Positions 1 to 64,000 of a stretch of DNA of 64,000 nucleotides are shown piece after piece. Made by a program: the position numbers and the translations under genes. Below the pieces are notes generated by a model. The model searched no databases, was not told the DNA's origin, and saw nothing but the letters and a program-made list of their open reading frames with translations. The stretch lies in assembly GCA_037447605.1 (NCBI GenBank), contig CM074823.1, positions 1,302,001 to 1,366,000 of the forward strand, written 5' to 3'. This stretch comes from Zygnema circumcarinatum SAG 698-1b (taxonomy: Eukaryota > Plantae > Zygnematophyceae). The first letter of the stretch is position 1. Each line of letters starts with the position of its first letter.

Positions 1-1329
1 TCCCGCCCTACACTCTCCTCCCTCTCCCTCCCTCTCCCTGCCTCCCTCTCTCTCTCCCGCCCTACTACTTTCCTCCCTCTCCCTCCCTCTCCCTGCCTCC
101 CTCTCTCTCACCCGCCCTACCACTCTCCTCCCTCTCCCTCAGTCTCCCTGCCCCCCTCTCTCTCTCTCCCGCCCTACCACTCCTCCCTCTCCCTCCCTCT
201 CCCTGCGTCGCTCTCTCTCCCCCGCCCTACCACTCTCTCCCTCCCTCTCTCCCTCCCTCTCTCTCCCTCCCTCCCTCTCCTTCCCTCCCTCTCCCTCCTC
301 TCTCTCTCTCCCTCCCTCCCCCTCCCTCCCTCCCTTCCCTCCCTCCCTCCCCCACTCAAAACACCGTGTTCAACACGGAGAGGAAAGAGGGAGAATGGGC
401 GAGCGAGAGAGAGAGAGAGAGGGAGAGGGGGGTGTGTGCGCAAACGGGTACGGATACCATGTACGGATGTTCGCAAATCTCGATAAAGTCTTATCATGCC
501 TAAAAGGCCAAAAATACAAAGCAGTAAAACAACAGAAACAAAAAAAAAATCTGAGCTAAAGCTCAAAACCAAGACTGTTAAGGGGTACAAATGCTCTTCA
601 AATTTCTCTTTACAACCCACACCTTAAAGCGTTAGTTCCATGTTCCATGTTCCATGATCCACTGTTCAGTCGTTCACATGTGACCACTGTTTGCCTGAAA
701 CTGAATGAGAGAACAGAACGGACCAAAACGGAACTGAACAGAATCCGTCACATGGAACTCCGCCCCCAATTTTTTCATTCATCCGAGGATGGTCTCCGTC
801 CACTGCTTCGGAAAAAAATCGCCAAATACAAATTTGAGAACACTCAAATCCTTCCCTTTCACTCCATCTATTCCATACCCTCTCACTATGGGGGTACTCA
901 CTCCCACCCTCCCTACCTCCGCCATTCTCTTCCTCTTCCGCTTCAACAGCTCAGAGGACCTCTCCTCTCCCTCCCCCTCTCTCCTTCCCTCTCTAACCTC
1001 TTCCTCTCCCTTCTCTCCCCCACTCCCTTCCCTCTCTCTCCCCACCCTAACCTCTCTCTCTCTCTCTCCCTCACCTCCGTCTCCAGCTCTCTTCCCATCC
1101 ACCTTCTCCTCCTCCTCCTCCTTCCCTCCCCACCACCTATGATCCTCCCCTCCCAATCCTTCACTCGGAAACCCCAAATTGAACGAATTTAAGTACGATT
1201 TTAGCCCCTTCCTCTGATCGAGAGCTACTCGTTTCGAATTCGGGAGAGGGAGAGGATAGGGGTAAGGAGAGTCTGGAGGGTGATTTGGATACGGAGAGAA
1301 CATAGAGAAGGCTTGAGAGGGAAGCCCAC
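1..1329. repeat. Near-identical copy of 1983-3312 ending at a 10-N gap; includes a second copy of the RWP-RK last exon (779-1329); probable assembly overlap
   Basis: ORFs 647..1192/2630..3175 and 789..1142/2772..3125 are identical at offset 1983; I noticed only one 1-nt indel; the copy stops exactly at the N run 1330-1339. Confidence 0.85.
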
Positions 1330-2761
1330 NNNNNNNNNNCCCTCTCCCTCTTCTTCTCGCTAACCCTCTCCTCTCCCGCTCTCCCTCTCCCACTCTCTGC
1401 TTCCTCTCCCCTGCCCTCTTCCACTCCCTCCCTTTATACTTGATCTTCAGCCTCCGTAAAGATAGCGAAAGGGGCGCCACGTGGCGCAACAAGTCAGGAA
1501 ACTCGTCCTACGTGGCGCCGAGTGATTCGTTGACAACTCGAAGCGGGCAGGACACGTGGCGATCAACGAACGGTCGGATGCTGGTCCTTCGCAAGTGCGA
1601 GGAGCGACACCCATTCGTCAGGTCCAGATCCTAAAATCTTGATCTTCCGAGAAGCCGACAAGGAAGGCGACAGCGCGCAAGATTTGAAATTCTACAAAAG
1701 ACAAAATTTCTAGATTCTTCAAATCTTCAAAATCTCGAAATTTAGAATCTTTTAGATTTTATAAATCTGATCCGAGGATCTGGTCGTAAGTCAAAGGACA
1801 GCTTTGCAGATTTTTCTCATTCACCCAATCACATAAACGTACAGAAACTAATCATCACTGCCATACATCTTACGTACGGCAGTCCCTGGTTTCCCTCTCC
1901 CTCCCTCCCTCTGCCCTCCCCTCTCTCTCTCCCGCCCTACCACTCTCCTCCCTCTCCCTCCCTCTCCCTGCCTCCCTCTCTCTCCCGCCCTACACTCTCC
2001 TCCCTCTCCCTCCCTCTCCCTGCCTCCCTCTCTCTCTCCCGCCCTACTACTTTCCTCCCTCTCCCTCCCTCTCCCTGCCTCCCTCTCTCTCACCCGCCCT
2101 ACCACTCTCCTCCCTCTCCCTCAGTCTCCCTGCCCCCCTCTCTCTCTCTCCCGCCCTACCACTCCTCCCTCTCCCTCCCTCTCCCTGCGTCGCTCTCTCT
2201 CCCCCGCCCTACCACTCTCTCCCTCCCTCTCTCCCTCCCTCTCTCTCCCTCCCTCCCTCTCCTTCCCTCCCTCTCCCTCCTCTCTCTCTCTCCCTCCCTC
2301 CCCCTCCCTCCCTCCCTTTCCCTCCCTCCCTCCCCCACTCAAAACACCGTGTTCAACACGGAGAGGAAAGAGGGAGAATGGGCGAGCGAGAGAGAGAGAG
2401 AGAGGGAGAGGGGGGTGTGTGCGCAAACGGGTACGGATACCATGTACGGATGTTCGCAAATCTCGATAAAGTCTTATCATGCCTAAAAGGCCAAAAATAC
2501 AAAGCAGTAAAACAACAGAAACAAAAAAAAAATCTGAGCTAAAGCTCAAAACCAAGACTGTTAAGGGGTACAAATGCTCTTCAAATTTCTCTTTACAACC
2601 CACACCTTAAAGCGTTAGTTCCATGTTCCATGTTCCATGATCCACTGTTCAGTCGTTCACATGTGACCACTGTTTGCCTGAAACTGAATGAGAGAACAGA
2701 ACGGACCAAAACGGAACTGAACAGAATCCGTCACATGGAACTCCGCCCCCAATTTTTTCAT

Positions 2762-3917
2762 TCATCCGAGGATGGTCTCCGTCCACTGCTTCGGAAAAAA
2801 ATCGCCAAATACAAATTTGAGAACACTCAAATCCTTCCCTTTCACTCCATCTATTCCATACCCTCTCACTATGGGGGTACTCACTCCCACCCTCCCTACC
2901 TCCGCCATTCTCTTCCTCTTCCGCTTCAACAGCTCAGAGGACCTCTCCTCTCCCTCCCCCTCTCTCCTTCCCTCTCTAACCTCTTCCTCTCCCTTCTCTC
3001 CCCCACTCCCTTCCCTCTCTCTCCCCACCCTAACCTCTCTCTCTCTCTCTCCCTCACCTCCGTCTCCAGCTCTCTTCCCATCCACCTTCTCCTCCTCCTC
3101 CTCCTTCCCTCCCCACCACCTATGATCCTCCCCTCCCAATCCTTCACTCGGAAACCCCAAATTGAACGAATTTAAGTACGATTTTAGCCCCTTCCTCTGA
3201 TCGAGAGCTACTCGTTTCGAATTCGGGAGAGGGAGAGGATAGGGGTAAGGAGAGTCTGGAGGGTGATTTGGATACGGAGAGAACATAGAGAAGGCTTGAG
3301 AGGGAAGCCCACGTGCCCCAAAATAGGAAGGAGTTCCGCTGTTATATGCTTCCTGTTGACCTTTCAGTTTAAGCACAATTTTCCTTACAGGCAAAACAGG
3401 AGTGCTGACAGCCACCGTTTCAGTTCTGCGGAAAAACATGGAGAAGTGGAAGGGAGGGATAGGATGAGTTGGGGGTCCTGAAAGGGGAGATACAAATCAT
3501 GGGTTTTTCTTTCTGGTGGGAGAGAGAGGAGTTAAAGGAGTAGGTAGACAGGGAGAGAGGGGGAGAGATTTCGAGTTTTGCAACCATGGCTTGCCAAGAG
3601 TGCCACAAAGGGAAGAGGAGAAGGAGAAGGGAGAAGGGTACCCTTCTCCTTCCCTTATAAAGGGAAGGAGAAGAGTACAAGATTGAGAGAGTAGAAAGAA
3701 AGAGGAAGACAGAGTGGGGGCAGAGGGGGGGTAGAGAGAGAGAGGAGAGGTTTGGATGCCGAAGCACTCACTACCGCACTGAGTGCACTAGTGCTGCAAG
3801 CAGAGGGGGAGAACATGACACAGAGTGGGGGGAAGAGAGAGAGAGAGAGCGAGAGAGAGAGAGAGAGGGAGAGAGAGAGAGAGAGCGAGAGAGAGAGAGA
3901 GAGAGAGAGAGAGGGAA

Positions 3918-3950
<33 letters not shown>

Positions 3951-4581
3951 CGTACTCTATTCCGGCAGCAGATGCAGCAGCAGCAGCCACCATAGCGTGT
4001 CTCTCTCTCGCAACCTCCGCAGCCGCATCTCTCTTGATCTCCTCTATTGATTTTCCAGCCATGACCTAAACCAACACCATATACAGAAATAAACAAGAGA
4101 AGGGACCAACCAAGTTAAATAACAGGGTTGTGAAAAGACAGTTTAACTGAAAATGTGATCAGATTTCCATCACAAATGGGGACCCCCTACTTCACTTGAA
4201 CATTGGAGTCCGTTTCAACTTTAACTTCTATACCACTAAATAATCAATTAGGTTCAGCCTTGAATTGAATCATGACCGCTGACTGAATTTGACTCAAATT
4301 AGCTCATTTGTAGTTTTTGTGGTCTTCTTGGGAGTTCCATATGTTGTATTAAGAATGAAAATAAAAGGAAAGAAGAGAAATGCACCTTTCGGTAGGGCCA
4401 TCTTGGAATGCCGTTGTCTTTGCATACCCGCTTCAAAGTGGCGCTGCAAATTCCTGCACAACATGTCCGCCTTCTCTTCATTATTACAATCCATTGAAAA
4501 CAACAACAACCACAGCAACAACGAACAATTCTCGATATTGAAACATACGATCTCTTCCTTTGTCTCTCCCAACAGCAAAAG

Positions 4582-4641
<60 letters not shown>

Positions 4642-4782
4642 ATGAGATTTCAACTCTCATCCTAACCTTTTTGAACAGAAAAACCTACCGAGTTTCGCCG
4701 AAGCTTCCACGATAGGCAGCCTGAAAGTTTCCGCAATGATGTCAAAAGTGATCTCGTCGCGGGACCCCCACCGCTTCGCCAT
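2762..4782 (-). CDS. RWP-RK domain transcription factor (short RKD-like type), ~311 aa, 4 coding exons
   Basis: Exons 4782-4689, 4453-4386, 4065-3956, 3425-2762 have GT-AG borders and compatible phases (936 nt). Spliced protein: MAKRWGSRDEITFDIIAETFRLPIVEASAKLGICSATLKRVCKDNGIPRWPYRKVMAGKSIEEIKRDAAAE...FNLGFPSEGLGGEDHRWWG...RGYGIDGVKGKDLSVLKFVFGDFFPKQW; RWP-RK signature RWPYRK. Confidence 0.88.
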
Positions 4783-4799
4783 GTCTTCCGCGCCCTGCA

Positions 4800-5545
4800 A
4801 AACGTAGAGGAGCCAAGGAAAGGGAATGGAGAGGTGAACATGACTGAACGATGAGAGAACGAGGGAGAGAGAGCGAGAGAGAGAGAGAGAGAAAGAGACA
4901 GAGAGAGGCAGAGAGAGAAAGACAGAGAGGAGACAGAGAGAGACAGGCAGAGGGAGAGAGAGACAGAGAGAAAGACAGAGAAAGAGAGGGACAGAGAGGA
5001 GACAGAGAGAGACAGGCAGAGAGGGAGATAGAGACAGAGAGAGAGACAGAGAAAGAGAGGGACGGAGAGGAGACATAGAGAGACAGACAGAGAGAGGGAG
5101 AGACAGAGAGAGGAAGAAAGAGAGGGACAGAGAGGAGACAGAGAAAGACAGACAGAGAGGGAGAGAGACAGAGAGAGGAAGACAGAGAGGGACAGAGAGG
5201 AGACAGAGAAAGTCAGACAGAGAGGGAGAGAGACAGAGAGAGAGACAGAGCAAGAGAGGGACGAAGAGGAGACAGAGAGAGACAGACAGAGAGAGAGAGA
5301 CAGAGAGAGACACAGAGAAAGAGAGGGACAGAGAGGAGACAGACAGAGAGGGAGAGGGAGAGAGAGAGAGAGGGACGGAGAGGAGACAGAGAGAGACAGA
5401 CAGCGAGGGAGAGAGAGAGAAAGAAAGAGGGACAGAGGAGACAGAGAGAAACAGACAGAGACAGAGGGAGACAGAGAGAGAGAGAGAGACAAAGAGAGAG
5501 ACAGAGAGAGAGAGAGAGAAAGCCAGAGAGGGAGAGAGAGAGAGA
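4800..5545. repeat. GA/CT-rich compound microsatellite (GAGA/GACA), probably a 5' intron of the RWP-RK gene
   Basis: Low-complexity gagacagagagagg tract; on the minus strand it is followed by an acceptor (ttgcag) just before the ATG at 4782. Confidence 0.7.
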
Positions 5546-5639
5546 CTTTTCACAAAAGCAGCCATAAACCCCCCCCCTCCTTACTCTCATCCTCTCCATC
5601 TCCTCCGCCTCCCTCCCTCCCTTTTGAAGCTTAAACCCC

Positions 5640-6180
5640 AACGGCCCTGAACCCTTCGCTTGTACCAAAACCCTAAAGACTGGAAACCGCGAGAAACTGC
5701 GATCACCGATTTTTCGGTTTTTGGTTTTTGTTTTCTGAGGTTTCGGAAAGTTCAGGTTTAAGATCTCAAATTTTAGGGTTTAGGGTTTAGGGTCAATGTG
5801 TATTTCTGCTTCGTAAGAAATTTCAGGGTGCAGGAAAATTGAAAAAGAAAAATAGAGTTAGGGTTCAGAGTTCTGAGATTGCCAAAGTTTTTAGGGTTCG
5901 TTCAGACAACAACGGATTGCAGTTTTCAGGGTTCAAAAGTTCAAGTTTTCGTGGTTCAACTTCGGTTCAATAATAATTTTAGGGTTCAGATTCGGAGGTC
6001 CACATTTTAGGGTCCACTTGGTCTCTTCCGTGTTCGAAAAATTTGAGATTCACGTTTGAGGGTTCAGCGAAACGAAATCAGATTTGTAATTTAAAAAAAA
6101 ATCGATTCAGAAATTAAGGGTTCAGATTTTCCAGGGTTCAGCGCGCCAAATTTTTCCCTTTTTAACTAGGGTTCAGAAAA
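5640..6180. repeat. Degenerate telomere-like / telo-box motifs (TTTAGGG, AGGGTTCAG) upstream of the RWP-RK gene
   Basis: ttttagggtttagggtttaggg at ~5770-5792 and many scattered agggtt(c/t) motifs. Confidence 0.55.
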
Positions 6181-6245
6181 TACCCAAAGGCAGGAATTTG
6201 ATTCGCCAGGTCGTGAATTTTATGACTGACGTGACGTTCGTTCGA

Positions 6246-6320
6246 GTCGCCACGTGGAACTCAACCCACCACGTGGCGTACGTTTCAGTCGCCACGTGGA
6301 ACTCAACCAACACGTGGCAC
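6246..6320. promoter_or_regulatory. G-box/ABRE cluster in the divergent RWP-RK / GT14 intergenic region
   Basis: Four CACGTG(G) hexamers within a 2x ~43-bp direct repeat (gtcgccacgtggaactcaacc); the regulatory role is inferred. Confidence 0.4.
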
Positions 6321-7028
6321 ACTGGAAATCAGACGAATGTTTGAAGCATGATTTACATGAAACTGTCGTTTCTTAGTCCAACGCGCCGTCCAACGGAGCG
6401 TCGTTAATATCCGCCACATGGAACCCCAGCCCGGCCAACGGCGGAAAAGACGCTCAAAAAGTACGAACCCGAAAAATCCGGAGGATGGTACGAATACTGA
6501 AGGCAGCAGGTAAACGGTACGGAGAAGAAGGTTGGGGGCACCGTACGGTACCGCTTCTAAGCAATTTTCAGTATTACTGAAAACGATTTTCCGAAGTCTG
6601 CACATCTGAAGTTTGCCATGTCGCATGCCCCCACGTGGGCCCGTCCGTACATCGAGACCACTCCCCGACAGCAACTTCTCGCGCGTGCGGCCGTTCCGTC
6701 AGCGAGTGCGCTCCAATCAGCCGACAAACCGCGCCCTCCCAGAGGGCCCACTCTCCGCCCCTCTCCCTCCCTCCCTCCCTCCCTCCCTNNNNNNNNNNCC
6801 ACCCCCCTCACTCACACCCTCCCTCTTTTCCTCCCCCTCCCTCCCTCTCCATTCCCATCCCCCTCTCTCACACCCTCCCTCTCTTTCACCCTCTCCCTCC
6901 CTCTCTCCCTCCGCCCTCCCCTTCCTCCCTCTTTTCCTCTCCCTCATTCCCTCCTTCCACTCTCTCCCTCGCCCCCCCCCCCATAACTCCCACTCCCTTC
7001 CTCCCTCGCTTGCAATTGCGAATGCATT

Positions 7029-9140
7029 ATGTCCTTCACCTCGTTAGCTGTCGAGAAAGGTGCAATTGAATCCCCCGCCTTGGCGACGGAGAGAGGAGGA
7101 GACGGGAGCAAGAGGGGCTGCCTCTCTGCGCTGATATCGAGGAGATGGAACAATCGGTGGGTAGTGGCGCTAGCCGGCGCAATGGCTGTGACGCAATTGC
7201 TGATATTCATCGTGGAGTACTCCTTGGAAGAGGGGGAGTTGGGACCTGTGGCAGAGTTCTGGCAGCGGCTGGAGGGGGGAGGGCGCCCAATGGGACTGAT
7301 GGAGAAAGCCGATAGGCAGCTCCCCGTCTTCGCCTTCCTCATCACAGGTGGGAGGGCGTGGGTGGAGGAGAGAGGAAGGGAGGGAAGAGGAAGATGAGTG
7401 CGCAAGAATAGGTCGAATTATGGCGAAATTAAGGGTTAGGGGGTAATTGGGACGGAGGGNNNNNNNNNNGGAGAGGAGAGAGGGAGGGGAGGGGCGGGAG
7501 GGAGGGAGGGAGGGAGGGAGGGGAGGAGGGGAGGGAGACGTTTGTGAAGGAGACGATTCGAGCCCCCACAAACGGTCTCCCTCTCTCTCTCTCTCTCTCC
7601 CCTTGTGCGTGTTCCCTCAGGCAGCGAGGGCGAGGTGGCGGCCCTGCAGCGCGTGCTGTACGCCGTGTACCACCCCCGCAACGAGTACCTCCTCCACTTG
7701 GACCGCTCCGCCCCCGAAGAGGAGCACGCGGCGCTCGCGCACTTCCTGCGCGCCGAGCGCGCGTTCGCGGAGGCGGGGAACGTGCGCGTCGTGACGCGCC
7801 CCAACGCGGCGACGGACGCGGGCGCGTCCGCGACCGCCACGTGTCTGCACGGCCTCGCGCTGCTCCTGCGGCAGCGCGCGGACTGGGACTGGTTCGTCAC
7901 GCTCAGCGCCGCCGACTACCCGCTCGTCACGCCCGACGGTGCGCGCCGGCCCCATGCACCGCCATGCAGCATAGCACCGCCATGCATAATAGTACTGCCT
8001 CGGATGGCGTTAGGAACGGGTTCTTACTCTGCTTTCCCCACTCTCCCTCGTCCTCTCTCTCTCTCTCTGTCTCTCCCGGCCCCCCATTCTCGCTCTCCCT
8101 CCCTCGTCCACTCTGTCCCTCTCCCACTCTCCCTCTCCCTGTGTCTCCCGGCCCCCCCTTCTCGCTCTTCCCCCCTCTCGCTCGTTGTCCCTCTACCTCT
8201 CCCTCTCCCTCTCTCCCTCTCCCTGTGTCTCCCGGGGCCCCCCTTCTCGCTCTCCCCCCCTCTCGCACTCTGTCCCTCTCCCTCCCCCTCTCCCACTTCC
8301 TCTCTCCCTCTCCCCCCTCTCGCACTCTGTACCTCTCCCTCCCCCTCACCCTCTCCTCTCTCACGCTCTCTATCTCTCTCTCTCGTTCTTTCTCTCTCGC
8401 TATCATGCATGCCCACGCTTTCGCATTACCATATTTCTCTGTGTGCCAACTTGTGATGCAGACTTGTTGCACGTCTTTTCCTCTGTCCCACGGCACCTCA
8501 ACTTCGTGGAACACAACGTTTATCAAAAGCAAAATCTGTACGCCTCTCTCGCCTCTCTCTCCTTCCCAAAACCTCTCAGTCTCCGTCTTCCCCTCTCCCT
8601 CAGCTGCATCGTCAAGCACTCGGTTCACACAGTGGATGTGAGCTGCACATTTCCCTAGAGAGGTGGAAGTTTCCTAGTGACAAAGAACAAGAGCTTGGAA
8701 TTGAGTCGCATTAGAAGCTGCTGCTCTCATACAAGTTTGTGCGGAGCTCCACCTGCAGGCAAATCATGGCGAAGATTACCGCTTTCGATTCGGCAATTTC
8801 CAGCGGACGGAAGGGGCTTGAATATGGAAATTGCAGCCGACCCGTACCCACTAACTTCGATCTATATAGAGGTAACACTGCCTTACGACCTCCTATGACC
8901 TCCGTCATTGCGTCAGCCTGCGCTTCCAAGGCAACAAGCACTCACTTTTCAAGCTGCCTCCCTCCCTGACTTTCCATGTCCCCTTCTGTCCGTGCTCCCT
9001 CCCCGGAGGGGGGAGGGGGGAGGGGGGAGGGGGGGAGAGGGGGAGGGGGGGAGAGGGGGAGGGGGGAGGGGGCGTGGGGGGGAGGGTTGAGGGGGGGAGG
9101 GTTGAGGGTTGAGGGTTGGAGGGTTGAGGGTTGAGGGTTG

Positions 9141-9192
<52 letters not shown>

Positions 9193-9296
9193 GGTTGGAG
9201 GGTTGAGGGGGTTGGAGGGTTGAGGGTTGGAGGGTTGGAGGGTTGGAGGGTTGGAGGGTTGAGGGTTGAGGGTTGGAGGGTTGAGGGTTGAGGGGG

Positions 9297-9327
<31 letters not shown>

Positions 9328-10979
9328 GGTTGGTGGGAGGGGGGAGGGGGGTGGGGGGAGGGGAAGGGTTCAACAATCAAGGTTCCGTAGGACAACAAAA
9401 CAATCTACTTTCTTGCTAGACACCGCCGTGGCGAAACCTTGATTCTTTTGTTCGTGACACATGTCACGCAGGTTCGGCGTGGGTGATTCTGACCCGCGCG
9501 TTTTCGGAGTACATGATTTTCGGATACGACAACTTGCCGCGCACGCTGCTGCTGTACCACGCGAACTCGGCGAACGCGCCGGAGCACTACGTCCCGACGC
9601 TCGCCTGCAACGCGCGGGACTTCAACGCCTCCGTGGTCAACACCGACCTGCGCTACAACCACAACAACAACCGACTTAGGGCACACGCCAACGAGCAGCA
9701 GGCAAGGACCGGCGGCGGCTAGCAGTGGTAGCAGAGCCTTGCAGAGGGTTTCGTCTTATATGGGGGGTTGGGTGGGGTTGGGTTGGGTTGCATGCATCCC
9801 TTATGGGGAGTCTATTCCAGTGGCGGATTTTCACGGGTTGTTATTAGGTGGGGGTTTATAGCTTCCTATCATATATTGAAAAGCTGTTTCGGCTTTGAAG
9901 GCTGAATAGTGGAAATAGACTCGAATTTCAGATTGGTTTTCGAACAACTCACTGGTCAGCCAGCCCCCGCGAAATTAAGATTCTGGATCTGCTCCTTGAG
10001 ATTGATTTGAGGGTCGTCCATATACACGTCATTCATGTTTTTAAGGTTTTTAGGGTTTTAGGGTTTTTAGGGTTTTTACGTGCCGATGTTGATTTCGCTT
10101 TACGGTTGAGTATTTGCAGGGACCATCAACGCTCGATACTTTGAATTTCTCGCAACTTCTTGAAAGGGGAGACGCTTTTGTGAGGACGTCTGATGGAGGG
10201 TCGGCAATGTTGGACAAAATTGACAAGTGAGTCATCTAAAGCTCTTCGCCCAACTGTAGTCACTAATGAGTTTTAGGGTTTTTAGGATGAATGAATTGGT
10301 TAGTGATCGATTAACCGCTTGAAATGATCATCTTATAATCGACTAGGGGGGGGTCAGACTTAGCCCGGAGCGTACTAAATTCCCGAATTTAGTATACTAA
10401 AAGTTAAAGTTTTGTGTACGAATTCCGCTCCGCCGTTCGCAGCTAGGGGGGGTCAGACCTTGACCATCGCCAAATCAATTTCGTAAGCGTGTCGGGCGAA
10501 TTAAGCATTGGCTAGGTACGTATTTCGGTACGGTTGAGCTCAGCGGAGCCGCGGATCCCGACCCGGAATTCGTACACGAAAGAAGTGACTTTCAGTATAA
10601 GGAATTCGGGAGTTTCGTAAGCGATGGTCAATGTCTGAACCCCCCCTATTTAGAACCAAATTGATCGATTTTTCTCTATGGGGCCCCTATTTAGAACCAA
10701 ATTGATCGATTTTTCTCTATGCGGTCCTACAGGGAGGTTTTGCATCGTGGCGAGAGCCGGTTTGTGAGAGGTGGGTGGTGCACGGAGCCCGCCGCCGCGG
10801 GGGGCGATCCGTGCGAGAATGTCGGCGCGTTGTCGGTTCTGAACGTGACCGACAACGCGCGGCGGTTGGAGCGGCACATTGCCAACCGGCTGAGGCCGAG
10901 ATTCTTCCGCAACGCGCAGTGCAGACACTTGCTCAAACTCATGAGGGCGAAGAAAGCCAAAGCTTCGCCGTCACTGTAA
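7029..10979 (+). CDS. GT14 (Core-2/I-branching) glycosyltransferase, GlcAT14-like beta-glucuronosyltransferase, copy 1, ~469 aa, 7 exons
   Basis: Exons 7029-7347, 7621-7938, 8462-8537, 8759-8871, 9472-9701, 10120-10226, 10733-10979 splice in frame (1410 nt; intron 5 is GC-AG). N-terminal TM; motifs FAFLITG, VYHPRNEYLLHLD, WDWFVTLSAADYPL, GSAWVILTR, YDNLPRTLL, LDKID, GGWC..DPC. Confidence 0.9.
8998..9365 (+). repeat. (GAGGGTT)n heptamer array with GGAGGGTT variants in GT14 copy 1 intron 4
   Basis: Tandem gagggtt units from ~9085-9335, flanked by G-rich runs; absent from the equivalent intron of copy 2. Confidence 0.85.
10446..10646. mobile_element. ~200-bp MITE (GGGGG.TCAGAC TIR family) in GT14 copy 1 intron 6
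   Basis: TIR gggggggtcagaccttgaccatcgc / gcgatggtcaatgtctgaaccccccc, TA on both sides; an extra left arm at ~10345; absent from copy 2 intron 6. Confidence 0.7.
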
Positions 10980-11074
10980 AGTTGGATCCGTGTTAAACAC
11001 ACACATGGTTCTCATGTTGCATGTTTTGTATTGTTGTTGTTATGATTTGTTGTTATGATTATGATCAAACGCCA

Positions 11075-11537
11075 TTCAACTGGTTGAACATGAACGCTGA
11101 CGTGGTTTAACTTTGCTGACGTGGTTCAACTTTGCTGACATGGTCCACCTTTGCTGACGTGGTTCAACTTTGCTGACGCGGTTCAAATTTGCTGCCGTGG
11201 TTCAACTTTGCTGACGTAATCCCGCACTTGCGGACAGTTGAACCAGTGGGAAAAAGAAGGAAGTTGAATGGACCTCTCGAAAATAGGGTCTCGCTTTCGT
11301 ACCCGAATGGGAAAAATGGGGTAAAACTAACGAACTCCAAATTCGTGGCTCACAAGGTGCCACGTGGCGTCTACGTGGCACCAGTTCATTGGCGGTACGT
11401 TCTCAAAGCCAACGCCCTTCGTCATTCTTGCAGGCTCGGGTGGACGGTTACAATGCGACTGGTTGAATTGAACGACGAAACGTCGCTCCGGAGGTTCAAA
11501 AGTGTCAGTTTCCAGCTTTTCCATTCAACCAGTTGAA
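11075..11537. repeat. Segment bounded by a 14-bp inverted repeat and containing a 19-bp minisatellite (x~6)
   Basis: ttcaactggttgaa at 11075 and ttcaaccagttgaa at 11524; ctttgctgacgtggttcaa units start at 11111, 11130, 11149, 11168, 11187 and 11206. Confidence 0.6.
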
Positions 11538-11616
11538 AGAAGTTGAACCGTGGAAACGCACAGTCAAAGTCGCTTGCCAAGAGAGGAAAAAAAAAAAATT
11601 AGAAAAATAAAATAAA

Positions 11617-12653
11617 GGGTAGTGTTATTTCCACCCCTTTTTGGGATCAAAACACCCCTTCCCGGCCGGGCAGATTTCAAAAAGGATTCAAAGCGGAAAA
11701 TGCTTTTTTCACACCTTTTTGGAATCGATACCCACCTTCCATCGGGCAGATTTTATTTTTGTAAAACAAGGAAGATGATACCCCGTCACCCCATTTTGAA
11801 TCCCGCATCCCTGAACTTTTTTTTTGAGAGAAAAAAATCGGCATGCCCGAATCCGCTAGGAGCGTAAGATCCGTTCGCCACGAGATCGTTCGCGCGTGTC
11901 CATCCTTCACACGTGTGTTGAATCGGTGCCGTCGATTCCCTCGAAGATCGCACCACGACAGATCACCGTTGGATCTGCAGCCGTGCTCGGCCCCAGCGAA
12001 TGGCACGTGCCCACGATATCCCGCCAAAGCCGTCTAAAAAGGGGATCCGTACAAAAGTATGGTCGCAACTTCGAGGAAACGCAAAATTTTGTACATTGAG
12101 AGCTTGGACCAATAAAATTTGCTACGTCAAAAATATAACACGTGGCAGATGGTGATTAACTGGCAGTTGTCAAATGGCGAGCCGCCGCAGGCTGGCCGGC
12201 CAGATAATTTTGCGAAGGTCTCGGGCCGAGGGACGCGTGCACTCGCAAGTGCAAGAAGACTTTGGCGGGACACGTGGGCACTTTCCATTCGCTGGAACCG
12301 AGCTTTGCGGCGGATCGAACGGTGATTTGCTGTGGTGCGATCTGCGAGGGAATCGACGGCTGCGATTTACCGCACGTGTGAAGGAATGGACTTTGCGGAC
12401 GGATCTTCCGCTCCGAGCGGATTCTGGGCGTCCCGATATTTTTTTCTCTCAAAAAAAAAATTCAGGGTGACGAGATTCAAAATGGGGTGACGGGGTATCG
12501 TTTTCCTTGTTTTGCAAAAATAAAATCTGCCCGACGGAAGAAGGTGGGTATCGATTCCAAAAAGGTGTGAAAAAAGCATTTTCCTTTTTTCATCGTTTTT
12601 GAAATCTGCCCTACCTGTTTTGATCCAAAAAAGGGGTGGAAATAACATTACCC
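11617..12653. mobile_element. Non-autonomous foldback (long-TIR) DNA element, GGGTAGTG-terminus family
   Basis: ~400-bp imperfect inverted arms (11617-~12025 vs ~12264-12653); ORFs 11622..11867(+) and 12367..12690(-) are near-identical mirror translations; flanks aaaataaa/aaaaaaaa. Confidence 0.8.
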
Positions 12654-12779
12654 AAAAAAAAAATAAGGTAAATAACAGGCTGCGGATCAAGATCCTCGTG
12701 CGTTGCCTTTTTATAGAAATGTCTTCGAACCTTAATTATGTGAAGTGAACTGAAACGGAAACTGATCGAACACATAAGC

Positions 12780-13130
12780 TGAATGGGTACGCGATATACC
12801 CCATTTTCTGCGCATTCATTTCAGTGAAACGTACAACCAATCAGGTCGCGCGACGTGGCAACGTCAGACTTGCGGCAACTATACCCCATTTTCTTTAAAT
12901 TCATCTTTGACAACCTAATCGAATCCGTAGGTCACATAAAACATTCAAATCGAACGCTGTCGTACGTAGAAAACGACACTTGGCAATGACTAAATGGTTA
13001 CGTGATATACCCCATTTTCCGCGCATTCGATCCAACGAAAAGCACAACAAATCCGGACGCGCGACGTTGCAACGTCAGACTCGTGGCAACTATACCCCAT
13101 TTTCATCAAATTCTTTTTTTAGCCTGGTAT
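12780..13130 (+). repeat. Dispersed repeat with internal tandem units (second copy at ~22960-23360)
   Basis: gcgatatacccc attttc..cattcgatccaac..gacgcgcgacgtggcaacgtcagac..gcaactatacccc repeated within each copy and shared by both loci. Confidence 0.7.
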
Positions 13131-13280
13131 GTTGGAGCTGTGATTAATTTGACCAACACCATAACCGTTTCGGGCGTTGTCAACCGACCCATTCCAAATC
13201 TTGCGTGTCCCGTGTTTGACAAAACAAGCTGTTACGGTTTACCAACCCACCCCGGTACAAACATGCCGTTTCGGGCATTA

Positions 13281-13413
13281 GGGGGTGTCAGACTTAAAAA
13301 ATTCTCGTAAGTTTGAGACCAGAACGAGTACTTCGGTGACATCGCAATCCTGGTGCGGCGGAGTACTTGCAAAACGTTTTTGTTCGTAAGATTTCGTTAA
13401 GTCTGACACCCCC
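13281..13413. mobile_element. 133-bp MITE (GGGGGTGTCAGAC TIR)
   Basis: gggggtgtcagacttaa ... ttaagtctgacaccccc with TA on both sides; abuts the next element. Confidence 0.7.
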
Positions 13414-13415
13414 TA

Positions 13416-13919
13416 CAGTGGGGGGTCCTCGTATTTACCACCCCAAGGAGTGCGTCCTCAATATTTTCGCCCCAATTTTGCCGAAACCACTTTTTTGTAC
13501 GGTAACTTGTGTTAGCCGTACTGTTCGTATTGTCCGTACTATCTGTACTAGCCGTTACGGGCTTACGCAAAACGCACCTAATCTCCCCGCTCGTGCCGCC
13601 GTAAGAGGCGCTCGCTCTTCTCTCCGTCTTCTTGACTTCGATACGATAAGATACGATACGATACGGTCAAACGATACGAAACTCCCCGATGGTTGGATGA
13701 CGACAGTATGTACGACAGTATATGCATCACGATATGTCACGATACGATACGATGCTGGATGATACAGTACGATACTGTACGATATGGTACGGTACGATAC
13801 GTACGGCTCAACATGAACTCTAACATAATACCGCCCGTCTATTCGTATTATATGCAAATTTAATATTTTCGCCTCATTTTGCCCGGAACCAGGGTGGAAA
13901 ATATGAGGACCCCCTACTG
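13416..13919 (-). mobile_element. Tc1/mariner-like MITE (~500 bp)
   Basis: CAGT...ACTG termini, ~28-bp imperfect TIR (cagtggggggtcctcgtatttaccaccc), TA TSD; inverted copy at 25622-26155. Confidence 0.8.
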
Positions 13920-14994
13920 TATTGTCAACCGACAATCACAATCCCCCGATTACGAAAACCGTACAAAAAAGGGCCACATCCTCGTCCAAATGACGATTGT
14001 CCGAATAGAGCCGTTTTGTGCCGGTACGGTGACGTCGACGACGTTCCGACGTTGACGTTCGACGACCGACCTACAGATTGACTGCCGTACAGATTCTCTG
14101 CCCGTCAGGTCCCCTTCGCCATTTTCCGGCTGCTACATGAGTGGTTTACGTGGCGCCACTTGATTCGTAGCCGACATTTTGAAGCGACTCCACTGACGCT
14201 TCGTTCCGCCGCTTCGTGCACCACCGTTGATCTCCATCCGTCGCGCCACATGTCGCGCGCTCCACGCTCCGCACTCGCGCCGCGACCAAGCAGCGCTCCG
14301 CTGGCCGTACACCAGCGCGCCGCTCCGTACAACTACATTTCTGCCCAATCTTCATGCGCGCGCTACAGTACTGTACGCGCAAACCCCCGAAGACTTGTAC
14401 GGTCGCTAAGGCGGTCCTCCATGCAATATGGACGCTATAAGCACACCACTTAGAACTCAGCCGGGCGTCATCCGCGCGTCGCATCTGCGCGTCGTATGCG
14501 CATGTCGCATGAACGACGTCGCCGGTGTCGCACGCGCGCGTCGCTGGCCACGTGGCGAACCGCCACGGGCTAGCAAGAGCCACGCGGCGTCGCGCCACTG
14601 GCCAGCCCTGCTTCCTGTCCCTCACGATACGATGTTATTATGTTATGCTGTTATCAACTATGTTGTTATATGCCTGTTGCTTACGCTATAAGCAGACGAA
14701 CAAACATGCAAACACGGTACAAACATGCCGTTTCGGGCATTGTCAACCGACAATCACAATCCCGCGATTACGAACATCGTACAAAAAAGGGCCACATCCA
14801 GGGCTCCACAGCCTGTTGCCGGTTTCGTGCCGGTACCGTGACGTCGACGACGTTTCGATGACGAAGCGATTCAGAAACACGGTAATATCAACTTCCCCTG
14901 TTCTTTACGTCCTCCCGACATCCATTTTCTTACACTCGCCAGTCTAACAGAAGAGTTGCTGCTGATCATTCCGAGGATCCTCCTGATCTGCTGA

Positions 14995-15339
14995 GGACGA
15001 ACATGGAGTGGAGTGAAGGGGAGAATGGTGGAAGGGGAGAATGGTGGAAAAATGAAGGAAGAAAAGGATGAAGAAGAAACATCGAGAGTCGAAAGAGCAG
15101 AATGGTGGAGGGGGGAAGGAAAAAAAGGAAGGGAAGTAACATGGAGTGTGATGAAGGGGAGAATGGTGGAGAAAGAAGGAAGAAGAGAAGGAGGAAGGAA
15201 TTAGATTGTAGTGAAAAGGAAAATGGTGGAAGGAAGAAGGAAGAAACAGAAGGAGACAGGAACATGGAGTGTGGTGAAGGGGAGAATGATGGAAGTGAGA
15301 AGGAAGAAAAAGGGGGAGGAAGGAAAATGGAGTGTGTAA
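14995..15339 (+). repeat. GA-rich tandem repeat (aacatggagtg..tgaaggggagaatggtgga, x3)
   Basis: Unit recurs at ~15001, ~15139 and ~15260; ends at a gap. Confidence 0.6.
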
Positions 15340-15349
15340 NNNNNNNNNN

Positions 15350-15970
15350 GGCCAGTCTGTGAGTCCGTCTGTCAGTCAGACTGTCAGTCTGTCGGCCAGT
15401 CTGTGAGTCCGTCTGTCAGTCAGTCGTCTATCTGTCGGCCAGTCTGTGAGTCCGTCTGTCAGTCAGTCTGTCAGTCTGTCGGCCAGTCTGTGAGTCCGTC
15501 TGTCAGTCACTTTGTCAGTCTGTCGGCCAGTCCGCCAGTCCTCTGGACTTTAAAGACTGGTCATATGGAAATTATGGAAATTGTCGGCCAGTCCGCCAGT
15601 CCTCTGGACTTTAAAGACTTGTCAAATGGAAATTATGGAAATTATGAAAATTCTGGAAAATATGGAAATCATCGAATAAGGTTCGTTCTTACGCTTACTT
15701 TCAAGTATTGTTTAGCAAATAACCCTGGATTGATTTCGGAAGGACCCGGTTCTGGAGATGATGATGTTCGCAAAGATCAAAAAAAGTCAAAAATATATGA
15801 TCACAATCAAAAAAAGGTTCGTACTTACGCTATCACTCATGTGTAGTATAGCAAATAACCCTGGATTGATTTCAGAAGGACCCGGTCCTGGAGATAATGA
15901 TGTTCGGAAAGATCGAAAAACGTCAAAATATATGATCCTAATAAAAAAAGGTTCGTACTTCACATTCCCA
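15350..15970 (+). repeat. Stacked tandem repeats: 44-bp x4-5, 61-bp x2, ~136-bp x2
   Basis: ggccagtctgtgagtccgtc at 15394/15437/15481; ctctggactttaaagact at ~15541/15602; tagcaaataaccctggattgatttc at ~15713/15849. Confidence 0.75.
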
Positions 15971-15980
15971 NNNNNNNNNN

Positions 15981-16257
15981 GACTTGGTCCCCTGTACCTT
16001 CTGGCTCCAACTCGCCTCGGCGAGAGACCCCACCCTTTCGTGCCCCGCGTGGGGGCGGGAGGGGGCCAAAGCGTCCTGGGGATGCACCAGCTCAGCCCTT
16101 GGCGGCAAAAGTTCCCAAGTTGACGTCCCAAGAAGCGGACAGGCTCAAGAAGGAGGGCCGATGCTACCGATGCCGACAGGCGGGGCATCTGGCTCGTGAC
16201 TGTCCTAAGGGTCAGCAAACTCCTGGTCCGGAAAACGGACCCCCACCTGCAGTCTAG
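15981..16257 (+). CDS. gag: Gag C-terminus with CCHC zinc knuckle (partial)
   Basis: ...KEGRCYRCRQAGHLARDCPKGQQTPGPENGPPPAV*, stop TAG at 16255-16257. Confidence 0.8.
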
Positions 16258-19200
16258 AGGTTGTTGCAGGTGGTAGTGGTGGGGGGGGGAGAATGGTTGT
16301 TGGAGCTGCCAGGCGTAGGGATTTTGTTGTTCCCTTTTCCAGTGATTTATTGAATATTATGGGCCGGCAGCCCCTTGCATCAGATATTTTCGTCTTGCAT
16401 TGCCCGGAATATCTGAATGACTATTTGTTCTCTCTCTCCACCCGAATGACCTCTCTTGAGTTTGCTGTTGCGCAATGGGATGACCCTGCTGAAATCTGGA
16501 TTCTGAACCCTACCGGGGCTACCGATCTGTTTGATAGTGTCCTTGATGCCTTCCGACGGGGGCGCACTTCAATGCTCGTGTCTGCGGTGCACGTCTTGCT
16601 CCCGCAACACGTCCCCATAACTTGTTTCGGCCACGCCCATTGGAAGGTGGTCCGGATTTGGCGGAGAGGTCACCCGTTGGTGCGCTGGGACGACTCAGGA
16701 CATATCACCTCTTGCACGCTTCCGTTCCCTGTCCTTTGGCGTACGGCGCGTCTCGATTCGTTGGTTGTCCTCAGATCCATGTTTCAGCGGTCCCACCGTG
16801 CCATGACCTTTTCGGGGGTTGTGGAAGGTAGACCTATCATCGCCCTATTCGATTCAGGCGCTGACGATAATTTTCTGAACTCTTCGTTTGTTAAGATGGC
16901 TTCCATGGTACTTTCAGACCGTTCCGATACAGTCACGTTCGGCGATGGTCGTAAAGGGCAGATCCTGGGTTGCGTGACTACTCGATTGCGAATTCAATCT
17001 TTTTCCGGGCAGATTCGGTGCTTGGTCACAATTCTAACTCCGGGCATTGACTTGATCTTAGGCAGTCATTGGTTGCAGTCCGTCCGGGCCATGATGGATT
17101 TTGCAGTTCCAAACTGCGTGGTTCGCAGTGACTCTCGGCGGGTCACCTTACTCCCAGGTATACCCACGGTTGTTCCCCCCCTCCATCCAGATGCGGCGCA
17201 CTTGTGCTCCGCCATGCAGGTGGCGAAAGCCGTGAAAGCGGGTTGTGTACTCTTCTATGTGCACCTCGTCGATGAAATCGAATCTGTCTATGACGGCGAC
17301 CAGGAGTGGTTACCCACTGCCTCAGAGTCGTTACCACCCGTACCCCTGGCGATCCAATCTTTACTTAACGAATTTCAGGACATTTTTCCAGAGGACCTCC
17401 CCTCAGGGCTGCCGCCGGCGCGTGGCGTGGGGCATACTATTCCCCTTGAGCCTGAGCAGAAGCCACCTTGGCGACCAATCTATCGATTGAGCCCCAAGGA
17501 GACCGAAGAAATGCGAAAGCAGCTGGCTAATCTGCGCTCCAAAGGCTGGATTGAGCCCAGTCAGAGCCCTTTTGGGGCCCCCATCCTATTTGTGGGAAAG
17601 AAAGACGGGTCCTTGCGAATGTGCATTGACTATCGAGCCCTTAATAAAATCACGATTAAAAATCGTTATGCTTTACCTCGCATAGATGATTTGTTGGACC
17701 GGTTGCATGGGGCGCGAATTTTCACTTCGCTAGATCTGGCCCAGGGCTACCACCAGATCCGGGTCACGGATGCTGACGTACCAAAGACTGCGTTTCGTAC
17801 GCCTATTGGTCATTTCCAATACAAGGTACTGCCCTTTGGGTTGACAAATGCACCGGCAACCTTTCAGTCCGTGATGAACGAGATGTTCTCCAGCATGGAC
17901 GATTACGTCTTGGTCTACCTCGATGACATTCTGGTTTTCAGCAAATCCGAACAGGACCACTTGACCCACGTTCGCAATGTGTTGTCGGTCTTACGCCAGC
18001 ACACATTTTATGCGAAACGCAAGAAATGTCAGTTCATGCAGCGCGAGTTGCTCTACCTTGGACATATCCTTGGAGCGGACGGCCTCAAGCCTGACCCGGG
18101 CAAAATTGCGGCGGTTGCCACTTGGGCCGTTCCTACGGATCTGCATCAGTTGCGTTCCTTCTTGGGCTTTGCTAATTATTTCCGTAAATTCATTCAAGGA
18201 TTTAGCAAGCTAGTTACTCCACTGACAGATCTCACAAAATCTGGAGTTCGCTACACCTGGACAGATGAATGTCAGGTGGCGTTTGAGGGGACCAAACATG
18301 CCCTCATCACCGCACCTACGTTGGTGTTGGCAGACCCTACCAAACCTTATGAGGTGGTTTGCGATGCGTCGGGGTTCGCACTTGGCGCTGTCCTGTTTCA
18401 GGAGGGCCAACCCCTGGCTTATGAAAGCCGGAAGATGAACCCAGCTGAACGAAACTATTCGGCAACCGAGCAGGAACTGCTCGCAGTTGTTCACGCCTTG
18501 AGGACATGGCGTTGCTATTTGGAGGGGGCGGAAGCCGTCACGCTGGTCACAGACCACCGGCCCTTGACCTTCCTCTCCTCCAGCCTTTATTGTGAACTAC
18601 TATATCTAGGCGAGGGCCCGTTGGTCGAGTTCCTCCAGGAGATTTGGCGCAAATGGGTATATCGGCCGGGGCCGGTTGAATATTTGCGATCCACGTTAAG
18701 CAGAACAGTCAGTCATCTTACTTTTGGATGGTGCGCTACGTCGACGAAGTGTTAGCGGAGAACCATGGGGAGTCGAAGGTGAGCGACGACCACCTTCTCC
18801 CTTCCCAACGTGTTTAGCCATAGATACCCCAACCAGCGCCACGGTCGACCCCCCTACCCTCTCTGATCTTAGACAGATGATTCGGGAGGGTTATGCTGGT
18901 GATCCTATGTTCTTGGACGGCCAGGGTAGTGGCTATAAGGACAAAGTGCTGCGCTCCTGAGGCGGGTTTTGAATGCGGCCAGCGATTGAAAATTAGGATT
19001 TCCCAAGTGTGTGGCAGCATGCGGCGGCTTCGTTCTAAGTGAGATGCCGCGATCCTCACTCCTTCACGAGGGCCACATGGGTGTTGCCAAAACCTCTGAG
19101 GCAGTACTCCGTGAGTTTTGGTGGCCGGGACTCACGACGGATGTGTCGGCATATGTGCTGGCCTGTCCAACCTGTCAACGTAATAAGCCCCGCACTGGCA

Positions 19201-21304
19201 GGATTCCTGGCCAGCTTCAACCACTCACTCCCCCTTTCCGGAAGTGGGAGAGCATCGGTATGGACCTAATCACAGATTTACCAGAAACCCCACGGGGTCA
19301 CGATGCTATTATGGTGTTTGTCGACCGTCTCAGCAAAATGGTGCACTTTGCACCTACTCGGAAGTCCGCTGGGGCGGAAGAGTGGCGCGTCTCTACGTCG
19401 ACAAGGTGTGGAGCTTGCATGGTTTTCAGTCCACCATTGTTTCTGACAGGGATCCCCGATTTACCGGTCACTTTTGGACTGAAATTCTGAAAATCGTGGG
19501 CACCAAGCAAGCGCTCAGCACAGCTTTCCATCCGCAAACTGACGGCCAGACGGAGAGGGTCAACCGCATTGTGGAAGATTTCCTGCGGCATTACGTGGGA
19601 CCCACGCCGGATGAGTGGGATACCTTGCTCCCATTGGCGGAGTACGCCATCAACAATGCTCATCAGGAATCAATCGGTACGACCCCCTTCTTTCTGAATT
19701 ATGGTCAGCATCCTCTAAATCCCCTGCAGCCAAGGGATCAGCAACCGTCCTCGTGGAATGCAGGCATCCACCGGAACGATGACCCTTGGGGCTTGAGAGG
19801 AGCTGGGGGGGATCACCCACCCGCCGTTAGATCTTTTGTTCNNNNNNNNNNGGGCCACATGGGTGTTGCCAAAACCTCTGAGGCAGTACTCCGTGAGTTT
19901 TGGTGGCCGGGACTCACGACGGATGTGTCGGCATATGTGCTGGCCTGTCCAACCTGTCAACGTAATAAGCCCCGCACTGGCAGGATTCCTGGCCAGCTTC
20001 AACCACTCACTCCCCCTTTCCGGAAGTGGGAGAGCATCGGTATGGACCTAATCACAGATTTACCAGAAACCCCACGGGGTCACGATGCTATTATGGTGTT
20101 TGTCGACCGTCTCAGCAAAATGGTGCACTTTGCACCTACTCGGAAGTCCGCTGGGGCGGAAGAGGTGGCGCGTCTCTACGTCGACAAGGTGTGGAGCTTG
20201 CATGGTTTTCAGTCCACCATTGTTTCTGACAGGGATCCCCGATTTACCGGTCACTTTTGGACTGAAATTCTGAAAATCGTGGGCACCAAGCAAGCGCTCA
20301 GCACAGCTTTCCATCCGCAAACTGACGGCCAGACGGAGAGGGTCAACCGCATTGTGGAAGATTTCCTGCGGCATTACGTGGGACCCACGCCGGATGAGTG
20401 GGATACCTTGCTCCCATTGGCGGAGTACGCCATCAACAATGCTCATCAGGAATCAATCGGTACGACCCCCTTCTTTCTGAATTATGGTCAGCATCCTCTA
20501 AATCCCCTGCAGCCAAGGGATCAGCAACCGTCCTCGTGGAATGCAGGCATCCACCGGAACGATGACCCTTGGGGCTTGAGAGGAGCTGGGGGGGATCACC
20601 CACCCGCCGTTAGATCTTTTGTTAGAGCTCATGTCGGAAGGCACGTACGCGGCGTGCAGGCGGAGACGCTGGCGGCCGCGGTCCGGCGAAGACCTATCGT
20701 CGCCAAAAGCGGACTCGGCTCGTTTCAGCACGGGGCGTGGCAATTACCCATGAGGAACTTAATTTGAGGAAACTGCGAGGGGCAAAGAATGAGGATTTGG
20801 CCAGCCCGCGGTTCATCGAGGGCCATTCAAGGTCTTGAGCGCGTGGCGAGAGGTAAACACAAGCTGAAGCTGCGGCTCACATGAAGATACATCCGGTGTT
20901 TCATGGCCGAAGAGGTTTGCTAGGCGCTACTTGGTGGCCAGGGATCCGATACCTCCACCCCGGTGGATGACGGAGAGCCACCAGTGCGAGGTCGAGTCCG
21001 GTCAGACCTTAGAACCGTGAAAAGGGGTGAGACCTCCCGCCACGAATATCTCGTGAAGTGGCTGGGCTATGGGGTTGAACATAGCACGTGGGAGAAAGAA
21101 GGCAATTTGACCCATTGCCAAGAGCTCGTGAACTTATATTGGGAGGCGCAAGCCGCTGGTGAGCGGGCACGGACTGCACGGGGCGTCCCCGCGCAGTCCG
21201 CGCGCAACTCGGAAAGGGACTTGACCGGGGTTGTAGCCGAGCCCTCCCGGACCTCACGCAGACTTCGGCGGAAACCGTTGAAGCTGCGGGCTGCTTTGTC
21301 TTAG
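16209..21304 (+). CDS. pol: Pol polyprotein (extra N-terminal domain-PR-RT-RH-IN-chromodomain); intact to ~18580, frameshifted after that
   Basis: Frame is open from 16209 (-1 relative to gag); ORF 16293..18755 holds PR/RT/RH; IN in 19011..20767 with an artefactual internal duplication; chromodomain in 20963..21304; several indels after 18580. Confidence 0.85.
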
Positions 21305-21351
21305 TCTTCTCCCGTGACGAGGACGTCACGATCTTTTTAGGGGGGGAGCAA

Positions 21352-22746
21352 TGTAGCGAAACGCTACAGCCACCGGGGCGCTACGCGCACCACGGAGATC
21401 TCCGTAGGCACCGATGCATTACCCATTTGTCGATCGATGCGGAAGGCCGGTACCGAAGACCGACATACTAGGACGCTGGCATGCGGACCTTGTAGCAGCG
21501 CGCTAAGCGAAGCACGCTGGCAGCGGTATGGAGTCCGCGTCAGCCGCGCTATGCTGGCGTCGTATGGCAGCGTACGTATATCGCGACTTCGCCCGAACTA
21601 CAGCGCGGCGGCTCGAGTAGAGGCGGCCCGACGCCCATATTCCCGCATTGAGAATGCGCCCGCGGGCCTACCACCGGCCAGCGCCACTGCGCCCGGTGGT
21701 AGGCCTGCTTCCGGTCCCTCATGCTGGTAGAGGGTTCGACGGGGGAAGCGTATAGGGGCGGGGGCGAATGCAACGGCATTCAATCCGGAAACCGGCTTCT
21801 CTCTCTCTCTTCCCCTCTACCTCCCGCGACTCCTCGCCGACCCGCCAGACCAGTTTCCTGGACTTCCGTTACAGTGGGTGTGTGTGTATGTGTGTGTGTG
21901 TGTGTGTGTGGTTTTTTTTTGGTTTGTTGTAATATTTAAATTGTTTTCCCCTCCTATATGCGCTTCCCGTTAGAATTTTCCGCAGTGAGGGGTACAGGCG
22001 AGAGCTGCTTTTCAACAAACTGCTACGTGGGTGATCGATGCCTAGCCCGATGGTATGACGCCGTGGCGGTCCGTTACTAGCGGTGGCGCTGACGCCCGCG
22101 TGGCGGTCTGATGGCGATGTCGATCTTCGCGAGCAGTGGCGGTGAGGCGCATCGGCGGGCCAAGTAGCGTCTCCCGAATGCTCAACTGCGTCCGTGATAG
22201 GTGAGTAATTGGGATATCCGACCCGCGTAGCGGCGCCCAGCGATATTAAAATTACATGTATCCGACATGCTGGCGACTTCTGCCGTTAATACGAGCTGTA
22301 GCGGCGTGTCAGATGCGAGGCGCGGCGCGCGTTCCTTACTGTATGGAATAAAAACAAATGCCGACGGGATCGCCTGAATTGAAGGACGTCGGTCTGCGGT
22401 CGGTTGTCACGAATCTCCGTGGTGCGGCCCGGCGCCCTACCGGTGAAACGTAGCGTTTAAGCTGAGTGTCGCGTTAGTGTGTCGTCCGATTACGGTCTGC
22501 GTCGTCACGAGGAGATCTGTGGCCGTGGCGAAATACGCGATTGAAATTTGTGGCGTTTACTTCACGGTGTCGTTAAATTAATGCGTCGATGCAGTGCGTG
22601 CGTGGAAGTCTCCGTGGTCAGCTGGCCACGATTGGGTATGCGTTCCTTCAGAATTATTAAGATAGTCAATGTGTCGATCCAGTGCGGTGCGTTGTACGGA
22701 GATCTCGAGTGGTGGCTGGCCACGGTGGCTGTAGCGTTTCGCTACA
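21352..22746 (+). repeat. 3' LTR (~1395 bp) with 24-bp perfect terminal inverted repeat
   Basis: Begins TGTAGCGAAACGCTACAGCCACCG right after the PPT; ends CGGTGGCTGTAGCGTTTCGCTACA; internal (GT)n at ~21877-21910. Confidence 0.8.
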
Positions 22747-22786
22747 GTGTGCGTTTGTGTGTCTGTGTTTTTTTTGTTTTTTTTTT

Positions 22787-22835
<49 letters not shown>

Positions 22836-23467
22836 TGGCTTCTATTTAAAAAAAAAAAAAAAGTCGAATTTTTTTTTTTCCACACACAAACTGGACGACA
22901 GAATGACGCCGCATTCTGTCGTTTCAGTTTGTGTGTGGTTTTTTTTTAGTTTTTTCCCATTTTAGGGCTACGTGGCAACACCTGACTGGATTAAAAACAT
23001 ACCCCATTTCAAAGACACGTGGCAATGACTACATAAATACGCGATATACCCCATTTTCTGCACATTCGATCCAACAAAACACACAACCAATCAGGACGCG
23101 CGACGTGGCAACGTCCAACTTGCGGCAACTATACCCCATTTTCATTAAATTCACCTTTGACAACATAATCGAATCCGTAGGTCACATAAAACAAAAACAC
23201 GTGGCAATAACTGAATACCCCATTTTCTGCACATTCGATCCAACAAAACACACAACCAATCAGGACGCGCGACGTGCCAACGTCAGACTCGCGGAAACTA
23301 TACCCCATTTTCATCAAACTCATCTTTGCCACCTTAATCGAACCGTCGTACGGATGAAACGATGACAAAGCTTTTGCCTACGGCAACGCAAAAAGACAGG
23401 ACTGCGAAATCAACTGTCACAGTCCCACTTAATGAATGTCCGAAATTTTAGAAAACAAATAAAATAA

Positions 23468-24128
23468 GGAAAATGATAACACCTACCCCCATTTGGACAT
23501 CCCGTCCCCTGAATTGTTTTTGAGAGGCCCAAAAATATGTTAGGGCCTGCCCGAATCTGCTCGCAGCAGAAGATCCGTCCGGATCGCACGTGTGAGTGCG
23601 CGCGTTCCTCGGCCCGAGATCTCTGCATAACTATGAGCTGGACCAGCCAGCCTGTGGAAAATTGGTAGCCAATCACCATCAGCCACGTGTTCATTTGAAT
23701 GACGTAACAAATTATGATTGGTTTAGGACCAAAAACGTACGGTATTCGCCTTTCCTCGAAGCTGCGACTGTCCTATGTTCGTACCAAACCGATTCGGTTA
23801 CAGTACAGTACCAATATCCGTACGGTCGGGTCCAGGCGCCGCCGCGTGCCGTCCGCGAACTTACCGTATGACATACCGAAACACGTGGGCGCGTGCCACT
23901 CGCTGGACCGAGCCCAGCATCAGATCGAACGGTTGCCGTGGTGAGATCTGTGAGAATATCGACGGCAGAGAGTCAACGCAAGTTTGAAGGGACGCGCGAA
24001 CTCGCACGAGCGAGCCGGACGGATCTTCCCCTCCGAGCGGATTCGGGCAGGCCCTAACATATTTTTGTCTCTCAAAAAAAAGTCAGGGGACAGGATATCC
24101 AAAATGGGGGGAGGGTCTATCATTCTCC
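23468..24128. mobile_element. Mutator-like (MULE) foldback MITE, GGAAAATGATA terminus
   Basis: ggaaaatgata / tatcattctcc termini, long imperfect inverted arms, 9-bp flanks ataaaataa on both sides (AT-rich, so a weak TSD). Confidence 0.65.
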
Positions 24129-24161
24129 ATAAAATAAAATAAAATGAAATAAAGACACGAC

Positions 24162-24381
24162 TAGGGTTGGGGGCACGGGGGCACGGGCATGCCCGGGGGA
24201 TGCCCCCCATTTTTGACCGTCCGTGCCCGGGGCACGCCTCCAAAAATTTTCCCCATATATTTCGTGCCCCCCCGTGCCCCCTGTCACGTGACGCTTACCT
24301 CGTAAGGGGGGGGGCCCCCCCAAGGGGGGGGGGCACGTGCCCCTGGGCACGGGTCGGAGGGGGACCGTGCCCCCAACCCTA
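24162..24381. mobile_element. hAT-like MITE, 220 bp
   Basis: 17-bp perfect TIR TAGGGTTGGGGGCACGG; 8-bp TSD gacacgac (24154-24161 and 24382-24389). Confidence 0.9.
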
Positions 24382-24565
24382 GACACGACTGCGACGGTCA
24401 CCGTCCCACTTAATGAATGTCCAAAATTTCAGGAAACAAATAAAATAAAATAAAAAGTCCACGGAACTGTACATAGTCGTGTTCGAAAAAAAGCCGAAGT
24501 TTCAAAACTCAAAAACGAATACAGTTTGAGGATCGCGTTTAAGCTAAACAAGTACTAATTATAAA

Positions 24566-25516
24566 GGGTAGTGATATTTCCACCCCTTTTTTGGATCCAA
24601 ACACCCCTTCCCGGCCGGGCAGATTTCAAAAAGGATTAAAAACGGAAAATGCCTTTTTCACACCTTTTTGGAATCGATACCCACCCTCCATCGGCAGATT
24701 TTATTTTTGCGAAACAAGGAAAATGATAACCCGTCACCCCATTTTGAATATCCCGCCTACCTGAATTTTTTTTCACGCGTGCGGTCAATCGCAGCCGTCG
24801 ATTCCCTCACAGATCGCAACACGGCAGATCATCATTTGATCTGCAGCCGGGCTCGGTCACAGCGAATGGCACGTGCCCACGTATCCCGCCAAAGTCACCT
24901 CAAAAGTTTGTCCGTACAAATGTCGTACGGTCGCAACTTTGAGGAGCCCAAAATTTCGTACATTGAGAGCTTGGACAAATCAAAATTTTCTACGTCAAAA
25001 ATGTAACATGTGGCAGCTGTTGATTGGCTGGGAGCTAACAATGACGAGATCTTGGGCCGAGGGACGCGCGCACTCGCACTTGCGATCCGGCTTTGACGGG
25101 ACTCGTGGGCGCTTTCCATTCGCTAAGATCGAGCCCGGCTGCAGATCGAACGGTGACCTGCAGTGGTGCGATCTTCGAGGAAATTGACAGCTGCGATTGA
25201 CACACACGTGTGAAGGACGGACACCCGCGAATGATCTCGTGGCGGACGGATCTTCAACTTCGAGCGGATTCGGGCTGGCAGATATTTCTTTCCCTCACAA
25301 AAAAAAAAAACAGGGAGGCGGGATACAGTATTCAAAATGCAGTGACGGGGTATCATTTTCCTTGGTTAGCAAAAATAGAATCAGCCGACGGAAGAAGGTG
25401 GGTATCGATTCCAAAAAGGTGTGAAAAAAGCATTTTCCGTCTTGAATCCCTTTTGAAATCTGCCCGGCCGGGAAGGGGTGTTTGGATCCAAAAAAGGGGT
25501 GGAAATATCACTACCC
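24566..25516. mobile_element. Foldback element, GGGTAGTG-terminus family, 951 bp
   Basis: TIR starts gggtagtgatatttccacccctttttggatccaaacacccc and continues imperfectly for >200 bp; 8-bp TSD attataaa (24558-24565 / 25517-25524). Confidence 0.88.
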
Positions 25517-25621
25517 ATTATAAATACAGGTTATAAAATTGATTTGATTTTTCTAGAACAGCCCCCAAATTGCGCGTCCGTACACAGGGACCGTACGCCA
25601 ACCGTACATCACACCATGATA

Positions 25622-26155
25622 CAGTAGGGGGTCCTCATATTTTCCACCCTGGTTCCGGGCAAAATGAGGCGAAAATATTAAATTTGCATATATAAGGTTC
25701 GTGTTACGAATAGACGGGCGGTATTATGTTAAAGTTCATGTTGAACCGTACGTATCGTACCGTACCATATCGTACCATATCGTACTGTATCATTTAGCAT
25801 CGTATCGTATCGTGACATATCGTGACGCATATACTGTCGTACATACTGTCGTTATCCAACCATCGGGGAGTTTCGTATCGTATTGACCGTATCGTATCGT
25901 ACCGTATCGTATCTAAGTCAAGAAGTCGGGGAGAGGAGCGAGCGCCTCTTACGGCGGCACGAGCGGGGAGATTAGGTGCGTTTTGCGTAAGCCCGTAACG
26001 GCTAGTACAGATAATAAGGACAGTACGGGCAGTACGAACAGTACGAACAGTACGGCTAACACAAGTTACCGTACAAAAAAGTGGTTTCGGCAAAATTGGG
26101 GCGAAAATATTGACGACGCACTCCTTGGGGTGGTAAATACGAGGACCCCCCACTG
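25622..26155 (+). mobile_element. Tc1/mariner-like MITE (same family as 13416-13919)
   Basis: TA-CAGT...ACTG-TA; reverse complement of the 13416 copy with an internal GTACGAACA repeat expansion. Confidence 0.8.
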
Positions 26156-26712
26156 TAGTGCCAATTCGTACCACAAGACCGATGCAAACAGTACTCGTCC
26201 TTACAGAAATGTCGGTGGTCATAATCCGTACAAGGTCTGGCGTTTGACTGCGCTCCCAAGAGGGGACTTGTCGCCACTCGCCGGCACGACGAGGGCAGCC
26301 TCCCACCGACACTCGCTCTCGACCCGTCCCCATCGCTCACTCTCCCTCCCCCTCCCTTAAACCCTTCCCCTCCCTCCCTCCGCCTCCTTACGTCTCCCTG
26401 TCTTCCTCCCTCCCTCCACCCCTCCCTCCCTCGCTCTCTACCCTTCCCCTTCGCTCCCTCTCTCCCTCCCCCACCCTTCGATACTTCCCCTCCCTCCCTC
26501 CCTTTCCCTACCTCTCCCTCCCTCCCNNNNNNNNNNTTTTCCCCCTCCCCCCTCCCCTTCCCCCTCGCTACCCCTCCCTGCCTCCCTCCCTCCCTCCCTC
26601 CCTCCCTCTCCCTCCCCTTCACTTTTTCCGCCTCCCCTCTCCCCCTCCCCCTCCCTACCCCTCCCTACCTCCCTCCCGCCCTCCCTCCTTCGCTTTAACT
26701 TTCGAGTGCGTT

Positions 26713-29700
26713 ATGCCCGTGATCTCGGTAGCTGAAGAGAACGGTCAAATAAAACCTCTTGACTCGGAGATGGATAAAGAAGGCTGCGGGAGCGAGAGGG
26801 CCTGCCCCTCTGCGGACACATCGAGGAGATGGAACCGTCGGTGCGTATTAGGGCTTTGCGGCGCAATGGCGGCGCTGCAACTTCTTTTCTTCATCGCGGA
26901 ATACTCCATGGAAGAGGGGGAGCTGGGGACGGGAGTCTGGCAGATGCTGGGGGGGGAACGGCGCCTGCTGAGAAAAGTCGATGGGAAGCTCCCCGTCTTC
27001 GCCTTCCTCATCACAGGTGGGTTGAGGAGAGAGGAAGGGAGGGACGGAAGAGAAAGATTATTGATCGAGAAGGGCGATATGTGGTGAAATTGGGGTAATT
27101 AGGGAAATTGCGAGGTTGGGCGGGTGGGGAGAAGCGAACGGGGAGGGAGGGGCAGTGGGAGGGAGGGAGGGGTGAAGGGGAGAGGAGAGGGAGAGAGGGA
27201 TGCCGAAGATTGAGGGAAGGGGGGAAGACGACGATTCGAGCCCCACTAATGGTCCCTCTCTCTTTCCCTCCCTCTCTCCCTCTCCCTCTCCCTCTCCCTC
27301 TCCCTCTTCCTCTCCCTCTCCCTCTCCCTCTTCCTCTCCCTCTCNNNNNNNNNNCAAGAGCTTGAATTTGAGTCGCATGACAAGCTGCTGCTCTCATACA
27401 AGTTTGTGCGGAGCTCCATCTGCAGGCAAATCATGGCGAAGCTTACCGTTCTCGATTCGGCAGTTTCCAGCGGGAGGAAGGAGCTTGTACATGGAAATTA
27501 TAGCCGACCCGTACCCACTAATTTTTATCTTTATAGAGGTAACACTGTCTTACTACAGTTCCTTTCGGCATCAGGTTTATGTTTCAGGGTTCAACTATCA
27601 AGATCGGGAGGGAGGCGGAGGGATGTAGAAGAGGCAGATATTGATGGGTGAAGTGAAGGCGGGCAGGGAGTAGACACACGCGGATGGAAAATGGATTTGG
27701 GGGAGGGAGGGAGGGAGGCTGCTGGAAGGGAAAAGCGGGAAACTGAAGAGAGTCAGATGAAGAGAGACAGTGAGAGGGAGTACGTTCGATATGAAAGTCG
27801 GAGAGGGAGAGAGAGAAAGTCATCGTACNNNNNNNNNNCTCCCTCTCCCTTTCCCTCTCCCTCTCCTTCTCCCTCTCTCTCTCCCTCTCCTTCTCCCTCT
27901 CTCTCCCTCTCTCTCTCCCTCTCTCTCCCTCTCTCTCCCTCTCTCTCCCTCTCTCTTCCTCTCTCTCTCTCTCTCTCTCGCTCTCCCTCGCTCTCTCTCT
28001 CTCCCCCTTGTGCGTGCGCCCGCAGGCAGCGAGGGCGAGGTGGCGGCCCTGCAGCGGGTGCTGTACGCCGTGTACCACCCCCGCAACGAGTACCTCCTCC
28101 ACTTGGACCGCTCCGCCCCCGAAGAGGAGCACGCGGCGCTCGCGCACTTCCTGCGCGCCGAGCGCGCGTTCGCGGAGGCGGGGAACGTGCGCGTCGTGAC
28201 GCGCCCCAACGCGGCGACGGACGCGGGCGCGTCCGCGACCGCCACGTGTCTGCACGGCCTCGCGCTGCTCCTGCGGCAGCGCGCGGACTGGGACTGGTTC
28301 GTCACGCTCAGCGCCGCCGACTACCCGCTCGTCACGCCCGACGGTGCGCGCCGGCACATGCACCGCCATGCAGCATAGCACCGCCTAGGATGGCGGCTCT
28401 ATTATGCTTCTACTAGCACCTCTCTCTGTCTCTCGCGCCGCTCCCTCTCTCGCTCTCCCCCCCTGTCGCACTCTGTCCCTCTCCCTCCGCCTCTCCCTCT
28501 CCTCAGTCCCTCTCTCTTTCTCCCTCTCTATTTCGCATGCCTGAGCTTTCGCATTGCCACATTCCTGTTCGTGCCAACTTGTGATGCAGATTTGTTGCAC
28601 GTCTTTTCCTCTGTCCCACGGCACCTCAACTTCGTGGAACACAGCGTTTATCAAAAGCAGAATCTGTACGCCTCTCTCCCTCTCCCTCAGCTGCATTGTC
28701 AAGCACTCGGTTCACACAGTGGATGTGAGCTGCACTTCTCCGTTGTGAGGTGGAAGTTTCCTAGTGACAACGAACAAGAGCTTGAATTTGAGTCGCATGA
28801 CAAGCTGCTGCTCTCATACAAGTTTGTGCGGAGCTCCATCTGCAGGCAAATCATGGCGAAGCTTACCGTTCTCGATTCGGCAGTTTCCAGCGGGAGGAAG
28901 GAGCTTGTACATGGAAATTATAGCCGACCCGTACCCACTAATTTTTATCTTTATAGAGGTAACACTGTCTTACTACAGTTCCTTTCGGCATCAGGTTTAT
29001 GTTTCAGGGTTCAACTATCAAGATCGGGAGGGAGGCGGAGGGATGTAGAAGAGGCAGATATTGATGGGTGAAGTGAAGGCGGGCAGGGAGTAGACACACG
29101 CGGATGGAAAATGGATTTGGGGGAGGGAGGGAGGGAGGCTGCTGGAAGGGAAAAGCGGGAAACTGAAGAGAGTCAGATGAAGAGAGACAGTGAGAGGGAG
29201 TACGTTCGATATGAAAGTCGGAGAGGGAGAGAGAGAAAGTCATCGTACTGGAGGCCATCATGCAACAGAAGCGAGATGGGAGACGACGAGAGAAAGAGAG
29301 GGAGGAGAGAGAGTGGAGAGAGACAGTGAGAAGGAGAGGGGGGGGAGGGAAATGTGGCGCATGGAAGGGTACTGCGGTAAGTGAGATTCAGGGTGCGTGA
29401 GACAACAAACCATCATATATTTTCTTGCTAGACACCGCCGTGGCGAAACCTTGATTTTTTTGTTCGTGACACATGTCACGCAGGTTCGGCGTGGGTGATT
29501 CTGACCCGCGCGTTTTCGGAGTACATGATTTTCGGATACGACAACTTGCCGCGCACGCTGCTGCTGTACCACGCGAACTCGGCGAACGCGCCGGAGCACT
29601 ACGTCCCGACGCTCGCCTGCAACGCGCGGGACTTCAACGCCTCCGTGGTCAACACCGACCTGCGCTACAACCACAACAACAACCGACTTAGGGCACACGC

Positions 29701-30593
29701 CAACGAGCAGCAGGCAAGGACCGGCGGCGGCTAGCAGTTGTAGCAGAGCCTTGCAGAGGGTTTCGTCTTATATGGGGGGTTGGGTGGGGTTGGGTTGGGT
29801 TGCATGCATCCCTTATGGGGATACTATTTTTCGTGTGTGCTTTTGTTTGGGGGCGATCAGTGGCGAACAGCTTTTCAAAATCTGAGGGGGAACTGAGCCC
29901 GCCCAAAAACATGCGTAATCCGCTACTGGTCCACATTCACGTCACTCAGTCTTATCCATATTCACGTCATTCCGTTTTAGCATGCTGACGTTGATTTCGC
30001 TTTACTACGGGTCGCGCTTTGCAGGGTCCATCAACGCTCGATACTTTGAATTTCTCGCAACTTCTTGAAAGGGGAGACGCTTTTGTGAGGACGTCTGATG
30101 AAGGGTCGGCAATGTTGGACAAAATTGACAAGTGAGTCATCTAAAGACCAAAAATTGTTCTTGCAATGCAACTCCTTGCCCAAATGAAGGCGCTAGTTCC
30201 TCGTGGTTCCCCATGATGCTGATTTTGTCCATGTACATTTGATGGCATCATCGCCATCGTGAGATCAATGCCACATCATCTTCGGTTAGTGACTGACTAA
30301 CCATCAATACGAAGCAAGTTGATCGATTTTTCTCTATGGGGTCCTGCAGGGAGGTTTTGCATCGTGGCGAGAGCCGGTTTGTGAGAGGTGGGTGGTGCGC
30401 GGAGCCCGCCGGCGCGGGGGGCGATCCGTGCGGGAATGTCGGCGCGTTGTCGGTTCTGAACGTCACCGACAACGCGCGGCGGTTGGAGCGGCACATTGCC
30501 AACCGGCTGCGGCCGAGATTCTTCCGCAACGCGCAGTGCAGACACTTGCTCAAACTCATGAGGGCGAGGAAAGCCAAAACTTCATCACTGTAA
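26713..30593 (+). CDS. GT14 GlcAT14-like glycosyltransferase, copy 2, ~463 aa, 7 exons
   Basis: Exons 26713-27016, 28026-28343, 28590-28665, 28846-28958, 29484-29713, 30025-30131, 30350-30593 (1392 nt); same phases and GC-AG intron 5 as copy 1; lengths of exons 2-6 are identical. Confidence 0.9.
27355..27828 (+). repeat. Gap-bounded copy of 28775-29248 (probable misplaced contig)
   Basis: Identical as far as I could read at offset 1420; both ends are 10-N gaps. Confidence 0.85.
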
Positions 30594-30637
30594 AGCCGAA
30601 CTCGTGTAAATAAACAACTGTTGCGCATGTTTTGAAG

Positions 30638-31480
30638 GAAAATGATACTTCGCCTCCCCTTTTTGGATACCCCCCCCCCCCTTTTCTGAAATGCCACCCT
30701 GTGAATTTGCTATCCTCTCCCCTTCCCCCCCCCCCCACTTTGGATATGTCGGGAGGAGATAACCCCTCCCTTTCCCTCCCCCTCCCCTGCCCTCCCCTGC
30801 CCTCCCCTCTCCTTCCTTCCCTCGCCGCCCTTGCCCTCCCCTCCCGTNNNNNNNNNNCTCCCTTCCCCTCCCCTACCCTGCTCTCCCCTGCTCTCCTTTG
30901 CCCTCCCCTCCTCTTCTCTCCTCTTCTCGGTTTGCAATGTCCATAGAAATGCTACCAACAGAGTATGAGACCGGCGATTAGCTCGTACAAGTCATCACCG
31001 ACCTCTACAAGCAGGAACGAGTACACATCAAGATCGTCAGCCGCCGACTCCACCTGCAATGCTTCTACGTTTTTGCGCTTAGGCCCAGATTAGTTAAGTT
31101 TTTTTTTTTTGGTTTTAGTTTCCTGCTCCTAGTTTTTTTTTTTTGTGCATAGGTCCTTTGCGACCAGTTTCTCGTGGTTCCCCCATGTTGACTTCGTCTA
31201 TGTTCATTTGATGGCCTCACCATCTTGAGATCAATGCAAATCCCCTTTTCTTTTGCCGCACAATGTTGGAAGTTAGTCGTGAAAAGGAGAAAACGGGGGG
31301 TGGAATGTCCAAAAAAAGGGGGCGATATATTTGAAACAGGGGGGGTGGGATAACCGAAATGGGCAGGCAATTTTTTCAAAAAGGGAGGTACGAAAACCAA
31401 AATAGGGGGGTGCAGTACCATTCTCCTTTCAAAAAAGGGGGCGAGATATCCAAACGGGGGGGGGGCGAAGTAGCATTTTC
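30638..31480. mobile_element. TIR element (GAAAATGATAC family) inserted in the GT14 copy 2 3' UTR
   Basis: gaaaatgatacttcgcc / ggcgaagtagcattttc termini; interrupts sequence that resembles the uninterrupted 3' UTR of copy 1; no clear TSD; contains a gap. Confidence 0.55.
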
Positions 31481-32234
31481 AGTTTCATGTTGTTGTTACG
31501 AGATGATTTGCGATGCCGAAAGCACACGTGTGATCTTTTGCGTTATCTTGCATGAACAAGGTACCATTCTGGGGCCCACCTTTTACAGAACAGTCAAGCG
31601 TACGGAATAGACCGTCCGTTGAGCATGTACAAAAGCCTTTCATGCATGGACATGCATGGCCGCCGATCTCCCGCCTAGAAGTACCTTTTGCGGCGTAACC
31701 TCAAGCACTTGTATACATCATTTCAGAGTCGATTGAGGCGGAGAAGTATCAAAACGAATTGGCAAACTGACGACAACCAAAGTACCGCACAACGGACCGT
31801 ACAATGGATAGTCCCACATCCCAATGCCTACATGGTGATGTCATCGCCCATCATCATTCCGTACACCTCACGCCCTCCCTCCTCTGCCTGCCAAGTGGCC
31901 ACGGCTGCCATTGCTCTGCCACGTGTCCTCCCCTCCCTCGCCTCCTCCAAACCTCTCCTTGAACCCTCTCTCCCTCCCTCCCTCCCTCCCTCCCTCTCCC
32001 TAGAACCCTAAAAGCTAAACCCTCCTCTGCTCGCCCCCTCGAGGGGTAGGGCCGCCGCCTCCCATTCGTGCGATGCGGCTCCGGCTGGACCCATCGTTTC
32101 ATGTCTCATGTTTGGTCTTGCTGTTGTTGTTGAACAACTTTTCAAGATGGTTCATGAAAGTCCATGCGAGAGGCACGCCATTGTACGGACAGATAACGGT
32201 GCGCTTAAATCGCAGCCGTACTTTTTTTTGGGGG

Positions 32235-33215
32235 GATACTGTATTCACAGCTATTTTGTCTACACACAGAGCATTTTTCGACGGGCAGGTTATATTTTAG
32301 AAAAAAAGAAGGATTAAAACCGAAGATACTTTTTCCACACCTTTCTGGAATCGATACAAACCTTTTTTCGTCGGGCAGACTTAGCCCTGATTTTTTTTTT
32401 GGAGAGAAAAAATATCGGCTGGCCCGAATCCGCTCGGAGCGGAAAATCCGTCCGCCACGAGATCGTTCGCAGATGTGTGTCCTTTACACGTGCTATGAAT
32501 CTCCGCCGTCGATTCTCACATAGATCGCACCACTGCAGATCACCGTTCGATCTGCTTTCAGGCTCGGTCCCAGCGAATGGCATGGGCCCACGTGTTGCGC
32601 CAGAGCCGGCTCAAAGTGCGTCCGTACAAAGGCTATACAGTCACAGCTTCGAGGAAAGGCGAAATACCGTACAGCATTGAGGGTCTGGACCAATAATAAT
32701 TAGCCACGTCATACAAAGTTAATACGTGGTAGATGGTGATTGGCTTCTAGTTGTCAATGGACGAGCCGCCGCAGGCTGGCCGGTCCAGCTCATAAGTTTG
32801 CGGAGCTCGGCCGAGGGACGCGAGCTCTCGCACGTGCCATCCGGCTTTGATAAAGGGACACGTGGGCCCGTGGCATTCGCTGGGACCGAACCCGCAAAAA
32901 AAAAACTGCAGATCGAACGGTAATTTGCCGTGGTGCAATCTGCGAGGGAATCGACGGCGGAGATTCATCCGACGTGTGCCGTGAACGATCTCGTGGAGGA
33001 CGGATCTTCCGCTCTGAGTGGATTCGGGCAAGCCGATATTTTTTCCTCTCAAAAAAAAAATCAGGGGTCAAATCTGCCCGACGGAAAAAGGTTTGTATCG
33101 ATTCCAGAAAGGTGTGAAAAAAGCATTTTTAATTTTTCAACCTTTTTTTTTCTAAAATAGAACCTGCCCGGCGAGAAAGGTCAGTGTGTAGACAAAAAAG
33201 GTGTAAATATAGAAC
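32235..33215. mobile_element. Diverged foldback element of the long-TIR family (approximate ends)
   Basis: Inverted arms ttttgtctacacac..gggcaggtt..ttttag..cacacctttctggaatcgatacaaacc and the shared gcccgaatccgctcggagcggaagatcc module. Confidence 0.7.
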
Positions 33216-33581
33216 TTGAATCTTTCTTCTTTTTTTGCGGATTGGAATTTTGTTTTCCTGACTTGATGTGACTGCCCGGCTGGTCCTGGCCAGACGGGCA
33301 GGACAAAAATGCACGTGACGATCTCGGATTGGCTCTGGAAATGTCACGACTACGCTAACCAATAAACATCCAAAAAAAGATTCTGCGAGGGCGGGCGGCC
33401 GTTTTCATCCGTATAGTTCGTACGGCGTTCGTATATAAAGTACAGAAAGAAACTAATCCACCTCACGAAACGACAAAATTGTCCTTGATGAATGTGGATC
33501 GATTCCAGGCTCTGTCTCTCTCTCGCTCACTCTCGCCCTCTTCCTCACTCTCCCTCTGAATATCTCACTCTTTCTATCTCA

Positions 33582-33644
<63 letters not shown>

Positions 33645-34159
33645 CTATCTCTCTCGCTTTCATATCCTCTCCTTCTGGCTCTCTACGCCCCACTATCACC
33701 CTCTCTCCCTCTCTCTCTCGCCATCCCTCAATTTATTTCTTCCGACGCTTCAATTTCACCTCCTCCCCCGACACCCAAAAAAAAGGGAATGGAAATAATA
33801 TCTACATATTGTATATAATATATATTAATATATCAATTAATATCATTTTACAGCACCGTACAGGAATTTGACTCTCACTGTACAAGTGCCCCCTCACTGC
33901 CCTCCGCTCCTCCCTCTCTCTCTCTCCCTCTCTGCTTCTCCCCCATCAATACCTCTTCATTCTGACTCTATCTCCTCAACTATATTTCTCACAGTCTTCT
34001 CCCTTCTATTTATTTCGCTCTCCCACCTTACCTCCCCTCCTTAACCCACTCTTCTTTCTCTCTCACCTTATACCTCCCGTATCTCTTTGAATCCTCCTCT
34101 CTCACTCTCTCCCTCCCTCTCTCTTCTCCCCACCTTTCCCCCATCCCACCCTCGCTCCT

Positions 34160-36458
34160 ATGGCGCACCCCATTCCTCTCCTCCTCCTCTCCCTCTCCTT
34201 CTCCCTCTCCCTACCTCCTCTTCTCCTCTCCTCCCCCCTCCCCCCATCGCATTCAACTCTGCCCTCCCTCCTCAACTCCGCCCTTTCCAGGAAGCTTCTC
34301 TCCTCAAATCCGTACCTTAATACGCGCTACGACGGGGGGCGAATTCTCACTCAAGGCATGGTCGTACACGTGGCATTCATCGGGGACTGGTCCCACAAAT
34401 CAACGGCTAAGAGGACCATAATGCGTTTCTTGGCCTCTCTTGACTCGTCCACAGCAGACCAATCCTTAGACCCCACTGTACGGAAGTGGTGGAACATTAT
34501 TGGCACGTATAAAGACAAGGATGGAAACAGCGCATCGACCATGTTCAGACTTGCAAAGAAGCACATTTTTGGGAATGTGAGCGCGCAACTTGACTACAAC
34601 GACGAGAGAGGGGCACTCGACACTTTGCGCAGTTACTTTCCATTGCCAACCGGTGACAATTATGTGTCTCTCTACCTCACGAGCAATGAAGGTGTCAATG
34701 TGAGGGGCTCTCTCTCTCTCTCTCTCTCTCTCCATCCCATCCTCCAGCAATCTCTCTTCCTCGCCTCCACTCTCTCACTGTCCGTTTCCTTCCTTCCTCG
34801 TCTCTTTTCTCTCCTCGTCCTCGCCACTGACTCCCCTCTCACGCACTCCCCTCGGACCATCCTCCCTCTCCTCTCCTTTCCTTCCTCTCCCACTCTCGCG
34901 CTCTCTCTCTCCCCCTCTCTACCTCTCTCCTCTCTCTCCTCTGTCGTCAAGAATATCACATTCCCTAATCATCCCCTTGCTTCCTCCTCTGACCTTTCCC
35001 TCTCATGCTTGCCTCCACTCCCACACCTTCCCACCCCCCCTCTCTCTCGTCTCCCTCTCTATGCAGGTTGCCAACCCTTGCGTTTGTGGGGAGATTGTGG
35101 GGAAGCAAGGGATATGGGTACACGATACAACCAATTGCTCCAACAAATGTTGGATATCTTCGGAAACTAAAGCACCAAACGACCTCCTTGGCGACATTGT
35201 TGTTTATCAAATGTCAATAGGATTAACATCGTTGGCGGTAAACCCTAATTTCAACTCTTTCGGATGGATTTATTTGTTTCAAACAAATTTTACTTACGTA
35301 TACACTGGGGCCGGATCCGCGTGCTTGAATGAGACCTTTGATCCGAATGGTACATTCTCCTCCCTCTCTCTCACATCCTTAGCCTAACTTCAATCATCAT
35401 CACTAATACCCATTCAATTAAATATTTGTTGAACTTTACTGATTGTAACCTTGATCTACCACTTTGTTGACATGCATTGGCATGCATCCAGTGGCTTGGA
35501 ACGTTTATGGTAATAACGACACAAGATTTTTGGTCGAGCACATAGTCGACCAAGAAGAAAAGAAATGTGCTCTTCAAAGGGATAGCCCTTCGAGTGGAGG
35601 CACTCATCCGAGCTCTTTTTATTCGTCTCCGCCGCCCCTTGCAGCATCACCTCGTACGTGTGCCTCCAAATTCAGCCATTCTCTCTCTCGCGCGCTCTCT
35701 CTCTCCCTCCCCAACTTTCTCTTTCATTCTCTCCCACTCTCGTCCGCTCGCTTTCTCTTTGTTCAAATGCAAAACCCCATGTATTCGTCACTTCGCCCAT
35801 CAAGACCTCCGAGATTGGTTGTTCCTTTCCCTCCCCCCTCCCCCNNNNNNNNNNCTTTGCCTTTGAACATCTCTCTCCTTCCTCTCCTTCTCACCCTCCG
35901 GAGTTCTGCTTGTTCGTTGGAAGTTGCAACCGTTGGTCCCAACCATCTTCTCCTCCCCCACTTCCTTTCCGCCTCTTAACTTTCTAAGGACTCCAAGGCC
36001 AAACACTCCTCCAAATCCTAAAATCCTAAAATCCATAATATTCCTTCCATTTCAACCTCTACTGAGTGACTTTATGGAGGGTTGGTTCAATTGCGCAGAA
36101 GTAAAGTCTGTGTTGACTTCAATCCCAGGATTTATAAGCATCGCAATTTCATGTCTTATATTCATGGTCCTCTGTTGGTACTGCTGTTGCTATAGGAGAC
36201 CGAGCGTGTTTACAAGTATGTACTTTCCTAAACACTGAAAATGGGAGGGAGGGAGAGAGGGAGGGAGGGAGGGAGGGAGGGAGGGAGGGAGGGAGGAAGG
36301 CCCCCAGGGAGAGAGGGAGAGAGGAAAGGAGGGAGGGAGGGAGGGAGGGAGGGGTTCCTCTTTATTCTCTGCTCGCTTGCAAGTCCTTATTGAGTTCGTT
36401 TGTTGTTCCAGGAATGAAAACAGCCGTGCATCCGGAGAACACGGACGACGTGACGTGA
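34160..36458 (+). CDS. EXORDIUM/PHI-1-like (Phi_1) protein with signal peptide, C-terminal TM and short tail, ~362 aa
   Basis: Exons 34160-34699, 35067-35349, 35492-35593 (or 35599 with a GC donor), 36099-36215, 36412-36458; motifs YDGGRILT, FLASLDS..PTVRKWW, VSLYLTS, CVCG, APND, LAVNP, WNVYGNNDTRFLV; TM IPGFISIAISCLIFMVLCWYCCCYRR. Confidence 0.75.
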
Positions 36459-36728
36459 CGACAAGTGTGGTCCTTCGCAGTAATACGTAGCCTTATTGTT
36501 ACTTATTTTTATGACCTAAATTTATTCCAATGAAGGTGAAATGTAAATATCAGTGGAAACTGACTGCAGTCCGGAGGACGACCGAAGCTGAGAATGCAGC
36601 GAATAAGACCGGACGTTCTTTAAACCCTATTTGCGATCCATATTTGATAAGCATCCACTTAAATAAACTTTTTTGAAGTTCGATGGAATTGCGAACAGCG
36701 CGTGGGCTCTGGCAGGCACAGAACTTAG

Positions 36729-37373
36729 TCATGGCATGGCATGGGCATGGCATGGACATGGCATGGCATGGACATGGCATGGGCATGGTATGGCATGGGC
36801 ATGGCATGGACATGGCATGGCATGGACATGGCATGGGCATGGTATGGCATGGGCATGGCATGGACATGGCATGGCATGGACATGGCATGGCATGGACATG
36901 GCATGGGCATGGTATGGCATGGGCATGGCATGGACATGGCATGGCATGGACATGGCATGGCATGGACATGGCATGGACATGGCATGGCATGGACATGGCA
37001 TGGACATGGCATGGCATGGCATGGCATGGCATGGGCATGGTATGGCATGGGCATGGCATGGACATGGCATGGCATGGACATGGCATGGGCATGGTATGGC
37101 ATGGGCATGGCATGGACATGGCATGGCATGGACATGGCATGGACATGGCATGGGCATGGTATGGCATGGGCGTGGCATGGCATGGACATGGCATGGACAT
37201 GGCATGGACATGGCATGGCATCGACATGGCATGGGCATGGCATGGGCATGGCATGGACATGGCATGGCATGGACATGGCATGGCATGGACATGGCATGGA
37301 CATGGCATGGACATGGCATGGCATGGCATTGCATGGCATGGCATTGCATGGCATGGCTTGGCATTTCATGGCT
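36729..37373. repeat. (GGCAT)n-based satellite with GGACAT/GGGCAT/GGTAT variants and a ~54-bp higher-order unit
   Basis: Direct reading; GGTAT variants at 36787, 36841, 36911, 37039, 37093 and 37158. Confidence 0.95.
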
Positions 37374-38120
37374 TGGGGTATAACATTGGAGATTGATGGC
37401 ACATCGGAATTTCCAGAATCCGAACTGAACTTATTTCAAATTTATCCTCTTATGACTCCTGTGACGTGACAGAAGCGTGAACTCTGAAAATCCACCGAGT
37501 GGACTCGAGTTCGACTTTCTGTACAGTGTACTCGCGTTATAGTGATACTGTTTATAATGACACAATGGATATACTGAAGAAATGAATCGCATTGAACTCA
37601 CGATGGCGAGGCCATCAAATGTACATGAACAAAAGAAACATGTGGAACCACGAGGGACTGGCCGCAAAGGACCTAAGCACGAAAGATAAAAGCTAAGAGC
37701 GGATATACTGACATTTTTTCCGGGAACGGAATTGCACAACTGCAGATCCTGCGCCAGTAGTGACGCCATTACGGATATAATGACATCTGAAAAGCCCTAA
37801 TTGTTACTATGTATTCAAAAATCTCGATATTATCCACCGACGTATCGGAATATACGTTACAAATATATTACGACAGTATACATTATCGACAAATACCGTC
37901 AGATATCGACTTGACGGTCAAGTTGACACATCAACTTGACCGTACACATGCCCACTAGGGTTCGTACACACCTACCCACGTGACGACTGCCCAAAAAGTA
38001 CAATGTACGGGATCAAGGCTGCACGGATATACCGCAAAACATCTGTAATGACATTATCACTATACACGTGAAGTGACAAACTGTGCATTACGTATATAGT
38101 GACACAGATATGTGGGGAGT

Positions 38121-40845
38121 CTAAGGCACGTCCGGTCTGTTCGCCGCATACTGAGCATTCGTAGCATCGCCTTTCATGAACGTTGACGGATGACCCATCG
38201 CAGTTTCAAGCGCCTCGTTCAATGCGCCTGAAATGAAAAATCATTCCTCAGTCAGATTCTGAAAAGGCACGCGAAACTAAAAGGAAACTAAAAAGAAGAA
38301 CAGTATGCATGGAGATTCAAAGTCCTCCCTCCGAGGGCCTTACTCTCCCTGTCATTTTCAGTCGCTGACCCTCTGTTAGATAACTTTAACTCACCCAATC
38401 ACACCCTCCTCTCCCCCCCTTTCGCCCTCTTCCTCCCATCCCTCCCACCCCTTCCTCTCTCTCTAACCCTGCCCCTCTCTCTTCACCTCCCTCTCCTCGC
38501 CCTCTCTCATTCTCATCGCCTCTTGCCTTCTCGCCTCTCGCCTCGTCCTCTCCTGTCAATGGGACTTTAGAAAAAGTACAGAATTTACGTACGTAAAATT
38601 TTTCTTCGGCGATAAAAAATGCAAAAAATGATGATCGAGACGAGGACGAGGCCGCCCCCAGCCATCGCTACGACAATCACTACAATAGAAATTCCACCTC
38701 CACCTTTGTTTGCACCTGCGCCACTGCCACCACCACTACCACCACCACCACCACCACCACCACCACCACCACCACCACCACCACCACCACCACCACCACC
38801 ACCACCACCTGCGCAATAGCAGGAGGCCAAGCATACGAACCATTAGCAGAATTCCGAATTTGGGTGTGTTTCAGAGAAGGAAAAAAGGGGCTTCTGGAAG
38901 GTTCTGGAAATGCGTAGGATTCGTGTTCTTTTATTCGTAAGGAAATGACAGGTGGCTATAAAAGCTGCAGCCAAAGAGCTGAAGATTGAAATCCCAAGGA
39001 AGGACTCGTGGTGGATGAAGGCCTCTCTCTCTCCCCTCTCTCTCTCTCTCCCCCCTCCTCCCTCTCTCCCTCTTTATCTCTCTTTCTCTCTCACACTCTC
39101 TCCTCTGTCTGTCCCTCTCGTCCTCTTTTCTTTGTCTCTCTCTTTCTCGCTCTTTCTGTCTTGTAATAACTCTCTCTCCCTCTCTTCTCGTTCCTTTCTC
39201 TTTTGTTCCATTCCCCCTCTCTCCCCCCGCTAGCGAGAGAAGGGGAGAGATAGAGAGAGGCGGACGGGGAGAGAGCGGAAACAACGAGAGAGAGAGAAGA
39301 GATACAATGGAGAGGAGAGTGAGGTGAGTAAGGGGAAGTAGTCAAGGAAAGAGAGGTAGATGAATAGACAAGGAAAAGGGAAAATCTTCGAAGGCGTCAC
39401 TGGATCAAGGAAGAATTTGACATTCAAATTAAACCCCGCAAATATACCTCACTTTGCTATCAAGGAAACAGAAAAATTTATGGGGCATGTGAAGAGAAAA
39501 ATATCATACCTTCCCTTTGAATGGAGCATGCTTTCGTTTCCATGTCGACTAAGGGCATCAAACGGAATTTCTGGCCATCATTTCCGTAAACGTCGTGGGA
39601 AACTGCATGCGCGGCAATGACGAAAATCTTGAAAGAAGTCGATCAGAGCTTCTGGCAAAGGAAGTAAAAATGTAGTGACTGACCGAGATCAATGAAGATT
39701 GTTCAAAAAAAAAAAAAAAAAAAATAGAAGAAAGGGGTTAAAAATAAATTTTAGTACTAAGAGAAATATATGTACCGGGTAAGATGGATGTAACCGAGCA
39801 AGCCTGGCCGATTCCGACGAAAAAACCAGGTATGGAAATAACCCATCCATTCTTATTTTGTCCCTTCCTGTCATATCTGGGGTTCACGGCCACCGACGCT
39901 AAACCCCTCGACATTTGGTAAGTGATGACGTCACCGAGTCGATCATTTGGCTCGCTTAAAGAAGTTGGCCCACAATCATCGGCGCAATATGACGTGTCAT
40001 GAATCCAGATCGCTGCCCTTCCAGTAATTTCTCCGCACACGCATGGGTTTGAGACCTGAACAGAGCAGAGGAGTCGGAAAGGGGGTGGAAGGGGACAAAT
40101 ACGGAAAGTGAAAGTCAGAAAAGCCTAATGTACTGAAAACCGGGGAGAGTATAGGAGGCGATTCTCAGATGTACGCAAAGAGATCGATCAATTTGGCGTA
40201 TTGTGGTACAAGAAGTATACAAGATAGCAATTACACTCAAGGTATAAATAAAGGGAGTAAAGTAAAGGCTTGCTTCTGGAAACATCGGTATTGAAAATCT
40301 TAGAAATCTTAGAAATCTGAGGGAATGTAGGGAGAGAAGAATGTTCTCACATTGACTTCCTTATTGCTCGTTAGGAACACAGTCACATCGTTATCGCCCT
40401 CCGGCACTGAGTGTAAACGACGCAACGCTTCAATGTAAACTGAGCCAACACTGAGGCTAACATTATAGTTTAGTCCTATGACGCTCGGTATGTCATATGC
40501 GTATGTTTGCCCAAATGTGACATTGGTAGACGCTCTAGTTCCATTCTTGTCTTTGTACGTGCCAATAATGTTCCACCACTTCCGTACAGTGGGGTCTAAG
40601 GATTGGTTTGCCTTGTCTGAGTCAAGAGAAGTCAAGAAAGCCACGACTGTCTCCTGAGCCGTTGATTTGTTTGACCAGTCTCCGATGAACGCCACGTGTA
40701 CGTTCATTCCCTTCGTAAGTATTTCTCCCCCCTCGTAACTTAGATAGCTGTACGGGTCGCTGGAGAGAAGCTGGGCTGAAAGAAGGAGAGGAGAGAGGGA
40801 GAGAGAGAGGAGGAGGAGGGGGACGAATGGGAGGCGGACAGCCAT
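38121..40845 (-). CDS. EXORDIUM/PHI-1-like protein with poly-Gly linker, TM and cytoplasmic tail, ~396 aa
   Basis: Exons 40845-40351, 40055-39776, 39602-39510, 38808-38593, 38227-38121 (1191 nt); intron phases match the 34160 paralogue; (GGT)n encodes the linker; TM ISIVVIVVAMAGGGLVLVSIIIFCIFY followed by RRRKIL. Confidence 0.8.
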
Positions 40846-41409
40846 GACTGGAGAGAGAATCGTGGGGAGGGGAGAGGGAAGGAGAGAGAGGCGAGGGGAG
40901 TTGCCAAGAGAGGAAAAGGGAAAACTGAAGAAAGAGCAAAAAAACACAGATAATGGGATGAGGTTAGGAGAGGAACAATGGGAGAAAAATAGAGACCAAG
41001 AGGGGGAGGGCGGGCGGTAGAGGAGACGAGAGAAAGGGGGTCACAGAAGAAAGGGGAGGATGTGAGGTGGAGGAGGGAGAGAGCAATAAGGGAGAGGGAG
41101 AGAGCAAAGGGAGTGAGGGAGAGGTCAAGAGAGAGAGCAGAGAGAGAGGCAGCACAAAACGGGAGAGGGAGGGAGGCCCCGCGTGGAGCGAAGTGGAGCG
41201 GCGGCGCGCTTTTAAATACGAGCTTCGCCACGAAGCAGATCACTTTGTCTTTGTTTTTTTAATTTAAATTTTCCTTTTGACCCGATTGAAGCTTCCGAAG
41301 GACGCCAGGGTTTCGTACAGTGATCCTTACAATCCGTACAGATGCCTTTGGCCGAAACTATTGCCGTATTGGAAAAGTAGCCCACAGTTGTGAATATTCC
41401 TCCTCATTA

Positions 41410-41688
41410 GGGGGAGTCAAACCTTGACCATCGCCGGCGGAATTCAGAGATTCCGCCGGCGAAAAGATATTGATTTCGATTGCAGAATTCGGGTCGGAAA
41501 CCGCGGCTCCCCCCGAACCTGTTTGTCCCGTCCGTACTTCGAAATAGGTTACAAAAATGAGATACAGGCTCGGCGCCCGAGCCTGTCGAACGTCCACTTT
41601 TGGCGAAAAAGGCCTGCCGTACAACGCGGAATTGGCCCAACGGGCTCGCGGAATTGGTTTTGGCGATGGACAAGGTTTGACTCCCCCC
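41410..41688. mobile_element. Nested MITE (GGGGGAGTCAAACCTTG TIR; related to 10446-10646)
   Basis: gggggagtcaaaccttgaccatcgcc / ggcgatggacaaggtttgactccccc. Confidence 0.7.
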
Positions 41689-41887
41689 ATGTTACCAATA
41701 GGCGGGCAGTATTATGTTAGAGTTTATGTAGGTTCGTACGTATCGTTCCGTTTTATATCGTACCATATCGTGCCGTATCATTCTAATCGTATCATAATCG
41801 TATCGTATCGAATCTAAAAAGTAGGGGAGAGGAGCGAGCGCCTCTTACGGCGGCACGAGCGGGTAGATTCGGTTTAGTTTTGCTTAA

Positions 41888-42211
41888 GGGTGGGTTTCCA
41901 TCAGCCCGTTTTGTAACGAGCTCGTTACGGTCCACGTAGGATGCCGTTTTCAGATGGAACGACGAGTTCCATCAGAACGCCGTTGGCCAGCGTGGCAGTC
42001 GCACGCTGGCGGATCTTTGGTAGCCACGTGGCGGCACGCGAATGGTCGTAATGGCGTTACACCACCTCCGGAGCAGCATCCTGTGGAACGGTGCTCGTTA
42101 CCACGTGGCAGCCACGTCGGCGCCACGTTGGCGGAAACGGCCTCATGGAACCCATGGGTCGTCGTCCATTACGACGCCACGTCGGAATAACGGGCTGATG
42201 GAAACCCACCC
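41888..42211. mobile_element. PIF/Harbinger (Tourist-like) MITE, 324 bp
   Basis: 23-bp perfect TIR GGGTGGGTTTCCATCAGCCCGTT; TAA TSD; empty site ttttgcgtaagcccg visible in the host family copy at ~25981. Confidence 0.9.
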
Positions 42212-42528
42212 TAAGCCCGTAACGACTAGTGCAGCTAGTACGAATAGTACGAATAGTACGTCTAGTACGGCTAGTATGACTAATACAGTACGGCTAGTAT
42301 GGATAGTACGTTTGTACGGCTAACGCAGAGTTACCGTACACAAGTGGTTTCGGCAAAATCAGGGCGAATTTCTCGACGACGCACTGAAATAAGGTGGAAA
42401 ATATGAGCCTTACTGTACAAGCTTCCTCCTGCGGCTTCCTGCTCGCACTCAAAGGCCGCTCATCGCTTTGCGAGCGTTCGCACTGTTGACTTCTGAAATT
42501 ACTCCGTCGATCCTCTCACTTTTCGCCT

Positions 42529-43876
<1,348 letters not shown>

Positions 43877-46046
43877 CTGCCCTCCCACACCCCCTTCCTC
43901 ACACCAACCCCCCTCTCTCGTCCCCTCTCCTTTCCTCTCTCCTCGTCTGCCACCCGTTCTCCCCTCCTTTTCTGCCTATTTCCCTCCCCTTGTGCACCCC
44001 CAGCCACATCCACCCATTCCTTACTTACATTCCTCTCAGCTCACCCTTAATCTCTCTATTTCTTATACACTCCTCTCTCTCCCTCCTCCCTCTCTCCCTC
44101 TCTCTCTCTCCCGCCTCCCCTCTCCCCCTCCATCCTCAGCATGTCTGATTATCCTTATTCATTCTCCATAGAGCTGACGGAGCTGACTGTTGACAATTTG
44201 AGCCTGGTCCCTCCCACTACTCTCACTCTCTGACATGCTTGCAATGTCTGAATCAATACAACCCTCAAGTGCACACACTGAAAAGCAAATGATCCAATCA
44301 AGCAAACACCGAAAGAATAAGTAAGAAAGCTCCTGGCCTCGAAACTCCATAATAAAATTGAAGAGAAACAGACATTTATGTCAAGCCTTAGAGCTTCCTC
44401 TATGCTTCTGACTAACTCCCCTGCTTTGCTGCTCCATGCAGCCAAGCAACTACACTCGGCAACACGAGCAACTGCGGCTCCAATTGAGTTGAATTAGCAG
44501 TAATTAACTCCTAATCAACTCCTCTTCGATGCGCGCTGCCACTACTCCACGTTCTCCCTGCACGCCAGCGCGCACACCATAACTGCACGCACAGCAGCCT
44601 CATGTTATCACATTAATGCCCACCATCTCAGAGCTCGCTGGCACCGCTGGAACTCACCCTCATGGTCGCCATCACCAGAGGACAAGAAGGCCCCGTCATG
44701 CCTTCTCCCACAGGCGCACCGACCTCTCGAAGCTTGGCATCTCACGCGCACGCTCTCCAGCGCCTGTGTTAGTCATCCGTACATCCCATGCGTCTGTACG
44801 TGACGGGCTGCGTTTGACAGATTTGCGTCAGTTCAGTTGTACTTGGCGTGTGCTCTTCCATGTCACGGATCTCAGCGGGAATCACAGCTGCAGGGCGATG
44901 AAGAAGGCGCATGCGTCGCAGCCGGGGACGGCACACCACGGCGCGGCGCACTCGGAGACCCCGCCTGAGCCGCCGTATCGTCGTTGCGCCTGTCCAGAAA
45001 GCTCACGTAGTCAGTCAGGCCTCTCCCGAGATCCGGCGGTCGCAACGAAGGTACCGCTGCTAAGACTAAATCTATTGTCGATGTTCAACTGAGTCGGATG
45101 CCAATGATGCTTCTTTGTCTTTTAGTGCTGGGCTTAGTATTTGTATTTGGTATGTATAGTTTGTTGTCTTGTTCTTCTTTCTCTTTTTCCTCCTCTTCAG
45201 TTACAACAGGCAGATCTAGTGAGAGAGAGAGAGAAAATTCCATGCCATAGATGAAAGAAAGAGGGAGGGCTGTCTTGCTGATAGCATTTTAGACATTGCC
45301 ATTCCAAGCCCCCAACCAAGCAAAAGTTTCAATGAGAAGACAATTTCATTGTAATGACATTGCCGGCCAGGGCCGCTGGCTCAATGGACTGCAGAACACC
45401 ACCTTTATCTAAGTTGTGTCCTGTTTTCCCTCTATGTCACTATGCCAAGCCCCTATCTGCTCTATCCTGCCTAAGTCCTCGATGACCAATGATCACTAGA
45501 AGCCTAGCTAGACTTTAGAGAGGATAGGGGAGGACGTGCGAGGGAAGGGCTCTTTGCGTGTCGAGTCCGGCCGCCGGCGGGAACATCTTCAGGATCCCTA
45601 CGTCTTCCGCTGCGCGTACCTCTGAATCCCCCGGATCCTGGCTCCATGCTGCAGGCAGACCCACAGCACCACCCCAACCCCACGTCAGTTTCAGCACGGA
45701 CGCTCGGGTTGCCGTACAGCATCTGCGACTAGCTCAGCAATCTCCTTTTAACCCCACTTATCTTGTGCTACAGTCTCGTAAGCTCCGGAAATTTCGTACG
45801 GTCGTCCACTAAAGCAATAAGCAATACAAAGCTGACACGCAGCCTATCGCTGCGCGCCACGTGTCCAAACTAATCAATCTAAGTGAGCTCCTGTGATAGC
45901 ACGGCTGTCGCCGCCCTCCCACGCTGTGCTCTCGGACTTCTAGTGTTCCCACCAAGAACAGCGCCCTAGCGCCTTGTTCAGACTGTGACCAAATCTCCTA
46001 AGGACCGCCGACAAAAGGCTAAGGACCGTACAGCGTACAATTCTAG

Positions 46047-46702
46047 GCTATACCCCTATTGTACCCAACACTGACGAATACTCAGGCTGTAATAATCATC
46101 GCCATTTTCCCTTTGGTTTTCTTCGTAGTCTCCGTGGCGCTTACCGTTATCTGCATGTGCTACAAACGAAGAAAATTAAGAAAATTACGTAAGTAACCTG
46201 AACTTTTGTTACGACCCAATGATAGGAGAGGGAGAAGGGAAGGGCGAGAAAGGAGAAGGAAGGGAGAGGGAGGAGAGATGAAGAGGGAGTCTGAGTGCAA
46301 GAGTGATGGAATCATGAAGAGTGGGAGAGATTGGTGGAAGAGTGGGAGGGATGAGAGGAAGGTTGGAGGGATGGGAGGAGGAGTGGGAGGGATGGGAGGA
46401 AGAGTGGGAGGGGTGGGTGGAAGAGTGGAAGGGATGGGAGGAAGAGTGGGAGGGGTGTGTGGAAGAGTGGAAGGGATGGGAGGAAGAGTGGGAGGGATGG
46501 GAGGGGGAGAAGGAGAGAAAGGAAAATGGAGAAATGGCTTTTGAATCTGCATGTGATCAAACGTATTGTTTATTTCCTCTCAGTATCGCCTTTCCAATTT
46601 TTATTCCATTTTAAGGATCGATTTTGATTTGCAGGCGCACAAGACGAGGCGATCGAAGCTGCGATGGCTCCACCACCAGCGGAGATGAACGGAAATCCGT
46701 AG
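46047..46702 (+). pseudogene. Orphan TM exon and tail exon of a third EXO/PHI-1-TM paralogue; 5' exons not found
   Basis: Exon ending at 46188 (AVIIIAIFPLVFFVVSVALTVICMCYKRRKLRKL, donor c|gtaagt) and exon 46635-46702 (RAQDEAIEAAMAPPPAEMNGNP*), homologous to RALNEALETAMG of the 38121-40845 gene with the same phase-1 intron. Confidence 0.6.
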
Positions 46703-46819
46703 AACTTTGCGCATGGAGCGGGCCATCCTCAGCCGAGTGCGATGGCTCCACCACCAGCGGCGATGAACGGAAATCCGTAGAACTTTGCGCATGGAGCGGG
46801 CCATCCTCAGCCGAGTGTC
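46660..46819 (+). repeat. 78-bp tandem duplication (x2) spanning the stop codon of the orphan tail exon
   Basis: tgcgatggctccaccaccagcgg at 46660 and 46738. Confidence 0.9.
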
Positions 46820-47339
46820 TGATCACAAGTTTGATTTGCCAACAACTTCAATCAACAATCTATGGCTGCATAGAAATGGGAGCATGCTTTAGGGTTAGAG
46901 GTGAAGTACTGTGTGAAATTTCCATTTTGCTGTAGGCTAAGACAATCTGATTTATACTATTTTAAAACTGTTTATCTATTGCACTACTTGATTATTATAA
47001 TAATGATCATTATTTTTTATGACTTATGATTATTAATCGTTAAGTTGTGTATTCATAGTTGATGAATGAAGAGCCCCTCTTTCTTCTCGTCTCTCCCTCA
47101 CTCAAGCTGTCCGTTGCCTTTCCTCTCACCGCCTCTCCCTCTCTCCTCTCCACCTCGTTCGCCTCTCCTACCCCCTATCACTTCACCTTCCCAATCCCCC
47201 CTCCCTTGTGGCCTCTTTAATTACTCTACTCCACCCAACTTCCTCCCCTCTCTGCCTCTCCATCTCCTTCCTATGTGCCCTCCTAGCCATACCCCCCTCC
47301 TTTCCCTCAGTTCGCCTTCATGCTCGCATTCCCCCTCCC

Positions 47340-47990
47340 CTTTCTCCCTCCCTCCCTTCCCTCCGCTCTCCCCTTCCCTCCCTCCCTCCCTCCCTCCCTC
47401 CCTCCCTTTTGCTATCTCCCAACGCCACTGTCTCTCTCTCTCGCCTTTCTCCCTCCCCTCCCCTCCCTTCCTCCCTCCCTCCCTCCCTTTTGCTATCTCT
47501 CAACGCCACTGTCTCTCTCTCTCCCCTCTCTCCTTTCCTCCCTTCCCTTCCCTTCCCTCCGCTCTCCCCTCCCCTCTCCTCCCCTCCCCTCCCTCCCTCC
47601 CTCCCTCCCTTTTGCTATCTCCCAACGCCACTGTCTCTCTCTCTCGCCTTTCTCCCTCCCCTCCCCTCCCTTCCTCCCTCCCTCCCTCCCTTTTGCTATC
47701 TCTCAACGCCACTGTCTCTCTCTCTCCCCTCTCTCCTTTCCTCCCTTCCCTTCCCTTCCCTCCGCTCTCCCCTCCCCTCTCCTCCCCTCCCCTCCCTCCC
47801 TCCCTCCCTCCCTTTTGCTATCTCCCAACGCCACTGTCTCTCTCTCTCGCCTTTCTCCCTCTCTCCTTCCTCCCTCCCTCCCTCCCTTTTGCTATCTCTC
47901 AACGCCACTGTCCCTCTCTCTCCCCTCTCTCCTTTCCTCCCTTCCCTTCCCTTCCCTCCGCTCTCCCCTCTCCTCTCCCTCACTCTCCCT
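47340..47990 (+). repeat. CT-rich minisatellite with a ~203-bp dimeric higher-order repeat
   Basis: ttttgctatct(c/t)..aacgccactgtc cores at 47411, 47492, 47614, 47695, 47817 and 47891 (spacing 81/122/81/122/74). Confidence 0.85.
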
Positions 47991-48766
47991 CTCTCTCCCT
48001 CCGGCTCTCCCTTCCTCTCATTGCGGGTTTCCATGAAGCGGTCTGGCGCGCAGTTTCATGACGGCACGTCTTGAAGACGTGGCGCCTCTCTGGCTTTCTT
48101 TTAATCGCGAGACGCCACGTGGCTAAATGAAGCCCACTAGATTCCACGTGGCGAGCGCTGATTGGATTTGCCATTGGTTTGAATCTCGTGTAGAATTGTA
48201 GAATTGCTACGGTATTTGACCAGTCTGTATTGTATCGTATCGCAAAATATCGTAGCATAAAATGTCGTATCAAAATGTATCGTATCGTATTAAGTGAGAT
48301 CATAGCGTATCGCATGGTTCAATAGCGTATCGCAAATAATCGTTTCGTAAAGTAGCGAGCGTATCGTATTGAAATTTGAAAAGTGTTTCTTTAGAAGATT
48401 CAAATATTGAGCCCGTGACCTCTGATGCGCGAAGTTTCGGGCTCAAGGCTTCAGCTGAGGCCAATGAGCCCCACATTGGCGACCTTCGCGGCTGCTTCTA
48501 GTGCCGTCTTGTTGCGCCTAGAAGTTGATTTCCGTTTCCAAGCTTTCTCTCTGTCCCTATGTCCGTTGTGACCGCTTCTTTTGGTTCCTTATGTCGACTT
48601 TCTCCTTGATACATTTGATGGCCTTGCCATCGTGAGTTCAATCAAACATCTTCCCTCAACAAGGAAATTTTGTATCCATTTCTATACACAAATATAGCTG
48701 TCCTCGGAATGTCGGGCTGCATGTCAGCATGTGATACTCTCAATAAAGGAATTCCGTTTAATTTTA

Positions 48767-50090
48767 GAAAATGATACAGCCGCCCCATTTGTTGGATATC
48801 TGCGCCCCCTTTCGGGAAAATTTGTACTTTCATGTTGGCTAATCACGGCCCCCCCCCCCTTGGATCTTTCGGTAGGAGAGATCTTGTCGGCAATCGGACC
48901 CCCGCCTCGCGCGCAGAATCCGACTGTGCACCGACGTACGGCACCGCGCATCGCGGCGTGGCCCGCGAGATGCGGCGAGCATGGGAGACCGGAAGCAGGA
49001 ATGTCCAATGGATGACTGCCACGTGGCAACCTCTGACCCAAACCATTGGACATCNNNNNNNNNNGATACCCCGTCACCGCATTTTGAATACTGTATCCCG
49101 CCTCCCTGAATTTTTTTTTTGAGGGAAAGAAAATATCTGCCTGCCCGAATCCGCTCGGAGCGGAAGATCCGTCCGCCACGAGATCGTTCGCGGGTGTCCG
49201 TCCTTTACACGTGTGTGTCAATCGCAGCTGTCGATTCCCTCGCAGATCACACCACTGCAGATCACCGTTCGATCCGCAGCCGGGCTCGATCTCAGCGAAT
49301 GGAAAGCGCCCACGAGTCCCGTCAAAGCCAAATCGCACGTGCGAGTGCGCGCGAGCCTCGGCCCGAGATCTCGTCATTGTTAGCTTCCAGCCAATCAACA
49401 TCTGGCACGTGTTACATTTTTGACGTGGAAAATTTTGATTGGTCTAAGATCTCAATGTACGAAATTTTGGGTTCCTCAAGTTGCGACCGTACGACATTTG
49501 TACGGACATGCTTTTGAGACGACTTTGGCGGGATACGTGGGCACGTGCCATGCGCTGTGACCGAGCCCGGCTGCAGATCGAATAGTGATCTGCCGTGTGG
49601 CGATCTGCGAGGGAATCGACGGCTGCGATTGACCGCACGCGTGAAAAAAAATTCAGGTAGGTGGGATATTCAAATGGGGTGACGGGTTATCATTTTCCTT
49701 GTTTCGCAGAAATAAAATCTGCCGATGGAGGGTGGTATCGATTCCAAATAGGTGTGAAAAAAGCATTTTCCGTTTTTAATCCTTTTTGAAATCTGCCCGG
49801 CCGGGAAGGGGTGTTTGGATCCAAAAAAGGGGTGGAAATATCACTACCCTTTTTTTTTCATGCCGTTTCCGTAGGCTCGCCGCATCTCGCGGGCCGCGCC
49901 GCGATGCGCGGCGCCGTACGTCGGTGCACAGTCGGATCCTGCGCGCGAGGCGCGGGGTCCGATTGGCTACAAGATCTCTCCTCCCGAAAGATCTAAGGGG
50001 GGGGGGGGGCGTGATTAGCCAAAATGAAAGTACAATTTTTCCCGAAAGGGGGCGCGGATATTTAGAAAGTGGGGCGGCTGTATCATTTTC
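48767..50090. mobile_element. Outer long-TIR element (GAAAATGATAC family) hosting a nested foldback element
   Basis: ~215-bp imperfect inverted arms 48767-48980 vs 49875-50090; no TSD recognised. Confidence 0.7.
49065..49849 (-). mobile_element. GGGTAGTG-family foldback element, inverted relative to the 24566 copy and truncated at a gap
   Basis: Reverse complement of ~24566-25350; ends ggggtggaaatatcactaccc. Confidence 0.8.
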
Positions 50091-50329
50091 CGGGTTTCTA
50101 AGGTTTTTAGGGTTTTAGGGTTTTTAAGGGTACGGATAGTACGAATAGTACGGCTAACACAAAGTTACCGTACAAAAAGGTGGTTTCGGCAAAATCGTTG
50201 CGAATTTATTGGTGACGCACTGTTGAAGGTGGAAAATATGACGATGACCCCCTGTATGACACCGTACGGAGGAACTCGTTACCGTTGAGTTTTTCTCGCG
50301 TGGCGGCCTCTCTCGTGCCGCCACGTGGC

Positions 50330-50820
50330 CTCGAACCCCTGCTAACCCTAATCCTTCTGAATTCTGAGCCCGAAACGGCCGCGTCTCCCTCTCCCTGACC
50401 CTAGACCCTCAACCATAAACCCTACACCCTGAACTTTAAGCCCTAAACCCTAATCCCTAAAACCTTAACTCGAACCTGGACTCTGAACTCCGGCATTCCC
50501 GCCTACCCTTAAAACCTTGAACCCTGATCCTCGACCCTTGAACCCTAGTCTTTGAACCACGCGTCCTAAAGCGCTTAACCCTAATCCTCGGATCCACGTC
50601 CTAAAATCTAAGCCTAAATCCTGAACCTCAAGCAGTGAACTACGAACTCTTAAGCCCTAAACCCTAAACCTTCGTAGTTGACCCTGATCCCTGATCCTAA
50701 ACCCACTATCCTTGAACCCGAAACCTTAAACCCTAAACCTTCGTTGTGAACTCTGAACCCTGAAACCTGAACCCTCAACCCTAAACCCATTATCCTTGAA
50801 CCCTGAACCCTAAAACTTGA
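50330..50820. repeat. Degenerate AAACCCT(A/G) telo-box-like repeats
   Basis: Many ccctaaaccc / accctgaacc motifs upstream of the ATG at 50834. Confidence 0.55.
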
Positions 50821-50833
50821 GCCTGACATTGAA

Positions 50834-51475
50834 ATGCTGCCGCCAGCGCGCAGTGAAGCCCTCCCTCTCCCTCTCCCGCTCTCTGCCTCTGTGGGAGGAC
50901 TGAGAGGGGGGGAGGGGGAGGACATGGAGGCAGCCATGGCGGGAGGGGAGGAGTTGGAGATGGTAGCGCTGCTGGAGGATTCGAGGAAGGCGGAGGAGGG
51001 AGGGGGAGGAGTGGGAGAGGGAGTGGGAGTGGGAGGAGGAGGGGGAGGAGGAGGGCTCACTCCGAGGGCCGTGGGAAAGAGGTCGAATGAAAAGGTGAGG
51101 ATTTAGGGTTTAAAGCTTCAGGGTTTTGAGATTTTGGAGTACTGAGTTCGTCTCTCTCTCCTTCTCACTCCCCCTTTCTCTCTCGTCTCTCTCTCTCACT
51201 CTCTCTCTCTCCCTCTCTCTCTCCCCTCTCTCCCCCATTCTCTCTTCCCTCCCTCTCTCTCCCTCTCTCTCCCTCTTTCTCTCTCTCCTCTTCTCTCTCC
51301 CTCTGTCTCCTCTTCTCTCTCTGTCCCCCCCTCTCTCTCTCTTCTCTCTCCCCTCTCTCTCTCCCTCTCCCTCCCCCTTTCTCTCTCCCCTCTCTCTCTA
51401 TCGCTCTCCCTCTCTCCCTCTCTCCCCCTCCCTCTCTCTCCCCCTTCCTCTTCAGGATCGAGAAGATTCTGGAAA
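50834..51475 (+). CDS. Possible 5' end of an unknown gene, cut by the 100-N gap
   Basis: ORF MLPPARSEA...GKRSNEK with donor aag|gtgagg at ~51095, a CT-rich intron and acceptor cttcag at ~51456; no recognisable domain. Confidence 0.3.
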
Positions 51476-52010
51476 NNNNNNNNNNNNNNNNNNNNNNNNN
51501 NNNNNNNNNNNNNNNNNNNNNNNNNNNNNNNNNNNNNNNNNNNNNNNNNNNNNNNNNNNNNNNNNNNNNNNNNNNGGAGAGGGAGGGAGGGGAGGGAGGG
51601 AGGGGAGGGAGGGGGAGGAACAGGAGGGGAGGGGAGGGAGAGGAGGGAGAGAAGGGGAGGGGAGGGGAGGGAGGGGAGGGAGGAGGAATAGGAGGGGAGG
51701 GAGGGGAGAGAGCGGAGGGGAGGGAGAGGAGGGGAGGGGAGGGAGGGAGAGGAGGCGAGGAGAGGTGGGAGAGGAAGAGAGAGGGGGAGGGAGGGGGGGG
51801 AGGGAGACAGAAAGGGGGGGAGAGAGAAAGTTAAAGAATTGGAGAATCTCCCTTGGTTGTGAAAAACAAAGAAAAACGAATTAAAAAATCTTGTAGGCTC
51901 ACGTTAGCACAAACATCTAACTTGAACCATATCTTTGTTAACAAGCTTTCTTTTTCGAAAAAAATGTATTAAAAAATGGAAATTTTGAGTCATAGACGGA
52001 GCCAACTTAC

Positions 52011-52124
52011 CATCATGGCGGTGTACCCGGCAGCTCCCGCGAGGAGTTCGTAGCTGACCCTGTCCCCATACTTGGCATTGTACACCTTTTCAACGGTCTC
52101 CTCCACCTCGCCCCATCCTAACAT
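52011..52124 (-). CDS. CipC/DUF3759-like gene, copy 1, exon 1 only (the rest is lost at the 100-N gap)
   Basis: MLGWGEVEETVEKVYNAKYGDRVSYELLAGAAGYTAMM with donor gtaagt; 114 nt like its paralogues; intron sequence homologous to that of copy 2. Confidence 0.7.
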
Positions 52125-52404
52125 GGAGGGGGTCTGAGCAATGTATGGTATGGAAATGTATGGAAAGCTTGAATCGAAGGAATGCTACCTAGAGAACGGA
52201 GAGTTTAGAGGTTGAAGATTGCAGGAGGGGGGAGGTGGGGGCAGAGAGAGATGGAGTGGGAGAGGGGGGAGACAGAGGGAGAGGGATAGAGAAGGGGAAA
52301 CGAAGGGTAGGGAGAGGGAGGGGGGGGGGGGAAGGGAGGGAGCGGGAGCGGGACGGGGGAAGCGGGAGAAGAGGGAAAGAGGTAGGAGCGGGTGAAGAGA
52401 GAGA

Positions 52405-52709
52405 GGGTGGATTTCCATCAGCCCGTTTCATAACGAGCTCGTTACGGTCCACGTAGGATGCGGTTTTGCAGATGAAACGAGTTCCATCAAAACGCCGTGC
52501 GCCTGCCACGCTGGCTATCTTTGGTAGCCACGTGGCGGCACGCGAATGGTCGTAATGGCGTTACCACCACCTCCGGAGCAGCGAATGATGCTTCGTTACC
52601 ACGTGGCAGCCACGTCGGCGCCATGTTGGCGGGAACGGCCTCATGGAACCCATGGGTCGTCGTCCATTACGACGCCACGTCGGAATAACGGGCTGATGGA
52701 AACCCACCC
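52405..52709. mobile_element. PIF/Harbinger-like MITE (family of 41888-42211) upstream of CipC-like copy 1
   Basis: gggtggatttccatcagcccgtt ... aacgggctgatggaaacccaccc; absent at the homologous position upstream of copy 2; TSD unclear. Confidence 0.75.
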
Positions 52710-53542
52710 CTTAGATTGATGATGTGGCGTAATCTCATTGGAGGAGGGCTTTCAGAATGAAATCTTGGAAACTTCTCCCGAGAGGGCAAATGTCAGACTT
52801 CCGGAAAGAATTCCAGTAAAACTGAAAGGAATATCAGCTGTAAATCGAATACCAGAACGAGTCTGTGGTGAGATTGTGACCAACTTCCAAAGAAGTACGT
52901 GTTCTGAATAATATTTGGCACTACAGGGGAACTTTTCCCGTTCGATTTTGACGACCTCCAGTCTGATATGCCCTTGTGAACATAATTTTTATTGAAATAT
53001 TTTTTCCCCCCTCCGGGCAGGTACGTTCGCGAATGTGATTGGCTGGATCGGGTTCGGATTTCGGGTTTGACAGAAAGGAGGAGCTCTCTATGCTTTCAAT
53101 TCAAAAGTCGTTTTATGCTCGCTGACTGCATATGGTAAATGCTGCTACTCTCACGGTAAGAATCAGTACCTTATCCCCGGGAGAGAGCGAGAGGGAGAGT
53201 GAGGGAGAGTGAGGGAGAGGAGGGGGTTGGGTGAGGGTGAAGAGAGCGGAAAGGGGGCAAAGGAGAGAGTGTGAGAGGGAGATGGAGTTGGAAGGGAGAG
53301 GTACAGAGAGCAGGAGGTATGGAGACGACAAGGGTAGACGATAAAGACTGAGAAGAGAGAGTGAGGAGAGAGAGAGAGAGGGAGAGAGAGAGTGAGGAGA
53401 ACAGAGACCGGACAAGTTGTGCCAAATTTGACTACCCAAAAAAGTACAAGTAATTAAGTAAAAGAAGTACCGAAAAAAAATGTACACAGTTTTGAAACTC
53501 GGGTCTCTCTATCCCTCTCTCCACCTTGTTCCNNNNNNNNNN

Positions 53543-54754
53543 GGGGGGGGGGGAAGGGAGGGAGCGGGAGCGGGACGGGGGAAGCGGGAGAAGAGGGAAA
53601 GAGGTAGGAGCGGGTGAAGAGAGAGAGGGTGGATTTCCATCAGCCCGTTTCATAACGAGCTCGTTACGGTCCACGTAGGATGCGGTTTTGCAGATGAAAC
53701 GAGTTCCATCAAAACGCCGTGCGCCTGCCACGCTGGCTATCTTTGGTAGCCACGTGGCGGCACGCGAATGGTCGTAATGGCGTTACCACCACCTCCGGAG
53801 CAGCGAATGATGCTTCGTTACCACGTGGCAGCCACGTCGGCGCCATGTTGGCGGGAACGGCCTCATGGAACCCATGGGTCGTCGTCCATTACGACGCCAC
53901 GTCGGAATAACGGGCTGATGGAAACCCACCCCTTAGATTGATGATGTGGCGTAATCTCATTGGAGGAGGGCTTTCAGAATGAAATCTTGGAAACTTCTCC
54001 CGAGAGGGCAAATGTCAGACTTCCGGAAAGAATTCCAGTAAAACTGAAAGGAATATCAGCTGTAAATCGAATACCAGAACGAGTCTGTGGTGAGATTGTG
54101 ACCAACTTCCAAAGAAGTACGTGTTCTGAATAATATTTGGCACTACAGGGGAACTTTTCCCGTTCGATTTTGACGACCTCCAGTCTGATATGCCCTTGTG
54201 AACATAATTTTTATTGAAATATTTTTTCCCCCCTCCGGGCAGGTACGTTCGCGAATGTGATTGGCTGGATCGGGTTCGGATTTCGGGTTTGACAGAAAGG
54301 AGGAGCTCTCTATGCTTTCAATTCAAAAGTCGTTTTATGCTCGCTGACTGCATATGGTAAATGCTGCTACTCTCACGGTAAGAATCAGTACCTTATCCCC
54401 GGGAGAGAGCGAGAGGGAGAGTGAGGGAGAGTGAGGGAGAGGAGGGGGTTGGGTGAGGGTGAAGAGAGCGGAAAGGGGGCAAAGGAGAGAGTGTGAGAGG
54501 GAGATGGAGTTGGAAGGGAGAGGTACAGAGAGCAGGAGGTATGGAGACGACAAGGGTAGACGATAAAGACTGAGAAGAGAGAGTGAGGAGAGAGAGAGAG
54601 AGGGAGAGAGAGAGTGAGGAGAACAGAGACCGGACAAGTTGTGCCAAATTTGACTACCCAAAAAAGTACAAGTAATTAAGTAAAAGAAGTACCGAAAAAA
54701 AATGTACACAGTTTTGAAACTCGGGTCTCTCTATCCCTCTCTCCACCTTGTTCC
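53543..54754 (+). repeat. Copy of 52321-53532 across a 10-N gap (probable assembly overlap)
   Basis: Identical ORFs at offset 1222 (53113/54335, 52497/53719). Confidence 0.85.
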
Positions 54755-56508
54755 TTTTTTCCTATCTTTCTCTTTTTTCTTTGTTCTTTTAATCCCTAAT
54801 ATTCCATTTTTTTTTTCCTTTTTTTCCCAGGACGGAGGAAATACGTACGCTTTTGTGACAAAAGCTAACGTCACTTTTTGTAAAACAGATCAATCTCAGA
54901 TTGCGGTTCTCTCCGGAGGCTCGAGATTCGAAAGCTGCACCTTCTGCCCCGCATAGTCTCTCCCTGTCTCTCTCCGTCTCTCTCTGTCTTTCTCCGTCTC
55001 TCCCTCCCTCTCTACCGCTCTCTCTCTTGCTCCTATCTCCCTCCTCTCTCTCTCGCTCTCCCCCTCTCCTCTCTCTTTTTCTCTTTCTCTCTCTTGCCTC
55101 TCTCTTTCTCTCTGCCTCCCTCTCTCTCACGCACATTCTCTTTCACTCTCGTGCCCCTTTCCTCGGCCCATCTTACCCTCCCTTTTCTCTTAATCCTCTC
55201 TCCCCCTCCTTTTGGCTTCCCTCTCCCTCCCACCCCCCACTTCCCCTTCCTTTCCCTCTCTCCCTCTCCCTCTCCCCCTCCCCCACTTCTGGCCAAGCGA
55301 GGCTGCTGCCTCGTAGCATTTGGGAAATTTCTCGTTCCTGAAATCAGCGGAGGCGAAGAACAAAATATTTTTTCCCTTTTTTTTTGGATTTTGTGCTTTT
55401 TGTTTTTAAGATCAGAGGGACATTTCAACTCGGAAATAATTAGGGGCAAACTTGAAATAATAAAAGCAAGGTCCGATTCTTAGGGTTGATGAAAAAGGTT
55501 TTTCTGGGCAGAATAATTCTTGACCCATTTTCATTCAAACTTTCGTACATTCGATTTTTTCTTTTTGGGTGGGGAGTTCGAAAAGGGTTTAGGGCTTTAG
55601 CAGCCTTGGGTTTGGTATCAGGTTTAGGGTTTATCGGAGGTTCTACTCAATATATCGTTGAAAATATCCTTCTGCAACTTTTCTCAAAACAATTTCTAAA
55701 GAAATTTTTGCAAAGAAAACAAATTAGGATGTTATTTGATGTCAGGGCCTGGTCGTGAAAGGAATTGTCTCCATGAAATGATCTTCTCTTCCTCTCCTAC
55801 CTCTTACCCTCCCCACCCAACTCGCCCTCCCTCCCTATCTCTGTCGCCGTCACTCCCACTCACTTCTTATTGGTGTCATCTCCCTCTCTCGCCCTCTTCC
55901 ACTCTCCCTCCCTCCATCCAACCCTCTTTGTCTCTCTTTTCTTCCCCTTCCACCCGAGTCATTATTCCTCTTCCTCTCCCCTTTTCACTCCCCTTACCTG
56001 TCCATCCCCTCCGTCTCACTCCCTCCTTTTCTCCCCGTCTCGCCTCTCTCCCTCTTTCTCTCCCTCTCATGCCTTCCCCGTCTCCTTCCCCCTCCCTCTC
56101 CTCCCCCTCCCTCTCCTCTTCTTTCTCTGTTCATGTCCCTCCCCCCTTTAACCGCATACATCAGCAAATGGAAGTCTTCCGATTAACCCGAACACGGAGG
56201 TAAAAGGCACAGAAGTCAGACAAAAAGAGAGAGAAATACACATAAGAAATAAAGTGGATGCAATTACTGGCACGCGCATGTGTTCGCATCTCAATATTGG
56301 GTAAAAAAACTTTCGTTGAACACTCAATTTACAACCGCCTCAAACAGGAGGGGTGGAGTGGGGAGAGAGTGGGAGAGAGAGAGGGAGAGGGAGGGAGAGA
56401 GAGAGACAGAGAGAGAGAGAGAAGAAAGGGGCACACGAGAGAGTACAGTAGCACAGCTTCTATATAGCACTACGTGAAATGTATCGCGCCGCCATATCAT
56501 TGCAATTT

Positions 56509-58169
56509 TCAAAAAATATCGTCTAACCAGCCCTTCCATGTGTCATCATCTCCGTTATTGAATTTCTCGTCCGCGAGTTGATTAACCTGCTCGATGGCCT
56601 GCTTTTTTGCCTCGTCTCTGCGGTAAAAAAAACAAAAAAAGGAAAGGAAAAAAAGAGAATTGTCAAGAACGAAGGCGGATTCAGAAACTAAGTAATTCTG
56701 TAAATGATAAAAAGGCATTCAAATAAATGCTTCTTCGAAAGAAGAAATCAAGGATCAACATTTGAGGTTAGAGGGGGTGGCATCGAACTTGTCGAGATAA
56801 TCGAGCGCTTTATCTTCGATGAGTTTTTCCGCCTCCGCCGCCGCAATGCCCGCAAGAATTTCCTTGAAGAGAGCAAAGGACTGAGGGCGGCCTGTGGCTG
56901 CTAAGAACTTGTGGTAGGTCTGCGGGAGGGAGGGGAGGGACATGAGGGGAGGGAGGGAGGGAGGCGAAGGAAAGGAGGAGAGGAGGGAGGGAGGGAGGGA
57001 GGGAGGGAGGAGGGAGGGAAGGGAGGGGAGGGAGGAGGGAGGGAGGGAAGGGAGGGGAGGGAGAGGAGGGAGGGAAGGGAGGGAAAGGAGGGAGAGGAGT
57101 GAGGAGGGGAGGGAGGGAGAGGAGGGGAGGGGAGGGAGAGGAGGGGAGGGAGGGAGGGAGGGAGGGAGGGGAGGGAGGGAGGAAGGAGGGGAGGGAGGAG
57201 GGAGGAGGAGGGGAGGGAGGAGGAGGAGGAGGAGGAGGGGAGGGAGGAGGAGGGAGGGAGGAGGGAGGGAGGGAGGAGGGAGGAGGAGGGAGGGAGGAGG
57301 GAGGGAGGGGAGGGAGGAGGAGGAGGGGAGGGAGGGAGGGAGGGGAGGGAGGGAGGGAGGAGGGAGGGAGGGAGGGAGGGAGGGAGGGGAGGGGAGGGAG
57401 GGAGGGAGGGAGGAGGGAGGGAGGGAGGGAGGAGGGAGGGAGGAGGAGGGGAGGAGGAGGGGAGGGAGGAGGGGAGGAGGGAGGGAGGAGGGAGGGAGGG
57501 AGGGAGGGAGTGGAGGAGAGGGAGGCGAGGGAAAGGGGGTAGAGCAGGGAGGGGAGGAGAGGTGAGGAGAGGAGGGAGGAGGGGAGGTAGAGGTGAGGGA
57601 AGGGTGGGAGGGAGAGGAGGGAGGGAGGAGGAGGGAAGGAGGGCGAGGAGTGGAGGGAGGAGGGAGGGAGAGGATGGGAGGGAGGGAGGGAGGGAGGAGG
57701 GAGGGAAGGGAGGGGAGGGAGGGGAGGGAGGGGAAGGAGGAGGGACGGAGGGAGGGAGAGGATGCGAGGGAGAGGAGGGAGAGGAAAAGAGTGGGGGAGG
57801 GAGGGGAGGGAGGGGAGGGAGAGAGAGTTAGGGGGGGAAAGAGCGAATAAAGTTAGACAATTGGAGAATCTCCCTTCGTTGTGAAAGACAAAAAAAAAAC
57901 GAATTAGAAACTCTTGTAGGCTCAAGTTAGCACAAACATCGAACTTGAACCATATCTTTGTTAAACAAGCTTTCTTTTTCGAGGTTGTCGTCGTATTCGA
58001 CCCGTTTGTATTCAAAAGTGGGACCTTTGAGTCGTAAACGGAACCCGTAACTTACCCTCATGGCGGTGAACCCGGCAGCTCCCGCGACGAGTTCATGGCT
58101 GAGCTCGCCATCGTGCTTGTCATTGTATACCTGGTCGGCGGTCTCCTCCGCCTCTCCCCATCCGAACAT
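56509..58169 (-). CDS. CipC/DUF3759-like small protein, copy 2, 117 aa
   Basis: Exons 58169-58056, 56919-56789, 56617-56509; MFGWGEAEETADQVYNDKHDGELSHELVAGAAGFTAMRTYHKFLAATGRPQSFALFKEILAGIAAAEAEKLIEDKALDYLDKDEAKKQA... Confidence 0.82.
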
Positions 58170-59029
58170 GGCGGGGCTCTGAACACTGTATGGAAATGGA
58201 AATGTGTGGAAAGCTCAGATCGAAGGGATGATATCTAGAGAACGGAGAGCTTAGAAGTTGAAGATTGGAAGGGGAGGGAGGTGGGGCAGAGAGAGATGGA
58301 GTGGGAAAGGGGGGAGGTAGAGGGGGGAGATAGAGGACGGGGGAGAGAGGGTATGGGAGCGGGAGAGGGAGAGAGGAAGAGGGAGAGAGGGAGAGTGGGA
58401 GAGGGAGGGGGAGCGGGAGTAAGAATGGGAGTGAGAGCGGGAGTGGGACTTTTGAGTGAGAGGAGGACTGTGCGGCAAGTGCTTGAGAGGTGCCTTTAAG
58501 TGGAAGCGCAATATTATGGCTCGTTTGGGAAGGCGGGGTTCAAGGTTACGGGCACATATAATATTTATGACTTGGCGGAATCTCATTGGAGGAGGGGCTT
58601 TCAGAATGAAATCTTGGACTTTCCCCGATAGGACGCATGTCAGACTTACGGGAATATTTCCAGTAAAATTGAAAGAAAAATCAGGTCTAAATTGAATACC
58701 AGAACGAGTACTATAATAAAATAGTGACCAGTGTGCATTAACATACTTGTTCTGAATAATCTTTGGAGCTACAGAGGAATTAGTTCCGTTCGATTTTGAC
58801 GTCCTCCAGTCTGATATGCCCTTGTTGACCTGTTTTGAATTTTTTTTCTAAAATAGTTTTTCCATTTCGGGCAGGTGCGTTCGCGGATGTGATTGGGTGG
58901 ATTGGATCACCACAAGGGTGAAACTTTTCTAAGAAAAAATATACAAAAATGTTTTTCTAGAGTTTGACTGCACTTGACCCGGGCAAAATTTGTTTTTGTT
59001 TTTCTGGAGAGTGGCCGAAAATTTTGTGT

Positions 59030-59460
59030 GTGACACGTGACGCGCTTTGAAGCGAGGTTCGGGCAGTTGCGGACACGTGGGAATCTACGTGGCGTGCTCA
59101 GAATTTTCGCAGGGCATCTCTGCGACGTCATACGAAGCGTCGCACAGGAAAGAGGCGAACGTGATTGGTTATCACGATGTCGTAGGGAGTCGTTAGCCAA
59201 TCACGTTACGCCACGTCAGTCCCATAAGAGTGCCACGTGGCGCCGCTTGGCAGGTGGATACACGACAAAACAAGTTCGGTCGTTGGAAGACGAGTCCATG
59301 TGTCAGTGTTTTATTGGTGAATTGTTGTTGCATACACGTGGATGGTGTTCATTGGATGTACATGAACTGTTTTTTGGAAGGTAGCGCTTCGCCCGGTTGG
59401 GACCGGCTTACTGCCACGTGGAGGCTGTACAGGAAGATAACTGGGTACACGTGGCAGGCT
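59030..59460. promoter_or_regulatory. G-box/ABRE cluster between the divergent CipC-like genes
   Basis: CACGTG at 59034, 59074, 59234, 59335, 59415 and 59448, plus TACGTGGC (59086) and CCACGTCA (59211). Confidence 0.5.
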
Positions 59461-60167
59461 CTGATACGCTGGTGTGTTGGAAAATATCGTTAGTTGACTC
59501 TAGAGGAGTCGGACGGTCCAGGTTGCTGCCGCGTCAGGGCAGGTGAACACCTGTCCGGGCAGGAGGCGAAATGTTTAAAATCTTGAAATAAAAATAAAAA
59601 TTAGTTTGAAGTCAATAGGCAGGCTTAGGAAGGGTTTTTTTTTGTGGAATGTTCCAGGGAGCCAATAGATGAGCGAAATGTTGATTTGGGCAGCAAATCA
59701 CGGGCAGGAAAAATGAAATGTCACATTTCCTGGGTCAAGCGGCAGTTTGGCCGTCCAAGATTTGAGAACTTTCGGGCAGCAAATCACGAGAAGTATTTTA
59801 TTTTTCTGTCGGACATTTCGGGCAGTACAGCAGTTCGGTCAGAAAAAAAAAGGAGTCTCGTCTGTTGTGTCGAAAGTATTCCGATTATTCTAACTTCGGG
59901 CAGCTCACAGCGGGCAGTCAATTTGTTTTTCTAGGAAACGTTCGGGCAGACCAAACGTTCGGGCAGATCTAAGAAACTTCATTTTTGGCCTTCCAATGTC
60001 CCAATTAACTACTATATATGCTCATTGAGCCCTGCAATCTGCGTGATTCCTGGAAGAAGTTTTGCAACTCTTCTCCTGCAAGAGCTCCTGCTCTCCTTGC
60101 TCTCTACTTTCGCTCTCCCTTTCTCTCTCTCTATCTCTCTCTCTCTGCATATACAGAGTCCGTGAAG

Positions 60168-61223
60168 ATGTTTGGATGGGGAGATGCCGAGGAGGCGGAG
60201 GACAAGGTGTACAACGACAAGCACGAGGGCTCCTTCACGCACGAGCTCATCGCAGGAGCTGCAGGCTTCGCCGCAATGAAGGTCGGTCTATGTCCATGTT
60301 TAAACCAGCGTGTAAATGTCTCATCTTTGGTGAATATGGAAGTCGACAAGGAGCTGGTTTTGGAGCAGTGTTTAGTGATTGCAGTCGTCAATAATCTTCA
60401 TTTGTGTTAATAATGATTCGCACTTCCCTTCGAATGTATGATTTGCTTTGCAGTCATTGAGTGCTGTGTGCGTGTTGAAGACGTTGATTCATGTTTCTCA
60501 TAGTTTTTTTGAAAGGTTAAGGAGCAGCAAGGCCTTCAAGCTTTCTCTTCTTTCTCTTGTTCCCCCTCTTCCGCTCTCTCCCTCCTCTCCCTTTCCCCGA
60601 CTCTCTTTTTTCTCTCTCTACCTCTCTATCTGCCCCTTCTCTCACCCTCTCTTTGTATCAATATGTGCTGACCTTGAAATCTGTTTGTTCGAGCAGGCGT
60701 ACAACGACCACCAGGAAAAGAACGGCAAGCCGCAGTCATATGAGCTCTTGAAGGAGATCCTCGCCGGCATTGCTGCGGCGAAGGCAGATGAGCTCATGGA
60801 GACTAAGGGCCTCGACTACTTGGACAGGTGACAACGCATTCTACCCTGCAGAAATGATGAGGGGAGAGAGAGAGGGGGGGGGAGAGAAAGAGAGGCGGGG
60901 AGACAGAGAGGCGGGGAGAGAGGGGGGGAGAGATTGGGGGAGATTGATGAGGGAGACTGAGGGTGAGGGGGAGGAAGGTAGAAAGTGAGGAAGTGGGACG
61001 GGGAGAGGGGAAGGGGGGAGAGGGGGTGAGAGAGAGATAGAGAGTCGTTCTCCCAGTGAAAGTTGGTAGTGATGACTGTTTTCCTCCTAAAAGTTGGTCT
61101 GGTACCTAACCCATGGTTTATTGTTTTGGACGGTGCAGGGACAAGGCGAGGGAGCAGGCAGTGGTGCAGGCGAAGGCGCTTGCAGATGAGAAGTACAAGG
61201 GCGGAGATGAAGGCTGGTTCTAA
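60168..61223 (+). CDS. CipC/DUF3759-like small protein, copy 3, 109 aa
   Basis: Exons 60168-60281, 60697-60827, 61139-61223; MFGWGDAEEAEDKVYNDKHEGSFTHELIAGAAGFAAMKAYNDHQEKNGKPQSYELLKEILAGIAAAKADELMETKGLDYLDRDKAREQA...; intron positions match copy 2. Confidence 0.88.
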
Positions 61224-62689
61224 GTCACGGCGTCACCGCAGCTGTAAATTACGTGTACAATGTTCATATGTTCAGTAGAGAGGAACAGATTGGAGGAACT
61301 TAATTGTGCACAGGAAGGGGGTCATATTGAGTATGCAGAGTGAGAGGTGGTTAAATTGTTGAGAGCAGGCTGAAATTCACAGCTTTTTGGTTCAATTAAA
61401 TGAAACGTTTCCATTGTGAATTCTCTTCGTCTCCCGTGAGACGTGGTGCTGGTGATGGTGGTGTTTATTCCTCGAATGGTTTTGAATTTTTGTGGAGACG
61501 TCGGAATGCTGGCGTGATTCTGAATGGGTGTGAGGAAAATACAGAACTGAGGGAGAGGGAGAGGGAGAGCAAGGAAGCCCCTCTTTGTCGTACAAAATTA
61601 CATGTTTGAGAACTAAAAACCTGCTCAAGTCTCCGTAAAAAATTCCGAATGGGAAGATGATTAGTTACTTTTGTACTAGAGCCGTAATCTAAAATGAAAG
61701 AAATAAGGCAACGAATGATCAATTCACTTGATCGAAAGCATGTCGAAAACGTTTCGAATCTTTGATTCGTACGATAAAGTTGAACAAAATATCGCTCAGA
61801 TTTTTCTATCGAGCTGATAAATCTGGAGAGAATAAACTTTAGATGCTTCGAAGCTTTAGGTTGTTTTCAAGATATTTTAGCAATCGAACGTTTAAGCACA
61901 GACTGATCTCACGTCTGCAGCAACCCCAAAGGCACTAAAGATGCGCAGTCTTCCAAAAAATCCCATTCCCCTTCAAAATATCGGAACTGGATTGTACGAC
62001 CTGCGACGATCTGAGCATAAGGTGGTCATTGCACTCGCAATGGTTGGTCGCGCGCCGGACCAACCATTGATTCAAACAATTGCCGGAAACAGAGGTTAAA
62101 TTCAGAGGTTAACAATCATCGCCAACGGTTGGAACCATCGATTGGCAGACCAACCAGCCCCACTGCCAATGATTGCGACCACCATTGCCCTGGCTACGAA
62201 CGATTGACCGTGACCAATCGTTGGCCAGCCATTGGTCACGGGCCAACCATTGGTCCAAAGCCAGATCCAGCAGTTAGGGATCCGTTGTTAAACGCCCGTC
62301 GACCGTTTTTCCCGTTTCCCGTATTTTGTCGTTTTGAGACTCGACACTAACCAGAGGCAGTCGGTTTCTCTGCCAAGGGCCGGAACCCATTTGAGGGCAC
62401 AACATTATGGAAAACTTGGACTAGTGACAGGATGATACGTGTCAGTTTATAACTTGACAAGCTCTAATTGGTGCATCCTCCATGTTTTTCGATCGGATCC
62501 CATGAAGCTCGATGTAAACACTCCAAAAGGAACTAGCACAAAAAACAAAAAAAAAAAAAAAAAAAAAAAAAACNNNNNNNNNNCCCTCCCTCACTCCCTC
62601 CCTCCCTCCCTCACTCCCTCCCTCCCTCCCTCCCCTCCCTCCCCTCCCACCCTTCCCCCCCTCCCTCCCTCTCCTCCCTCCTCTTTCCC

Positions 62690-63194
62690 TCACCCACAGA
62701 GAGCTGCTATAGCGAACGTCTCCGTAAGGGCCAGCGTTCCCGTCAACGCCCAGTAGAACCGCACCCATGTGAAGGTCGAAATGTACGGCAAAACTAACCC
62801 TAAAAACAGAACGGCTCGCTCATAGAACGTCGGCGTCGGCGTGGTCCTCGCCCCCGCGAGCCGAACTAGTTCCATGACAGTTAGCGGCTGTAAGCGTTGC
62901 GGAGTATTCATTACCACATTGTCAACTCTGTGCTCATAAATCTTCCCCTCCTTGTCGAGTTTATATTCCGAAGTTCCGTCAAAGTGTCCCTGGGCTTCCC
63001 AGGGGACACGTGGCAGCCCACGGACCGACCATCTCACCGTGATGACCTTATCGGACGGCTGCCAGACGCGCACCACATCGACCCAAAGGGCTCGGAAAAA
63101 GATGCGTCCATGGAAACGGAGGGCCCAAAAAATAAGTTTGTAATTGTCAATTCCCGAGAAGGAATTGAGAGGGTCCCTGAAGGTGATGTCGTCC
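62690..63194 (-). CDS. DUF2358 (SnoaL/NTF2-like) conserved plant protein, 3' exon; 5' exons not identified in the window
   Basis: Acceptor tgcag at 63195-63196; DDITFRDPLNSFSGIDNYKLIFWALRFHGRIFFRALWVDVVRVWQP..VRWSVRGLPRVPWEAQGHFDGTSEYKLDKEGKIYEHRVDN. Confidence 0.8.
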
Positions 63195-64000
63195 CTGCAT
63201 CACATCACCCCGACACCAGCGACATAACATCAATACATCACTCAGGATAGGGACAACGGTTGGGTGTGACAGCGATGACATAAGGCAGAAGATAAGGAAC
63301 ACAGAAGAGAAGGGAAATAAGGGTTTTTAGGGTTTTTAGGGTTTCTAGGGTTCTTACTAACCCCGATTAGGGTTAGGTACACCCTCTCCCATGTCCCAGT
63401 ACACACAAAAGGTGTGCCTGCTATAAGAAGCGAAGAGGAGAGTCGAAGATCAGGGGTAAGGGAAAGAAAGAGAGAGGAATTAGTGGAATATCACTCGTTT
63501 TCTCTCCCTCTCTCTCTCACACTTCCCCCCCCCCGCCCCTACCACATCCCAGACTGTTACTAACCCTAAAAATCTAACAAAAGAACCCAAAACTCCTTTT
63601 AGAAGGAATGTGAAAAAGAACACTCCAAATATTCAAAAGGACGAAATTTAGAAATGTGGAAAAAGAGCCGCAAAAGTCAAAAAAACCAAACCGAGAGAGT
63701 CTATGTATTCTGTATCTGTGTCTGTCTATCTCAACCACAACACGCGGAGTATATGCCACGTCATAGCACAAACACAAAACCAACATTTCTGCAGGAAAAG
63801 CAAACGACGAAAGAAGTAGAAGCCAGAATTGCCACATCACAATGACATTTTTTTTGCCTTTTCTGCAATTTTCTGCATCGTTTAAGAGAGAGGAGATCCT
63901 TGCAACAACTAGAAACAATTCAAAAGTTCCAACACTGTCCCTCCCCACACACTCCTACTCCTATCCTATTCCTCAGACTCTCCTGCTACCTCTCTCCCAC

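Follow-up and report, generated by a model that had tools for sequence, protein, structure and literature searches.

The closest described relatives of the genes reported here are the EXORDIUM/PHI-1 proteins of land plants. Arabidopsis EXORDIUM (EXO) is soluble and apoplastic and has neither a transmembrane (TM) helix nor a GPI site (PMC2661892), as a preliminary description of this locus had held when it called the land-plant proteins secreted. In Arabidopsis, EXORDIUM proteins stimulate the enlargement of cells and couple growth to the carbon status outside the cell (PMC2661892, PMC3691544). With the two genes described below, A and B, Arabidopsis EXORDIUM/EXL and tobacco PHI-1 share the Pfam domain Phi_1 (PF04674), its cysteine pattern, an N-terminal secretion signal (in A and B a putative one), and the motifs YxGG, WYG.W, WW, LTS.DV, FC..CG, the NP helix, and N.YG...FL....C. 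Two further exons give A and B what the land-plant proteins lack, namely a hinge, a putative TM helix, and a tail. Such an addition brings to mind the plant receptor-like proteins, which consist of a signal peptide, a ligand-binding ectodomain, a single TM helix, and a short cytosolic tail, and which pair with receptor kinases.

Genes A (plus strand, 34160–36458) and B (minus strand, 40845–38121) are convergent five-exon paralogues of a streptophyte alga in the window, that is, the whole 64-kb stretch of DNA analysed. Their features, with the maxima of 19-residue Kyte-Doolittle hydropathy (KD19) for the TM exons, are as follows.

34160–34699, plus strand: exon 1 of gene A, with the start codon, a signal-peptide-like N-terminus rich in L, S, and P, and the first half of Phi_1; phase 0 end before GTGAGG.
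35067–35349, plus strand: exon 2 of gene A, the middle of Phi_1 (PCVCGE, NCSNKC, and the PNDLLGD...NP helix motif); phase 1 end.
35492–35593, plus strand: exon 3 of gene A, the C-terminal end of Phi_1 (NVYGNN..FLV....C), with a Pfam match; phase 1, modelled donor at 35594.
35845–35854, no strand: assembly gap of 10 N, read in the sequence, in a low-complexity polypyrimidine stretch of intron 3 of gene A.
36099–36215, plus strand: exon 4 of gene A, 117 nt, phase 1-1, with a single predicted TM helix IPGFISIAISCLIFMVLCWYCCC, a Cys cluster, and the stop-transfer motif YRR; KD19 2.38.
36412–36458, plus strand: exon 5 of gene A, a 15-residue tail (R MKTAVHPENTDDVT) and a TGA stop, by translation of the exon model.
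40351–40845, minus strand: exon 1 of gene B, with the start codon, a signal-peptide-like N-terminus, and the first half of Phi_1 by Pfam; phase 0, join 40351/40055 in four runs.
39776–40055, minus strand: exon 2 of gene B, the middle of Phi_1 by alignment to exon 2 of gene A; phase 1 end, joins 40055/40351 and 39776/39602 in 4/4 runs.
39510–39602, minus strand: exon 3 of gene B, the C-terminal end of Phi_1; acceptor confirmed by the 39602 join, modelled donor G|GTATGA at 39509, phase 1.
38593–38808, minus strand: exon 4 of gene B, 216 nt, phase 1-1, with a poly-Gly hinge (GGT)n, a predicted TM helix ISIVVIVVAMAGGGLVLVSIIIFCIF, and YRRRK; KD19 2.86.
38121–38227, minus strand: exon 5 of gene B, a 35-residue tail (R ALNEALETAMGHPSTFMKGDATNAQYAANRPDVP) and a TAG stop; join 38227/38593 in 4/4 runs.

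The convergent arrangement with common intron phases, as first proposed, was found at these positions: phases 0, 1, 1, and 1 and GT..AG borders are identical in the two genes. The intron 38227/38593 reads CT..AC on the plus strand and hence GT..AG on the minus strand. Both coding lengths, 1089 nt in A and 1191 nt in B, are multiples of three, and the exons are allotted in the same way, exons 1–3 to Phi_1, the symmetric phase-1 exon 4 to the predicted TM helix, and exon 5 to the short tail. Exon 2 of A is 46% identical to that of B, the context of the exon 4 acceptor (ATTGCGCAG) has the same letters in both genes, and a tree built from exon 1 joined A and B at 100/100, while leaving open at deeper nodes whether the anchored forms make one clade. 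As for the origin by exon shuffling that had been suggested, the symmetric phase 1-1 exon predicted here is only compatible with it. A tandem repeat of roughly 650 bp (36730–37376) separates the two genes.

The identity of the domain was established with Pfam, whose gathering cut-off for Phi_1 is 25 bits, the matches being made exon by exon. Exon 1 alone scored 44.9 bits in A and 49.6 bits in B, which upheld the assignment to Phi_1. The domain is present in pieces from its start to its end: exon 1 accounts for profile positions 1–82 (2–82 in A), and exon 3 of A for 249–274 of 276 (E 0.0099). Exon 2 of A had no Pfam match by itself, and it has counterparts by tblastn in L002, a Logan contig, and in L003, and carries the Cys and NP motifs of the family; exon 3 of B aligns to residues 298–330 of the algal relative P0008. 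The label of signal peptide is based on the hydrophobic run after Met-Ala, with a KD19 of about 1.95, encoded by CT-rich low-complexity DNA. Relatives in the databases are only about 30–35% identical to A and B over exon 1. In an exhaustive profile search with this exon, distant relatives alone were retrieved (best 68 bits), with no copy of A or B among the database proteins. Word-indexed protein searches, run with the exon 1 region of A in a 336-aa ORF, with P0008, and with a subfamily alignment, returned nothing except the query, the feature and shape searches of the ESM Atlas returned ordinary EXO-like clusters only, and the sequence searches of the PDB gave no match.

The combination of TM exon, stop-transfer motif, and tail exon that had been described was recovered in both genes, as was the poly-Gly hinge of one paralogue, which is the (GGT)n tract of B. 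Segments as hydrophobic as those in exon 4 number only 26 in the six frames of the window. The putative helix is followed by YRR in A and by YRRRK in B, and exon 5 adds 15 and 35 residues, respectively, before the stop, in tails unlike each other. The TM and tail pieces of A and B matched no Pfam family, Pkinase included. With these features, A and B fit the pattern of an ectodomain, one predicted TM helix, and a short tail without a kinase, provided that exon 3 is joined to exon 4 as modelled, and the predicted strong helix, basic stop-transfer motif, and tail would set them apart from the soluble apoplastic EXO type.

Two other organisms have the same layout. L002, a DNA contig (Logan SRR9302961), presents the same five exons with all four intron positions and phases common with A and B, and its TM exon reads GSSSSGIIIGVAIGVVLLVIIAISIIVCCCCAK. 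P0008 (L001, Logan SRR8128906) is a 397-aa protein encoded on a transcript-like contig of 1642 nt in one uninterrupted ORF, with Phi_1 at 86–329, the TM segment at 338–369, YKRR, and a 28-aa tail. Like A and B, both combine Phi_1 with a short hinge, a single TM segment, a basic or Cys-rich juxtamembrane stretch, and a short tail; they differ in their hinges, Lys-rich in P0008 and Pro-rich in L002, and show 31–41% identity to A and B in the part of exon 1 that aligns. There is also a kinase-fused version, P0018, from a EukProt transcriptome, which shares Phi_1, one TM helix, and a basic juxtamembrane stretch, and whose hinge is of Ala, Thr, and Ser. P0018 continues into a complete protein kinase domain (139 bits), whereas A and B stop after the 15–35 residues of the tail with no domain. 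In overall layout, A and B would thus resemble the plant receptor-like proteins, and here too kinase-bearing relatives with the same ectodomain exist; the ectodomains of receptor-like proteins are LRR, LysM, or malectin, and that of A and B is Phi_1. In a full-text literature search, no paper describing a TM-anchored form of EXO/PHI-1 was found, in keeping with the novelty suggested for it, and the layout of A and B is, by this search, an unreported variant of a known family.

Expression of gene B was followed in RNA-derived contigs of four runs from three studies, X1, X2, X3, and X6 being among the run labels. Spliced contigs match the model exactly at introns 1, 2, and 4 (four runs, three studies), and the contigs cover the 5' UTR to 41000 and a 3' UTR that extends to at least 37981. 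The 3' part of exon 4 (38592–38710) was present in spliced contigs of all four runs, joined to exon 5, and exons 4 and 5 show minus-strand splicing, with a depth comparable to that of exons 1–3. The TM and tail exons of B are therefore real, expressed exons on the right strand, as had been claimed. Of the junctions put forward earlier, the one that links Phi_1 to the TM exon (39510->38808) was not seen in these contigs, because they break in the (GGT)n tract: they are cut at 38711–38817, and the hinge repeat, (CCA/GGT)x27.7, occupies 38727–38809. A read-through form without the helix was found as well. It runs past the exon 3 donor in X2 (a contig of 808 nt, to 39310) and, at low depth, in X3 and X6, and it would encode a product that stops 10 codons past exon 3 (...IQREGMIFFSSHAP-stop). 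An Rfam match to snR86 in intron 3 of B scored 29 bits, where the gathering score is 120, and was set aside as chance in CT-rich DNA.

A and B are recent convergent duplicates, and we consider it likely that each encodes a type-I, single-pass, membrane-anchored Phi_1 protein, with a length of about 362 aa in A and 396 aa in B. For the join of exon 3 to exon 4 in both genes, and for the topology, this is what we infer from the gene models. The proteins would begin with a cleavable signal peptide, followed by a complete, very divergent Phi_1 domain facing the wall, a hinge, one TM helix, and a short cytosolic tail. The hinge would be flexible, poly-Gly in B and possibly Ser/Pro-rich in A, Cys and Arg/Lys residues would lie beside the helix, and the anchor would hold the EXO-type domain at the interface of wall and membrane.

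Among the alternatives, the production of two isoforms from B, an anchored one when intron 3 is spliced and a soluble one when it is retained, after the manner of membrane and secreted immunoglobulin, is unlikely as the full account, although the retained-intron transcript may yield a soluble form in addition to the anchored one. The X2 contig was assembled together with spliced exons 1–3, and its reading frame ends cleanly, just after the last cysteine of the domain. However, low-level intron retention is common in RNA-seq, and the contig depths that could speak to it are one figure per contig. In gene A, moreover, a read-through meets no stop before the assembly gap, so the soluble end is not a feature common to the paralogue.

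Rather less probable is that the proteins are secreted only, the mRNAs ending in or keeping intron 3 to give soluble, EXO-like products, with exons 4 and 5 belonging to a separate transcript or left untranslated. The apoplastic location of land-plant EXO (PMC2661892), the read-through with its early stop, and the missing 39510->38808 junction would suit such a reading. Against it, the depth just past the donor, given as one figure per contig, was 1.4–9.9 vs. 15–38 on exon 3 (X1, X3, X6), and the rest of intron 3 (38852–39214) was at zero in X1 and X3 and at 0.7 at most in X6. Exon 4 of B is open through 71 codons in the phase-compatible frame, in which no ATG precedes the helix, and it is spliced to exon 5 on the same strand and at similar depth to the Phi_1 exons. 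Furthermore, the TM exon stands at the same place and phase in L002, and the two parts are one continuous ORF in P0008.

It is similarly improbable that only B is anchored, gene A being mis-assembled, with unrelated pieces joined across the gap, or decaying, with its TM exon unused. The gap does fall exactly between the Phi_1 exons and the TM exon, and the donor of exon 3 is ambiguous, the alternative phase-1 donors 35654 (GTACGT) and 35660 being as possible as the modelled one; extension of the exon to 35653 or 35659 would add a Ser/Pro-rich hinge. Also, the RNA-derived contigs, which were placed on gene B only, show no more of A than exon 1, which surfaced there as a loose contig end at 40539 (X1, X6) corresponding to 34531–34560 of A. 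Yet this exon is transcribed, the frames of all exons of A are open, and these exons agree with B and L002 in order, strand, and phases, and with B also in the acceptor context of exon 4. A polypyrimidine tract is a typical site of assembly breaks, and because the gap is inside intron 3, the reading frame of A is not at stake. Finally, a GPI attachment signal in place of the TM helix, an anchor common among plant wall-interface proteins and one that would fit a hydrophobic stretch near the C-terminus, is very improbable here, since such signals terminate at the hydrophobic stretch, whereas basic residues and a hydrophilic charged tail of about 23 aa in A, 42 aa in B, and 28 aa in P0008 come after it.

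Returning to the anchored proteins, the role of cell-wall sensor or co-receptor that the preliminary description proposed for them is conjectural; their tails carry no Pfam domain. The tails being short and dissimilar, any signal would need a partner, and by analogy with the pairing of receptor-like proteins and receptor kinases the best candidate would be a receptor kinase of related algae with a Phi_1 ectodomain.

Predicted structures offered a lead on the fold of this ectodomain. The proteins folded were the relatives P0008 and P0037, and the likeness is carried to A and B via the family. Both models matched the catalytic domains of adamalysin, ADAM, and archaemetzincin best, at a borderline Z of 7.9–8.1 over 151–176 residues. 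With the better model, all of the top 50 Foldseek rows were metzincins, again at borderline values (best E 0.0033, probability 0.94). The zinc-binding motif HExxHxxGxxH/D is absent from A and B, whose matching helices read IGLTSLAVNPN and RGLASVAVNPR. In other algal Phi_1 proteins this helix reads HELAE..(T)(N/D)P, and the H-E-x-x-E residues kept by many of them are missing from A, B, and the remaining anchored forms. Some algal members have retained the putative metal residues, and the anchored and land-plant ones have lost them. A comparable case is ADAM22, a non-catalytic ADAM that displays a metzincin-fold ectodomain on a type-I anchor, much as A and B, which lack the presumed metal-binding and catalytic residues, would do. 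No relation is seen at the sequence level, and A and B have neither an HExxH motif nor disintegrin or EGF modules. The Phi_1 ectodomain of A and B is probably a binding module, not an enzyme. A bolder proposal, which we regard as doubtful, is that Phi_1 has a metzincin-like fold, gave up its metal site, and came to sense wall ligands; that the anchored (A, B, P0008, L002) and kinase-fused (P0018) forms of streptophyte algae are the original receptors; and that the EXO proteins secreted by land plants derive from these by shedding or as soluble versions and still act via such a membrane partner. If true, this proposal would put the way in which EXO acts, long a puzzle, into a concrete and testable form.

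To our knowledge, the biochemical role of the EXORDIUM domain has not been established. That the Phi_1 domain of close algal relatives of land plants is tied to the membrane here, by prediction, and fused to a receptor kinase elsewhere argues for a module that senses or binds where wall and membrane meet, and the algal Phi_1-TM proteins would be simple constructs with which to search for ligands and partners. The resemblance to metzincins, with putative metal residues kept or lost, is a second testable lead.

Genes A and B are convergent and comprise five exons each, with GT..AG at all intron borders; the introns are typical eukaryotic ones, many of them CT-rich. The intron phases had been described as shared, and they are indeed 0, 1, 1, and 1 in each gene. 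The coding sums (1089 nt for A and 1191 nt for B) are both divisible by three, and identity between the two genes drops from 60% for exon 1 to 49% for exon 2 and 40% for exon 3. No third copy was found within the 64-kb window. Between the 3′ ends of A and B lies a tandem array of ~650 bp (36730–37376), with units CATGG(C/G/A)ATGG, periods of 11, 16, and 27, and matches of 85–89%. Also in the neighborhood are a pure (CT)n microsatellite of ~1.4 kb (42449–44171) and, ~6 kb upstream of A, a further cell wall-related gene, detected as a GT14 "Branch" exon (Core-2/I-branching glycosyltransferase, PF02485, 77.8 bits) at 28040–28378 (+).

Exons of genes A and B, in window coordinates
34160–34699, + strand, gene A exon 1
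35067–35349, + strand, gene A exon 2
35492–35593, + strand, gene A exon 3
36099–36215, + strand, gene A exon 4
36412–36458, + strand, gene A exon 5
40845–40351, − strand, gene B exon 1
40055–39776, − strand, gene B exon 2
39602–39510, − strand, gene B exon 3
38808–38593, − strand, gene B exon 4
38227–38121, − strand, gene B exon 5

The assignment to the Phi_1 (EXORDIUM/PHI-1) family made in the preliminary description was verified against Pfam, where exon 1 alone, spanning profile positions 1–82, scored 44.9 bits in A and 49.6 bits in B, the cut-off being 25 bits. Exon 3 of A corresponds to the final 26 profile positions detected, 249–274 of 276 (E 0.0099). Exon 2 alone had no match in Pfam; it carries the Cys pairs of the family and the "...NP" helix motif, and it aligns with the middle exon of the relatives. 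The profile matches of exons 1 and 3, together with the motifs and alignment of exon 2, therefore indicate that the Phi_1 domain is complete and ends exactly where exon 3 ends. The sequence of the domain is very divergent: when 1.84 billion representatives were searched exhaustively with an exon 1 profile, 55 matches were returned, of which the best scored 68 bits and not one had an E-value under 1e-30.

In both genes, exon 4 is symmetric (phase 1-1) and encodes a hydrophobic helix. Its translation is VKSVLTSIPGFISIAISCLIFMVLCWYCCCYRRPSVFT in A, while in B it consists of 23 Gly followed by SGGGSGAGANKGGGG and then ISIVVIVVAMAGGGLVLVSIIIFCIFYRRRKIL; the poly-Gly hinge noted earlier for B is encoded by a (GGT)x27.7 microsatellite at 38727–38809. 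The Kyte-Doolittle maxima over 19 residues are 2.38 (A) and 2.86 (B), and just 26 segments that hydrophobic occur in the six frames of the whole window, so that a helix on the right strand and in the right frame, a few hundred bases past exon 3 in both genes, is well beyond chance. The tail encoded by exon 5 is R+MKTAVHPENTDDVT for A and R+ALNEALETAMGHPSTFMKGDATNAQYAANRPDVP for B. Because both tails continue past the helix and are hydrophilic, a GPI signal is unlikely, and no Pfam family was found for either of them.

The same layout was observed in other organisms. The best-scoring relatives were unnamed fragments and two informative records. In the first, P0008 (397 aa, from a Logan contig of 1642 nt with a 3′ untranslated stretch of 335 nt), a single unbroken ORF contains Phi_1 at 86–329 (79 bits), a hydrophobic helix at 338–369, YKRR, and a 28-residue tail. 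The second, L002, is an AT-rich DNA contig of 3600 nt from another run, in which exon 1 ends in ...SSEVNV|GTAAGT (phase 0), exon 2 ends in phase 1, and exon 3 (phase 1) terminates in a Pro-rich hinge; the TM helix has an exon of its own (phase 1-1), encoding GSSSSGIIIGVAIGVVLLVIIAISIIVCCCCAK, and the tail exon runs off the contig. The intron positions and phases are common to L002, A, and B. In a tree built from exon 1 sequences, A and B were joined with 100/100 support and the clade containing L002 was nearest to them by path length; the tree does not fix the deeper order. A transcriptome protein from EukProt, P0018 (914 aa), combines Phi_1, hinge, and TM with a protein kinase. The Phi_1 plus TM architecture is conserved outside Zygnema circumcarinatum. 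The representative search also returned P0044 (518 aa), going by its domain matches another unusual Phi_1 fusion, with Phi_1 (86 bits) followed by CUB (23.7 bits; cut-off 21.4). Among the tails of the anchored forms (36412–36458 [+], 38121–38227 [−], L002 from ~3511, and P0008 residues 370–397), three of the four show a small His-Pro motif (VHPE, GHPS, or GHPG) ~6–12 residues past the basic stop-transfer residues, and P0008 has SHET instead; with n = 4 sequences, this may be a chance likeness.

Transcript evidence was obtained mainly for gene B. Six runs (one species, three studies) contained 45–60% of the words of 38100–40900, which, with ~40 Mb of contigs per run, fits transcriptomes containing exons and lacking introns. 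Contigs of four runs were compared with the gene B region (37400–41000), and in all four they showed joins with CT..AC ends at 40053/40349, 39602/39776, and 38226/38592; the first, with cut +2, corresponds to 40055/40351, and the last, with cut +1, to 38227/38593. As these ends are GT..AG on the minus strand, introns 1, 2, and 4 of B are exactly as modeled, and the last join shows that exons 4 and 5 are real and spliced on the strand of the gene. Contig depth was 56–196 in exons 4–5 versus 20–120 in exons 1–3. The join linking Phi_1 to the helix, 39510->38808, was not among the joins listed, and contigs were cut at 38711–38817, in the GGT tract. Depth fell from 15–38 in exon 3 to 1.4–9.9 directly beyond its donor, and the body of intron 3 (38852–39214) had zero depth in runs X1 and X3 and ≤0.7 in X6, so that for most transcripts the match to the genome ends at the donor or close to it. 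Some, however, continue: an 808-nt contig of run X2 contains spliced exons 1–3 and then 200 nt of intron 3, and low-depth contigs of X3 and X6 also run past the donor. Such read-through would end the protein in ...IQREGMIFFSSHAP-stop, with the helix absent. The anchored transcript proposed earlier for B is partly supported: exons 4–5 are spliced and expressed, and a read-through form lacking the helix also exists. Downstream of B, at 37521–37770, contig depth was in the thousands in all four runs, with many differing flanking sequences at 37589–37634; this segment looks like a dispersed, transcribed repeat and had no match in Rfam.

For gene A, contigs of X1 and X6 have a loose end at 40539 that reads as the reverse complement of 34531–34560, indicating that exon 1 of A is transcribed; the RNA data for A are limited to this exon. 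Ten N (35845–35854) lie in a polypyrimidine tract within intron 3 of A, after the exon that closes the Phi_1 domain and before the one encoding the helix, where continuity, rather than the reading frame, is at stake. Indirect support for continuity comes from the order, strand, and phases, which are as in B, and from the acceptor context ATTGCGCAG, which is the same in both genes. More short N gaps occur in the window, e.g., near 26.5, 27.3, 27.8, 49.0, and 51.5 kb. The exon 3 donor first assigned at 35594 (GTGGAG) is a candidate; alternative phase-1 donors at 35654 (GTACGT) and 35660 would give an extra Ser/Pro-rich hinge, SGGTHPSSFYSSPPPLAASP, and preserve the TM frame. The sequence features of A and B are real, and the Phi_1 plus TM architecture is very probably so for the two genes jointly, with greater confidence for B.

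Arabidopsis EXO is apoplastic and has no GPI site; the same paper describes its family as cell wall-associated (PMC2661892). One family survey reported no algal homologs (PMC8481617), and EXL is among the predicted wall proteins in zygnematophyte work (PMC12820192). In keeping with the novelty suggested earlier, the literature searched, which covers a minority of subscription journals, yielded no account of EXORDIUM/PF04674 proteins that are membrane-anchored or fused to a kinase.

A sequence search of the PDB found no solved structure related in sequence to Phi_1, and the fold was approached through models of two relatives, not of A or B: P0008 (mean pLDDT 74.7) and residues 75–360 of P0037 (mean pLDDT 88.9, pTM 0.90). 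The first matches for both were metzincin catalytic domains. VIA-align gave ADAM22 and ADAM17 at Z 7.9–8.1 over 151–176 residues, followed by adamalysin, ADAMTS, archaemetzincin, and ulilysin, and with Foldseek the top 50 of 50 rows for P0037, the better model, were metzincins (E 0.0033–0.14; probability up to 0.97). According to the notes supplied with the two tools, both sets of scores are borderline. In the same literature, no paper was found that connects EXORDIUM with the metzincin fold. In many algal Phi_1 proteins, AHELAE..TNP(D) is present on the long helix positioned where metzincins have their HExxH helix, and HELAE is lacking in A (IGLTS), B (RGLAS), P0008 (VGLVS), and land-plant-type EXO (VLAGC or LLAGT); the matching site lies at approximately 35200–35240 (+) and 39890–39930 (−).

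The origin by exon shuffling that had been proposed is no more than compatible with the data. A putative role of A and B as receptors or co-receptors is a reasonable inference. Should metal binding hold for the HELAE forms, those with a membrane anchor would be non-catalytic binding modules.
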